From an uncultured Anaerolineaceae bacterium (GTDB taxonomy: Bacteria > Chloroflexota > Anaerolineae > Anaerolineales > UBA4823), in the NCBI GenBank assembly GCA_964606085.1, contig CAZSFD010000005.1, positions 19,812-83,811 on the forward strand: a DNA stretch of 64,000 nt, given 5' to 3'. The notes under the pieces are model-generated. The model did not search any database. It had not been told where the DNA came from and worked only from the letters and a program-made list of their open reading frames with translations. Made by a program: the position numbers and the translations under genes. Positions 1-64,000 of the stretch are shown piece after piece (position 1 is the stretch's first letter; each line of letters opens with the position of its first letter).

Positions 1-1080
1 GAAATGATGCTGGCCCGTCTCAACCACATCACCAATCCCGATGAACTGTACACCGGCCTCAGCCTGGTGCTGACACAGCCCCCGGAGGGCCAGTTTGCTG
101 GCCGGCGTATGACCCTGGCGGCGGGGCAATCGCTTTTTGAGTTGGCCGTACTGCAAGATGCCAATCCCTGGACGCTTGCCGCCGCCAACCATTTGCCCGG
201 CGCCTGGGCGGCCCTGCCCGGCGATATTCTGCGCCAACCCGGCCTGCCCGATGAAGGCCCCGGTGCGCTGCCGCCAGCCATTACGTCGGTACAGGTGGCC
301 CCGCTGCCAGCCGTTCAGGGCAAGTCCACGGTGCTTCTGTTCACCGCTCCCCCTGGCCTGACGATAACCGGTTCTTTTCTTGGCCACGAATTGCACTTCT
401 TCTATGATGGTGCAACGGCTCAGTATGTAGCTCTGCAAGGGGTTCACGCCCTTCATGAGCCAGGCTTTTATCCCTTGCAGGTGCAGGGCAAGCTGCCGGA
501 TGACGCCCGCTTTTCTTTTTCACAACAAATCTATGTCCGCGATGGGGGGTATCCCTATGACCCGCCGTTGAACGTCAATGACGAAACCGTTGACCCGGCG
601 ATCACTGAGCCAGAAGATGAAATCTGGTTTGGCATGGCCGCCGATTTTACCGAACCACGCCAGTGGCAGGGGCTTTTTACCAACCCATCTCCTTATCCGT
701 TGGATACCGGCTTTGCCTCCACCTTTGGCAATCGGCGTTCGTACAATGGCAGCGCCTACAATCGTTTCCACGGCGGGCTGGATATGTACGGCAACGACGA
801 AACCGATATTTTTGCTGCTGCGCCGGGGCGGGTAGTCTTTGCAGGGCCATTGACCGTGCGCGGGAATGCGGTCTTGATCGATCACGGTTGGGGTGTTTAT
901 ACGGGGTACGGGCACATGTCTCGCATAGATGTGAGCGAAGGAGATGTGGTCACTGCCGGGCAAGTGCTGGGGAAGGTGGGCAGTACGGGACGTGTCAATG
1001 GCCCGCATCTGCATTTTGAAGTGCTGGTTGGCGGAATCCAGACCGATCCGCTGGATTGGCTGACGCAGGCGTATCCATAG
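1..1080 (+). CDS. LysM-containing M23 family peptidoglycan metalloendopeptidase (5' end likely outside window)
   Basis: M23 motifs HGGLD, GYGHM, GPHLHFE; N-terminal LARLNHITNPDELYTGLSL resembles the end of a LysM repeat; frame is open to the window edge. Confidence 0.85.
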   Translation, partial: EMMLARLNHITNPDELYTGLSLVLTQPPEGQFAGRRMTLAAGQSLFELAVLQDANPWTLAAANHLPGAWAALPGDILRQPGLPDEGPGALPPAITSVQVAPLPAVQGKSTVLLFTAPPGLTITGSFLGHELHFFYDGATAQYVALQGVHALHEPGFYPLQVQGKLPDDARFSFSQQIYVRDGGYPYDPPLNVNDETVDPAITEPEDEIWFGMAADFTEPRQWQGLFTNPSPYPLDTGFASTFGNRRSYNGSAYNRFHGGLDMYGNDETDIFAAAPGRVVFAGPLTVRGNAVLIDHGWGVYTGYGHMSRIDVSEGDVVTAGQVLGKVGSTGRVNGPHLHFEVLVGGIQTDPLDWLTQAYP

Positions 1081-1098
1081 GCTTTGCGGGAGGTTGTG

Positions 1099-2013
1099 AT
1101 GAAACCGAAAATCGTTGTGGTGGGCAGCGCCAATACCGATATGGTGGTCAAAGTTGAACATCTGCCCAGGCCCGGTGAAACGGTCTTGGGTGGGCGCTTC
1201 TTTTCTGTGCAGGGCGGCAAAGGCGCCAATCAGGCGGTTGCCGCGGCGCGGCTGGGGGGTGATGTCACTTTTGTCGCCCGCCTGGGGCGTGACGATTTGG
1301 GGAAGGCGGCTGCCGAAGCGTATCGTCAGGAAGGCATTTGCCTGGATTACCTTGTGGAAGATGAGAACGCATCTTCGGGCGTGGCCTTGATTTTGGTGAA
1401 TGCGGCTGGTGAAAATAGCATTGCCGTTGCCCCGGGGGCCAACGGCCAGCTTTCACCCGCGGATGTGCTGGCTGCTGAGGAAGCGATTGCCCAGGCTGAT
1501 GTTTTGTTGGTCCAATTGGAAATCCCCCTTGAAACGGTGAAAGCCGCCGCCGAACTGGCGAAGAAACATGGCGTGCGGGTCATCCTCAACCCGGCCCCGG
1601 CGGCCATGCTGCCCAAAAGCCTGCTCGCCCTGGTGGATATTCTGACGCCCAACGAAACCGAAGCCGCTATCCTGGCCCAGGGCAAAGCGTCTGATGCGCT
1701 GGAACTGGCCCAGCAATTGCACACGATCAGCGGTGTGGGTATTATCGTGATGACGCTTGGCAGCCAGGGAGCCTTACTCTTTCAGGCAGGCCGTGCAACC
1801 ATCGTACCATCCCATCCGGTCGAGCCGGTGGATACGGTGGCTGCCGGCGATGCGTTCAATGGCGCGTTGGCCGTGGCGCTTGCCCGTGGTGACAGCCTGA
1901 CCGCTGCCATCCGCTTCGCCAATGCGGTTGGCGCCCTCTCGGTCACGCGGGCTGGCGCGCAGCCTTCGCTGCCCACCGCTGCCGAAGTGAGCGACTTTTT
2001 GGCAGGGCAGTGA
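1099..2013 (+). CDS. rbsK: Ribokinase (PfkB family)
   Basis: GSANTD, GGKGANQAVAAARLG, NETEA, DTVAAGDAFNG motifs; GGAGG RBS before ATG at 1099. Confidence 0.93.
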   Translation: MKPKIVVVGSANTDMVVKVEHLPRPGETVLGGRFFSVQGGKGANQAVAAARLGGDVTFVARLGRDDLGKAAAEAYRQEGICLDYLVEDENASSGVALILVNAAGENSIAVAPGANGQLSPADVLAAEEAIAQADVLLVQLEIPLETVKAAAELAKKHGVRVILNPAPAAMLPKSLLALVDILTPNETEAAILAQGKASDALELAQQLHTISGVGIIVMTLGSQGALLFQAGRATIVPSHPVEPVDTVAAGDAFNGALAVALARGDSLTAAIRFANAVGALSVTRAGAQPSLPTAAEVSDFLAGQ

Positions 2014-3110
2014 TGAATCGGGCGATCTATCGTCTGCAAAGCCGGGTGCGCAGGCCCGTTCGCCGGGCCGGGGCGGCCTATTACCTGCTGGTGACGCTGC
2101 TCAGTTTTGCGGCCTCGGTGACGCTGACCCGCCTGTTTCTGGAGTTGACGGGGTATCCCCAATTGGGTGGGGGCGGCTTGCATATTGCCCACGTGTTGTG
2201 GGGCGGCTTGTTGCTGTTTGTGGGTGCGCTGGCGCCCCTGGTATTTGCCAACCGGTGGGCTTTTCATGTCAGCGCCGTCTTATCGGGGGTGGGGGTGGGG
2301 TTGTTCATTGACGAAGTGGGCAAATTTATCACCTCCACCAATGATTATTTCTTCCCCGCGGCGGCCCCCATCATTTATGCTTTCTTTTTGTTGACCGTGC
2401 TGGTCTATTTGCAAACCCGGCGTCCGATGCCGCAGGATGCGCGGACGGCGCTGTACGGTGTGTTGGATGCGTTGGAAGAAGTGATCGATCACGACCTCGA
2501 TGCCGGTGAACGCGCCGAGTTGGAACGCGGCTTGAAAAGCATCAGCCAGCAAACGGAGCATCCTGAACTGGCTCGCCTGGCGAATGAACTGCTCGAATTT
2601 GTGGCTCACCATGAAATTTTACTGGCCCCAGAGCAGCCCACCCTGCTTGAACGCTGGCAGGCGCTGTTGCGTGAACTGGAGAAGCGTCCGCTCAATCGGG
2701 CGCGCTTGCGCCTGTCCATCGTCGCTGCGCTGGCCGGCCTGGGTGGAATTGCGCTGGCCCGCCTGGCCGTGCTTGGCTCGACGGCATTTACCGATGCCAC
2801 CTTTGCCGAAACCCTGGCGCACATGGCCGCCGCCGGGCTGGTCTCCAGCACAAACGGCATGTATTGGTTCTTCGGGCGGGTGGTGTTAGAAGGTGTGGTG
2901 GGGGTGATGCTGATCGCCGGCGCTGTGTTGCTGCACCTGGGCCGTGAACGCCGCGGCATACGCCTGGCCTATTTTGGGTTGTTGGCGTCGCTCTCGGTGG
3001 TCAACCTGCTTGTGTTCTATTTCGATCAGTTTTCGACCATTGTGCTGGCCTTGCTGCAATTGGGCGCCTTGCTGGCGTTAATTTTCTACCGGCGCAAATA
3101 CCAGGGGTGA
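2013..3110 (+). CDS. Uncharacterised multi-pass membrane protein
   Basis: About 8 hydrophobic segments around a soluble loop; LHIAHVLWGG and GLFIDEVGKFIT segments; start overlaps rbsK stop (TGATG). Confidence 0.75.
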   Translation: MNRAIYRLQSRVRRPVRRAGAAYYLLVTLLSFAASVTLTRLFLELTGYPQLGGGGLHIAHVLWGGLLLFVGALAPLVFANRWAFHVSAVLSGVGVGLFIDEVGKFITSTNDYFFPAAAPIIYAFFLLTVLVYLQTRRPMPQDARTALYGVLDALEEVIDHDLDAGERAELERGLKSISQQTEHPELARLANELLEFVAHHEILLAPEQPTLLERWQALLRELEKRPLNRARLRLSIVAALAGLGGIALARLAVLGSTAFTDATFAETLAHMAAAGLVSSTNGMYWFFGRVVLEGVVGVMLIAGAVLLHLGRERRGIRLAYFGLLASLSVVNLLVFYFDQFSTIVLALLQLGALLALIFYRRKYQG

Positions 3111-3166
3111 TCTGCGCTGGCCGGGTTGTGCGATTGTGTTTCAATAGCTTTTCAAATTGATCCTGC

Positions 3167-3195
3167 TTGACAAACGCTTAAAATTTTGATAATTT
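3167..3195 (+). promoter_or_regulatory. Sigma70-type promoter of the glycan locus
   Basis: TTGACA at 3167-3172; -10 candidates GATAAT (3188-3193) or TAATTT (3190-3195) in an AT-rich intergenic region. Confidence 0.6.
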
Positions 3196-3204
3196 ATATC
3201 TATG

Positions 3205-3222
3205 AAGTGAAACGTTTCACTT
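3205..3222. promoter_or_regulatory. LacI-family operator
   Basis: Perfect 18-bp palindrome AAGTGAAACGTTTCACTT with central CG, just downstream of the promoter; LacI gene at 19538 in the same locus. Confidence 0.8.
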
Positions 3223-3290
3223 TGCCTCTCATGCCAGGCACGTTCGCAAGAGCTCGGCCCCTCACCCACATTTCTCTTCAAAAGGGCAGC

Positions 3291-5672
3291 ATGAACCGAA
3301 AATTTTTAAGCCCCTACGGATATTTTTCGGATGATGGCAAAGAATATGTGATCACCACGCCTCTGACACCCAGGCCGTGGGGCAATATCCTCAGCAATGG
3401 CGATTACGCCCTGATGGTTTCGCAGACTGGGTCGGGGTACAGTTGGCGGGGAAACGCCGGGCAGAACCGCATCACGCGGTCTTTTCAAGATTTGATTAAA
3501 GACAATTGGGGGAAGTATGTTTACATCCGCGATCTGCAACGGAAGACTTTCTGGTCAGCTGCGTACAAGCCGGTGATGCGCCCCTGGCAGGATTTTGCCG
3601 TCGTTCACGGCGTTGGCTACTCCCGTTTTCGGCAGCGCATCGAAGACATTGCCAGTGAGTTGACCGTCTTTGTCGTCGCGGCTGACCCGGTGGAGGTCTT
3701 TCAACTGCGCTTGACCAATCACAGCGACGAGGTGCGCCACCTGGATGTCACCTCGTATGCCGAGTGGCTGTTGGGGTTCGCGCCCGATGAGCATCGCGAA
3801 TTTCATAAGCTGTTCATTGAGACATCGGCAAACGTGGCGCACTGCGCCGTTATGGCCCGCAAGTGTCTGTGGGGTTTCGCCGACGATAAGGGCCGCCACA
3901 ACAATGTGGATTGGCCCTACACCGCGTTCATGGCGGTCAGCGAGCCGTTGAAATCGTACGACTGCGACAAAGAAACGTTCCTCGGCCTGTATCGCAACGA
4001 TGACCGGCCGCGGGCGATGGACGAAACAACCCTGGCCGGGCGCACCGGGCGCTTCACCGATGCCATCGCCGCGCTGCAGGTGGCTGTGACGTTAGCGCCG
4101 GGCGAGTCGAAAATGGTGGTGTTTACGCTAGGGGCCGCCGAAGATGGCAAGGAGGATGCCGCCGAACTGATCCGCCGCTATACCACGGTCGAGGCCAGCG
4201 AACGGGCGTTTGATGGGGTGCGGGCTTTCTGGTCGCGTTTCATTGACGGCGAAAAGGTGGAAACGCCCGATGAAGCGTTCAACTTTATGACCAATACCTG
4301 GCTGAAATATCAGGCCATTTCGTGCCGCTTGTGGGGGAAATCGGCGTTGTACCAGGTTTCGGCGGGCTATGGTTTTCGCGACCAGTTGCAAGACAGCCAG
4401 ATTTTCTTGGTCGGCGAACCGGAATATGCCAAAAAGCAGTTGCTTCTGCACGCCGCGCAGCAATTTATCGAGGGTGATGTGCTGCACTGGTGGTTTTCCA
4501 TGCGCGGCGGCGGGCCGCGCACCAACTGCTCAGACGATTTGCTGTGGCTGCCGTTTATTCTGGATGCCTACCTGAAAGAAACCGGTGACTTTGCCATTTT
4601 GGATGAAGCGATCCCTTACCTGAACGGCCCGGCGGAGAGCCTTTACCGGCATTGCCAACGCGCCATCGAACGTTCGTTCACCCGCTTTTCGCCGCGCGGC
4701 GTGCCGTTGATGGGCGACCACGATTGGAACGATGGCCTGAGCGCGGTGGGGACGCTGCTCAAAGGCGAGAGCTTTTGGGTGGCCGAGTTTCTGTATATGA
4801 TTTTGGGCAATTTCGCCCCGCTCGCCCGGCAGCGCGGCGATGAGATTTTTGCCGGCAAGTGTGAAATTGTTCGCCAGAGCGTGAAAGATGCCCTCAACCG
4901 CCACGGCTGGGATGGCGAGTGGTATTTGCAAGCCACCACCGATGACGGTTTATTGCTCGGCTCGAAGGACAACGCCGAAGGCAAGATATTCCTGATGCCC
5001 AACATTTGGGCGGTGATCAGCGGGGCAGCAGAGGGTGAGCGCGGCCAACAGGCGCTGGCGGCGGTGACGAAATACCTGCTCAAAGACCACGGCACGCTGC
5101 TCAATTACCCTGCCTTTACGCAACCCCGGCCCGATGTCGGCTACGTCACCCGCTATGCGCCGGGCTTGCGCGAAAACGGCGGCGTGTACACCCACGCGGC
5201 CACCTGGTCGGTGTGGGCGTACGCGCTTGCCAACCAGCCCGAACGGGCCTACGAAGCCTACCGCAAAATCTGTCCGCCCAACCGCAGCGCGGATATAGAT
5301 ACCTACAAAGCCGAACCTTATGTCACCCCCGGCAATGTGGATGGCCCACTCTCCGAGTATTATGGCCGCGGCGGGTGGACGTGGTACACCGGCTCGGCAC
5401 AATGGCTGCACCGCGTGGCCACGCATTGGATATTGGGCATTCGCCCGCAAGCAGATGGCTTGCTGGTGTCGCCGTCGATCCCGTCAGAATGGCATGGATT
5501 TACCGTCTCGCGCCGATTCCGCGGGGCGTGGTATCAGATCACGGTCAAAAATCCTGATCATGTCAACAAAGGCGTCAAAAGCGTGATCGTTGATGGGCAA
5601 AGCCTGGCAGGGAATGTGGTTCCCATCTTCGCAGATGGGCAAACACACACGGTTGAAATTCTCTTGGGCTGA
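3291..5672 (+). CDS. GH94 glycoside phosphorylase
   Basis: PRPWGNILSNG N-terminus, GYGFRDQLQD, SDDLLWL, DWNDGL (catalytic Asp), RENGGVYTHAA, WTWYTGSA; no signal peptide; likely start 3291. Confidence 0.92.
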   Translation: MNRKFLSPYGYFSDDGKEYVITTPLTPRPWGNILSNGDYALMVSQTGSGYSWRGNAGQNRITRSFQDLIKDNWGKYVYIRDLQRKTFWSAAYKPVMRPWQDFAVVHGVGYSRFRQRIEDIASELTVFVVAADPVEVFQLRLTNHSDEVRHLDVTSYAEWLLGFAPDEHREFHKLFIETSANVAHCAVMARKCLWGFADDKGRHNNVDWPYTAFMAVSEPLKSYDCDKETFLGLYRNDDRPRAMDETTLAGRTGRFTDAIAALQVAVTLAPGESKMVVFTLGAAEDGKEDAAELIRRYTTVEASERAFDGVRAFWSRFIDGEKVETPDEAFNFMTNTWLKYQAISCRLWGKSALYQVSAGYGFRDQLQDSQIFLVGEPEYAKKQLLLHAAQQFIEGDVLHWWFSMRGGGPRTNCSDDLLWLPFILDAYLKETGDFAILDEAIPYLNGPAESLYRHCQRAIERSFTRFSPRGVPLMGDHDWNDGLSAVGTLLKGESFWVAEFLYMILGNFAPLARQRGDEIFAGKCEIVRQSVKDALNRHGWDGEWYLQATTDDGLLLGSKDNAEGKIFLMPNIWAVISGAAEGERGQQALAAVTKYLLKDHGTLLNYPAFTQPRPDVGYVTRYAPGLRENGGVYTHAATWSVWAYALANQPERAYEAYRKICPPNRSADIDTYKAEPYVTPGNVDGPLSEYYGRGGWTWYTGSAQWLHRVATHWILGIRPQADGLLVSPSIPSEWHGFTVSRRFRGAWYQITVKNPDHVNKGVKSVIVDGQSLAGNVVPIFADGQTHTVEILLG

Positions 5673-5880
5673 AAACACCCGGCGATGCCCTGGGCAACGA
5701 TACAACACCAGCAGTCAGGAGGTGCGCAGCTTCCAAAACCAAACGAAAACATTCCCACTCGTTCCGAACCAACTCAGAGAGCCTAACCCGCGAACTCCTT
5801 GCACAAAAACAAGAATTTCCTGGATTAGTGCGCTGGTCGTTCCGCTTTATGCGGGTTAGGAGATACAAGGAGTAAAACTT

Positions 5881-7299
5881 ATGAAAACCGTTTCGAAATT
5901 GCTCACCCTGTTGATCGCAGCCACCCTGCTTGTCAGTATCGTTGGCTGCACCGCGGCGCAACCGACCGCCACCCTGACGCCCGAACCCACGGCTGTGCCG
6001 GCCACTGCCATACCGCCCACCGATACCCCCGAACCACAGCCTGTCACCATCCGCTATGCCGCCCATAACCTGGGCACCGAAGAGGAAAATAACGCCGAGC
6101 GCCAGTTGATCGCCGCTTACATGGCGCTGCACCCCAACGTGACGATTGAGATCGTGGATATGAGCGCTGAAGGCGGTTGGGAAGCCAACCTGACCGCTTA
6201 CGCTGCCAAGGGCGAGTTCCCAGATGTCTTTTCGGCCTTCGACCTGCCGTTGTATATCAAAAATGATTGGCTGGCAGATGTCGGCCCGGTAGCCAGTGCA
6301 GACCCCGACTGGCAGAAAATTCCCCAGGCGCTGCGCGATTCGGTGGCCTTCAATGGCGTTTCGTATGGCGTGCCGTCGGGACAGTTCATCGTGGGCTATG
6401 TGGTCAACAAAGACCTGTATGAAGCCGCCAACCTGGACGCCCCAGAATATGGCTTTAGCCTGGAAGATTACGAAGCCGCCATGATGGGCCTGAACAACCC
6501 CGCGGATGGCGTGCTTGGCCTGGATGAAGTATGGAATATCCCCGGCTGGCTGCCCAATTCGATTGACCCCAAACTCAAATGGTTCAGCTTCGACGGCGCC
6601 AACATGAATTACAACTCGGCTGCCTTCAAAGAGGCCATTGCCAAGATGGCGCAGTATGGCCCGTATGCCTGGGACGGCCTGAGCGATGAGCAGAAGACGA
6701 ACTTCAAATCGGCTGGTCCGTGGGAACTCTTCCTCAACCAGGAAGTGGGGATGCGCTTCTCGTATGGCTGGGAACTGCCCGGCCTGATCCAGAACGCCAC
6801 CTTCAATTGGGACTTCGTCGGCACCCCGGGCGGCAATCAGGCGCTGGTGTTCGACTTCATCGGCATCGGCAAGACCACCCAGAACCTGCAGGAGGCCTAC
6901 AATTTCGCCAAGTGGATGGCTTTCTCGCCCGATGGGTATGCCAAGCGTGTTGAGATCGCCAAGACGATGAACTCCGTCCCCAATATGCCGGTGGCGGTGG
7001 ATGATGCCACGCTGGCCTTGTACACATCTTTCTACCCGAACCAGCCTGGCCTGGCGGCGGCGATGAAAAACCTGGATAACAGCCTGATCGAGTCGGTGCA
7101 GAAGGCTGTCCCCGGTTTTGTGAATGCCCGTTGGGAAGGCAAAACCGGCATTGTGATCGATGGCGCAGAAGTTGAGCGCATTGATTTCTTCTGGAGCTAT
7201 GGCAACTTCTCGAAGTTCAAGTTTGAAGATTACTCTGCCCAGCTCGAAGAATTCGCCAATAAGATTCTGGCCGAGGCCCGAGCCGGGATTACGAAGTAG
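5881..7299 (+). CDS. Sugar ABC transporter substrate-binding lipoprotein
   Basis: Lipobox IVGC, Pro/Thr linker, SBP family 1-like features; AAGGAG RBS. Confidence 0.9.
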   Translation: MKTVSKLLTLLIAATLLVSIVGCTAAQPTATLTPEPTAVPATAIPPTDTPEPQPVTIRYAAHNLGTEEENNAERQLIAAYMALHPNVTIEIVDMSAEGGWEANLTAYAAKGEFPDVFSAFDLPLYIKNDWLADVGPVASADPDWQKIPQALRDSVAFNGVSYGVPSGQFIVGYVVNKDLYEAANLDAPEYGFSLEDYEAAMMGLNNPADGVLGLDEVWNIPGWLPNSIDPKLKWFSFDGANMNYNSAAFKEAIAKMAQYGPYAWDGLSDEQKTNFKSAGPWELFLNQEVGMRFSYGWELPGLIQNATFNWDFVGTPGGNQALVFDFIGIGKTTQNLQEAYNFAKWMAFSPDGYAKRVEIAKTMNSVPNMPVAVDDATLALYTSFYPNQPGLAAAMKNLDNSLIESVQKAVPGFVNARWEGKTGIVIDGAEVERIDFFWSYGNFSKFKFEDYSAQLEEFANKILAEARAGITK

Positions 7300-7301
7300 T
7301 T

Positions 7302-7349
7302 GAATGCCTGTCAAGGGCGTTGTGGTGCGCCGCAACGCCCTTTTCATTC
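7302..7349 (+). terminator. Stable hairpin after SBP gene (partial terminator or mRNA stabiliser)
   Basis: AAGGGCGTTGTGG-TGCG-CCGCAACGCCCTT stem followed by TT, flanked by GAATG/CATTC. Confidence 0.5.
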
Positions 7350-7377
7350 GCCCGTGGTTGCTAAAAAAAAGGTGTCT

Positions 7378-10260
7378 ATGTCGAAGAAGATGCCCCGCTT
7401 TTTCAGGCTGCTGGCTGCGCTATTGATCTTGCTGGTGATCAGCGCCCCCCTGGTGCGCCCTGCGCCGGCGTTGGGCCATCCCTTGCCGGTTCAACGCGCT
7501 GTGCAGGCTGGCGGCGGCATCGAGGTAAGGGCAGATGCGTTTGGCTTACCCGCCGCCGATGACCCGCTGGCGGCGGCGTATGCCAAACCGAGCGTTTTTC
7601 TGCAAGCCGGCGAACCGCTGCATTTCACGGCCGACATTCCGGCAGATGGCCTCTACACCGTGTCTTTCGATATGGCCGCCGGGCAGTCTTTCATCAACGG
7701 GCCAGAGGGTCAGCTTCTCGTGGATGGGTCTTTTCCGATCAGTGAGACGCGCCGGATCATTTTTCCCATCTTTTATCAAAACGCCAGCGACCAATTCCCT
7801 TTGGATCGGTACGGCAACCAGGCGTTGATCCGTCAGGAACGGCTTTTGCGCTGGTCGAAGGTGGCCTTGCGCGATGCCAAATTCAGCCTGCCTTATCCGG
7901 CGCAAATCCCGCTGACGGCGGGGACGCATTCGTTTACTTTCATGCTTACCCAGGAGACCATGCTGCTGGGCAGTGTATACATCGAGCCATTTTCAGCTTA
8001 TCCGGCGTATGAGCGGTACGCGCAGGCTCACCCTGACCGCGCTTCTTCGGGGGTGTTGATCGAGCTTGAAGCCGAGTTTCCGACGTACAAGAACGACACC
8101 GCCATCCGGCCCACTGCTGTGCGCAGCCTGGAGGCATCGCCCTACGACGCCTACACGTTGATGCTGAATACCCTCGGCGGTGAGGGCTGGAAGCGCAGCG
8201 GCAGCGCTGTTTATTACGAGTTTTCGGTGCCGCAAGATGGCCAATATGCGATCAGCCTGCGCTGGCTGCAAAACTTCAAGGAGAACCTGACCATTTTTCG
8301 CCGCATCACGGTGGATGATGCCGTGCTGTTCGACGAACTCAACGCCGTGCCTTTTCCCTATTCCACGCGCTGGGCCACCAGCACCCTGGGCGGCGATACG
8401 CCTTTCAAAATTTACCTGACCCAGGGCAGGCATGTACTGGGGATCGAGGCCAGCAATTCTCCGTACAACCCGGCGCTTACCAAAATCCAGAAGGTGCTGC
8501 TCGACATCAACCGCTTGTCGCTGGAAATCCGCAAGCTGACCGGCAACCAGGCCGACCCGTTCAAGGAATGGGTGCTGTCTGATTACATTCCCGATATTGA
8601 GGCGCGGCTCACGGCGATTGCCGATGACTTGCAAAGCGATATGACTGGCCTGGTGGCGATTAACCAGGCCAACCGCTCGCAGGAAATCTTGATGTACCAG
8701 ATGGCGATTGACAACCTGCGCTACCTGGCCGATGAACCGGACAAAATTCCCGTTCGCATGAACCGCTTCTCCACGGGGGCTGGCTCGGCGGCGGAATTGC
8801 TGGGGAAAATTTTGCCGTCGCTTCAGGAGCAGCCCCTGGCGTTGGATAAAATTTACATCCATTCGCCCGATACGCCTCCGCCGGCGGTGCGTGTGTCGTG
8901 GTGGGCCAGCCTGGCCGATGGCCTGCGGCGTTTCGTCCATTCTTTCCGGCAGGACCCTTACAATTCCATTGGGGCGCAGGAAGGCGAAATTGAAGTGTGG
9001 GTCAACCGGCCACGCCAGTACGTAGATTTGATGCAATTCCTGACCGATCAGACCTTTACCCCCGATACTGGCATCTCGGTCAAGTTTTCGATCATGCCCA
9101 ATGAGTCTAAGCTGGTGCTGGCCAAGGCGGCGGGCATCGAACCAGATGTGGCGCTTGGCATCAGCACCAACATCCCCTACGAACTGGCCGTGCGCAACGC
9201 GTTGAAAGACCTGCGTACGTTCGAGGATTTCGACTCGTTCATCAACATTTACACCCCTGGTTCTTTGCTGAGCTATGTTTTGAACGATTCGGTGTATGCC
9301 ATCCCAGAGACGCAAGATTTTTGGGTCACGTTTTACCGCCAAGACATCTTGCAATCGTTGGGTATTCCGGTGCCGCACACCTACGATGAAGTGATCGAGA
9401 TTTTGCCAGAATTGCAGCGCTATGGGATGAACTACAACACCCCCCTTTCTGGCGGCGCTGGCCTGAAAGGGTATTTGGTGACGGCCCCCTATCTGTTCAA
9501 TTACAATGCCGAACTGTATCGCCCTGATGGCTTCGCTTCTGGCCTGGATAGCGATGCGGCGATCAACGCCCTCAAGTTCATGGCGGAGAGTTTTACCGTT
9601 TATGGTATGCCGCTGACCACTTCCAGCTTTTATGACAGCTTTCGCTACGGCAGCCTGCCTATCGGGGTATCCAACTTTACCGATTATCTCAAGCTGCTCA
9701 CCGCTGCGCCGGAGTTGACCGGGTTGTGGGCGATTGACCTCTACCCGGCCACGGTTCTGCCTGATGGCAGCCAAAACCGCTGGGCCACGGGTTCGGCGCA
9801 GGCATGTATCATGTTCGCAGATACCGAGCAGCCTGAAAAATCCTGGCAGTTTTTGAAATGGTGGATGTCTACGGAGACGCAGGTGGAATTTCAGCAGCAG
9901 CTTGTGTTGAATTATGGCATGGAATACTTGTGGAATTCGGCGAATGTCGCAGCCTTCAGCTATATTCCCATTCCCCAGGAACACAAAGACATTATTCTGG
10001 AGCAATGGAAGTGGCTGCAAGAGCCGGTGAGACTGCCCGGCAGCTACATGCAGGAACGCGAGTTGAGCAACGCCTGGAATAAGATCGTCTTCGATGGGGT
10101 CAACCCACGCGTGGCCCTCGATGACGCCATCCTGGTGATCAACCGCGAAATTGCCCGCAAGATGGAGGAATTTGGCTACCTGGAGAATGGCGTGCCGGTC
10201 AAGGCGTTCAAAGTGCCCACCCTCGAGACGGTGAAGGGCTGGATGGAGCAGGGCCAATGA
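7378..10260 (+). CDS. Giant (about 960 aa) extracellular solute-binding protein: N-terminal beta-rich CBM-like region plus C-terminal SBP domain
   Basis: Sec-type signal peptide; C-terminal half has SBP family 1 motifs ([24 protein letters not shown]); likely start 7378. Confidence 0.85.
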
Positions 10261-11204
10261 CCGCCGCGCGCAGCAGTACGGTTCTGGCAACTCGTGGCGT
10301 TCCCAGCGCAGCCCGCAAGTGGATCGATCAGGAGGGCAATGCCTACGCTTTCCTATCCATGTATGCGGCGATGTTCATTATTTTCATCGTGCTGCCTGTG
10401 GTGGTGGCTATTCTGCTGTCGTTTACCTTTTTTGACACGATCCAGCCGCCCACCTTCAATGGCATGAAGAATTACATCACCCTGCTGACCCAGGATGACA
10501 TCTTCATGCGCTATGTCATCCCCAACACGGTCCAGTTTGCCGTGATTGTGGGGCCGGGTGGCTATATTTTGTCTTTCCTGCTGGCCTGGATGCTGGCCCA
10601 ACTTCCCAAGCTGCCGCGTACCCTCTTCGCTTTGATCCTGTATTCGCCCTCGATGACGGGTGGCGTGGCAATGTCGGTGGTGTGGCTGACCATTTTTAGC
10701 GGCGACCAGAACGGCTATCTCAACAGCTTGCTGCTCAGCTATGGCGCGATCCAGGAGCCGATCCAATGGTTGCAGTCGCCGCAATACCTGATGACGATGA
10801 TGATTGTGGTGACGCTGTGGAGCAGCATGGGGGTGGGCTTTTTGGCGATGCTGGCGGGGATTTTGGAGATCAACCCGGAACTGTATGAGGCCGGGGCGCT
10901 GGATGGCATTCGCAACCGCTTCCAGGAAATCATCCACATCACCATCCCCTCGATGAAGCCGCAGATGTTGTTTGGGGCGGTGATGGCGATTGTGTCCACC
11001 TTTCAGGCGGGAGCCATCGGTGTCACGCTTTCGGGAGCCAACCCCACGCCGCAGTATGCCGGGCAGTTGATCGTCAACCACATCGAAGATTTCGGCTTCA
11101 TCCGCTACGAGATGGGCTATGCCGCGGCGGCTTCGGTGGTGCTGCTGCTGATGGTGTTGTTCTTCGCGCGTGTGGCAAACCGTCTGTTTGGCAGCCCGGA
11201 GTAG
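10257..11204 (+). CDS. Carbohydrate ABC permease (MalF-like)
   Basis: EAA loop [10 protein letters not shown]; TM helices; ATGA overlap with upstream gene. Confidence 0.92.
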
Positions 11205-11212
11205 GAGGCCGT

Positions 11213-12118
11213 GTGAAGATCACCAAATTATTCCATTACGCCAGGGCCTATAACAGCGGCACCAACCCGCGCGGGTTTCATCCCAGCCAGATCAAGTTCT
11301 ATATCATTTTGCTGCCACTGTCGTTGCTGATGATCTTGCCGATTGTCTTTATCTTTTCACATGCTTTCAAACCGCCCGATGAACTGTTCGCTTACCCGCC
11401 GCGCTTTTTGGTGACCAACCCCACCCTGAATAACTTTCGGCAATTGTTCTCCAAAATGACCACTTCCGGCGTGCCGGTCAGCCGCTACCTGTTCAACAGC
11501 GTGGTGATCACGCTGGTTTCAGTGGGGGCTTCGATCCTGGTCTCCTCCACGGCGGCTTACGCCTTGTCCAAGAAACGCTTTGCGCTTAAGCAGACCTTGT
11601 TTGCCATCAATACGGCGGCGTTGATGTTCGTGCCAATTGCCGTGACCATCCCGCGCTTCCTGATTATCGAGCGCCTGGGGCTGATGGATACGTTCCTCGT
11701 CCACATTTTGCCGGCGTTGGCTATGCCGGTGGGTTTGTTTCTAGTCAAGCAGTTCATAGACGGCATCCCCAACGAAGTGATCGAAGCCGCCCAGGTGGAT
11801 GGCGCCTCGGACATCTGGATTTATTGGCGCATCATCTTGCCGATGATCCGCCCGGCCATTGCCACCATCGCCATCCTGATCTTCCAGGCCACCTGGAACA
11901 ACGCCGAAACTTCAACTCTGTACGTCAACAGCGAAAGCCTGAAAACCTTCGCTTTCTACCTGACCACCCTCACCTCCACCACCAGCGGCGCTAACACCGT
12001 CGCCGGGCAGGGCATTGCTGCTGCTGCCTCGCTGATCATGTTCCTGCCGAACCTGCTTATTTTCATTTTGCTGCAAAGCCAGGTGATGAGCACCATGTCG
12101 CATTCGGGACTCAAGTGA
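11213..12118 (+). CDS. Carbohydrate ABC permease (MalG-like)
   Basis: EAA loop [11 protein letters not shown]; GTG start with GGAGG RBS. Confidence 0.92.
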
Positions 12119-14127
12119 TGAAAAAGCTCGCTGCAATTCTTCTGCTGGTGTTGGCGCTTTCGGGACTTTCGGCTTCGGGCGCACAGGCCACTTCGCCATA
12201 TACCACCTGGGCTTTGGGCCCAGGCGGTTTGCTCTTTCTCACTCAAGATGCTTATCGGCCATATGACGAAATCGCCTTGCCCATCGCGGGTGCTGAGGAT
12301 TTCATTGTGACTGCCGATGGCACGATCTACCTGGCCGATACCGGGAAGGGGCGCATCCTCAAGCTGGAGAATTTCGAGATCGCCGCCACACTGGGGGCAG
12401 AGGTGCTGCAAAGCCCGACCGGCATAGATGTCGGCCCGGATGGAACGCTGTACATCGCCGATGCCAAGACAAATACGGTTGTCATTCTGGATCAAGCTGG
12501 CAACCTGATCAGCCAGCTCGGGCGGCCTGGCGAGCCGTTGTTTGGCAAATCGAGGCAATTCTTGCCCCGCAAAATTGCCGTAGACGCCCGCAAGAACCTC
12601 TATATCATCAACGAAGGGTCGGTCAATGGGATTGTGCAGATGAACCCCTACGGCAATTTCATTGGCTATTTTGGCGCCAATGCGGCTTCCACTTCGGTCA
12701 GGTTCATTTTGCAGCGCTTGTTCCTTTCTGAGGAGCAGCTCGACCAGTTCATCAAGAACACGGCCGCCTCGCCGTCGAACCTCGCCATAGATAGCCAGGG
12801 GATGGTGTACACGGTGACTTCTGGCTCTTCCAGGGGCGAGGGCATCCGCCGTTTCATCATTTCGGGCAAGAATATCTTTCCCACCACCTATGGCTCCACC
12901 ACCTTTCGAGACATCCATGTCAGCGAAGATGGCCTGGTGATTGCCGTGGATGAAAGCGGCCAGATTTACGAATACGACACGCACGGCACGCTGCTGTTTG
13001 TGTTTGGCGCGAAAGACCAGGGCGAACAGCGCCTGGGCACACTGCTGGACCCCACGGCCATCGCCCGCTTCGGCGATTTTCTCTATGTTTTAGATCGGGG
13101 CAAGAATGCCATCGTCATTTACCAGTCTACCGAATTTTCGCGCAGGGTGCATCAAGGGGTGAAGCTGTATATGGACGGCTTTTACGTGGAAGCGCGGCCT
13201 TATTTCGAGGAAGTGCTGAACTTCAACGGGTCGTTCATCATGGCCTACCAGGCCATCGCCGATGCCTATTTCAAGCAAAGGGATTTTGTCAATGCCCTGG
13301 CCTATTACCGCTACGCCGAAGACCGCCCCGGGTACTCGCAGGCTTTTTGGGAGCTGCGCAACGCTGTCTTGCAGCAATACCTGTCGCCGGCCCTGTTTGG
13401 GTTGATCGGGTTGTGGGTGATCTATGGTGGGGTGAGCCGCCTGGATCGGCGCTATCGGTGGTTCGAGCCGCTGCGCGCCTGGCTGCGCGGCTTGCAGCGC
13501 TTTCATTTGGTGGATGATTTTGTGTTCATGTTCCGCTTTATCAGGCAGCCAGCCGACAGCTTTTACTACATCAAGAAAAACCAGCGCGGCAGCCTGTGGT
13601 TTGCGCTGCTGGTTTACCTGTGGGTGGTTGCCCTGCGGCTGGTTTCGCTCTACCTGACGGGATTTGTTTTCAACCCTTACCCCTCGCCAGCCAACATCCG
13701 GGTTGAAAATGAACTGATTCCCCCGATCTTGCTCATTTTTCTGTGGAATGCCGCCAATTACCTGGTTTCGACCATCAGCGATGGCGAAGGGCGTGTGCGC
13801 GATGTGATCGTCGGCAGCGCGTACAGCCTGTTTCCGCTGGCCCTGTTTTCGCTGCCGCTGGCGCTGCTTTCCAATGTGCTGTCGCTCAACGAAGTTTTTA
13901 TTTACACGTTCACCCAAAATATCCTCCTGGCATGGACGGGGTTGATGTTGTCCATCATGGTCATGGAAATTCACAACTACTCGTTTCGCGAGACCATCCG
14001 CAACATCATCACCACCCTCTTTACCATGGCCCTGTTCATGCTGACGGGCTATATTTTGTACGTCTTGTTCTCCCAACTGTTCGATTTCGTTTTCGCCATC
14101 TACCAGGAGCTGCGATTACGTGTCTAA
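12118..14127 (+). CDS. NHL-repeat / TPR-like / YIP1-domain membrane protein
   Basis: Signal peptide; NHL repeats ([40 protein letters not shown]); helical TPR-like segment; C-terminal multi-TM YIP1-like region. Confidence 0.8.
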
Positions 14128-16360
14128 GCTGCATATCCTCCTCTTTGTGACCTTGTTTGGACTGCTGGGCGGGGCAGGCGTGGCAAGGGTGGCCGGCGGC
14201 GCACCTGAGGCGCTGCCCCTCGCCCCCGCCGAAGCGGTTGTTCAGCCGCGTGCGCTCGAAATGAAAGGCGCCGCCGCGACCGAGGTGGCGACGGATGTGT
14301 TGGTCGGCGAAAATGCCAAATTCCAACTGTATGCCAATGCCGAAACCCTGGCCTTCAAAGTGGTGGATCGGCGCAGCGGTTATGTGTGGCATTCCAACCT
14401 GGACGAGAAAATGCCCAGCGACCGCCTTAACAAGACCTGGACAGCTTTTGCCACGAGCGGGATCAGCATTGATTTTGTCGATCAAAAGGTCAACGAAAAA
14501 CGCGCCTCCATCACCAGCGCCGAGCACACCATCGAGTTCCAGCAAACGGGCCAGGGCTTCCTGGCGCATCTGACCTTTAGCGAACCTTCCATCTCGTTGA
14601 GCGTCAGCGTCCAACTCAACGAGCGCGGCGTGTCCGTCGAAATCCCCTTTGCTTCCCTGCATGAAGCAGACCCGGCCTACCGGCTGGGCACGCTGCACGT
14701 CTACCCCTTCTTTGCCGCCACCCGCGTAGACGATGTCCCCGGCTATCTGTTCATCCCCGATGGTTCTGGCAGCCTGATCCACTTTGCGGCTGAAACAAAA
14801 GCCAAAAATATGTTTTATGGACGCTATTATGGCGCTGACCTGGGAATGCTGGGTTCCCTGCCGTATGACCCCACGACCCAGCCGCCGCATAAAATTTCCA
14901 TCCCGGTGATCGGGATGGTGCATGGCGAGGGCGAAAATGCCTATCTGGCCATTGTCGAGCAGGGCGCCTCGTATGGCGAATTTCGCGCCCACCCGGCCGG
15001 CATCATCACCAATTTCAATTTTCTTTACAACGCCTTCACCTACAACGCCAGCTATTTCCAGGCCACCAGCCGTTCGGGGGCGGGGGTGACTGTCTTGCAG
15101 CCCAGCACCAACCCGTTTGATGTCAAGATCAACTACCGCTTCCTCACCGGCGGCCAGGCCGATTACGTGGGCATGGCTCGCAGTTACCGCGATTACCTGA
15201 TTGAGCAGGACGAATTGAGCCGCACCGTAACGCCTGGCAGTGACATCGGCATCCGCCTGGAGTTTCTGGCTGGTGATAAGGAGCGTGTGCTGTTTTGGGA
15301 TCGCATGATCCCCATGACTACCATCTCGCAAATGCGGGCCATTCTCGACGATTTGCAGGTCAAAAACCCGCAGGTGGTCTACTATGGCTGGCAGCCCGAT
15401 GGCGCATCCAGTATGCCGCCGAAGACCTTCAAGCTGGATGGCAGCCTGGGGACGCCGGGCGAACTGGCCGCCCTGATCGGCGATGTTCAGGCGACTGGCG
15501 GCCAATTCAATCTGTATGTAGACCCTCAGGCGGCTTTTTGGGATGAGCCAGGCTATTCCACCCGTTCCGACCTGGCTGTGGCTATCATCAACGAAAATAT
15601 CATTGGTTACAACCGCGATAAGGTCAATTTTTTCCGCAACTTCGCCTCGTTGAGCCAGTTCTACACCTCGCTCAACCAGGATGTGTGGCGCGCGGTGGGG
15701 GCGGGCCTGGCCCTGGATGGCATCGGGACGAACCTGTACAGCGATTTCAAGGATGGCAATTTCATCAGCCGTGAACAAGCCATTCAGCAATACCGGGCGC
15801 TGCTGGCCGCCGATGGCAGCGACAACCTGGTGGCGCTTCGCAGCGCTTTTTACCGGCCCAACCACTATCTCTTTCGCTACATGCAGGCTTACTACGACAT
15901 CCCGGTGACCGACAGCGGGTATATCTATACCACTGCTACCGTGCCATTTTTACAGATTGTCTTTGCCGGTATGATCCCGTTCTATGGCCCGGCGCTGAAT
16001 TTTTCTTCCAACCTCCAGGAAGATTTGCTCCGTTATGCCGATTTTGGCGTTTATCCGTCGTTCTTCGTCTCTGAAGGCGCGACCGCCCGCATCCTGAACA
16101 CCCGCTCCAACTGGATTTTTTCCTCGGCATACACCCAATGGGGCGATGAAATCAAGCGCACCTATCAATGGCTCAATGACCGGTTGGGGCCGGTGTATGG
16201 GCAGGAGATCATCGCCCGCCAGCAGCTTGCGCCAGGCGTGTATGCCACCACCTATGCCAACGGGAAGGTCGTCATCGTCAATTACACCGCGCAGCCAGCT
16301 GCCCTGGACGGCGTGACGGTCAATGGCAAAGATGCCGTCCTCAGCGAGGTGCAGCCATGA
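14120..16360 (+). CDS. DUF5696-like secreted protein
   Basis: N-terminal signal or anchor; [12 protein letters not shown] and [15 protein letters not shown] segments I recognise from DUF5696; conserved position between the NHL/YIP1 gene and permeases. Confidence 0.7.
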
Positions 16361-17247
16361 GAAGCCGGCCTTCCTTCGGCATCATTCGCATGAAGCACAG
16401 CTTGCGCGAGGCGCTCTATGGCTACGCCTTCGTGCTGATCTGGATCATCGGCTTTGGCCTGTTTACGGCCATCCCCCTCGTGCAGACCTTTCTGTTCAGC
16501 CTGAACCAGGTCACGGTGAAGGCCACCGGCATTGACCAGGTTTTTGTGCGTTGGGATAACTACACACGGGCGTTGTTTACCGATACCAGCTTTATCGAAC
16601 TGCTGATCGAGTATGTGATCGAAACCCTGGTCTCTGTGCCGATTGTGATCATCTTTTCGATGATCATCGCCTTGCTGTTGAATTTGAATTTCCGGTTGAA
16701 GGGCGTGTTTCGCACGATCTTCTTTTTGCCAGTGGTGATTACCAGCGGGCCGGTCATTCGCGAGCTGACCGCCCAGGGCGCTACCTCCGTTCCTGGCTTG
16801 CAAAACCTGACCGCCGTGGCGAACTTCGTCGCCGAATTGCCGCGCTATTTGCGCAACCCGGTCGAATACCTGCTGACCTCGTTTATTTTGATCCTGTGGT
16901 TTTCTGGCGTGCAAATTCTCATCTATCTCGCCAGTCTGCAGAAGATTGACCGCAGCATTTACGAAGCGGCGGCCATTGATGGCGCATCGGCCTGGGAAGC
17001 GTTCTGGAAGATTACGCTGCCATCGCTCTCAACCACCACCGTGATCATCGCCTTTTACACCATCATCACGCTGTCGCATTTTTCCGAGAACAAAGTCATC
17101 CGCTACATTTACGGGCAAACCTATTCAGTAGATGGCGGGTTTGGTTATGCCAGCGCCATGTCATTCATCTATTTTCTCGTGTTGGTGCTGCTGCTGGTGA
17201 TTGTCTATTTCGCCTTGAATTTCCAATCCCGCAAGACGTTCGATTAA
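16357..17247 (+). CDS. Carbohydrate ABC permease (second MalF-like)
   Basis: EAA loop SIYEAAAIDGAS; ATGA overlap. Confidence 0.92.
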   Translation: MRSRPSFGIIRMKHSLREALYGYAFVLIWIIGFGLFTAIPLVQTFLFSLNQVTVKATGIDQVFVRWDNYTRALFTDTSFIELLIEYVIETLVSVPIVIIFSMIIALLLNLNFRLKGVFRTIFFLPVVITSGPVIRELTAQGATSVPGLQNLTAVANFVAELPRYLRNPVEYLLTSFILILWFSGVQILIYLASLQKIDRSIYEAAAIDGASAWEAFWKITLPSLSTTTVIIAFYTIITLSHFSENKVIRYIYGQTYSVDGGFGYASAMSFIYFLVLVLLLVIVYFALNFQSRKTFD

Positions 17248-17257
17248 CAGGGCGCTT

Positions 17258-18187
17258 ATGCACAGGTTCTCCAAAGATTATCTGCTCGGTTTCTTTTTTG
17301 GCAACCGCACCGGGTACGGGTTGGTTTTCACCACCTTGCTGTATGCCCTGCTGGCGGCGATCGGGTTTGTTTACCTGTACCCGCTGCTGTTCATGTTCGT
17401 CACCAGTTTCAAGAACACCAGCGACCTGCTCAACCCGGCAGTGCAGTGGATTCCGACCGAGTTTTACACGGGCAACTATGTGAAGGCCTACCGGGTGCTG
17501 GATTACCCCCAAACGCTGCTGGCTTCGACGATGATCAGCGTCATCCCGTCCATCATCCAGACGGCCGTGTGTTCGCTGGTGGGCTACGGCCTGGCGCGTT
17601 ACCGTTTTTGGGGCAAAAATGTGATCTTTGCCTGCATCCTGGCGACCTTTATCATCCCCGCTCAGAACACCTTCATCCCGCAGATGTTGACCTTCCGCGA
17701 CCTGGGCTTGTTGGGGAATATCCAGGCATTGCTCATCCCGGCCATCTTCGGCCAGGGGTTCAAGAGCGCCATCTTCATCCTGATCTTTTACCAGACCTTC
17801 CTTTCGCTGCCCAAAGTGCTGGAGGAAGCCGCCCGGCTGGATGGCGCCACCGACCTGCAAATTTTCATCCAAATTGCCATCCCCGCCGCCCTGCCATCTT
17901 ATATCATCTCGGTCATCTTCTCCACGGTCTGGTATTGGAATGAGACCTTCCTGACCAACATCTTCCTCGAAGGCGGCATCCAAACCCTGCCGATGCAGCT
18001 CGCCCGGTTTGTGCAGGCGTACGAAAACCTGTATCCGCCTGGCGTGGTGAACATTTTCGACCGCATCAACGAAGCCGTCAAGTTGAGCGGCACCTTTTTG
18101 AACATCTTGCCGCTGCTCGTGATGTACTTCATTCTGCAAAAATGGTTCGTCGAATCGATTGAAAGGACAGGCATTACCGGTGAATAA
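17258..18187 (+). CDS. Carbohydrate ABC permease (second MalG-like)
   Basis: EAA loop LEEAARLDGA; C-terminal FVESIERTGITG. Confidence 0.92.
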   Translation: MHRFSKDYLLGFFFGNRTGYGLVFTTLLYALLAAIGFVYLYPLLFMFVTSFKNTSDLLNPAVQWIPTEFYTGNYVKAYRVLDYPQTLLASTMISVIPSIIQTAVCSLVGYGLARYRFWGKNVIFACILATFIIPAQNTFIPQMLTFRDLGLLGNIQALLIPAIFGQGFKSAIFILIFYQTFLSLPKVLEEAARLDGATDLQIFIQIAIPAALPSYIISVIFSTVWYWNETFLTNIFLEGGIQTLPMQLARFVQAYENLYPPGVVNIFDRINEAVKLSGTFLNILPLLVMYFILQKWFVESIERTGITGE

Positions 18188-19541
18188 ACCCATCCTCTTG
18201 CTGTTGAGCATTCTCCTGCTGATTTCCGGTTGCACCACGCCAACCCCCACTTCCATGCCCCCCACCTCCACCCCTTCGCACACGCCAACGGCTGTCCAGC
18301 CGCCCCCCACCGAAACGCCCCTCCCCACGCCAACCCCGGCGAATATCGCCGATGTTATCGCATACGAAATGAAAGGTTCGTTCGATTTTTTCTGGGAGCA
18401 GGCCAACACCGACGCGGCCAGCCCTGGCTACGGCCTGGTGCGCGACCGCTATCCGGGGTCAGAAGGCATCGCCAGCATGGCTTCGGTTGGCTTCGCGCTC
18501 ACCGCTTACCCCATTGGCGTGGAAAAGGGCTATATCACCTGGCAGGAAGGTTACGACCGGGCCAACGGCACGCTGGATACCCTGCTGCGCATGGATCGCG
18601 TCGAAGGTTTTTACTACCACTTCGTCGAGATGCAAACCGGCCAGCGCGCCTGGCAGAGCGAGGTCTCTAATATTGACACCTCCATCCTGCTGATGGGCGT
18701 TCTCACGGCGGGGGAATACTTCGGTGGGGAGGTGCAAGCCAAAGCGCAGCAAATTTACGAGGGGGTCAATTGGCCCTGGTTTCTCGATAGCGCAAGGAAT
18801 ATGTTTTACATGGCCTATCGCCCCGAAAAAGGCTTCGAGGGCCACTGGGATTTTTACGCCGAGCAGTTGATGATGTATGTGCTGGCCGCCGGTTCCGTTA
18901 CATACCCGCTCGATGATCTGCCCTATTACACCTTCACCCGCCACACCGCCCACTATGGCGCGGGGCAGCCGTTCATCCATTCGTGGTTTGGTTCCATCTT
19001 CACCTACCAATTCAGCCACGCCTGGATTGATTTCCGCGGCCTGACCGACAAGAAAGATGTCAACTGGTTCGACAATTCGGTCTCGGCGGTGCAGGCGCAC
19101 TACGATTACGCCGTCAAGATGGCGCCCAAGTATAAAACGCTCGGCCCCCTGGCCTGGGGTCTCTCTGCTTGCGACGGGCCGGATGGCTATAACGGGCTGT
19201 ATGGCGCGCCGCCTTCAGGATACGACAACAAGCAGCACAAGGTAGATGACACCATTCCGCCCTATGGCGCCATCGGTTCGATCATCTTCCTGCCTGAGCA
19301 GGCCCAACAGGCCATGTTGAACTATTATGCGCTCGAAAAGCTCAAAGGCCGCTACGGCTTTCAGGATGCCTACAACTTGAGCGAGAACTGGTACGCCCCC
19401 GATGTGATCGGCATTGACAAGGGCATTTCGCTGTTGATGTTGGCGAATTTCGAGAACGAGCAGGTACACCAGATTGTGATGAAAAACGCCCACATCCTCA
19501 ATGGCTTGAGCCGCTTGCAGATCTTGGAGCAGACGCCATGA
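18180..19541 (+). CDS. GH144-like (Glycoamylase/DUF3131-type) putative endo-beta-1,2-glucanase lipoprotein
   Basis: Lipobox ISGC plus Pro/Thr linker; SMASVGFAL, GFYYHF, EVSNIDT, YAEQLMMYVLA, FTYQFSHAW, WGLSACDGP, GIDKG motifs; likely GTG start at 18180. Confidence 0.8.
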   Translation: MNKPILLLLSILLLISGCTTPTPTSMPPTSTPSHTPTAVQPPPTETPLPTPTPANIADVIAYEMKGSFDFFWEQANTDAASPGYGLVRDRYPGSEGIASMASVGFALTAYPIGVEKGYITWQEGYDRANGTLDTLLRMDRVEGFYYHFVEMQTGQRAWQSEVSNIDTSILLMGVLTAGEYFGGEVQAKAQQIYEGVNWPWFLDSARNMFYMAYRPEKGFEGHWDFYAEQLMMYVLAAGSVTYPLDDLPYYTFTRHTAHYGAGQPFIHSWFGSIFTYQFSHAWIDFRGLTDKKDVNWFDNSVSAVQAHYDYAVKMAPKYKTLGPLAWGLSACDGPDGYNGLYGAPPSGYDNKQHKVDDTIPPYGAIGSIIFLPEQAQQAMLNYYALEKLKGRYGFQDAYNLSENWYAPDVIGIDKGISLLMLANFENEQVHQIVMKNAHILNGLSRLQILEQTP

Positions 19542-20515
19542 CCACGATCAAAGACGTTGCCAAACACGCCGGGGTCAGCGTCACCACGGCTTCATACGCC
19601 TTGAACGATACCGGCTCGATCAGCGCCGCCACGCGCCAACGCGTGTTCGAAGCCGCCGAAGCGCTCAATTACCACCCCAACGCCTTCGCCCGCAATCTCA
19701 AAAAGCGCAAATCGGGCGTTATTGGCGTTTTCATCAATCGCTTTGGCGGCTCGTTCTACGAGGACATTCTCGAAGGCATCCACGATGCCGTTCTCACCAC
19801 CGATTACGACCTGATCGTCTGCCCCGAAACCGGGGTCATCCCCCGGCTGCTTACCCAGCGCCAGGTGGATGGGGCCATTGTGTTTGCCTCGCGAATTAAG
19901 AATGACACGCTGGTCAAGGTTGCCTCGAAAAAATTCCCCATCGTCGTCCTCGACCGTTTCCTCGAAACAGACTATTTGTTCCCATTGCTGCTCGACAACC
20001 AGCAGGGCGTGAAGGCGGCTTTTCGGCACCTCTATGAGCAAGGCGCACGGCGGATTTTTTATATTTCTGGCGCAGCCGATTCCTTCGATAACTGGGAGCG
20101 CAAACGGGCCTTTCTCGATGAAGCCGCCAAATATAACCTCGCCACCCAGCAATACGACGGCAACTTCACCGAAAAATCGGGCTACGACATTGGCAGCCAG
20201 ATCATCCAGGGCGGCAGCTTGCCCGAAGCGGTGTTTTGCGCCAACGACCAGATGGCTATCGGCTTCCTGCGCGCCATGCAAGAGCGCCAACTGAATGCGC
20301 CGCGCGATATTGCCGTGGTCGGTTTCGATGACATTCAGGTCGCCAGTTTGATGCACCCTTCCCTGTCCACCGTTGGCGCTTCGCGCTACACCTGGGGCTA
20401 TTCTGCGGCCAACCAATTGATGGACTTTCTCGAAAACGGCAACCCCTTCCCGCAACCCTATCGCATCCAGACGCAACTGATCCCGCGTCAATCCTCCACC
20501 CGAGTCGCCCGATGA
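19538..20515 (+). CDS. LacI-family transcriptional regulator
   Basis: TIKDVAKHAGVSVTTASYALN HTH; YHPNAFARNL hinge; CANDQMAIG, VVGFDDI. Confidence 0.95.
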   Translation: MTTIKDVAKHAGVSVTTASYALNDTGSISAATRQRVFEAAEALNYHPNAFARNLKKRKSGVIGVFINRFGGSFYEDILEGIHDAVLTTDYDLIVCPETGVIPRLLTQRQVDGAIVFASRIKNDTLVKVASKKFPIVVLDRFLETDYLFPLLLDNQQGVKAAFRHLYEQGARRIFYISGAADSFDNWERKRAFLDEAAKYNLATQQYDGNFTEKSGYDIGSQIIQGGSLPEAVFCANDQMAIGFLRAMQERQLNAPRDIAVVGFDDIQVASLMHPSLSTVGASRYTWGYSAANQLMDFLENGNPFPQPYRIQTQLIPRQSSTRVAR

Positions 20516-22602
20516 ACACCTTCGCCGTCCGAGACGGCCAATTCTGGCTCAACGACCAACCCCTGCTCCTCCAGTCTGGCGAATTGCACTATTTTCGCAC
20601 CCCGCCAGCGCAATGGCCGCACCGCCTGGGGCTGCTGCAGGCGGCAGGCTTCAACGCCGTAGCCACGTACATCCCCTGGCTGTGGCACCAGCCTGAGCCT
20701 GGCGTTTCCGACTTCGACGGCCACAGCCACCCGTGGCGTAACCTGGCCGGTTTCCTCGATCTCGCCGCCGAGATGGGCCTGTGGATCATCGCCCGGCTTG
20801 GCCCTTACATCATGGCCGAGACCATCAACGAGGGTATTCCGCCGTGGGTGTTTGCCCAGGCCCCACAGGTTGCCATCCTCAACCAGCACGGCCAAACGGA
20901 AAACATCGCCAGCTATTTACACCCCGATTTTTTGACCCCCGTCGCACACTGGTACCAGGCAGTTTTTCAGGTATTAGCCCCCCGGCAGATCACCCGCGGC
21001 GGCAATATCCTCCTGATTCAACTGGATAACGAAATGGGTATGCCCCATTGGGTGCGCAATCTGCTCGACATCAATCCCGATACCCTGGCGCGCTTTGCCG
21101 CCTATTTGCATGAGACGTATGCCGACCGGCTTGCCCGGCGCTACCCCGCCGCCGATCTGCCGGAATTTCTCGGCCAGGCGTTAGCGCATCCCGGCGCACC
21201 CCACGCCCGCAACGTGCTGGAAGATTACCGCCGCTTTTACCGCGCCTATCTCCGTCAATATGCCGCTTTCTTGTGGTCGCAGGCGCAGGCCAACGGCATG
21301 GAAGTTCCGCCCATCGTCAACATCCACGGCTTTGCCAACGGCGGCAAAACCTTCCCCATCGGGTTGTCGCAGTTGGTCTCGGTGATGGAGATGGACGGGA
21401 TGGTCAGCGCCACCGATGTCTACCCCATTTTCATCAACGAGGGCAATTTTCACCAACTGCTGCTGGTCAACGAAGCCACCAAAGCGCTGCAAAACCCGCA
21501 ACAGGCGTTGTTCTCGGTCGAGTTTCAGGCTGGCGGCAACCTCGATTTTGGCAGCGGCCAGACCTCGCTTTACGATCTGCACGCCCGGCTGTGTATTTCG
21601 TGTGGGATGCGCGCCATCAATCATTACCTCTTCTTCGATGGCGAAAACCACCCCCTGCTCAGCCCGGTCAAACGTCACGATTGGGGCCACCCGGTGCGCA
21701 AAGACGGCTCTCTGCGCCCGCATTACCACCGCTACCCCAGGCTCTCGGCGGCGCTTGCCACCTATGGCAGTGCCTTGACCCTGGCCCGCCCGCAAACCGT
21801 CACGACGATTGGCTTTTGGCTCGATCATTTTATGACCGAAGTCAACAACGCCTTCACCCAGGAAGCGACCCACATCATCACCCACCAACGCGAAGTGATC
21901 CTGTTCGACCTGATCGCCCGCGGCCTGGCGCTCACCCACCGCCCCTTCGATGCCGTCGAACTCAGCCGCGCCACGCTGGATGCCGCCACAACGCCGCTCT
22001 GCTGGGCCATGCTCGAAAGGCAGTGCGACCCCGCCACGCAGCAAAAATTGGTAGAGTACGTCCGCCAGGGGGGAAATTTGGTTCTGATTGGGCGGATGTG
22101 CCTGGAAGGCTTCGATCACGCCCCATGCACCCTCTTGTCCGAGGCCCTCGGTGTCGTCCGGCTGGGCGGCGGCGAACCGTTCGTATCACGGCTGATCCGT
22201 GTTTTCGACCATGCTGATGTCCCCGCCTCGTTCGTCGAAACCTACGTGGGCGATTTCGCTGAAGTGATCGCCAGCGACGAAACCGGCGCAACGGTGGGTT
22301 TCATCCAACCTGTCGGCAAAGGAAAGGTGCTGCTCCTCGGCGCGGCGCTGCCGGCCAACACCCTGGCCGACCTCGGCATCGTCCACCAGATGGCCTTGCA
22401 GATGGGCTGCCCGCCGCTCTTTCGGCTCAGTCAATGGGCTGATGTGCGCATCAGCCGCGGCGAAAGGGGCAGTTTCCTGTTCATCAACAACTATCAAGAT
22501 GATGCGGTTGAAACGACGGTGGAATATGATGGCCAAATGCTTTTTGCAGGACAGGCCATCACGCTGCCCGCTCGACAAGGGTTGATCTTGCCTGTGGAAT
22601 GA
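20512..22602 (+). CDS. GH35 clan-A glycosidase/transglycosylase with GH42-like C-terminal domain
   Basis: GELHYFR, GPYIMAE, QLDNE (acid/base, E174), SVEFQAG (nucleophile, E337); no signal peptide. Confidence 0.82.
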   Translation: MNTFAVRDGQFWLNDQPLLLQSGELHYFRTPPAQWPHRLGLLQAAGFNAVATYIPWLWHQPEPGVSDFDGHSHPWRNLAGFLDLAAEMGLWIIARLGPYIMAETINEGIPPWVFAQAPQVAILNQHGQTENIASYLHPDFLTPVAHWYQAVFQVLAPRQITRGGNILLIQLDNEMGMPHWVRNLLDINPDTLARFAAYLHETYADRLARRYPAADLPEFLGQALAHPGAPHARNVLEDYRRFYRAYLRQYAAFLWSQAQANGMEVPPIVNIHGFANGGKTFPIGLSQLVSVMEMDGMVSATDVYPIFINEGNFHQLLLVNEATKALQNPQQALFSVEFQAGGNLDFGSGQTSLYDLHARLCISCGMRAINHYLFFDGENHPLLSPVKRHDWGHPVRKDGSLRPHYHRYPRLSAALATYGSALTLARPQTVTTIGFWLDHFMTEVNNAFTQEATHIITHQREVILFDLIARGLALTHRPFDAVELSRATLDAATTPLCWAMLERQCDPATQQKLVEYVRQGGNLVLIGRMCLEGFDHAPCTLLSEALGVVRLGGGEPFVSRLIRVFDHADVPASFVETYVGDFAEVIASDETGATVGFIQPVGKGKVLLLGAALPANTLADLGIVHQMALQMGCPPLFRLSQWADVRISRGERGSFLFINNYQDDAVETTVEYDGQMLFAGQAITLPARQGLILPVE

Positions 22603-22643
22603 CAGCCCTGACGGGGGAAGCCTTCCAAATAGACCGCTTCTTG

Positions 22644-23837
22644 TCACAGCCGCCTGAATAAAATGCCTGCGAACAACGCCATCGTTGCGCCGAACACGAA
22701 GGGCGCAGCCGGCCCGAAGCCCAACCAGCCCCACGCCCCCTGCCACAACAGCCCGGCGATCAGCGAAGCTGGCAGGGCCGTCAGGCCGATGGCGGCATTG
22801 TAATAGCCGTAGGCCGTGCCGCGTTGTTCTTGCGGCACCAGGTCGGCGACAAGCGCCTTAGCGGCTCCTTCGGTCAGGGCATAGTAGAAGCCATAGCAGC
22901 CATACAACAGCCAGATTGTCAGGCCATTGGGGGCGGCGGCAAACCCCAGGTAGATCAGCCCATAAAATAACCAGCCGATCCAGATCAATTTGCGCCGCCC
23001 CAACCGGTCTGAAAGCGCCCCGGCTGGCCCGGCGCAGAGGGTGTACACTGCATTGAAGGTCAGCGACATGCCCAGGATTTGCAGCACCGTCAACCCGCGT
23101 TCTTGCCCGCGCAGCAAAATGAACGCATCGGATGAATTTCCCAGCGTGAACACGATCATGGCCAGCAAAAACCACTTGAAGCGCCCATCGAATGACTTCC
23201 AACCCTGGGGTGTAGGGCTGGCGGCGGTTTTGGCGCTGCCTTGCGGCTTGATCTCGCGCACGCCCAGCGCCAACACGATCACAGCCAACATTGCCGGAAT
23301 GATGCTTAGCAGCACGATGACCTGAAAAGTGGCCCGCGTCAGCTCGCCCCCGCCGGCCTGGCTCAGCCAGATGACCAGCGCGGCGATCAGCAGCCCGGTG
23401 AACGCCCCTGCCGTATCTCCGGCGCGGTGCAGCCCGAAGGCCAGCCCGCGCTGTTCGGGCGTGATGCTGTCTGCCAGCAGGGCGTCGCGCGGGGCGGTGC
23501 GGATACCCTTGCCCACCCGGTCGGCAAATCGCACGCCCAGCACCCAGCCCCAGGTGTTGGCGAAATATAAAAACGGCTTGGCCAGCGTAGACAGCCCATA
23601 GCCGAGAACGGTCAGCCATTTGCGCTGCCCCAGGCGGTCGGAAAGCTGCCCAGAGATGATCTTTACCAGGCTGGCGGTCGTCTCAGCCACGCCCTCGATC
23701 AGCCCGACCACGCTGGTGCGCTGTCCCAGCACGTTGACGAGAAACAAGGGCATCAGGTTGGTGAGCATTTCCGATGAGACATCGGTCAGATAGGATGCCA
23801 GGGTGAGCAGCCAGATGTTGCGGGGGATTTTTTTCAT
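22644..23837 (-). CDS. MFS transporter
   Basis: 12-TM pattern; motif A GQLSDRLGQRK and GALSDRLGRRK. Confidence 0.9.
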   Translation of the reverse strand: MKKIPRNIWLLTLASYLTDVSSEMLTNLMPLFLVNVLGQRTSVVGLIEGVAETTASLVKIISGQLSDRLGQRKWLTVLGYGLSTLAKPFLYFANTWGWVLGVRFADRVGKGIRTAPRDALLADSITPEQRGLAFGLHRAGDTAGAFTGLLIAALVIWLSQAGGGELTRATFQVIVLLSIIPAMLAVIVLALGVREIKPQGSAKTAASPTPQGWKSFDGRFKWFLLAMIVFTLGNSSDAFILLRGQERGLTVLQILGMSLTFNAVYTLCAGPAGALSDRLGRRKLIWIGWLFYGLIYLGFAAAPNGLTIWLLYGCYGFYYALTEGAAKALVADLVPQEQRGTAYGYYNAAIGLTALPASLIAGLLWQGAWGWLGFGPAAPFVFGATMALFAGILFRRL

Positions 23838-23848
23838 GGGGGGGCAGG

Positions 23849-25159
23849 TTATGGGGTCAGGAAGCTTTCAATGGGTGGGCATTGGGCGCGCTGCTGAAGC
23901 CCTTTCCAGCGTCGCAGGGCCTCGGCTGCCGGTGCAATGTGGGCCAGCACCGCCTGGCATTCGGAGCGGTCGGGTTGCGCCGCTTGCCAGATCGGCAGGA
24001 GCAGGTTTTCTGGCGCTATTGCCGCTTCCAAGATTCCCGGATTGAGCCGGGCCAGCGCCGCTGCCGCGCCGAAGGCGTAGCGGGCGGGGCGAATCCCTTG
24101 CTGCAAGGCCAGGCGTATCGTGCCAATCAGGCGGTCATCCCAGCCCAGCTTACGCTCTGGGTCGCGCCCCACCCGTTCGACATCATCCAGCAAAAAAGGG
24201 TTGACCATGCGTTCGAGCAGGTCATCGGCATAGGCGGCGTAGCCGGCGGGGGTGAAAAGCGCATCCACGCCAGCGTGTTTGCCCACCAGCGCCGCGCCCG
24301 ATTCCTCGATGAACGCCCGGCGCAGAAATGTGATCATGCCGGGCATTTCCTTCAGATCGGCGATGAATTTGGCCGCGCATAGGCCGCCCACATAGGCGGC
24401 TAAGGCGTGTGTGGCGTTGTGTCCGTAGAGTTTGGCTTCCTCGAAGGGCAGTAGATCGGGTTTCTCGGTGAACAGGGTGATGCCGCGCGTAAATGGCGGG
24501 TCGAAATCAATGGCCGAGATCAAGATACGGTTGAATGCTTCTACCCGAAAGGCACGCGGCAGCCCGGGTGCGATGGCGGCCAGGCGTTGTTCGGCAATCT
24601 GCTCAGGTTCGGTCACGATAGCGCTCATCTTGCCGATCACCGTGTTCAAGAAGCGCACCTGGCTCAGCACAGCCGCCTGTTCCCCAACAGGGATTTCTGC
24701 CATCACTGCCGCTTGCAGGGCTTCGGCGGCGTGATTGTGGTTTTCGGCAGCGTAGATCACTGCCCGCGGCCCGCCCCGCCTGGCCTTCAACTGCAAACCG
24801 GCGGCCAGCAGGCGATGGATACTGCCAGGCTGATCGGATGTGTAGAATTTGATGCTCGGAACCGCCGTGGCAATCTCCTGCGCTGCGGCAAGCGCTTCGA
24901 CCAACCTTTGCCGGTCGGCTGCGTTGGCCGGGTCGGCCATTTCCACCGGGCCGATTTCGGCCTGCTCGATGCGATCGGCTTGCGCGGTGTTCAGCCAATA
25001 GCGCCCCTGGTTGGCGCGCAGCGCCGCCACCACATCAGGGACGACTTCTGCCACGACAAAGCGCGCGAAATTACCGCTTTTGAAGGCCTCGTGCAGGAAC
25101 AGCCCTGCCTGAATAGCCCCAAAACCAAACCCGACGAATGTACGTGAAGATGTGTTCAT
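23849..25159 (-). CDS. Mannitol-1-phosphate 5-dehydrogenase-like polyol-phosphate dehydrogenase
   Basis: N-terminal Rossmann GFGFGAIQAG; AAENHN; EAKLYGHNATH (MtlD Lys/Asn catalytic segment); RVGRDPERKLG. Confidence 0.7.
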   Translation of the reverse strand: MNTSSRTFVGFGFGAIQAGLFLHEAFKSGNFARFVVAEVVPDVVAALRANQGRYWLNTAQADRIEQAEIGPVEMADPANAADRQRLVEALAAAQEIATAVPSIKFYTSDQPGSIHRLLAAGLQLKARRGGPRAVIYAAENHNHAAEALQAAVMAEIPVGEQAAVLSQVRFLNTVIGKMSAIVTEPEQIAEQRLAAIAPGLPRAFRVEAFNRILISAIDFDPPFTRGITLFTEKPDLLPFEEAKLYGHNATHALAAYVGGLCAAKFIADLKEMPGMITFLRRAFIEESGAALVGKHAGVDALFTPAGYAAYADDLLERMVNPFLLDDVERVGRDPERKLGWDDRLIGTIRLALQQGIRPARYAFGAAAALARLNPGILEAAIAPENLLLPIWQAAQPDRSECQAVLAHIAPAAEALRRWKGLQQRAQCPPIESFLTP

Positions 25160-25166
25160 TGGCTGG

Positions 25167-26024
25167 TCATGCCTGACTTGTCACCCGGCGCAGACGTTCG
25201 GCCACATCTTGCCCAAAGCGCTGGATAAATTCCTGCACGAAGGCGGCCACGTCCAAAGCGGGGTCGAGCGCCAGCGGCGTCAAATCCATGGCAAACGACA
25301 GGCCCAGGCTTGTATCCACGCCGTGCGAGGCAAAGTAGGTAGCATTGGCGCGGCGGCGGCCCAGCGAAGCCAGGTCGTAGCGTTTGCCGCCGGCAATCTG
25401 CGAGTCGAACACGCCCAGGAGCGCCGCTTGCAGGTTCTCATGCTGGCTCAAATCCAGACCCACCTTGTCGTCGTCCAGCATCCAATCCAGGTCGCGCCAC
25501 ACCTCGCAGCCATAGAGCTTTTGCGGGCGTTGGTTGGCCGGCAGCGAGCGGATGGCGGCGATCACCTTCAACGCCACGCCGACGTGCGTATCGTGCTTGT
25601 CGGCCAGGTTATGGGTGTAGACGAACTGGGGGCGGGTCGCGTGCAAGATGGCAGCGATGTCATCTACCGGTTGGAGATTTTTGCCATCTTTGACGGCCTT
25701 GCTGGGGTAATCGAGCATGATCTGCGCGGCGTACTCGCCGACAATAGCCGCTTTGCGTTGTTCTTTGAAGCGCACCAGGCGCATTTGCTCGTCGCTGTAA
25801 TTCTTGTAGAGGGCGTCGCGCGGCGAACCGCGCCCATCGGTCACGACAACCCCCGTAAACCACTGAGCCGTCTGCTGGAAACAATCCAGGATCGGCGCGG
25901 CGGCCATGATTTCGATGTCGTCCTGGTGGGCGGCCAGGCACAGGTGCGTTGTCCGTTGCAGCCCGGCGTCAACCGGCAGCCCATCGGGGATAAATACTTC
26001 GGCGGTAGAAAGGTGAAATTGCAT
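25167..26024 (-). CDS. PIG-L/LmbE family deacetylase
   Basis: AHQDDIE and HNLADKHDTH metal motifs; GGAG RBS 6 nt before ATG at 26024. Confidence 0.8.
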   Translation of the reverse strand: MQFHLSTAEVFIPDGLPVDAGLQRTTHLCLAAHQDDIEIMAAAPILDCFQQTAQWFTGVVVTDGRGSPRDALYKNYSDEQMRLVRFKEQRKAAIVGEYAAQIMLDYPSKAVKDGKNLQPVDDIAAILHATRPQFVYTHNLADKHDTHVGVALKVIAAIRSLPANQRPQKLYGCEVWRDLDWMLDDDKVGLDLSQHENLQAALLGVFDSQIAGGKRYDLASLGRRRANATYFASHGVDTSLGLSFAMDLTPLALDPALDVAAFVQEFIQRFGQDVAERLRRVTSQA

Positions 26025-26138
26025 TTCGATCTCCATGGAAACCGCCCGGCGATTGATCGCCGGGCCAGTGAGCAGCGCCAGATTAACCTGGCTTTGTAAC
26101 CTGGGTCTGCCCGATAGCCCCGTTTACGGGGGATTGCT

Positions 26139-27551
26139 TTATCGCCCGACATTCATGCCCGGGCGGGCTTCTGGCAAACTGGCCGCGGCGATGGACTGTC
26201 CCACGCGGCGGCTCTTCTCGTCGGGCAGTTGCACGTGGATGCGGGCGGCCAGTTCAGGAAATTCGGCTTGAAGCACCTGATTGGCGAGTTCGAGGATGAT
26301 CTCGCCGCCGCGGCCCGACGTGCAGCGCCCTAAAATCAGCACATGCTTGATCTCGTAGAAACGGGCATAGTGGGCCAGGGCGTATCCCAGGTAGATGCCC
26401 ATGCTCTGCCAGATTTGCGCCGCGCCTTCATGCCCGGCCTCCAGCTTTTGCTGCACGAACTTGAGCTTCTCGGCATCCGTCACGCCCGCTGGGATTTCGA
26501 TGCCGGCCCGGGGGGCCAGCCGGAACACGCACTGCTGCGAAAAATAGAGCGCCCCGCAGCCGCGGTCGCCCGACCATTCATCCAGCGGCGCATTCGGGTT
26601 GTAATCCACCGGGGCGAAGGCCAGTTCGCTCAACCAGTTGCGGATGTGGCCGTGCATATCCACATACCCGGCCGCCTCGCTCGACCCGAGGGCGATGCCC
26701 AAAATGCCGTTATCTTCCAGCGACATCGCCCCCGCCAGCGCGGTCACATCGCCATCATTGATCACTTCGAGCGGCACGCCCAATTCGTCGCGCAGGCGCA
26801 AAAAGAGGCTTTTGATCTCGCCGAAACGCTCCGCCGGGATGCCGCGAAAGAGCGAGGCCACCATCGGGCGGTTGTCAATGTAGATGCCTGCCGAACTGCC
26901 GCCAATGGCATCTACGCGTGGCATTTTGGAGGCTGCGGTTTGCAGGGCGGCTTTGATTTCGCGGTAGTGATAGGCCGGGTCGCTGTTTTTGCGCGGCTCC
27001 CACACCACTTCTTCGCTGTACACCGGCACGCCATCTACCACCGCGCTCACCTTCCGGTCAGAAGCGCCCAGGTCGAAGCCGATGCGGCAGCCATCCAGGT
27101 GGCGGCCCAGGTTCTTGCCGCTCTCGTTGGCGGGCGGCACATCTTCAGCGGCGCAGGTGACGACGGTGAACGCTTGCTCGTAGACCGTCTGGCCCATGAA
27201 GCCGTGATCGAAGGCCCTTTCGCCGCCCGGCGCGTAGACCTGGCGAATGTATTCGCCGATGGCCGCCGGGCCGCCGACCGTCACCTTCCAGCCGCCGCGC
27301 TGCCAGAGCAAAAATTTCACCAGGCGTTCGACCATTGCGAAGTTTTCCTCGTAACGCGGGTGGCCCTCAGGAAAGACGCGTGTTTGGTAGCGCGAGGTCT
27401 CGCCGCCGTTGCGTTCCAGGCCGATTGCCAGCGGCACGCCATCTTGGGCGGTGGCCTGGTCGAAGGCCTGGTGCACGAGGCCTGCCGGAATAAAATCGGC
27501 ATCGAGTGGGGGAATGAATTGGGGGTGAATGAGATGGGAGTAGTTTTTCAT
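26139..27551 (-). CDS. ROK-family sugar kinase with N-terminal extension
   Basis: GFDLGASDRK, INDGDVTALAG, GIALGSSEAAG; about 150 aa extra N-terminal region. Confidence 0.75.
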   Translation of the reverse strand: MKNYSHLIHPQFIPPLDADFIPAGLVHQAFDQATAQDGVPLAIGLERNGGETSRYQTRVFPEGHPRYEENFAMVERLVKFLLWQRGGWKVTVGGPAAIGEYIRQVYAPGGERAFDHGFMGQTVYEQAFTVVTCAAEDVPPANESGKNLGRHLDGCRIGFDLGASDRKVSAVVDGVPVYSEEVVWEPRKNSDPAYHYREIKAALQTAASKMPRVDAIGGSSAGIYIDNRPMVASLFRGIPAERFGEIKSLFLRLRDELGVPLEVINDGDVTALAGAMSLEDNGILGIALGSSEAAGYVDMHGHIRNWLSELAFAPVDYNPNAPLDEWSGDRGCGALYFSQQCVFRLAPRAGIEIPAGVTDAEKLKFVQQKLEAGHEGAAQIWQSMGIYLGYALAHYARFYEIKHVLILGRCTSGRGGEIILELANQVLQAEFPELAARIHVQLPDEKSRRVGQSIAAASLPEARPGMNVGR

Positions 27552-27574
27552 GGGGTTATGATAGGTGAAAGAGC

Positions 27575-28828
27575 TCAAAGCGAGATTTTACGCGGCTCGC
27601 GCAATTTGAGGATGAACGCGGCCACCGTAACCAGCCCGAACAGGGTCGAAACCAGAAAGGTCAGCGAATAACCCGACCAATCGGCCAGCCAGCCGCCGAT
27701 GACCGGGGCCAGGATGGTGGCAGGGGCGATGAGGGTGTTCGACAGCCCGATATAGGCCTGGCGTTCGGCGGGGCGGCCAAATTCGAGCGTCATCGCCATG
27801 GCGGTTGTCCAGATCGCCACGTTGGCCACGCTGGCCAGGATCATCACCAGGTAAAACCAGCCCACCGCAGGCGAAAGCCAGGCCGTGGCGGCGCTGAGCA
27901 AAGCCGCCACGAAGCCGGCTCCCAGCACACGGTAGTGGCCCCAGCGGTCGCCTGCTCCGCCCATCAGCGGGTTGGCGAGGATGCCCGTGATCATGCCGGT
28001 GCTGGTCAGCACCCCGGCGATGGTTTTGCTGACCTGGTAATTGAGCACGGCGTATAAGATATAAAACGCCGCGCCCATCATGGCAAATTGCGCCAGCATC
28101 CGCACCGCCAGAAACCAGCGGAAGTTGGCGTCGCGGCGCAAAATCTCCCGCATACTGATTTGCACAATCCCTTGCGGCGCGGGCGTTTCTTCTTCTGGCG
28201 GAAATTCATCCGGTTCACGGGTCAACGCCACCATGATGTAAGAAATGACCAGCGCAGCAAAGGCGGTGGTGAAGCACAGGGTAAAGCCGAGGCGCGGGCC
28301 ATAGGTATCCAGCCAATAGCCCGAAATGACGGCACTGACGGCGGCCAGGATATTGAACGCCGCGGCTTGCACGCCAAAAAACGTGCCGCGCAGCCTGGGC
28401 GGCAGCACCTTGACCAACATGCTTTGCCAGGCCACCATGCCAAACCCGCCGCCCAAGCCCTGCCAGACCAACAAAGCCAGCACCAGGGCTGCGGCCGGGT
28501 TGGCATCTATCTGATTCATCATCCACGCCAGCAGGCCGAGAAACAGAAATGGCAGGCGTTCATTGATCGAAATCAGCAGCACCCAGGGTTTGAAGCGTTT
28601 CTGCCGCGCCATGAAGCCCACGGTAAACATGGAGGGCAGTTGCAGCCCGGCAACGTGGATGGCCGGGATCAGGCCGATCAGCGCGGCTGAGGATGTGAAC
28701 TGGTTGAGGAAAAGGGGGATGATCGCGCCGAACGAGGCGAAGCCGATGGCCAGGCCAAAAAAAGCACCGTCAAGCACGTTGACAGTGAAATTAAACCGCA
28801 GGTTGGGGTAATGGGGTAGGTTGCGCAT
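27575..28828 (-). CDS. MFS transporter
   Basis: 12-TM pattern; GGAGDRWGHYR motif A. Confidence 0.85.
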   Translation of the reverse strand: MRNLPHYPNLRFNFTVNVLDGAFFGLAIGFASFGAIIPLFLNQFTSSAALIGLIPAIHVAGLQLPSMFTVGFMARQKRFKPWVLLISINERLPFLFLGLLAWMMNQIDANPAAALVLALLVWQGLGGGFGMVAWQSMLVKVLPPRLRGTFFGVQAAAFNILAAVSAVISGYWLDTYGPRLGFTLCFTTAFAALVISYIMVALTREPDEFPPEEETPAPQGIVQISMREILRRDANFRWFLAVRMLAQFAMMGAAFYILYAVLNYQVSKTIAGVLTSTGMITGILANPLMGGAGDRWGHYRVLGAGFVAALLSAATAWLSPAVGWFYLVMILASVANVAIWTTAMAMTLEFGRPAERQAYIGLSNTLIAPATILAPVIGGWLADWSGYSLTFLVSTLFGLVTVAAFILKLREPRKISL

Positions 28829-28835
28829 GGCGGCA

Positions 28836-28859
28836 AGTGTAGCACAATTCTGTTACAAT
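28836..28859. promoter_or_regulatory. Back-to-back extended -10 promoters
   Basis: Minus strand TG-C-TACACT (28844-28836), 7 nt before ATG 28828; plus strand TG-T-TACAAT (28851-28859) toward crcB. Confidence 0.6.
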
Positions 28860-28904
28860 GCTGCCCGTTTTGTTTAAGCTGGCGATGGAGGTTTTGTAGA
28901 CAAC

Positions 28905-29279
28905 ATGAAAACGTTTTTACTGATTTCGCTGGGCGCGATGGTGGGCGCCAATTGTCGTTATTGGTTGGGGGCCTGGGCCGTGCAGCAATGGGGTGTGCGG
29001 TTTCCCCTGGGCACCCTGCTGATCAACTTGAGTGGGAGCTTTGTATTGGGCTTCTTGATGGCGGTCTTTTTGGATCGGATGATCGCCGAGCCGCGCTGGC
29101 GGGTTTTGTTGGTGGTGGGATTCTTAGGTTCGTACACCACATTTTCATCATACGCCTATGAAAGCGTTGCGCTCATGCTGAATGGACAGTGGTGGCCGGG
29201 CCTGTTGAATTTGTTTGGCAGCAGTTTTTTGGGTGGGCTGGCCGTGTTATTGGGAATGGGGCTGGGCAAGTTGTTCTGA
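28905..29279 (+). CDS. crcB: Fluoride efflux channel Fluc/CrcB
   Basis: GAMVGANCRY, FPLGTLLINLSG, GFLGSYTTFSS; 124 aa. Confidence 0.95.
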   Translation: MKTFLLISLGAMVGANCRYWLGAWAVQQWGVRFPLGTLLINLSGSFVLGFLMAVFLDRMIAEPRWRVLLVVGFLGSYTTFSSYAYESVALMLNGQWWPGLLNLFGSSFLGGLAVLLGMGLGKLF

Positions 29280-29282
29280 AAG

Positions 29283-30197
29283 CTACTGCCCGAAGACTTC
29301 TTGCAAAACCGGGTTGATCAATTCCCAACGCGGCAGCAGCACCGATGCGCCGCCGGCGGTGGTGAAGGGGGTGATCATCTCGCGGGTGATCGAGCGCCCG
29401 TCTATGCCCTCCGGCCCAACGCGCAGCAGCGCCAGGCCCAGGCGCGGCCAGGCCCAACCGGGGATGTCGCTGTCTAAGGCCTGACCCAATGCGGCGAAGA
29501 AAGCGGGCAGATATGGCCAGGCGGCGGGGTTGAGCAGGCGGCTGATAAAGGCTTTCAAGAAGATGATCGCCCGTTCGTTGCGGAAGAGATCGTCGGAGCC
29601 GGCGCGGTCGCGCACGAAGGCGAGCGCTTGTGTGCCATCCAGGTGATGCGTGCCGGCCTGGTAGCCCGACATGGCGCGCGGCAGGGTAATATCCAGGCCA
29701 TCCACGGCATCTACCAGCCCGCTTAGCCCATCGAAGCGAATGCGCACGTAAAAATGCACGTCCACGCCAAAGTTCTGGCGCACGGTTTCCATCGCCGCGG
29801 CCGGGCCGCTGCCGGCCTGCTCGGCCTCGGCGAAGAAGTGGGCGGTGTTGATGCGGTTCTCGCCAACCTGGGGGATGTTGACCCACAGGTCACGCGGAAT
29901 GGTCAACATGCCCACGTAAGGGCGCAACGGCTGGAAGGTGGTCAGGATCATCGTGTCGGTGCGGCCCAGGACGCCTTCGCCGGGGCGGGCATCTACACCG
30001 AGCAGCAGCACATTCGTCCGGCCTGGCAGGAGCGCTGGCAGCCCGACCAGCAGGCACAGCACGATCAGCGCAATGACCCCGGCGGCCAGGCAGCCCGGTG
30101 GGATGCGGCGCTCTCGGGTGGGTTGAAGATTGTATGCGCGCCGGGGGTGATGCGGTTCTAATTCGATGCGTTGGAAGTTGGAGAGATCGGATGACAT
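29283..30197 (-). CDS. LCP (LytR-CpsA-Psr) family protein
   Basis: LLLGVDAR, RTDTMIL, LTIPRD, RINTA, ALAFVRDR; single TM; start 30197 directly after S41 stop. Confidence 0.88.
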   Translation of the reverse strand: MSSDLSNFQRIELEPHHPRRAYNLQPTRERRIPPGCLAAGVIALIVLCLLVGLPALLPGRTNVLLLGVDARPGEGVLGRTDTMILTTFQPLRPYVGMLTIPRDLWVNIPQVGENRINTAHFFAEAEQAGSGPAAAMETVRQNFGVDVHFYVRIRFDGLSGLVDAVDGLDITLPRAMSGYQAGTHHLDGTQALAFVRDRAGSDDLFRNERAIIFLKAFISRLLNPAAWPYLPAFFAALGQALDSDIPGWAWPRLGLALLRVGPEGIDGRSITREMITPFTTAGGASVLLPRWELINPVLQEVFGQ

Positions 30198-30198
30198 G

Positions 30199-31362
30199 TC
30201 AGGGAAATAAGCTGTGAATGGCGGCCTGGATTGCCGCATCGGGGGTTTGGCCGCTGGCGGCGGGGATGTCGGGCGTGAGGCCCTGGCCAGGGCGAGGCGC
30301 ATCCAGGCCGGGGATGCGCCATTCGGCGCTGGTCACGTGCAGGCTCGATTGGTCGGATAGCTCGTAGACGAGTTGGATGGTGTTTTTGCCGTAGCTGGCC
30401 TCGCCGATCAGTTGGGCGCGGCGGCGCGCTTGCAGCGCACCGGCCACGATCTCGGCGGCGCTGGCGGTGCCGCCATTGATCAGCACCACCAGGGGGATGT
30501 CGGCCAGTTCACCAGCCTGGTTGACTTTGTAGGTTTCTACACCTTGCCCGCGGTATTGCTCTTCAATCACGACGCCATCTGTGAGGAATAATTTGGCGAT
30601 GTCAATGCCCACATCCAACAGGCCGCCGCCGTTGTTGCGCAAATCGAGGGCCAGGGCGGTCGCTCCGCGCGATTGCAGGTGGCGTGCGGCATCGAGGATT
30701 TCGCGCACGGTGGTGGAGGCCATCACGTTGACCTCGATCACGCCCAGCCGGGGTTCGTCGGCGTCGAGGTGGTAGGTGGTGGATGGCAGAGCGACTTCTT
30801 CCCGCGAAATTGTATAAGCAATGGGGGCATAATCGGGGGGTCGCCCGATGGTAATGCGCACGTTCTGGCCGACCGGGCCGCGCACGGCCGCCGTGAGCGT
30901 GTCGAGCGGCGTTTGCGGTGTGATCGGCAGATCGTCTACCGCCAGCAGGCGATCAGCGTCTTGAAGGCCGGCCTTTTTCGCCGGGCCATCAGGAAAGGGG
31001 TACAGCACGTAATGGCCTGCTGAGTCGTTGCCCAGGCGCACCCCAATGCCGCCGAACTTGCCCGAAATGGTGTTGTTTTCCAGTTCGGCCTGTGGGGGTT
31101 CGAGGAAACTGGTGTGCGGGTCGTTGGCGGCGCTGCCATAGGCCTGGATCAGCCCGCGGATTGCGCCGTATTCGAGCGCTGAATCGGCGGGCAGGGGGTA
31201 GTAGGCCTGGTCACGCAACAGTTGGTAGGCTTCGTCAAAAATGGGGAAAGCGGCATATTGGCGTATTTGCCACTCGCGCAGCGCATAGCCACTAAAGAAA
31301 GCGGCCAGAATGATGATGGAAAGGGCAAAGGTGAGCAGGAAGGAGCGTTTGAAGGCGGACAT
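30199..31362 (-). CDS. S41 C-terminal processing peptidase (CtpA-like) with PDZ domain
   Basis: FGGIGVRL, LDLRNNGGG, TASAAEIVAG (Ser), SYGKNTIQ (Lys); N-terminal TM; likely start 31362. Confidence 0.9.
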   Translation of the reverse strand: MSAFKRSFLLTFALSIIILAAFFSGYALREWQIRQYAAFPIFDEAYQLLRDQAYYPLPADSALEYGAIRGLIQAYGSAANDPHTSFLEPPQAELENNTISGKFGGIGVRLGNDSAGHYVLYPFPDGPAKKAGLQDADRLLAVDDLPITPQTPLDTLTAAVRGPVGQNVRITIGRPPDYAPIAYTISREEVALPSTTYHLDADEPRLGVIEVNVMASTTVREILDAARHLQSRGATALALDLRNNGGGLLDVGIDIAKLFLTDGVVIEEQYRGQGVETYKVNQAGELADIPLVVLINGGTASAAEIVAGALQARRRAQLIGEASYGKNTIQLVYELSDQSSLHVTSAEWRIPGLDAPRPGQGLTPDIPAASGQTPDAAIQAAIHSLFP

Positions 31363-31384
31363 GGTGGGGATGGTTGAAGGTTGT

Positions 31385-31909
31385 TCAGGAGGGCAGGTTG
31401 GTGAGCCAGGTTTTGGTTTAGCGGGGAGATTGGAAGCGCAGGACATTCAGGTGGGTGTGTTCGGGCTGCTGTAACAGGATGGGGGTGTCGCGTTTGCGCC
31501 GCCAATAGGTTTTGAACAGCCACAGGATGATCGAATCTTTGCCAAAGGCGGCGGAGAGCGATTCGCGGTTGCCATTGCAGGCCAGTTCGCCGGTGATGAT
31601 GCGGCTGATCGTGCGCTTCATCAGGCGGTAAAACACCAGTGGCAAGGCATAATCGAGCCAGATCAGTGTGTCGGCGCGCGGCCAGAGCAGGTCGCGCACG
31701 ATGCGGTAGTTGCCGCTGATCGCCCAGGCCGGTTGCGCACTGGCCTGATCGGTCTTGGCGCGAAATTCTGCCAGCGGCACGGGCGTCCAGTTGGGGCCCC
31801 AGTGCAGGTCGTCCAGGTCAATGGCAGGGATGCGCAGGCGTTGGGCAAGCTGCCTGGCCAGGGTGGTTTTGCCGGAACCGGTGCAGCCGGTGACGATGAT
31901 GCGTTGCAT
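31385..31909 (-). CDS. Adenylate kinase-like / FlaR (topology modulation) P-loop protein; in-frame TAA at 31418-31420 truncates the C-terminus
   Basis: GCTGSGKTT Walker A, DLDDLHWGPNW, GNY, ADTLIWLD; frame continues after TAA as TKTWLTNLPS to TGA at 31385. Confidence 0.8.
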
Positions 31910-31924
31910 AGAAAGATTTTACCA
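31910..31924 (-). promoter_or_regulatory. Extended -10 promoter, probable leaderless transcript
   Basis: TG-G-TAAAAT then CTTTCT then ATG (31909); no SD. Confidence 0.55.
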
Positions 31925-31960
31925 GCCTCTCCGCTTTCGGCGGAAAATATCCGCTACCCT

Positions 31961-31989
31961 TTGACAAATAATCTTCAACGTGATACCAT
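31961..31989 (+). promoter_or_regulatory. Promoter of DeoR operon
   Basis: TTGACA-17 bp-TACCAT with TGn extension. Confidence 0.7.
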
Positions 31990-32049
31990 CTGGTCGTCAA
32001 AAATCAACAAACATTCAACAAAAATCTTCAATCTGCCATCTGCCCCCTC

Positions 32050-32826
32050 ATGCCCACCTTCGACCGCCGCCAGCAATTGATCAATCTCCTGCAAGCCCAG
32101 GCGGGTTTGCGCGTGCCGGAGATTGCTGAAGCGCTGGGTGTTTCGGAAGGCACGGTGCGCAACGATCTGAATGCCCTCGAAGCCGAGGGCGTTTTGGAGC
32201 GCGTGCATGGCGGGGCGCGGCTGCTGCAAGAGCTTTCTGCGTACACGCCAGCTTTTGCTGCCCGCCTGCAAACCCGACGCGAGGCCAAGCAAGCCATCGC
32301 CCAAAAAGCCGCCGAGTTCGTGCAAGATGGCGACTCGCTGCTGCTCGATGCCAGTTCGACCGTCTACGCTCTGTGCGCCCACCTGCGGCAGCGCAAGGGA
32401 TTGACGATCTTTACCAACGGCATCGAAACCGGGCGCGAACTGGTCAAAAACCCGGCCAATACGGTCATTTTGCTGGGCGGTACGCTGCGTTCAGATGGTA
32501 TGACGATCCATGTGCCGCTCGATGGCGAGATGTTGGCGGGGCTGCACTTCAAGACCGCCTTTGTCTCGTGCAGTGGGTTCAGCCTGGAAGCTGGCATGAC
32601 CGAAGTGGACATTCACGAGGCGCAGTTGAAACGCAAGATGATCACGCGGGCGGGCAAGGTCATTGCCCTGATCGATTCGTCCAAATTTGGGCAGGTAGAC
32701 CTGACCACCTTTGCCAACCTGAACCAGATTGACACTTTATTGACGGATAGCGACCTGGATGCCGATTGCCAGGCGCGGCTGCGCGAGGCAGGCATCCACT
32801 TCCTGGTGTGTGGGGCCGCATTGTGA
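32050..32826 (+). CDS. DeoR/GlpR-family regulator
   Basis: VSEGTVRNDLNALE, RVHGGA, LLLDASST, FTNG, LIDSSKFG. Confidence 0.95.
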   Translation: MPTFDRRQQLINLLQAQAGLRVPEIAEALGVSEGTVRNDLNALEAEGVLERVHGGARLLQELSAYTPAFAARLQTRREAKQAIAQKAAEFVQDGDSLLLDASSTVYALCAHLRQRKGLTIFTNGIETGRELVKNPANTVILLGGTLRSDGMTIHVPLDGEMLAGLHFKTAFVSCSGFSLEAGMTEVDIHEAQLKRKMITRAGKVIALIDSSKFGQVDLTTFANLNQIDTLLTDSDLDADCQARLREAGIHFLVCGAAL

Positions 32827-32846
32827 TTGTCACGGTCGCCTATTCT

Positions 32847-32896
32847 CACCGATTGAAATCGGTGTCTGGCGGTGTTAAACCCGCTTAAGCGGGTTT
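32847..32896. repeat. Two adjacent perfect palindromes
   Basis: CACCGATT-GA-AATCGGTG (32847-32864) and AAACCCGCTTAAGCGGGTTT (32877-32896). Confidence 0.85.
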
Positions 32897-32924
32897 GCTG
32901 CATTTGATGCACACGGAGTTGACC

Positions 32925-34172
32925 ATGAACATCCCTTTTTACCTCGGCGATAATGCCATTGACGAACTGATCAACTATTGTGAAGCGCACGACCGGCGCG
33001 ACTTCTTCCTGATCGCCGACCGCAACACCTATCCCATTCTCGGCCAGGAAGTGGAATTGGCCCTGCAGGCCCGCGGCTGGGACGTGAAAACGGTCATCTA
33101 TCAGCAGCATGAGGTGGTACCCAACGAAGTCTTCATCATGCAAGCGCTGGAGAAGGCAGATTGGGTCGAGCGCACTTTCCTGGCCGTGGGTTCGGGCGTG
33201 ATCACCGACATCACGCGCTTTGTCAGCCACCGCACGCGCCGCCCGTTCATCTCGCTGCCCACCGCCCCCTCGGTAGATGGCTTCACCTCGCCGAGTGCTT
33301 CGTTGGTGCTGGATCGCATCAAGAAGACCGTCATCGCGCAGCCGCCGGAGGCCATCTTCGCCCACCTGCCCACGCTGGTCGCCGCACCCCAGGCCATGAT
33401 CGCCGCCGGGTACGGCGACATCCTCGGCAAGGCCATTGCCCTGGCCGATTGGAAACTCGGTTCGCTGTTGTGGGATGAGCCTTACAGCGCCGAAATCGCC
33501 GCCCGTGTGCGCAACACGCTGGACACCTGCGTGGCTGCCACGGACGAAATTGGCGCAGCCACGCCCGAAGGCATCCGCAAATTGATGGATGCGCTGATCG
33601 ATTCGGGCCTGTGTATGCTCGATTTTGGCAACTCGCGCCCGGCAGCCGGGGCTGAACACTATATGTCCCATTTCCTCGAGATGAAATTCCTGGCCGAAGG
33701 ACGCCCCGCCGTGCTGCACGGGGCCAAAGTGGCGTTGTGTTCGCTCGCTGTGGCCGAACTCTACGACCGCCTGCGCCAACTGAGCCGCGCCGAGGCCGCC
33801 GAGCGCCTGCGCACCATCCCCCTGCCCGACCGCTCCGCCGATATTGAGCGCATCCGCCGCGTCTACGGGCCGATTGCCGACAGCCTGGTGATCGAGCAAG
33901 CGCCCTTCCTCAACCTGACTGCCCACGCCTATGCCACCCTTAAGGGCCGCGTCCTCGACAACTGGGATGACATTCAGGCGCTGGCCGCCGATGTTCCCTG
34001 CCCCGAAGAACTGGCCGATCTGCTCCAGCGTGCTGGCGGTTCCACCAACCCCGCCGATCTCACCCTCCAGCCCGGCGAACTCGAACAGGCCCTGCACCAC
34101 TCGCATCTCTTCCGCAACCGTTTCACCGTGTGCAAGCTGGGCCGCATGTTGGGCCTGGAAGCTGGTTTGTAG
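32925..34172 (+). CDS. sn-glycerol-1-phosphate dehydrogenase-like (AraM/EgsA family)
   Basis: GSGVITDITRF, PTAPSVDGFTS, GYGDILGK, GAEHYMSH, LHGAKV; GGAG RBS before 32925. Confidence 0.88.
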   Translation: MNIPFYLGDNAIDELINYCEAHDRRDFFLIADRNTYPILGQEVELALQARGWDVKTVIYQQHEVVPNEVFIMQALEKADWVERTFLAVGSGVITDITRFVSHRTRRPFISLPTAPSVDGFTSPSASLVLDRIKKTVIAQPPEAIFAHLPTLVAAPQAMIAAGYGDILGKAIALADWKLGSLLWDEPYSAEIAARVRNTLDTCVAATDEIGAATPEGIRKLMDALIDSGLCMLDFGNSRPAAGAEHYMSHFLEMKFLAEGRPAVLHGAKVALCSLAVAELYDRLRQLSRAEAAERLRTIPLPDRSADIERIRRVYGPIADSLVIEQAPFLNLTAHAYATLKGRVLDNWDDIQALAADVPCPEELADLLQRAGGSTNPADLTLQPGELEQALHHSHLFRNRFTVCKLGRMLGLEAGL

Positions 34173-34194
34173 GGCGGAATTAATTTCGCCCTAC
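34169..34194. repeat. GTAG-type REP-like palindrome
   Basis: GTAGGGCG-GAATTAATTT-CGCCCTAC; contains the TAG stop of the upstream gene. Confidence 0.7.
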
Positions 34195-34210
34195 AGAATT
34201 AGGAAAAAAC

Positions 34211-35035
34211 ATGACTGTCGAAGCACCCTATCCCGAATTGGACGAACTCTTAGAACTGGTCGGCGAGGCCGGGCGGCGCATCTCCGATATTGACGCCAGC
34301 GAAGGCTCGGCGGGCAATATCTCCGTTTACATGGAGTGGCCCATCGAACCGCGCCGGCGCTTTCCGCAGGTCGAGGATATTACCCTGCCTGTGGCCGTAC
34401 CCGCTCTGGCTGGCGGCACGCTGATCGTCAGCGGGTCAGGCCGGCGGCTGCGCGAGATTATCCGTGACCCGCTTGCCAACCTGGGGATGCTGGTCGTGGG
34501 TCCGGGCGGCAAAACCGGCAAGCTCTATACCTCGCCACGCCGCCTGTTCGCCCGCCTCACCAGTGAACTCAACTCGCACCTGGCCGTCCACGAAGACCAG
34601 ATCGGCCTGACCGCCACCAACTTCCACGCCATCATCCACGCCCAGCCGCCGCACCTGACCTACCTGAGCAACGTGCCGCGCTATCAGGATCAGGCCTACC
34701 TCAACACCCACTTGCTGCGTTGGCAGCCCGAATTGATTATCAACCTGCCCGAAGGCGTCGGCTATGTGCCTTTCCACATTCCCGGCTCCAACAATCTAAT
34801 GGAAGCCACCCTCGACAAGCTGCGCGCCTGCCGCGTGGTGCTGTGGGCCAAACACGGCGTGATGGCGCGTTCCGACACCTCCGTCAAGCGCGCCGCCGAC
34901 CGCATCGAATACGCCGAAACCGCCGCCCGCTACGAATACATGAACCTCGTCGCCGATGAAGTGGCCGTGGGGCTATCGAGTGAAGAGATTCGAGCGATTT
35001 GTGCGGCGTTTAATGTGAAGCAAACAATCTTTTGA
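34211..35035 (+). CDS. Class II aldolase, rhamnulose-1-phosphate aldolase-like
   Basis: EGSAGNISV, ELNSHL, IIHAQP, WQPEL, VLWAKHG. Confidence 0.8.
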   Translation: MTVEAPYPELDELLELVGEAGRRISDIDASEGSAGNISVYMEWPIEPRRRFPQVEDITLPVAVPALAGGTLIVSGSGRRLREIIRDPLANLGMLVVGPGGKTGKLYTSPRRLFARLTSELNSHLAVHEDQIGLTATNFHAIIHAQPPHLTYLSNVPRYQDQAYLNTHLLRWQPELIINLPEGVGYVPFHIPGSNNLMEATLDKLRACRVVLWAKHGVMARSDTSVKRAADRIEYAETAARYEYMNLVADEVAVGLSSEEIRAICAAFNVKQTIF

Positions 35036-35047
35036 GAAGTGTGCGTC

Positions 35048-35105
35048 AAACGTGAGGCGTGATACGTGAAGACCATCCACGTTTCACGTATCATGCCTCA
35101 CGTTT
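35048..35105. repeat. 23-bp inverted repeat built from CGTGAnn heptamers
   Basis: AAACGTGAGGCGTGATACGTGAA / TTCACGTATCATGCCTCACGTTT, one mismatch (G-U compatible). Confidence 0.85.
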
Positions 35106-35125
35106 CACCAATCACGGAGTTTCCC

Positions 35126-35842
35126 ATGTCCCTTCTCACCCAATACACCCACCAAGTCGAACAATTCGTCGCCGTCTGCCATCGCCTGGCCGATCATCTC
35201 TACGTCACCAGCGCCGGCGGCAACCTGGCCTGGAAGCTGGAACCCAACCTGTTACTGATCACCCCCACGCAGCTCAACAAAGGCTTCGTCACCCCTGATG
35301 ATGTGGTGTTCATTGACCTGAACGGCAAGACCGTCGAGGGCAAACGCCGCCCCACCGGCGAGACGCCCATGTATCTCAAGTTCTTCCACACCCGCCCCGA
35401 CATCGTCTCGGTCATTCACTGCCATGCCCCGCACGTCGGCGCGTTAGCCATCTCGAAGGCCAAAAACTGGCTGATGCGCCCGCTCTACCCCGAAACCACC
35501 ACCGAAGTCGGCCCCGTCCCCGTCGTCCCCTACGCCGAGCCGCTGACCGAAAAGCTGGCCCAGGCCTTCGAGCCATTCTTGCTCAAATACAACAGCTTTA
35601 TCATGGAAAATCATGGCCTGGTCACCCTTACCCGCGGCGGCATCTGGGATACGCTGATGACGGTAGAACTGCTCGAAGGCACGGCCCAATCGCTGCTGCT
35701 CGCCATGTCCGTCGGTGACGTGAAAGAAATCTCGCGCCAGGATGTGGCCGACCTCGACAACGTCATGCGCACGCGCTCGATCCCCTACGTGGGCCTGCCG
35801 GGCGTGAATGCGTCGTTGGAAGCACTGTATTTTGAAGGATAA
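35126..35842 (+). CDS. Class II aldolase/adducin family (FucA-like)
   Basis: SAGGNLAW, ITPT, GETPM, VIHCHAP, MENHG; GGAG RBS before 35126. Confidence 0.88.
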   Translation: MSLLTQYTHQVEQFVAVCHRLADHLYVTSAGGNLAWKLEPNLLLITPTQLNKGFVTPDDVVFIDLNGKTVEGKRRPTGETPMYLKFFHTRPDIVSVIHCHAPHVGALAISKAKNWLMRPLYPETTTEVGPVPVVPYAEPLTEKLAQAFEPFLLKYNSFIMENHGLVTLTRGGIWDTLMTVELLEGTAQSLLLAMSVGDVKEISRQDVADLDNVMRTRSIPYVGLPGVNASLEALYFEG

Positions 35843-35846
35843 TGGT

Positions 35847-35942
35847 GTTCGGCATTCGATAATTCGATAATTCGATATTCGCAATTCGAATACCGAATTA
35901 TCGAATACCGAATACCGAATACCGAATATCCAATACCGAATT
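35847..35942. repeat. Inverted array of 7-8 bp ATTCGnn / CGAATAC units
   Basis: (ATTCGATA)n left arm and (CGAATAC)n right arm. Confidence 0.85.
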
Positions 35943-35946
35943 ACCC

Positions 35947-37245
35947 ATGCTCCCCTTTCCCCCTTTCAACCTCCACTGTCACACCCACTTCTCCTTCAAC
36001 GCCAACGGCTATTCACCCACCGATTTGGTGAAAATGGCAAAGGAAAAGAACTGGTATGCCGTGGGCATCGTGGATTTCGACGTACTCGATGGCGTGGACG
36101 AGTTTCTCTCCGCCTGCGAGGCGTTGGAAATGCGCGGCATGGCTTCCCTCGAAACACGCGTCTACGTCCCCGAATTTGCCACGCGCGAGATCAACTCTCC
36201 TGGTGAGCCGGGCGTGTTCTACTTTATGGGAGTCGGTTTCACCCGAAGTGATCCTGCCCCCGAAGTGGCCGACACCCTCGCCGCCATGCGCCGCCGCGCC
36301 GCCGCCCGCAACCGCCAGATGATCGAGCGCCTCAACGCCCACCTGTCCCCGCTCACCGTAGACTATGACCGCGACGTGCTTTCGCTGACGCCCGCCGGCA
36401 ACGCCACCGAGCGGCACATGCTTAAAGCATATATCCAAAAAGCATATATCCAAAAAGCAGAAGAGCAATTTCAACCACAAAGTATACAAAGGAACACAAA
36501 GGAAAACTTCGTGCCCTTCGAGTCCTTTGTGGTTCGATTGAATGATTTTTGGGCTGAAAAACTGGGCTTGGCGGAAGATCAGATTGCCACGCAGATCGCG
36601 GACTACGCCAAATTCTCCAACACCGTGCGCGGCAAGTTGATGAAACGCGGCGGCGTTGGCTACATCCCGCCCACACCCGAAACCTTCCCCACCGTCGAGG
36701 AAGTCAGCCAGTTTGCCATCGCCTGCGGCGCCATCCCATGCGCCACCTGGCTGGATGGCACTTCTGCCGGCGAGCAAGCCGAAGCCGAATTGCTCGATCT
36801 GCTGATCTCAAAAGGCACGGCAGCGATCAACATCATCCCCGACCGCAACTGGAATATCGCCGACCTTGAACAGCGCAAGCTCAAAGTGCAGAAGCTCTAC
36901 GAGGTGGCGGCCCTGGCGCAACGCCTCGACCTGCCGATCATCGTCGGCACCGAGATGAACGCCCCCGGGCAAAAGCTGGTGGACGATTTCGAAGCCCCCG
37001 AACTGGCCCCCGTGCGCCAGGCCTTCCTCGACGGCGCTGATTTTCTCTACGGCCACACGGTCATGCAGCGCGCCCTCGGCATGGGGTATCAATCGGAGTG
37101 GGCCAAAACAAATCTCCCCACCCGCCGCCAACGCAACGATTTCTACACCCAACTGGGCCGCCGCTTGCAGCCAGGACAGGCTAGTCTCGAAAAATTGCGC
37201 TTTTTACAACCCATATCACCAACAGGAATGTTAGAAAACATCTAA
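35947..37245 (+). CDS. PHP-domain protein (putative phosphoesterase)
   Basis: LHCHTHFS, GIVDFD, GTEMN; carries an AT-rich in-frame insert. Confidence 0.72.
   Translation: MLPFPPFNLHCHTHFSFNANGYSPTDLVKMAKEKNWYAVGIVDFDVLDGVDEFLSACEALEMRGMASLETRVYVPEFATREINSPGEPGVFYFMGVGFTRSDPAPEVADTLAAMRRRAAARNRQMIERLNAHLSPLTVDYDRDVLSLTPAGNATERHMLKAYIQKAYIQKAEEQFQPQSIQRNTKENFVPFESFVVRLNDFWAEKLGLAEDQIATQIADYAKFSNTVRGKLMKRGGVGYIPPTPETFPTVEEVSQFAIACGAIPCATWLDGTSAGEQAEAELLDLLISKGTAAINIIPDRNWNIADLEQRKLKVQKLYEVAALAQRLDLPIIVGTEMNAPGQKLVDDFEAPELAPVRQAFLDGADFLYGHTVMQRALGMGYQSEWAKTNLPTRRQRNDFYTQLGRRLQPGQASLEKLRFLQPISPTGMLENI
36473..36534. mobile_element. 62-bp miniature palindromic element inserted in frame in the PHP gene
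   Basis: Terminal IR AACCACAAAG/CTTTGTGGTT; sister copy at 37244-37306. Confidence 0.7.
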
Positions 37246-37306
37246 CCACAAAGGACACACAGGATCACGAAGACTGTCCTTTGTGTTCCTTCGTGGCCTT
37301 TGTGGT
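37244..37306. mobile_element. Miniature palindromic element (ACCACAAAGG...CCTTTGTGGT) at the PHP stop codon
   Basis: Perfect 10-bp terminal IR, internal ACACAAAG/CTTTGTG-like units; similar length to the in-gene copy. Confidence 0.7.
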
Positions 37307-37323
37307 GAAATTTCGGAGAATCT

Positions 37324-39027
37324 ATGACCGACAAACTCACTTCTTACCGTCAAACCCCAACCCCCGCCGATCCAACCAACCAGCTCTGGCCGCTCTACGG
37401 CGCCGGCCTCGAAAACTTCGGCGTAGATGGCAAGCCCATCGCCGCGCCCCTGCCTTCCTTCGGCCCCGACGAACTGCTCATCCGTCACGATGCCTGCGGG
37501 CTGTGTTTTTCGGATGTCAAAGTGGTCAACCAGGGCCAAAACCACCCGCGCATCTTCCGCGACATGAAAACCGAACCCGTGGTGATGGGTCACGAGGTGG
37601 CCATGACCATCCTCGGCGTGGGCGACAACCTCAAAGACCGCTACCACGTCGGCGAGCGCCTGACCCTCGAAACCGACATCGTCATCCGCGGCAACACCTA
37701 CGCCTACGGCTACTGGTTCCAGGGCGGCCTCTCGCAATACAGCGTCATCGGCCCCGATATTTACGCCGCCGATAACGGTAATAACCTGATCAAAGTCCAA
37801 CCCAAGCAGGATGGCACCATGCCCGGCTACGCCGAAGTGGCTCTCACCGAGCCGTGGGCCTGCGTGGTGGCCGCCTATGCCCTGAAATACCGCGACGGCC
37901 TCAAGCCCGGCGGCGCGTTATGGGTGATCGGCGCGGGTGCAACCGACCGCCCTTACACGATTTCCCGCGGCTTCGACGCAGGGGATGGAACATCCCCCGC
38001 GCACCCCGCCAAACTCTACCTCACCAACGTCCCCGCCGGGTTCGCCGAATGGCTCAAACGCCGCTCCGCCGCCCTGGGCATCGAAGTGACCGAAGTCCCC
38101 GACCCCGCCGCGCCGCCCTTCGACTTCGTAGACGACATCGCCCTCCTCGGCGCAGACCCGGCCCTGATCGAACTCGTCAGCCCGCGCCTCGACCAGTTTG
38201 GCGTCCTGGCCATCCTCGCCGATGCTGCCCTGCCGCGCAAGGTCAACGTGGATGTTGGCCGCATCCACTATCACCGCTGGGTCTATGTTGGCACAACAAC
38301 CAACGACCTGGCCGCCGCCTACCAGCCTGCCATCCGTTCCAACCTCAAGCCGGGCGGCAAGGCCTGGTTCATCGGCGCCGGCGGCCCGATGGGGCGCATG
38401 CACGTTCAGCGCGCCATCGAATTCAACGACCCGCCCGGCACCATCGTTTGCACCGATGTTTCGGATATGCGCCTGAGCGAATTATGCGATTCATTCTCCG
38501 CCCAGGCCGAGGCCAAAGGGATTAACTGGTTGTGCTTGAATCCGATGAATAAAGCCGAATACGCCGCCAAGATGGCCGAATTGGGTCAGTTCGATGACAT
38601 TGTGGTACTCGCCCCGGTCGCTGCCATCATCGCCGACGCCGGAAATTACCTTGCCCCCGACGGCGTGATGAACATCTTTGCGGGTGTGGCGCGCGGCACC
38701 ATGGCCGCCCTCGACCTGAGCGGGGCGTATCTGCATGGCACGCGCGTCATCGGCCACTCGGCTTCGCTGATGTCTTATTTCGAGCTTTCGCCCAACCGCT
38801 CGGTGGCCGCAGTCGGCTCGCTCAGCGCCGCCAAAGATGGCCTGCAAGCCGTTAAAGATGCCAGTTTTGCCGGGAAAGTGGTCATCTACCCCAACATTCG
38901 TGAATTTCCGCTCACCCAACTGGCCGACCTCAAAGACAGCCTCCCCACCGTCCACGCCCTGCTCAACGAGCGCGGCGAATGGACGAACGCGGCGGAGGAT
39001 GAGTTTTTGCGGTTGATGCTGGCGTGA
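37324..39027 (+). CDS. Zn-dependent MDR dehydrogenase, L-sorbose-1-phosphate reductase (SorE)-like, with duplicated nucleotide-binding domain
   Basis: CGLCFSD, GHE, EPWACV, GAGGPMG, GKVVIYP, GEWTNAAE; internal repeat LKPGGxxWxIGAG 148 aa apart. Confidence 0.75.
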   Translation: MTDKLTSYRQTPTPADPTNQLWPLYGAGLENFGVDGKPIAAPLPSFGPDELLIRHDACGLCFSDVKVVNQGQNHPRIFRDMKTEPVVMGHEVAMTILGVGDNLKDRYHVGERLTLETDIVIRGNTYAYGYWFQGGLSQYSVIGPDIYAADNGNNLIKVQPKQDGTMPGYAEVALTEPWACVVAAYALKYRDGLKPGGALWVIGAGATDRPYTISRGFDAGDGTSPAHPAKLYLTNVPAGFAEWLKRRSAALGIEVTEVPDPAAPPFDFVDDIALLGADPALIELVSPRLDQFGVLAILADAALPRKVNVDVGRIHYHRWVYVGTTTNDLAAAYQPAIRSNLKPGGKAWFIGAGGPMGRMHVQRAIEFNDPPGTIVCTDVSDMRLSELCDSFSAQAEAKGINWLCLNPMNKAEYAAKMAELGQFDDIVVLAPVAAIIADAGNYLAPDGVMNIFAGVARGTMAALDLSGAYLHGTRVIGHSASLMSYFELSPNRSVAAVGSLSAAKDGLQAVKDASFAGKVVIYPNIREFPLTQLADLKDSLPTVHALLNERGEWTNAAEDEFLRLMLA

Positions 39028-39031
39028 GGTG

Positions 39032-39116
39032 ATATTCGACAATTCGTGATTCGTTAATCGAAAACGGTCTGCGATGGCAACGAATCACGCATAACGATTA
39101 TCGAATAACGCATAAC
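39032..39116. repeat. Inverted heptamer array (TTCG/CGAA type)
   Basis: CGTGATTCGTT (39045-39055) / AACGAATCACG (39079-39089) plus flanking 7-bp periodic units. Confidence 0.75.
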
Positions 39117-39127
39117 CGTTTCCCGTC

Positions 39128-40000
39128 ATGAACTTCGGCGCCCACATTTTTCTCTGGACTGACCGCTGGACGAATGCTTCGCTTCCGCTGATGGATCGCG
39201 CCCGCGGCCTGGGGCTGGATATGTTGGAGATCGCCAACGGCGATGACGTGGAATTTGACCCGGCGGCCATTCGCCAACAGGCGCAAGCCGTGGGCCTGAC
39301 GCTCACCCTCAGCCCCGGCGGAATCTGGCCGATGGAAGCCGACATCTCGCACCCCGACCCGGCGGCCCGGCAGTTCGGCCTCGACTGGCACCGCCGCTGG
39401 ATTCGCCTGGCCGGTGAGTCGGGCATGGTGGCTTACTGCGGCGCACTCTACGCCCACCCGGGCCGCGTCGCCCGCCGCGCCCCTGACCCCGACGAGCAGC
39501 GCTGGGCTGCCGAGGGGCTGCACGCCCTGGCCGAAATCGGCGCAGCCTGCGGCGTGGAGATCGTCATCGAACCGATGAGCCACTTCCGCACCCACCTGGT
39601 CAACACGCCCCAACAGGCCCTGAACCTCCTCGCCGCCGCCGATCACCCCAACCTGAGCGTGCTGTTCGACACCTATCACGCCGTCACCGAAGTGCGCGAC
39701 TACGCCGCCGCCCTGCGAACACTCGCCCCGCGCCTGTGGGGATTGCACGCCTGCGAAAGCGACCGCGGCGTACCCGGCGGCGATGCTGGGGACAGCGGCG
39801 GGCTTGTTCCCTGGGAGCAGGTATTCTCAGCACTCCACGAAATCAACTTCGACGGAAACGTTCTCTTCGAGTCCTACAACTCCAGCCTCGATAACTGCAA
39901 CTTCGCCTACTCGCGCGGCATGTTCCACCACGTTTGCGACGATGGCGATGAGTTTGTTCGCACGGGCCTGAAATTCCTCCGCAGTCACCCGATCACCTAA
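39128..40000 (+). CDS. Sugar isomerase/epimerase, D-psicose/D-tagatose 3-epimerase family
   Basis: Metal and catalytic set IEPMSHF, FDTYH, HACESDRG, FES. Confidence 0.82.
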   Translation: MNFGAHIFLWTDRWTNASLPLMDRARGLGLDMLEIANGDDVEFDPAAIRQQAQAVGLTLTLSPGGIWPMEADISHPDPAARQFGLDWHRRWIRLAGESGMVAYCGALYAHPGRVARRAPDPDEQRWAAEGLHALAEIGAACGVEIVIEPMSHFRTHLVNTPQQALNLLAAADHPNLSVLFDTYHAVTEVRDYAAALRTLAPRLWGLHACESDRGVPGGDAGDSGGLVPWEQVFSALHEINFDGNVLFESYNSSLDNCNFAYSRGMFHHVCDDGDEFVRTGLKFLRSHPIT

Positions 40001-40021
40001 TCACCTAGTCACCCACTCACC

Positions 40022-41287
40022 TTGTCCCCCTCTCATCCTCTCCCCCCTTTCATCATGACTTCCGAACCTGGCTCCTTCGCCCGGCGCACCATTGTCGAGC
40101 GCAAGCCGCAGATCATCGCCCAGGTTTTGGCTGATTTCGCCTATCCCCCTGAAATTGTCGCCGCGGTTGAAGCCTTTCGAGATGAGATTGCGCATGAAAT
40201 CATCCAACCGCTGCCTAGCACAGGATTAATCCTGTGCCACGATGTGGATGCCTGGAATGCCGAAATCGCCGTCTACGCCGGCAAAACCTGGCTCGAAGTG
40301 CCCTGGTACTTCGCCGAGACGCTGTTCTACCGCAAACTGCTCGAAGCCGTGGGCTACTTCCAGCCTGGTGCGTGGCAGGGCGTAGACCCCTTCCAAAAGG
40401 CCAAAGACCGCCAGATCGCCGCCGACATCCACAAAGCCGCTGCCGAATGGAGCGATCTTTCTGACCTGCCGTCCCACGAAGCCTTCGAGGTGCTGATCCA
40501 TTCCTGCCTGTGGGGCAACCGCACCGATCTGAGCAACCACACGGTCACCCGCCGCGGCGCTACCGGCCTGGCTGCCCGTGAAGATCGCCACCAGATTTTG
40601 ATTGACGACAGCGAAACGCTCTACCGCCTGATCTCCGCCGGCCTGCCGCGCCTCGATTTCATCAACGACAACTGCGGCATAGATTTCCTCACCGACCTGG
40701 CCCTGGCCGATTTTTTGCTGACCAAGGGTTGGGCCGCTGAGATCGTGATGCACCTCAAGCCGCAGCCATTTTTCGTCTCGGATGTGATGATCAAAGACGC
40801 CGAGACGATGCTGGCTGCGCTGGCTGCCTTCGTGCCAGGCGAGTCCGCTTCAGCGGACTTTCGGCCTCAGGCATCGAATTCATTCGACGTAGCCGACCTG
40901 GGCCGCCGTCTGCAACATGCCCACACCGCCGGCCGCCTGCGCTTCACCACGCATCCCTTCTGGCCCACCCCCTTCATGTTCCGCCAAATGCCCGCCGACC
41001 TGCGCAACGAACTCGCCCAGGCCAACCTGGTCATCCTCAAGGGCGATGTCAACTACCGCCGCCTGCTCGATGACCGTCATTGGCCGTTCACGGCCCGCAT
41101 GGAAGAGATCGCCGCCTACCTCCCCGCCCCCTTCGCCGCGCTGCGCACTTTCAAGTGCGAACTCGCCGTCGGACTGCAACCCGGCCAGGCCGAGCAAATC
41201 GCCGTTGCCGACCCCGATTGGCTGCTCAACGGCCAGCGCGGGGTGATCCAATTTGTAACCACGAATAACGAATTTCGATTATCGTGA
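40022..41287 (+). CDS. DUF89/ARMT1-like damage-control sugar-phosphate phosphatase
   Basis: PWYFAET, LWGNRTDLS, DNCG, HLKPQPFFVSD, KGDVNYRRL; start may be TTG 40022 or ATG 40055. Confidence 0.85.
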   Translation: MSPSHPLPPFIMTSEPGSFARRTIVERKPQIIAQVLADFAYPPEIVAAVEAFRDEIAHEIIQPLPSTGLILCHDVDAWNAEIAVYAGKTWLEVPWYFAETLFYRKLLEAVGYFQPGAWQGVDPFQKAKDRQIAADIHKAAAEWSDLSDLPSHEAFEVLIHSCLWGNRTDLSNHTVTRRGATGLAAREDRHQILIDDSETLYRLISAGLPRLDFINDNCGIDFLTDLALADFLLTKGWAAEIVMHLKPQPFFVSDVMIKDAETMLAALAAFVPGESASADFRPQASNSFDVADLGRRLQHAHTAGRLRFTTHPFWPTPFMFRQMPADLRNELAQANLVILKGDVNYRRLLDDRHWPFTARMEEIAAYLPAPFAALRTFKCELAVGLQPGQAEQIAVADPDWLLNGQRGVIQFVTTNNEFRLS

Positions 41288-41305
41288 TTCGAAATTCGTT
41301 ATTCG
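41262..41305. repeat. Perfect 17-bp inverted repeat with stop codon in loop
   Basis: CGAATAACGAATTTCGA / TCGAAATTCGTTATTCG. Confidence 0.9.
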
Positions 41306-41333
41306 GAAAATCCCCTCTCTCGGAGTATTCCTC

Positions 41334-42128
41334 ATGCAACTCGAAAACCGTATCGCCATCGTCACCGGCGGGGCACAAGGATTGGGTCAGGCCATCTGCA
41401 TGCGCCTGGCGCAAGAAGGCTGCCACGTTGTTGTCGCCGATCTGAAAGAAGAACAGGCCATCGCCACCGCCGCGCAGGTGGAGGCCGCCACGGGCCGCCG
41501 TTCATTTGCCGTCAAGGTGGATGTCAGCGACGAAGCCCAGGTGGAAGCGCTGGTGGCCCGCACCGTGCAGGAATTTGGCCGCCTGGATATCCTCGTGGCC
41601 AACGCGGGGATTCTCATCGCCGAGGAGATCACCGAATTTCCCGCCGAAAAGTGGCGCGCCGTGATGAACGTCAACCTGTTTGGCTACTTCCTGTGCGCAA
41701 AGCACGCCGCACGGGTGATGAAGGCGCAAAAAAAGGGCGTGATCATCGAAATCAACTCGAAATCAGGCAAGAAGGGCAGCTTCAAAAACTCGGCCTACGC
41801 TGCCAGCAAATTTGGCGGCATTGGTCTCACGCAATCCATTGCCCTCGACCTGGCCGAACACGGTGTGCGCGTCAACGCCATCTGTCCCGGCAATTTGCTC
41901 GATTCCCCGCTGTGGAACGACGGCCCGAATGCCCTGTTCAAGCAGTACGCCCGCAACCGCGGCATTACCGAAGAAGAAGTGCGCCAGATATACATCAACC
42001 AGGTGCCCATGAAGCGCGGCTGCACCTACGAAGATGTCTGCAACGTCGTCACTTTCATGGCCTCCGACCAATCCAGCTACATGACCGGGCAGGCGATTAA
42101 TGTGACGGGTGGGCAGGAGATGCGGTAA
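41334..42128 (+). CDS. srlD: SDR, sorbitol-6-phosphate dehydrogenase-like
   Basis: TGGAQGLG, INSKSGKKGSFKNSAYAASKFGG, GNLLDSPLW, YMTGQAINVTGGQEM as in SrlD/SorD. Confidence 0.82.
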   Translation: MQLENRIAIVTGGAQGLGQAICMRLAQEGCHVVVADLKEEQAIATAAQVEAATGRRSFAVKVDVSDEAQVEALVARTVQEFGRLDILVANAGILIAEEITEFPAEKWRAVMNVNLFGYFLCAKHAARVMKAQKKGVIIEINSKSGKKGSFKNSAYAASKFGGIGLTQSIALDLAEHGVRVNAICPGNLLDSPLWNDGPNALFKQYARNRGITEEEVRQIYINQVPMKRGCTYEDVCNVVTFMASDQSSYMTGQAINVTGGQEMR

Positions 42129-42129
42129 A

Positions 42130-42185
42130 CGTTATTCGATAATTCGCTATTGGTTTGTGATCGAATAACGAATTATCAAATTTCG
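42130..42185. repeat. Inverted TTCG/CGAA periodic repeat
   Basis: CGTTATTCGAT / ATCGAATAACG, alternative GATAATTCG / CGAATTATC. Confidence 0.75.
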
Positions 42186-42194
42186 CTTTTTCCT

Positions 42195-42998
42195 ATGTTC
42201 CCCTCCCACTACTACTCCGGTTACATCTTCGACCTCGACGGCACGGTTTACCTCGGCGAGGCGCTGCTGCCGCGGGCGGGCGAGGCGATTACGGCTTTGC
42301 GGGCGCGCGGCTGCCGCACGGTGTTCGTCTCGAACAACCCCACGCACACGCGGCAGAGCTATGCGGCCAAGTTGACCCGGCTTGGCCTGCCGACGCCGGT
42401 AAGCGATATTCTCAATTCGTCGGCGGTGATGGTGGATTTTTTGCAGCGCCGCATGCCGGGGGCGCGCTTATTTGCGTTGGGGGAGCAGCCTTTGCTGGAT
42501 GATCTGCTTGCTGGTGGTTTTACGCTGACCGAGAATCCTGCTGAAATCGAAGCCGTCATCGCCAGCTTCGACCGCACGTTGACCTACCGCAAGCTGCAAA
42601 TCGCCTTCGATGCCTTGCGCCTGGAAGCGCATTTCTTCGCCACCAACCCCGATAAATATTGCCCCGTGCCCGCGAGCGAATCCCGGCCCACCGGCGGCGA
42701 ACCCGATTGTGCCGCCATCATTGCCGCCCTCGAAGCCTGCACGGGTAAACCGGTCGAAGCGGTGACAGGCAAGCCCTCGCCAATCATGATCGAAGCCGCC
42801 CTGCATTTGGTGGGCCTGCCAGCCAGCGAGTGCGTGATGGTGGGCGACCGCCTGGAAACGGATGTGAAGATGGGTCTGGATGCCGGGATGGCTGGCGCGC
42901 TCACGTTAACCGGGGCCACGCCAGAAGCAGCGTTGGCCGGATCAGCGATCCGGCCAACCTATCTTTTGCGCAATTTGGGAGATTTGCTTCCCGAATGA
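42195..42998 (+). CDS. HAD-IIA sugar phosphatase (NagD/AraL-like)
   Basis: FDLDGTV, SNN, TNPD, GKP, VGDRLETD. Confidence 0.92.
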   Translation: MFPSHYYSGYIFDLDGTVYLGEALLPRAGEAITALRARGCRTVFVSNNPTHTRQSYAAKLTRLGLPTPVSDILNSSAVMVDFLQRRMPGARLFALGEQPLLDDLLAGGFTLTENPAEIEAVIASFDRTLTYRKLQIAFDALRLEAHFFATNPDKYCPVPASESRPTGGEPDCAAIIAALEACTGKPVEAVTGKPSPIMIEAALHLVGLPASECVMVGDRLETDVKMGLDAGMAGALTLTGATPEAALAGSAIRPTYLLRNLGDLLPE

Positions 42999-43018
42999 GT
43001 TTTGTTGGAAGTGAAAGT

Positions 43019-43972
43019 TCAGGGGGTGATCCATGTGCCGGTTTCGCCTTTGAGCGCCCGGCCCAGGTTGGGCGGATCGGTGATCAACGCTTGTTTGCCG
43101 CCCGCTTCGAGATACCAGATGATGGCCTGAATTTTTGGCCCCATTGAACCTTTGGCGAAGTGACCTTCGGCGAGGTATTGTTTGGCCTCGGCCAGGGTCA
43201 TGCGATCCAACCACTGCTGGTTGGGCTTGCCGAAATGGATCGCGACCTTTTCGACAGCAGTGGCGATCAAAAACAGGTCGGCCTTGAGTTCGCGTGCCAG
43301 CAGGCTGGCGGCGAAATCTTTGTCAATCACCGCCGCAATGCCGCGATATTCGCCATCGCCCACATCCACCACCGGGATGCCGCCGCCCCCCGCGGCGATG
43401 ACGATGATGCGATCTTTCAGGATGGCGCGAATGGTGCTTTCTTCCACGATTTCTTTGGGCATCGGCGAGGCCACCACGCGCCGCCAGCCGCGCCCGGCGT
43501 CTTCGACGACGTGCCAGCCTTGCGTTTCTTGGCGGCGCTGCGCTTCCTCGGCATCCATGAAGCCGCCGATGGGCTTGGTGGGGTGCTGAAAGGCCGGGTC
43601 GTTGGCATCTACCAATGTCTGCGTGATCACGGTGACGACATTTTTGCGGATGTTACGATGATACAACTCGTTTTGCAGCGCCTGTTGCAATTCATAGCCA
43701 ATCGCGCCTTGTGTATCGGCCCCGCACACGTCCAACGGTACCTCGTGCATCCCTTCGACTTTGTGGGCGATTTCTGAACGGCGTAAGATAAAGCCGACCT
43801 GCGGCCCGTTGCCGTGGCCGATGACCATCTCCCAGCCCTGGGCCACCATATCGGCCAGGTACGTAGACGTTGCGCGGATGGCTTCCTGCTGGTCTTCGAC
43901 CGTAACGTGCTTGGGGTCGCGGATGAGCGAATTGCCGCCGATGGCGACGACGGCGAGTTTATGGTGGGTCAT
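43019..43972 (-). CDS. arcC: Carbamate kinase
   Basis: AIGGNSL, HGNGPQVG, KPIG, GWRRVVASP, GGGGIPV, VIDKD, GSMGPK. Confidence 0.95.
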   Translation of the reverse strand: MTHHKLAVVAIGGNSLIRDPKHVTVEDQQEAIRATSTYLADMVAQGWEMVIGHGNGPQVGFILRRSEIAHKVEGMHEVPLDVCGADTQGAIGYELQQALQNELYHRNIRKNVVTVITQTLVDANDPAFQHPTKPIGGFMDAEEAQRRQETQGWHVVEDAGRGWRRVVASPMPKEIVEESTIRAILKDRIIVIAAGGGGIPVVDVGDGEYRGIAAVIDKDFAASLLARELKADLFLIATAVEKVAIHFGKPNQQWLDRMTLAEAKQYLAEGHFAKGSMGPKIQAIIWYLEAGGKQALITDPPNLGRALKGETGTWITP

Positions 43973-43981
43973 GGGGGTCTC

Positions 43982-44962
43982 CTAGCTCATTGTCAACGCC
44001 ATCACCGCTTTCTGCACATGCAGGCGGTTTTCGGCTTCATCGTAGACCACCGAGTTGGGGCCGTCAATGACCTCGTCGGTCACTTCCAGGCCGCGGTCGG
44101 CGGGCAGGCAGTGCATGTAGATGGCGTCGTCTTTGGCGAGCGATAGGCGGCGTTGGTCAGTGATCCACGAACGGTACTTTTCGATCAGCGCCTTGCCTTC
44201 ATCCTTGCCGGTGGTGGTGAGCATGGGCCCCCACGATTTGGGGTAGACCACGTCGGCATCTTGGAAGGCGGCATCCATATCATCGGTCACATCGAAACCG
44301 ACGTGATATTTGCGGGCGTTTTCTTCGGCCTGGGCCATGATTTCGGGCATCAGCTTGAATTCGGGCGGATGCGCCAGCACCACGTCGCAGCCGAAACGGG
44401 TCATTTGCAAGATGAGCGACTGCGGGACGGAGAGCGGTTTGCTGTACGAGGCGGCGTAGGCCCACGAGACGACCACTTTCTTGCGCCGCAAGTCGCGGCC
44501 CTTTTTTTCGATGATCGTCATCAGGTCGGCCAGGCATTGGAAGGGATGATAAACGTCGCATTGCATGTTCAGCACGGGGGCGCGGCTGGCCCTGGCGACT
44601 TCGTTGATGTACTGGTTGCCAAAGGCCCAATCACATTGGCGGATGGCGATGCCGTCGAAATAGCGCCCGAAAATTTCGCCGATCTCTTTGGCGGTGTCGC
44701 CGTGCGAGATTTGGGTTGTCTGGCTGTCTATGAAGGCGGCGTGGCCGCCCAGTTGGGCCATGCCGGCCTCGAACGAGCCGCGCGTGCGTGTAGACGTGAA
44801 GAAGAAGAGCATCGCCAGGGTTTTGTCGCGCAGCAGGGCGTGGGGTTCGCCAAGCGCACGTTTCCGCTTCAAATCCCAGGCTACATCGAGAACGGTTTCG
44901 ACCTCTTCTTTGGAAAAATCGAGATCGCCGATGAAATCGCGGCGGCGAAAGTTGGTTTGCAT
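43982..44962 (-). CDS. ygeW: YgeW-type (knotted) carbamoyltransferase
   Basis: STRT, HPFQ, HCLPAD plus SWAYAASYSKPLSVPQS segment typical of YgeW rather than ArgF. Confidence 0.7.
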   Translation of the reverse strand: MQTNFRRRDFIGDLDFSKEEVETVLDVAWDLKRKRALGEPHALLRDKTLAMLFFFTSTRTRGSFEAGMAQLGGHAAFIDSQTTQISHGDTAKEIGEIFGRYFDGIAIRQCDWAFGNQYINEVARASRAPVLNMQCDVYHPFQCLADLMTIIEKKGRDLRRKKVVVSWAYAASYSKPLSVPQSLILQMTRFGCDVVLAHPPEFKLMPEIMAQAEENARKYHVGFDVTDDMDAAFQDADVVYPKSWGPMLTTTGKDEGKALIEKYRSWITDQRRLSLAKDDAIYMHCLPADRGLEVTDEVIDGPNSVVYDEAENRLHVQKAVMALTMS

Positions 44963-45047
44963 AAAGTAGTCTCCTGATCGGTTCGTAGCAGTGGATGAAA
45001 ATTATTGGTCGCCCTTGTTGCGCAAAGAGTGGGCGGGTTAGGCTCTC

Positions 45048-45833
45048 TCACCATCCTCGTAGCCAATACACCACCATCCCAATATACTCTTTCAGCACTT
45101 TCGAGGTGGCGGCCAGGTTATCGGCGGAGGGCAGCAGGCGGATCAGCAGGCCGGGGCCCGGTTCGGTCAGGGCCGCCCAATCGGCCTGGGTGATCGAATA
45201 ATCGGTGGGGGCGGGGATGACTTCGAGGCCCTGGTTCTCGAAGAGCGGCAGCGAGCGCGGCATGTGGAAGGCCGACGTGACCAGGATGATACGGCTGATC
45301 CCTTTTTCGCGCAAGATTTTGGCGCATTCGGCGGCGTTTTCAGCGGTGTTGCGCGAGGTTTCTTCCAGCCAGATGGCATTCGGCGGCACGCCCATCAGAT
45401 CGAGCAGGAAGGCCATATCGTCGGCAGCCGATTTGCCCGTTTCGAGCCACGCGATGGCCCCGCCGCTGACGAGGATAGCCGGCGCGGCGCGCTGCTGATA
45501 GAGCCAGGCGGCATAAGCCACCCGGTCGCCGGCGCCGTTCATCTCGACGATGGGGCGCGGGTACAAGGCCGGGGCTGTGCCGCCGCCGAGCAGCACAATC
45601 ACCTCGGCCTGGGGGATTTCGGCGGGCGGGAAATACTGCCATTCCACCGAACGCGTCAGCGCGGCCGAGACGAGTTCATTGCTCGCCAGCAGCAGCACAA
45701 CCAGCGTGGCAATCAGCACGGCGCGCTGCGCCCGTGGCTTGCGCCACAGCAGTATGGCCGCTCCTATTGCCAGCAGCGCCAGGCCGAGGGGGTAAACAAA
45801 TGGGGGCAGAAATTTGGAGAGAAAGATGAACAT
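45048..45833 (-). CDS. YdcF/ElyC (DUF218) membrane-anchored protein
   Basis: LLGGG, SGG, LEETSRNTAENA, VTSAFHMPRS. Confidence 0.88.
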   Translation of the reverse strand: MFIFLSKFLPPFVYPLGLALLAIGAAILLWRKPRAQRAVLIATLVVLLLASNELVSAALTRSVEWQYFPPAEIPQAEVIVLLGGGTAPALYPRPIVEMNGAGDRVAYAAWLYQQRAAPAILVSGGAIAWLETGKSAADDMAFLLDLMGVPPNAIWLEETSRNTAENAAECAKILREKGISRIILVTSAFHMPRSLPLFENQGLEVIPAPTDYSITQADWAALTEPGPGLLIRLLPSADNLAATSKVLKEYIGMVVYWLRGW

Positions 45834-45847
45834 GGCGGCCTGAAATT

Positions 45848-46978
45848 TCAAGCGTCCCCATCGTGATGGGTCATTTGTTTCGCCAATTCACAGCGTTTTC
45901 GATAGGCTTCACGAGCAATGCGCACGTCTTCGAGAAAGATCGGCAATTCATCCAGGTAAAGCGCCTGTGGGCCATCTACCAGGGCCTTTTTGGGGGCAGG
46001 GTGAAAATCTACCAGCACCATGTTGGCCCCGGCGATGATGCCCTGGGCGGTGGCGTGGAAAACATCGAGCAGGCCGTCGGGGGCTTGTTCGCGCGAACCG
46101 ACCGAGTGCGAAGGGTCTACGCAAACGGGCAGGCGGGTGAGGCGCTTGACCACCGGGACGTGGGTGAAATCTACAAAATTGCGGTGCGGCTCGCTGAACG
46201 AGGTTTTCATGCCGCGCAGACAGAAGATGATATTGGCGTTGCCTTCGCTGGCCAGGTATTCGGCGGCATTGAGCGACTCAGCCAGGGTGATACCAAAGCC
46301 GCGCTTGAGCAGGGTAGGAAATTCTTTCTGGCGGCCAATGAACTTGAGCAGCTCAAAGTTTTGAATGTTGCGCGTGCCAATTTGCAGCATGACGCCGGTC
46401 GGCCGCCCGGTTTGCTCCAGGCATTCGCTGATCTCTTCGATGTGCTTTTCGTGGGTGACTTCGATGGCGATGACCTTGATGCCATATTTGCCGGCTAACT
46501 CGAACACATAGGGCAGGCAGTTTTTGCCGTGTCCCTGGAACGAGTAGGGATTGGTGCGCGGCTTGTAAGCGCCCATGCGGGTGCAAACCTGACCGTTTTC
46601 TTGCAACGCTTTCATCATCATCTCGACGTGTTCGCGGGTATCCACCGCACACAGGCCAGCGAAAATATGCAAGGTATCCTGGCTGAAATGCACCCCGTTG
46701 TAGTCAAAGCCGCCGGTGCGCTGGCTGTCTTTGTGCCGCCCGATGATGCGATATTCCTGTGAAATGCGGATGACGCGCTCGACGGCCGGCAAGGCGGCCA
46801 CCACATCGCGGTCTATCTTGGCGGTATCGCCGATCAGATAAATCTCGGTCAGCTTTTGCTGTGCGCCGACGACATCGTGTTTTTTGAGTTGGATATTCGC
46901 AAGATTGTGGAGGAAAGTCCACGTTTCGCGAAATTCGAGTGAATCCTCGTTGGTGTTAGGATGCAAAATGACAAGCAT
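45848..46978 (-). CDS. DAHP synthase class I-beta with N-terminal regulatory domain
   Basis: AYKPRTNPYSFQG, QIGTRNIQNF, KRG, DPSH; GGAG RBS. Confidence 0.88.
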   Translation of the reverse strand: MLVILHPNTNEDSLEFRETWTFLHNLANIQLKKHDVVGAQQKLTEIYLIGDTAKIDRDVVAALPAVERVIRISQEYRIIGRHKDSQRTGGFDYNGVHFSQDTLHIFAGLCAVDTREHVEMMMKALQENGQVCTRMGAYKPRTNPYSFQGHGKNCLPYVFELAGKYGIKVIAIEVTHEKHIEEISECLEQTGRPTGVMLQIGTRNIQNFELLKFIGRQKEFPTLLKRGFGITLAESLNAAEYLASEGNANIIFCLRGMKTSFSEPHRNFVDFTHVPVVKRLTRLPVCVDPSHSVGSREQAPDGLLDVFHATAQGIIAGANMVLVDFHPAPKKALVDGPQALYLDELPIFLEDVRIAREAYRKRCELAKQMTHHDGDA

Positions 46979-46995
46979 GAGAAAACTCCATCAAA

Positions 46996-47826
46996 TCAGG
47001 TTTGGATCGCGAGGGCGCGGTCACGCCCGGCGAGATCGGGCAGGATACGGCACTGCGCGGCGGGAAAATGCTGGCAGGCCAGTTCGATGGCGGCGCGGCC
47101 CTGGCTGGCCTCGATTTCGAGCAGAGCCAGGCCGCCTGGCGCAAGCACGCCCGGCGCGGCGGCCAGCAGGCGGCGGATGAGCGTCAGCCCGTCAGGGCCG
47201 CCATCCAGGGCGAGGGTCGGTTCTTTGCCATAGACATCCAGGCCGAGCAGGGTGGGGGTGGGGATGTAGGGCAGGTTAGCGAGGAGCAGGGAGCAGGGGG
47301 CAAGGGGCAGGTCGAGGAGGTCGGCCTGGATGAAGGTGATGCGGTCGGCGACCTGGTGGCGGTGGGCGTTGGCCTGCGCCACAGACAGGGCGGCGGGGGA
47401 GATGTCGGTGGCGGTGATGGATGCGCCAGGCAGATGAACGGCGAGGGCGATGGCGATGCAGCCGCAGCCGGTGGCGATGTCGAGGATGCGTAATTGGTGA
47501 GGCGTGTTGCGTGAAAAATCCAGGGCAGTTTCGACGAGCAGTTCGGTCTCGGGGCGAGGAATCAGCACAGCGGGGGTGACGTGAAAATCGAGGCCGTAAA
47601 ATTGCCAGTGGCCGAGGAGGTAGGGCAGCGGTTCGCCAGCTTGCATGCGGGCCAGGGCGCTCTCGAAGGCTGCCCGCTGTTCGGGGGTCAGTTCCGCTTC
47701 GGGGTGAGCCAAAATCCAGGTGCGCGGACGCTCGAAAATATGGGCAAGCAGCAGTTGCAGATCAAGCAATGTAATGCGTGATGCGTGATGCGTGAGCAAC
47801 GCCTGAATGGACAATTCACCCATCAC
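46996..47826 (-). CDS. prmC: Release factor glutamine methyltransferase
   Basis: GEPLPYLLG, VLIPRPETE, DIATGCG, ANLPY, LDGGPDG. Confidence 0.93.
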   Translation of the reverse strand: MMGELSIQALLTHHASRITLLDLQLLLAHIFERPRTWILAHPEAELTPEQRAAFESALARMQAGEPLPYLLGHWQFYGLDFHVTPAVLIPRPETELLVETALDFSRNTPHQLRILDIATGCGCIAIALAVHLPGASITATDISPAALSVAQANAHRHQVADRITFIQADLLDLPLAPCSLLLANLPYIPTPTLLGLDVYGKEPTLALDGGPDGLTLIRRLLAAAPGVLAPGGLALLEIEASQGRAAIELACQHFPAAQCRILPDLAGRDRALAIQT

Positions 47827-47852
47827 GTTTCACACTCTCACGAATCAGCATT
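47772..47852. repeat. (TGCGTGA)3 heptamer array and imperfect opposite arm overlapping the prmC 5' end
   Basis: Exact triple at 47775-47795; TCACGTT-TCACACT-CTCACGA units at 47823-47845. Confidence 0.8.
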
Positions 47853-47938
47853 CTTCTTGTCGCCATCTCACTCTCAGCCATGGGCAGGTATTCTACATCA
47901 CTCCCCAAAAAACTTCACCCCCAAATGCGCTTTTTCGC

Positions 47939-47966
47939 TTTACAGCGATGCCTGCCGGGGTATAAT
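47939..47966 (+). promoter_or_regulatory. Promoter of ABC exporter
   Basis: TTTACA-16 bp-TATAAT. Confidence 0.65.
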
Positions 47967-48010
47967 GGCAGACGCCAATTTGTTAACTCACTTACCTATT
48001 TTTCACCACC

Positions 48011-49807
48011 ATGCCGCCTACTATCCAAGCTGTCACCTTCTCCCCTTCCCAAAGTAAAATCCTCCTGCGCTGCTTCACCTACCTGCGCCCGCACTGGAAA
48101 ATGACCGCCGGAGCGTATCTGATGATGCTGCTCATTGACGGCGTCAATATGTTCAACCCGCTGCTGATCGGCTGGACGATTGATCAGGCCATTCCGCAGC
48201 TCGCCGCAACCGGCAGCAGCAATGGCCTGACCTTAGCCGCCATCGGTCTGCTGGTGCTGGTGCTGATCAAGGGCGTCTTCACCTATTTTCAGGGTGTGTG
48301 GACGGAAGTGGCCTCGCAAAATGTGGCCTACGACCTGCGCAACGAACTACAACGCAAGATTACCCAGCTATCCTTTTCCTTCCACGATCAATCTGAAGCC
48401 GGCGACCTGCTCTCGCGCACCATCCAGGATGTCGAGCGTATTCGCTTTCTGACCGGACGCGCCACCTTGCGGGTGGTCGAGGGCGTGGTGCTGATGACGA
48501 TCACGGCGATCATCCTGTTTACGATGAATGCCCAACTGGCCTTGCTGGCGCTGCTGGTGATGCCCCTGCTCACCGTGCAATCAATTCGTTTTGGACGCGT
48601 CTTTCGCCCGCTTTCGGTGCAGATTCAAAAACAATTGGGCGTGGTGACCACCCGTGTGGAACAAAACCTGCGCGGCGCACGCGTGGTTAAGACCTTTGCC
48701 CAGGAAGCGGCGGAAATCGCCCGTTTCGACGGGGAAAATGAACGCTGGTTCGAGCTTTCGGCGTTTTCGGCCCGCCTGCAAGCGGTGAACATGCCTCTGC
48801 TGCACCTGATCGCCAACCTGGCGACGGTGGGCATTTTGTGGTTCGGCGGCTTACAGGTGATTGACGCCCACATGACCCTCGGCCAACTGGTCGCCTTCAC
48901 CACTTATATGGCGCAACTGCTCGGCCCGGTGCGCTTCCTGGGCATGGTGCTGCCGGCCATCGCCATGGCGGGCGCTTCGGCTGAACGCATTTTTGAAATT
49001 TTGGATACGATGCCCGAAGTCCACGAAGACCCCGCTGCGGTGGATTTGGTGGCGCCCGAGGGCCGGGTGCGCTTCGAGAATGTGTCGTTTTCGTATGGCA
49101 AGCACAGCGGCATCCTCAAGGGCATCAGCTTCGAGGCGCAGCCCCGGCAGGTGGTGGCGCTGGTGGGGCCAACCGGTTCGGGCAAAAGCACGGTCATCAA
49201 CCTGATCCCCCGTTTTTACGATCCCAGCGAAGGGCGCATCACCATTGATGGGCAAGATATTCGCCATGTCAGGCTCAACGCGCTGCGCAACCAGATCGGC
49301 ATGGTGCTGCAAGAGACCACGCTTTTCGCCGCTTCGCTGCGTGAAAACATCACCTTTGGCAAACCCAACGCCACGCAGGAGGAGATCGAAGCCGCGGCCA
49401 GGGCCGCCCAGGCGCACGAGTTCATCCTGCAAACCGCCCACGGTTACGATACCGAGGTCGGCGAAAAAGGGGTGACGCTCTCGGGTGGGCAGAAGCAGCG
49501 CGTGGCTATCGCCCGCGCCATCCTGACCAATCCCCGCATCTTGATCCTCGACGACGCCACCTCCAGCGTAGACAGCGAAACCGAGCATTTGATCCAACAG
49601 GCCCTCGACCAGGTGATGGCCGGCGGGCCAGATGGCCCGCAGCGTACCACCTTTGTCATCGCCCATCGCATCAGCACGGTGCAACGCGCCGATCTGATCT
49701 TGGTGCTGGACAAGGGCCGCGTGGCAGCCAGCGGCCAACACGAGGAGCTGCTGCGCAGTTCGGCGCTATACCGCAGCATTTACGAGGAGCAATTGCGCAA
49801 AAACTAA
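48011..49807 (+). CDS. ABC exporter half-transporter (TMD+NBD, MsbA/MdlA-like)
   Basis: GPTGSGKS, LSGGQKQR, ILILDDATSSVD, IAHR. Confidence 0.93.
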   Translation: MPPTIQAVTFSPSQSKILLRCFTYLRPHWKMTAGAYLMMLLIDGVNMFNPLLIGWTIDQAIPQLAATGSSNGLTLAAIGLLVLVLIKGVFTYFQGVWTEVASQNVAYDLRNELQRKITQLSFSFHDQSEAGDLLSRTIQDVERIRFLTGRATLRVVEGVVLMTITAIILFTMNAQLALLALLVMPLLTVQSIRFGRVFRPLSVQIQKQLGVVTTRVEQNLRGARVVKTFAQEAAEIARFDGENERWFELSAFSARLQAVNMPLLHLIANLATVGILWFGGLQVIDAHMTLGQLVAFTTYMAQLLGPVRFLGMVLPAIAMAGASAERIFEILDTMPEVHEDPAAVDLVAPEGRVRFENVSFSYGKHSGILKGISFEAQPRQVVALVGPTGSGKSTVINLIPRFYDPSEGRITIDGQDIRHVRLNALRNQIGMVLQETTLFAASLRENITFGKPNATQEEIEAAARAAQAHEFILQTAHGYDTEVGEKGVTLSGGQKQRVAIARAILTNPRILILDDATSSVDSETEHLIQQALDQVMAGGPDGPQRTTFVIAHRISTVQRADLILVLDKGRVAASGQHEELLRSSALYRSIYEEQLRKN

Positions 49808-50862
49808 CGCCCGCGCCAGGGCTGATCGACCTGGATGGTGTATTTCCACCAGTTGTTGGCAATGCCGTTTTTGCCGCCCGGGGCATGGGGGATGTGTTTG
49901 AGCCACCATTGGATGTGGCCGTGGCTGGCATCGCGGCTTTCCCAATCCTGACAACTGACCATGCGGCGCGTTCCGGGCAGATCGGGGAAAGTCAGCCAAT
50001 CGTCGCAACTGCTGGAGACCTGGCGGGGATTGCGCCAGTCGTAGTCTTTTTCGGCGTTGGGCGGCATGTGTACCAGGCCCACTTCGGCGCGGCCAGGGGC
50101 GATCTTATCGTACAGCAGAAAACGCTCGAAATCGTTTTTGGGCGCGGCAAACTGCTGGGGGTCAACGGGCGAGCGGATGGCCCGGTAGGCGTTATCCAGC
50201 GTGCGCACAGAGCCATACACGTGCGCCATAATCGCCTCCATGCGGTGGCCGATGTCGTGCAGCATTTCGCCCACCCCGCGCTGGTAATTGAAACCCATGA
50301 TCACAAAGCGCCGTGTGCAATGTTCCGAATTGGCCAGCGGCGCCGAATTGCACCAGATGGCCCCCTTGCCCACCATGTGCGACTCCCAAAAGCCAAAATA
50401 AGGCCCGCCAAACAGCCACACCTCGTCAATTTGCCCGCTCATCACCTTTTGAATCAGGCCATACTCTTTGACAATTTTCCAATAATCTACCCCATCAGGT
50501 TCGTGATGGGTCTTTTCATCTTGCAGCATGGCGAGGTAAGCCGCGGGGGTATAGCGAAAACCATCGGTTTTGTGTGGGATAGCGTCTACATCTACGCGAT
50601 TGGCCGGTTCGACCTGGTATTTCACCAGACCATAACTGACCTCTTCCATTTCAGCCACGAAGGCGGCGATCAGCGCATCGGCCGATTGCCAGCCCATCTT
50701 CGTGGTCAGGCGCGTGCCCTGCTCATCCACAAACGGATCAAAGTTGATCACGAAGACCTTCGGCGAGATCACCTGCAAGGGTTCATCGGTTCGCACGGTC
50801 GTTTTGGGCGTCTGCCCCAAAAATTGAGCAATCCACTCCAGGAATGACTTGAGAAAATCCAT
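49804..50862 (-). CDS. Hypothetical protein with zincin-like HDxxH motif
   Basis: 352-aa ORF with coding-like composition; EMLHDIGHRME. Confidence 0.65.
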   Translation of the reverse strand: MDFLKSFLEWIAQFLGQTPKTTVRTDEPLQVISPKVFVINFDPFVDEQGTRLTTKMGWQSADALIAAFVAEMEEVSYGLVKYQVEPANRVDVDAIPHKTDGFRYTPAAYLAMLQDEKTHHEPDGVDYWKIVKEYGLIQKVMSGQIDEVWLFGGPYFGFWESHMVGKGAIWCNSAPLANSEHCTRRFVIMGFNYQRGVGEMLHDIGHRMEAIMAHVYGSVRTLDNAYRAIRSPVDPQQFAAPKNDFERFLLYDKIAPGRAEVGLVHMPPNAEKDYDWRNPRQVSSSCDDWLTFPDLPGTRRMVSCQDWESRDASHGHIQWWLKHIPHAPGGKNGIANNWWKYTIQVDQPWRGR

Positions 50863-50946
50863 CGCAACCTCCTGCGCAATCGCAATAAAAAACCAACCAT
50901 CGCCTCCCGATTATCATCCCGCTTGCAGCTTTGCGCAACCGCAGCC

Positions 50947-50975
50947 TTGCCATTTGGCGGGCAATGGGCGATAAT
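50947..50975 (+). promoter_or_regulatory. Probable folD promoter
   Basis: TTGCCA-17 bp-GATAAT. Confidence 0.45.
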
Positions 50976-50999
50976 CTCACCCAACGAAAGGAGTTTTTT

Positions 51000-51875
51000 A
51001 TGACTGCACAAATCATAGATGGCAAAGCCATTGCCGAACAAGTTCGTCAAACCGTGGCCGAGGGCGTGGCGGCGCGCCTGGCGGCGGGGAAATCGCAGCC
51101 GGGCCTGGCGACCGTGTTGGTCGGTGACCGGATGGATTCGGCCACCTATGTCGCCTCCAAACAGAAGGCGTGCCAGGAATTGGGCATGCAATCTTTCCAT
51201 CATCAGTTGCCGCAAAACGCCTCGCAGGAAGAAGTGGAAGGGCTGGTCGAACGATTGAGCGACGATCCCGCCGTCAACGGCATCCTGGTGCAACTGCCCC
51301 TGCCCGCTCATCTGGATGAAGAACGCGTGCTGCAAGCTGTCCGCCTGGATAAAGATGTGGACGGCTTCCACCCGATCAACATTGGCCGCCTGGCGCAAAA
51401 GGGGCGCGAGCCGCTCTTCGTGCCTTGCACGCCCTATGGCTGCATCTACCTGCTCGAACAGGCCGGCGTGCCGATTGAAGGGGCCAATGCCGTGGTGCTG
51501 GGGCGTTCCAACATCGTCGGCATGCCGGCGGCGCTGCTGCTGATCGGCAAGAACGCCACGGTGACGGTGTGCCACTCGCGCACCCAAAACCTGCCCGACG
51601 TGGTGCGCCAGGCCGACATCCTGATCGCGGCCATTGGACGCATGGAAATGGTGCGCGGCGATTGGATCAAACCCGGCGCGGCCATCATTGACGTGGGCAT
51701 CAACTCCAAGCCCGACGCCAGCAAAAAGCGCGGCTACCGGCTGGTGGGCGATGTGAACTACGAAGAAGCCGCCGCCGTGGCTGGCTGGATCACCCCCGTC
51801 CCCGGCGGCGTGGGGCCGATGACCATCGCCATGCTGATGAGAAATACCCTGCGCGCCGCACAAATTCAAGATTAA
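51000..51875 (+). CDS. folD: Methylene-THF dehydrogenase/cyclohydrolase
   Basis: GILVQLPLP, KDVDGFHP, PCTP, GRSNIVG, ITPVPGGVGPMT; AAGGAG RBS. Confidence 0.97.
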   Translation: MTAQIIDGKAIAEQVRQTVAEGVAARLAAGKSQPGLATVLVGDRMDSATYVASKQKACQELGMQSFHHQLPQNASQEEVEGLVERLSDDPAVNGILVQLPLPAHLDEERVLQAVRLDKDVDGFHPINIGRLAQKGREPLFVPCTPYGCIYLLEQAGVPIEGANAVVLGRSNIVGMPAALLLIGKNATVTVCHSRTQNLPDVVRQADILIAAIGRMEMVRGDWIKPGAAIIDVGINSKPDASKKRGYRLVGDVNYEEAAAVAGWITPVPGGVGPMTIAMLMRNTLRAAQIQD

Positions 51876-51893
51876 CCCAAGGGGCGATGAGCC

Positions 51894-51931
51894 GGTTGAA
51901 GGTTGCAAGGGGTAACTTTCAACCTTCAACC
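51894..51931. repeat. 12-bp inverted repeat of GAAGGTT heptamers
   Basis: GGTTGAAGGTTG / CAACCTTCAACC. Confidence 0.85.
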
Positions 51932-51941
51932 TGTTATCATT

Positions 51942-52001
51942 TGGTCAGACAATCCATTGACAGCGGGGGGCTTTTTCGGTAAACTAGCCATTGTCAGACA
52001 A
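51942..52001 (+). promoter_or_regulatory. Promoter flanked by two GntR/HutC-type operators
   Basis: TGGTCAGACAA (51942-51952), TTGACA (51957-51962), TAAACT (51979-51984), ATTGTCAGACAAT (51989-52001). Confidence 0.7.
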
Positions 52002-52075
52002 TTCAAAGAGAGCGCAAAGAGCGGCAATTTGAGCCAACCAGCGCTCTTTTCGCTTCTATCCTTTCTCTCTACCCC

Positions 52076-53458
52076 ATGCCCACCATCCGCATCAAAACCA
52101 CCCTGCTGATCACCATGGACGAACAGCGCCGCGAGATTGCCAATGGCGGGCTGTTTGTACGGGATGGGTTTGTCGAACAGGCCGGAAAATGGGAAGACCT
52201 GCCTGGCGAAGCCGATCAAACCCTCGATCTGACCGGCTGCATCGTCCTGCCGGGGCTGATCAACACCCATCATCACTTCTATCAAACGCTCACCCGCGCC
52301 ATCCCCGCCGCCCAAGATGCCAACCTGTTTGGCTGGCTGCGCACGCTTTACCCCATCTGGGGGCGCATAACGCCCGATGACATTTACATTTCCACACAAA
52401 CGGCTCTGGCAGAGTTAGCGCTATCAGGCTGCACCACCGCATCCGATCACCTGTACATCTTCCCCAACGGCTGCCGCCTGGACGATGAAATCGCCGCGGC
52501 CCGCGCCATGGGTGTGCGCCTGCACGCCGCGCGCGGTTCGATGAGCCTGGGGCAATCGCAGGGCGGCCTGCCGCCCGATAGCGTCGTTGAGAGCGAAGCA
52601 TTCATCCTGAAAGAATCACAGCGGCTGATCGAGCAATACCACGATCCCAACCCCGGTGCGCTGACCCAGATCGTCCTCGCCCCCTGTTCGCCGTTCAGCG
52701 TCACCGCCAACCTGATGCGCCAGAGCGCCGCGCTGGCGCGTGAATACGGCGTTCGCCTGCACACACACCTGGCCGAAACCGAAGATGAAGAGACCTTCTG
52801 CCGGCAAAAATTCGGCTACCGCCCGGTGGAATACATGGATCTGCTCAACTGGGTTGGGCCAGACGTGTGGTTTGCTCACTCGGTGTACGTCAACGAAGCC
52901 GAAATTGGTCAGTTTGCGCGCACGGGTTGCGGCGTGGCGCACTGCCCCACCTCGAACATGCGCCTGGCTTCGGGCATCGCCCCCATTGCGCAGATGCTCA
53001 CCGCCGGTGTCAACGTGGGCCTGGGGGTAGATGGCTCGGCCAGCAACGACGGCTCGCACCTGCTGGCCGAGGCGCGCCAGGCCATGCTGCTGGCCCGGCT
53101 CCAAGAAGGTCTCACCGGTTTTTCCCGTTCCGACGACCCCAACCGCAAATTGATGACCGCCCGCCAGGCCCTTGAACTGGCCACGCGCGGCGGCGCAGCG
53201 GTGCTGGGCCGCCGCGACATCGGCGCACTCGAACCCGGCAAATGCGCCGATTTCTTCGCCATCCGGCTAAACCGCCTGGAATATGCCGGTGCACTGCATG
53301 ATCCCGTGGCCGCCGTCCTCTTCTGCGCCCCCGTCCGTGCCGATTACACCTTTGTCGGCGGCAAGCCGGTGGTGCAAGAAGGGCAGTTGGTCAACGTAGA
53401 ACTTGGCCGCCTGATCGAAACGCATCATCGAGCAGCGAAAAAGTTAGTGGAAGGTTGA
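52076..53458 (+). CDS. 8-oxoguanine deaminase-like amidohydrolase
   Basis: NTHHHFYQTLTR, SDHLY, HLAET, GVDGSASND. Confidence 0.82.
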   Translation: MPTIRIKTTLLITMDEQRREIANGGLFVRDGFVEQAGKWEDLPGEADQTLDLTGCIVLPGLINTHHHFYQTLTRAIPAAQDANLFGWLRTLYPIWGRITPDDIYISTQTALAELALSGCTTASDHLYIFPNGCRLDDEIAAARAMGVRLHAARGSMSLGQSQGGLPPDSVVESEAFILKESQRLIEQYHDPNPGALTQIVLAPCSPFSVTANLMRQSAALAREYGVRLHTHLAETEDEETFCRQKFGYRPVEYMDLLNWVGPDVWFAHSVYVNEAEIGQFARTGCGVAHCPTSNMRLASGIAPIAQMLTAGVNVGLGVDGSASNDGSHLLAEARQAMLLARLQEGLTGFSRSDDPNRKLMTARQALELATRGGAAVLGRRDIGALEPGKCADFFAIRLNRLEYAGALHDPVAAVLFCAPVRADYTFVGGKPVVQEGQLVNVELGRLIETHHRAAKKLVEG

Positions 53459-53487
53459 AGGTTTATTCAAGTTAAGGAGCAAAGAAA

Positions 53488-54207
53488 ATGACCAAAAAAG
53501 AATTTCCCTCACAACGTTTGTACGAAGACCTCAAACGCATCATCACCGAGGCCGAACCAGGTCACAAACTGCCTGCCGAACCCGAATTGGCAAAGCAGAT
53601 GGGTGTGGCCCGCGCCACCCTGCGCGAGGCGCTGCGCATCTTCGAGGCGCGCGGTCAGCTTTACCGCCGCCAGGGCGCCGGGACAATCATCATCCAGCCG
53701 AAGGTGATGGATGCCGGGCTGGAAGTGCTGGAAAGCATTGAGACGCTGGCCGAACGGAGTGGCCTGCGTGTGAGCATGGGTGAATTACACGTCACCTCAG
53801 GCCAGCCAACGGCTGAAGAAGCGGCTGCCCTGGGCCTGGAAAGCGAAGCGCAGGTGATCCGCGTCGCCCGCGTGATCCGCTCTGATGCGCGCCCGGTGGC
53901 CTATCTGATTGACATCTTGCCCGAAGATGTCTTGAGCGCTGATGAACTCGATCACGATTTCCACGGCTCGGTGCTTGATTTACTGCTGCGGCGTGGCACA
54001 CCCACCCTCGGCAGCTCACGCACCGAGTTGACCGCCATCTCGGCCATGGCCACCGAAGCCAAAGCCCTTGGCCTGCAACGCGGCGATGTGTTGCTGCGTT
54101 TCATCGCCCAACTCTACGACACCAGCGGGCGCGTGGTGGACTATTCATACTCCTATTTTCTGCCGGGCTATTTCAAATTCCACATCGTGCGCAAGGTGGT
54201 CGCTTAA
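53488..54207 (+). CDS. GntR (HutC/UTRA) regulator
   Basis: [29 protein letters not shown]; C-terminal UTRA-like region. Confidence 0.92.
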
Positions 54208-55427
54208 TGGTCGCAACAAGCACGGCAATCCAAGACAAAGTCGCCCTGCATCGCTCCGCCATTGTGCGCTTTTTGCGTGAAATCTGCGCCATCCCCAGCA
54301 TGGATTCGCAAATTGGGCCGGTGGGCGAACGCATCGCCGCCGAAATGCACCAGCTCGGCTTCGACGAAGTACGCTTTGACCCCATGGGCAACATCCTGGG
54401 GCGCATTGGCAGCGGGCCGCGCACCATCGTCTACGATTCCCACATTGATACCGTGGGAATTGGCGACCCGGCAGAGTGGGAATGGCACCCATTCGAGGGC
54501 AAGGTGGAAGATGGCGTCCTCTACGCCCGCGGCGCTTGCGACGAAAAGGGCAGCACCCCTGGCATGATCTACGGCCTGGCGATCGCGCGTGACCTGGGCC
54601 TGCTCGACGGCTGGACGGCCTGGTATTTCGGCAACATGGAAGAGTGGTGCGATGGCATCGCCCCCAAAATGTTCGTCGAGATTGACCCCGCTGTGCGGCC
54701 TGATTATGTCGTCATCGGCGAACCGAGCCGGATGCAAATTTCACGCGGCCAGAAAGGGCGCGTGGAATTCAAAATCACCGCCAAGGGCAAATCGGCCCAT
54801 GCCGCCAGCAATCACCTGGGCGAGAACGCCATTTACAAGCTGCTGGGCGTCATCGCTGGCATTCGCGACCTGGAGCCGCAACTTGGCGATGACCCTTTCC
54901 TCGGCCACGGCAAGATCACCGTCACCGATATGAAAGTGACCACGGCCTCGATCAACGCCGTCCCCAATGAAGCCGTCCTCTTCGTAGATCGCCGCCTGAC
55001 CTTCGGTGAGACGCAAGAAGCCGCCCTGGCTCAGGTGCAGGCGCTCATCCCGCCCGAACTGCGCGCCAGCATCACCACCGAACTGCTGGTTTACGATGAA
55101 CCATCTTATACCGGCTACAAACTGGTTGTGGACAAATACTTCCCCGCCTGGGCCACCCCCGAAGACCACCCGCTGATCCAGGCCGGGATTGCAGCCCGCA
55201 CGCAGATCGGCCTGCCCGACGCCCCCACCAACAAATGGGATTTTTCCACCAACGGCAACTACTGGTCGGGCCGGGCGGGCATCCCCTGCATCGGCTTCGC
55301 TCCCGGCGACGAAACCACCGCTCACACCGTGCTGGATAGCGTGCGCCTGGAGGATGTGGTGAAGGCGACGGAGTGGTATGCTCTTTTGCCCAGTCAGCTA
55401 ACTGGTATTGCTGCCAGGATAGATTAG
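54207..55427 (+). CDS. ygeY: YgeY-family M20 metallohydrolase
   Basis: DSHIDTVGIG, RGACDEKG, EEWCDG, GEPS, FSTNG, GIPCIGFAPG. Confidence 0.75.
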   Translation: MVATSTAIQDKVALHRSAIVRFLREICAIPSMDSQIGPVGERIAAEMHQLGFDEVRFDPMGNILGRIGSGPRTIVYDSHIDTVGIGDPAEWEWHPFEGKVEDGVLYARGACDEKGSTPGMIYGLAIARDLGLLDGWTAWYFGNMEEWCDGIAPKMFVEIDPAVRPDYVVIGEPSRMQISRGQKGRVEFKITAKGKSAHAASNHLGENAIYKLLGVIAGIRDLEPQLGDDPFLGHGKITVTDMKVTTASINAVPNEAVLFVDRRLTFGETQEAALAQVQALIPPELRASITTELLVYDEPSYTGYKLVVDKYFPAWATPEDHPLIQAGIAARTQIGLPDAPTNKWDFSTNGNYWSGRAGIPCIGFAPGDETTAHTVLDSVRLEDVVKATEWYALLPSQLTGIAARID

Positions 55428-55440
55428 TTACCCGGTCAGT

Positions 55441-64000: not shown

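What the first reader, a model, noticed from the sequence alone, without database searches (positions are those of the whole stretch)
36473..36534. Palindromic DNA element translated in frame inside a protein
A 62-bp element with perfect 10-bp terminal IRs sits mid-gene and is read as QPQSIQRNTKENFVPFESFVV without breaking the frame, in an AT-rich patch unlike the surrounding codons. A near-identical-length sister copy is intergenic 700 bp downstream. This parallels Rickettsia palindromic elements as a source of new peptide segments, in a lineage where I do not know it to be described.
Basis: partly seen in the sequence, partly recalled or inferred. Interest (0 to 1): 0.72.

Follow-up and report, generated by a model that had tools for sequence, protein, structure and literature searches.

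The report
Hairpin repeat translated inside an enzyme loop
A 62-base hairpin-forming repeat that normally sits between genes has landed in frame inside a loop of a PHP-family enzyme of a Chloroflexota (Anaerolineae-like) bacterium; relatives carry other, unrelated hairpin repeats at the same spot, so this loop is a recurrent landing site for non-coding palindromes that end up translated.

Summary
At 36473-36534 a 62-nt element with perfect 10-nt terminal inverted repeats lies inside an intact 432-aa PHP-domain gene. It reads as residues 176-196 (QPQSIQRNTKENFVPFESFVV). A sister copy at 37244-37308 starts at the gene's stop codon.

It is an insertion. 86 of 120 homologues have an 18-aa linker here against 43 in the window. 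Removing the 63 nt and an adjacent 15-nt tandem duplication restores the empty-site length. Codon usage in the insert is foreign. In an AlphaFold model it falls in the only very low-confidence loop. dN/dS of 0.11-0.16 on both sides indicates a working gene.

The element is not specific to this lineage. Hairpins built of tandem CAC(A/G)AAGG units occur in many phyla, mostly just after stop codons. In Caldilineales one forms the core of a MITE with 8-bp target duplications.

The unexpected result is that at least seven homologues carry different palindromic repeats at this same linker.

My reading is a REP/RPE-like passenger tolerated in a permissive loop. How it arrived is unresolved: transposition or local templated copying. 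Expression is untested. Novelty: a new variant of a known kind. Interest is moderate.

The parts
36473..36534 (+). In-gene palindromic element, 62 nt. With C36472 it forms a 63-nt, 21-codon in-frame insert encoding Q176-V196. The boundaries are uncertain by a few nt, because weaker complementarity (CAAT...ATTG) extends to about 36466-36541.
36473..36482 (+). Left terminal inverted repeat, AACCACAAAG.
36525..36534 (+). Right terminal inverted repeat, CTTTGTGGTT.
36424..36453 (+). Perfect 15-nt tandem duplication (AAAGCATATATCCAA x2, followed by a third AAAGCA). It duplicates KAYIQ and is absent from all relatives examined. It looks like a replication-slippage product next to the hairpin.
   Evidence: (D6)
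35947..37245 (+). Host gene: a 432-aa PHP-domain protein (PF02811). By fold it is closest to the Cv1693 / BAD_1165 / RNase AM phosphoesterases. dN/dS is 0.11-0.16 on both sides of the linker.
37244..37308 (+). Sister hairpin in the PHP|ADH intercistronic spacer. It begins within the TAA stop codon and folds at -34.2 kcal/mol. A hairpin is present at the same position in L001, L002 and L003, with different sub-units in L001 and L002.
35045..35108 (+). Intercistronic hairpin with periodic arms (CGTGA-type units), in the aldolase|aldolase spacer. Same architectural class.
35844..35930 (+). Intercistronic hairpin with periodic arms (ATTCGATA-type units), in the aldolase|PHP spacer.
39030..39110 (+). 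Intercistronic hairpin with periodic arms (ATTCGTGA-type units), in the ADH|xylose-isomerase-like spacer.
61286..61330 (+). Intergenic copy of the repeat (TGGTTGAGCCTGTCGAAACCAGGTCTCGACAAGCTCGACCG; this 41-nt run is identical in the two printed sequences) that sits in frame in the PHP linker of relative L001. Here it lies just after the stop of ORF 60430..61278.
32840..32895 (+). deoR|Fe-ADH spacer with two small hairpins. It is homologous to the three-hairpin block that sits in frame in the PHP linker of relative L002.

Best explanation
The 62-nt element is a copy of a non-coding, hairpin-forming intergenic repeat. It behaves like a REP: small and palindromic, with no target-site duplication, and normally parked just after stop codons in intercistronic spacers. 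The copy became inserted as 63 nt (21 codons) into the short linker between two helices of the helical insertion domain of a PHP-family phosphoesterase.

The insert is a multiple of three and this copy has no stop codon in any of its six frames, so the reading frame survived. The ribosome therefore reads it as a 21-residue, probably disordered-to-helical loop extension. The enzyme tolerates this extension, so the element is a passenger rather than an adaptation.

The same linker behaves like an intergenic spacer inside a gene. In related lineages it has been filled independently by at least five other unrelated palindromic repeat types, and hairpins replace each other there as they do in the true spacers of this operon.

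Shown: the element, its hairpin, its insertion status, the intact gene under purifying selection, the loop location in the model, the recurrent fills, and the intergenic habit of the family.

Inferred: that it is translated, that it is neutral, and how it arrived.
For: Insertion status:
- Linker length from TERH to FW is 18 aa in 86 of 120 homologues and 43 here.
- The closest empty-site orthologue, P0006, has 17 aa, and 43-17 = 21 (element) + 5 (duplication).
- Codon usage is foreign: GC3 0.52 against 0.76, with AGG, ATA, AGT and ACA codons that are rare or absent in the operon.

Gene functional on both sides:
- dN/dS is 0.11-0.16 for the N- and C-terminal parts against three relatives.

Loop location:
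- The AF2 model has mean pLDDT 87.6. Its only segment below 50 is residues 179-188, between helices 155-174 and 191-206.
- The fold is PHP phosphoesterase.

Habit of the family:
- The sister copy sits at the stop codon of the same gene, at the orthologous position in four loci.
- 68 of 96 family hits in other genomes lie within 60 nt after the end of an ORF of at least 100 aa.
- None of 10 checked candidates was truly in frame.
- No Rfam family reaches its gathering score.

Mobility of this kind of sequence:
- In Caldilineales MAGs the same hairpin is the core of a roughly 150-nt dispersed element with terminal inverted repeats and 8-bp target duplications on different contigs.
- In L001 a CACAAAGG-type hairpin occupies the Fe-ADH|aldolase spacer, where the window and L003 have a different small palindrome.

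Hot spot:
- L001, L002, L003, L126, L127 and L128 each carry other palindromic or periodic repeats at the same linker.
- A metagenome relative carries yet another 187-nt fill.

No selection for mRNA structure:
- The sense-strand hairpin is the weakest, at -22 kcal/mol against -31.5 on the antisense strand and -34.2 for the sister.
Against: - No RNA or peptide evidence was available.
- Only two family copies occur in 64 kb, and both are in one operon. High copy number and dispersal in this genome are therefore not shown.
- The in-gene copy has no target-site duplication and no GTAG/CGTC tag, so no known mobilisation mechanism can be assigned.
- No allele with the precise empty site was found, so recent mobility is unproven.
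- All four members of the closest clade carry a fill at this site. That could mean one ancient insertion followed by replacements, or selection for something at this site.
Confidence: 0.62

Rival explanations
1. Local templated copying. The insert was not transposed but copied from the operon's own intercistronic hairpin, the PHP|ADH spacer 771 nt downstream. The route would be replication template switching or break repair with templated filler at a fragile AT-rich or palindromic site. The adjacent 15-nt slippage duplication would be a scar of the same instability.
For: - The only two family copies in 64 kb are 771 nt apart in one operon.
- The sister ranks second of 127 family members in similarity to the in-gene copy.
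- In relative L002 the linker fill is a copy of a whole three-hairpin spacer. Its homologue lies between deoR and Fe-ADH of the same operon in L003 and the window. A multi-hairpin spacer is not an obvious transposable unit.
- There is no target-site duplication.
- A perfect tandem duplication lies 19 nt upstream.
Against: - The sister is no closer to the in-gene copy than Acidobacteriota copies are, so the source cannot be identified.
- The L001 fill has its nearest known copy 25 kb from the PHP gene in the window, not in the operon.
- L002's own deoR spacer is not on its short contig.
Confidence: 0.3
2. Selected RNA or DNA structure. A hairpin at this point of the coding sequence is itself useful, for example as a ribosome pause between folding units or as an RNase processing or decay barrier inside the polycistronic mRNA. 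On this view different lineages recruit any available hairpin.
For: - At least seven lineages have strong hairpins at exactly this site, some very stable: L003 -34.8, L002 -82.7, and L127 and L128 about -75 kcal/mol for the linker.
- Every true spacer of the operon also carries a hairpin.
Against: - 86 of 120 homologues have no fill and no notable structure (L124 and L125 about -0.25 kcal/mol per nt).
- In the window the sense-strand hairpin is degraded by A.C mismatches and is weaker than the antisense fold.
- The L126 fill is mostly a one-armed tandem array, not a hairpin.
Confidence: 0.1
3. Selected new peptide. The 21 residues, together with the KAYIQ duplication that lengthens helix 155-174, give the enzyme a new property such as an interface, a lid or a change in solubility, and are maintained for that reason.
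For: - The frame has been kept.
- The model predicts that the C-terminal half (FESFVV) merges into helix 191-206.
- The insertion domain of PHP phosphoesterases lies over the active site (fold matches; the role of the domain is from my general knowledge).
Against: - The fills in relatives are unrelated in sequence and range from about 21 to 58 aa in linker length.
- Model confidence is low across the insert.
- Codon usage has not been ameliorated.
Confidence: 0.07
4. Not a real translated insert. The segment would be an assembly error, or the gene a decaying pseudogene.
For: The source is a metagenome contig at modest depth (about 10).
Against: - The protein is recorded on two contigs.
- A Logan contig reproduces 36000-37400 with no differences.
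- The ORF is intact.
- dN/dS of 0.11-0.16 on both sides is an average over both lineages.
- Independent assemblies of relatives show analogous in-frame fills.
Confidence: 0.03

Closest known systems
Rickettsia palindromic elements (RPE; Ogata et al. 2000, 2002, as summarised in PMC10969869 and PMC3733652)
   Same: A palindromic repeat inserted in frame in an otherwise conserved enzyme gene. The frame is preserved and the extra peptide sits in a loop compatible with the fold. The same family also occurs intergenically.
   Different: - RPEs are about 100-150 bp, each family encodes a recognisable peptide, and dozens of unrelated genes are hit in one genome.
- Here the element is 62 nt and built of 9-nt sub-repeats.
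- Only one in-frame copy was seen.
- The recurrence is many different elements in one loop, not one element in many genes.
- The host is Chloroflexota.
REP / BIME / REPIN elements, including intragenic REPs (Di Nocera et al. 2013, PMC3733652)
   Same: A short imperfect palindrome with no target duplication. It lies preferentially just downstream of ORFs between co-directional or convergent genes. G.U-type asymmetry between the strands is present. Intragenic dimers encoding 20-30 aa are documented in several phyla.
   Different: - There is no GTAG or CGTC tag; the ends are AACCAC and GTGGTT.
- The arms are tandem 9-10-nt units.
- High copy number in this genome is not shown.
- No RAYT transposase was identified (not searched genome-wide).
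MITEs (for example Correia/NEMIS and ERIC, and the roughly 150-nt Caldilineales element found here)
   Same: Terminal inverted repeats and small size. A related hairpin is the core of a real MITE with 8-bp target duplications in Caldilineales.
   Different: The in-gene copy and its sister lack the outer inverted-repeat module of the MITE. They also have no target-site duplication.
Intercistronic stabiliser or terminator hairpins
   Same: The sister and most family members lie 0-25 nt after a stop codon and fold strongly.
   Different: No U-tract follows. The window also has a canonical terminator with U-tracts at 57506-57535. The function of the hairpins was not tested.
Quasipalindrome / template-switch mutagenesis and replication slippage (general knowledge from E. 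coli genetics)
   Same: These would explain arrival without a target duplication, hairpin-for-hairpin replacement, and the neighbouring perfect 15-nt tandem duplication flanked by AAAGCA microhomology.
   Different: These processes are known for small corrections of existing quasi-palindromes. Copying a 60-120-nt block from 0.8-3.5 kb away is an extrapolation.

Membership tests
Rickettsia palindromic elements (RPE) | Sequence belongs to one of the described RPE families (about 100-150 bp, conserved encoded peptide) | not testable with these tools
   No RPE library is on hand. Length (62 nt) and host phylum differ. No Rfam family reached its gathering score on this region.
Rickettsia palindromic elements (RPE) | Many in-frame insertions of the same family in unrelated genes of one genome | tested here: not met
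   There is one in-frame copy in 64 kb. The palindrome inside the ARMT1-like gene is native. None of the 10 most promising of 18 'inside an ORF' family hits in other genomes was convincing. The rest of the source genome was not available.
Rickettsia palindromic elements (RPE) | Insert lies in a surface loop and leaves the host protein intact | tested here: met
   AF2 model: the insert falls between helices 155-174 and 191-206, and the only segment with pLDDT below 50 is 179-188. dN/dS is 0.11-0.16 on both sides.
REP (repetitive extragenic palindromes, RAYT-associated) | GTAG or CGTC tetranucleotide tag at one end of the palindrome | tested here: not met
   The ends are AACCACAAAG and CTTTGTGGTT. 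Other hairpins nearby do carry GTAG, for example window 34168-34195 and the L001 GTAGCGTG-type hairpins.
REP (repetitive extragenic palindromes, RAYT-associated) | Located just downstream of ORFs, between co-directional or convergent genes | tested here: met
   The sister copy starts at the stop codon. 68 of 96 family hits lie within 60 nt after an ORF end, and 26 of them have an ORF end on both sides.
REP (repetitive extragenic palindromes, RAYT-associated) | High copy number dispersed in the genome, and a cognate RAYT gene | tested here: inconclusive
   Only 2 copies occur in 64 kb. Extra contigs in the source sample match the sister element but cannot be assigned to this genome. No RAYT search was done.
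MITE | Terminal inverted repeats | tested here: met
   A perfect 10-nt inverted repeat. The family-wide consensus is TT(C/A)A|CCAC...GTGG|T(G/T)AA.
MITE | Target-site duplication flanking the element | tested here: not met
   The flanks are ...CAATTTC | element | CGATTGA..., with no direct repeat. By contrast, the Caldilineales element carrying the same core has clear 8-bp duplications.
MITE | A parent insertion sequence with the same termini | not tested
   No search for a parent insertion sequence was made.

The most novel reading that the evidence does not exclude
Two linked claims are not excluded by the evidence.

1. Hairpins whose arms are tandem 7-10-nt units, here CAC(A/G)AAGG with the flanking consensus TTMA/TKAA, form a previously undescribed class of gene-end elements. 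They would be shared across many phyla (Acidobacteriota, Planctomycetota, Bacteroidota, Verrucomicrobiota, Chloroflexota and others) and would evolve in concert within each hairpin.

2. These and other palindromic repeats are installed by a hairpin-targeted replacement process, in which a new hairpin lands on and displaces an old one. This would make one protein loop behave as an 'intergenic spacer inside a gene' and would continually feed new peptide segments into it.
Probability: 0.3. Interest if true: 0.75.

Novelty: new variant of a known kind. Interest (0 to 1): 0.5.

Why it matters
In-frame 'selfish' palindromes are a textbook curiosity of Rickettsia and are sporadically noted for REPs. 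This case extends the phenomenon to free-living Chloroflexota.

It also offers a natural experiment of an unusual kind. One loop of one enzyme family has been filled independently by at least six unrelated repeat types, with close empty-site relatives available. That makes three things testable:
- how much foreign peptide a loop tolerates;
- whether hairpin repeats target existing hairpins;
- how non-coding DNA becomes protein sequence.

The widespread periodic-arm hairpins at gene ends may also deserve a description of their own.

Tried and rejected
- Rfam search of 33.5-43.5 kb. It returned only sub-threshold microRNA-precursor look-alikes on the hairpins, and no family.
- Looking for other in-frame copies of the family. 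18 of 96 hits in other genomes had a stop-free frame spanning them. The 10 most promising were arginine-rich spurious frames or lay upstream of the real start, for example Kuenenia adenylosuccinate lyase.
- The palindrome inside the ARMT1-like gene (40205-40250). Its peptide is conserved in L003, so it is native, not an insert.
- GC-dip scan of the window. No other long AT-rich patch inside a gene is comparable to 36405-36570.
- Metagenome scan for the precise empty-site allele (24-mer). 0 hits.
- Metagenome scan for the in-gene left arm (27-mer). 0 hits, not even the source contig, so that collection does not hold this organism.
- Reads. Only Logan contigs were available, so population polymorphism of the 63-nt insert or the 15-nt duplication could not be seen. 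No RNA runs were listed.
- Covariation test on the PHP|ADH hairpin across four loci. The alignment is dominated by indels and gave only 12 pairs with one compensatory change, so it is uninformative.
- Identifying the donor copy by similarity. The sister ties with copies from other phyla.
- attC (integron) identity. I considered and rejected this from the sequence: the AAC/GTT triplets lie at the outer ends, not in the R''/R' arrangement (my reading; no tool).
- Gene-fusion remnant idea. All 120 listed homologues are single proteins (409-476 aa), and nearly all have only a short linker at this site.

Full report
**1. What is there**

The window is 59% GC. ORF 35947..37245 (+) encodes a 432-aa protein with an N-terminal PHP domain (PF02811). 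Named relatives are Chloroflexota/Anaerolineae MAGs.

The gene lies in a co-directional cluster: a DeoR regulator, Fe-ADH, two class II aldolases, the PHP protein, a Zn-ADH-like protein, a xylose-isomerase-like TIM barrel, an ARMT1-like phosphatase, an SDR and a HAD hydrolase.

Inside the gene, 36473-36534 reads AACCACAAAG TATACAAAGG AACACAAAGG AAAA CTTCGTGCC CTTCGAGTC CTTTGTGGTT.
- The terminal 10 nt are perfect reverse complements.
- Each arm is about three tandem 9-10-nt units.
- Together with C36472 it forms 21 codons, read as Q176-V196 (QPQSIQRNTKENFVPFESFVV).
- A second copy at 37244-37308 begins inside the TAA stop codon and ends 16 nt before the next ATG.
- These are the only two copies in the 64 kb.

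**2. It is an insertion, and the gene still works**

Insertion:
- Among the 120 best homologues, the distance from the conserved TERH to FW is 18 aa in 86, 22 in 15 and 27 in 6. The window has 43.
- The nearest empty-site orthologues are P0006 (KAYIQKAELQGPAVEFW) and P0005. Removing the 21 codons and a 5-codon tandem duplication from the window leaves KAYIQKAEEQFRLNDFW, the same length as P0006.
- The insert has GC3 0.52 against 0.76 for the rest of the gene, and mean RSCU 0.97 against 1.69. It uses AGG (never used elsewhere in the operon), ATA, AGT, ACA and CCA.

Function:
- dN/dS against the three closest relatives is 0.11-0.14 for the part before the linker and 0.13-0.16 for the part after it. 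Both halves are therefore read in the same frame, and the insert must be translated. This is an inference: no RNA runs were available.

Structure:
- An AlphaFold2 model built on a 27-sequence alignment is confident (mean pLDDT 87.6).
- Residues 179-188 are its only segment of three or more residues with pLDDT below 50.
- The insert lies between helices 155-174 and 191-206.
- The fold matches the PHP phosphoesterases Cv1693 (2yb1), BAD_1165 and RNase AM.

**3. What kind of element it is**

No Rfam family reaches its gathering score.

- I estimate roughly 270 chance matches in the whole collection.
- About 96 of the hits are nevertheless real hairpins whose arms repeat CAC(A/G)AAGG two to four times, which chance matches would not be.
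- They come from Acidobacteriota, Planctomycetota (including Kuenenia), Bacteroidota, Verrucomicrobiota, Chloroflexota, Desulfobacterota and Proteobacteria.
- Their flanks extend the stem with the consensus TT(C/A)A | ... | T(G/T)AA.
- 68 of 96 lie within 60 nt after the end of an ORF of at least 100 aa, and 26 have such an ORF end on both sides.
- None of 10 inspected candidates was a believable in-frame insertion.

The family is enriched for stop-free frames: a median of 4 of 6 frames open, against about 2 of 6 in shuffles. The in-gene copy is open in all six. This helps explain why it could be tolerated.

In Caldilineales MAGs the same hairpin is the centre of a roughly 150-nt dispersed repeat. 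That repeat has terminal inverted repeats (GTAACTACTAACGT...) and clean 8-bp target-site duplications on different contigs, so it is a real MITE. The window's two copies lack that outer module and have no target duplication.

**4. The sister copy is an orthologous intercistronic hairpin**

In L001, L002 and L003 (PHP proteins 76-82% identical to the window's), the PHP|ADH spacer also starts TAACCAC... and folds strongly, at -39 to -52 kcal/mol for L003 and L001.
- L003 uses CACAAAGG/CACGAAGG units like the window.
- L001 and L002 use CACGGA units in both arms.

Every other spacer of the operon also carries an AT-rich hairpin with periodic arms: 35045-35108, 35844-35930, 39030-39110, 41262-41305 and 42127-42188.

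At a given spacer the unit sequence often differs between relatives, or one hairpin type replaces another. For example, the small GTAG-tagged palindrome of the window's Fe-ADH|aldolase spacer is replaced in L001 by a CACAAAGG-type hairpin.

**5. The linker is a hot spot**

Each of the three closest relatives has a different palindrome at the same place:
- L003 has a perfect 35-nt palindrome, AAGACCTCACAGGTCTT-T-AAGACCTGTGAGGTCTT.
- L001 has GGTTGAGCCTGTCGAAACC in forward-reverse-forward arrangement. A 41-nt run of that block (TGGTTGAGCC...CTCGACCG) is identical at 61286-61330 of the window, just after a stop codon.
- L002 has a three-hairpin block homologous to the deoR|Fe-ADH spacer of L003 and of the window at 32840-32895.

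More distant homologues also carry fills:
- A GC-rich cloverleaf (L127, L128; about -75 kcal/mol).
- A tandem CACGCAA array plus another palindrome (L126).
- A metagenome relative has a different 187-nt sequence in place of 36435-36600.

So at least seven lineages have filled this one loop with at least six unrelated repeat types. Only one other fill of this kind was seen in the 27 aligned proteins: PFDFAQGASPG in L002. A four-residue difference in P0004 was not examined.

**6. How it most likely works**

The element is best read as a REP-like non-coding hairpin that entered a permissive loop and is carried as a translated passenger.

On the sense strand its hairpin is the weakest (-22 kcal/mol, with A.C mismatches). 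The antisense fold is -31.5 and the sister is -34.2. This argues against selection for mRNA structure here.

How it arrived is open. For transposition:
- Such hairpins are mobile elsewhere.
- They are polymorphic between relatives.

For local templated copying:
- The only two copies are 771 nt apart.
- The L002 fill is a copy of a spacer whose homologue lies in the same operon in L003 and the window.
- There is no target duplication.
- A perfect 15-nt slippage duplication (36424-36453, flanked by AAAGCA microhomology) lies 19 nt upstream.

The sister is not uniquely the closest relative of the in-gene copy (rank 2 of 127), so the donor cannot be named.

**7. Comparison with what is known**

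In outcome this parallels RPEs. It also parallels the intragenic REPs that Di Nocera et al. found in several phyla, encoding 20-30 aa; that paper also reports GTAG REPs in Chloroflexi (PMC3733652; review PMC10969869).

It fails the tested defining features of each family:
- RPE: no multi-gene in-frame spread.
- REP: no GTAG/CGTC tag.
- MITE: no target duplication.

I found no paper in the held library that describes MITEs or REPs in Anaerolineae.

**8. Verdict**

The new elements are the periodic-arm hairpin type, its breadth across phyla, and above all the repeated colonisation of one protein loop by different palindromes. Interest is moderate (0.5).

Noticed in passing
window 36424-36453: A perfect 15-nt tandem duplication (AAAGCATATATCCAA x2, then AAAGCA again) duplicates KAYIQ and lengthens helix 155-174. 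All relatives examined have a single copy. It looks like recent replication slippage next to the hairpin.
   Followed up: partly
window 35045-35108, 35844-35930, 39030-39110, 41262-41305, 42127-42188: Nearly every intercistronic spacer of this 10-gene operon holds an AT-rich hairpin whose arms are tandem 7-10-nt units (CGTGA-, ATTCGATA-, ATTCGTGA- and CGAATAA-types). Relatives have hairpins at the same spacers but often with other units.
   Followed up: partly
L016, L074, L075, L021, L025, L026, L089, L113 (Caldilineales MAGs): A roughly 150-nt dispersed element with terminal inverted repeats (GTAACTACTAACGT...ACCTTAGTAGTAAC) and 8-bp target-site duplications (for example TATTTTAG, ATTTTTCA, CTTAAAAC, CGCTACAC). 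Its core is a CACAAAGG-type periodic hairpin. It appears to be an undescribed MITE.
   Followed up: partly
window 61286-61330: A 41-nt run of the repeat block that is translated inside the PHP linker of relative L001 is identical here. In the window it is intergenic, just after the stop of ORF 60430..61278.
   Followed up: partly
L002 1878-1995; L003 1-90; window 32840-32895: The 55-aa linker of relative P0003 contains an in-frame copy of a three-hairpin intergenic block. The homologue of that block is the deoR|Fe-ADH spacer of the same operon.
   Followed up: partly
L002 about 1630-1665: A second in-frame extra segment in relative P0003 (PFDFAQGASPG, DNA CCCTTCGACTTCGCTCAGGG) lies in another loop. 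Similar 20-mers occur in two unrelated genomes (L053, L058).
   Followed up: no
window 39990-40021: A one-armed tandem array, TCACCTAA TCACCTAG TCACCCAC TCACCTTG, lies at the xylose-isomerase-like|ARMT1-like junction. It resembles the 3' tail of 16S rRNA (anti-Shine-Dalgarno-like) and has no inverted partner. L001 has a CTTTG-type array at the same place.
   Followed up: no
window 34168-34195 versus L001 1241-1331: The small GTAG-tagged palindrome (TGTAGGGCGGAATTAATTTCGCCCTACA) in the Fe-ADH|aldolase spacer of the window and L003 is replaced in L001 by a 70-nt CACAAAGG-type hairpin. This is a hairpin-for-hairpin replacement.
   Followed up: partly
window 57506-57535: A canonical bidirectional intrinsic terminator (AAAAAGCCCCCGGA TT TCCGGGGGCTTTTT) between convergent genes. 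It shows that the organism also uses ordinary terminators, unlike the periodic hairpins, which lack U-tracts.
   Followed up: no
window 36435-36600, run X3: A contig of a freshwater metagenome aligns to both sides of the linker but carries a different 187-nt sequence in between. This is yet another fill of the same site. The letters themselves were not retrievable.
   Followed up: no
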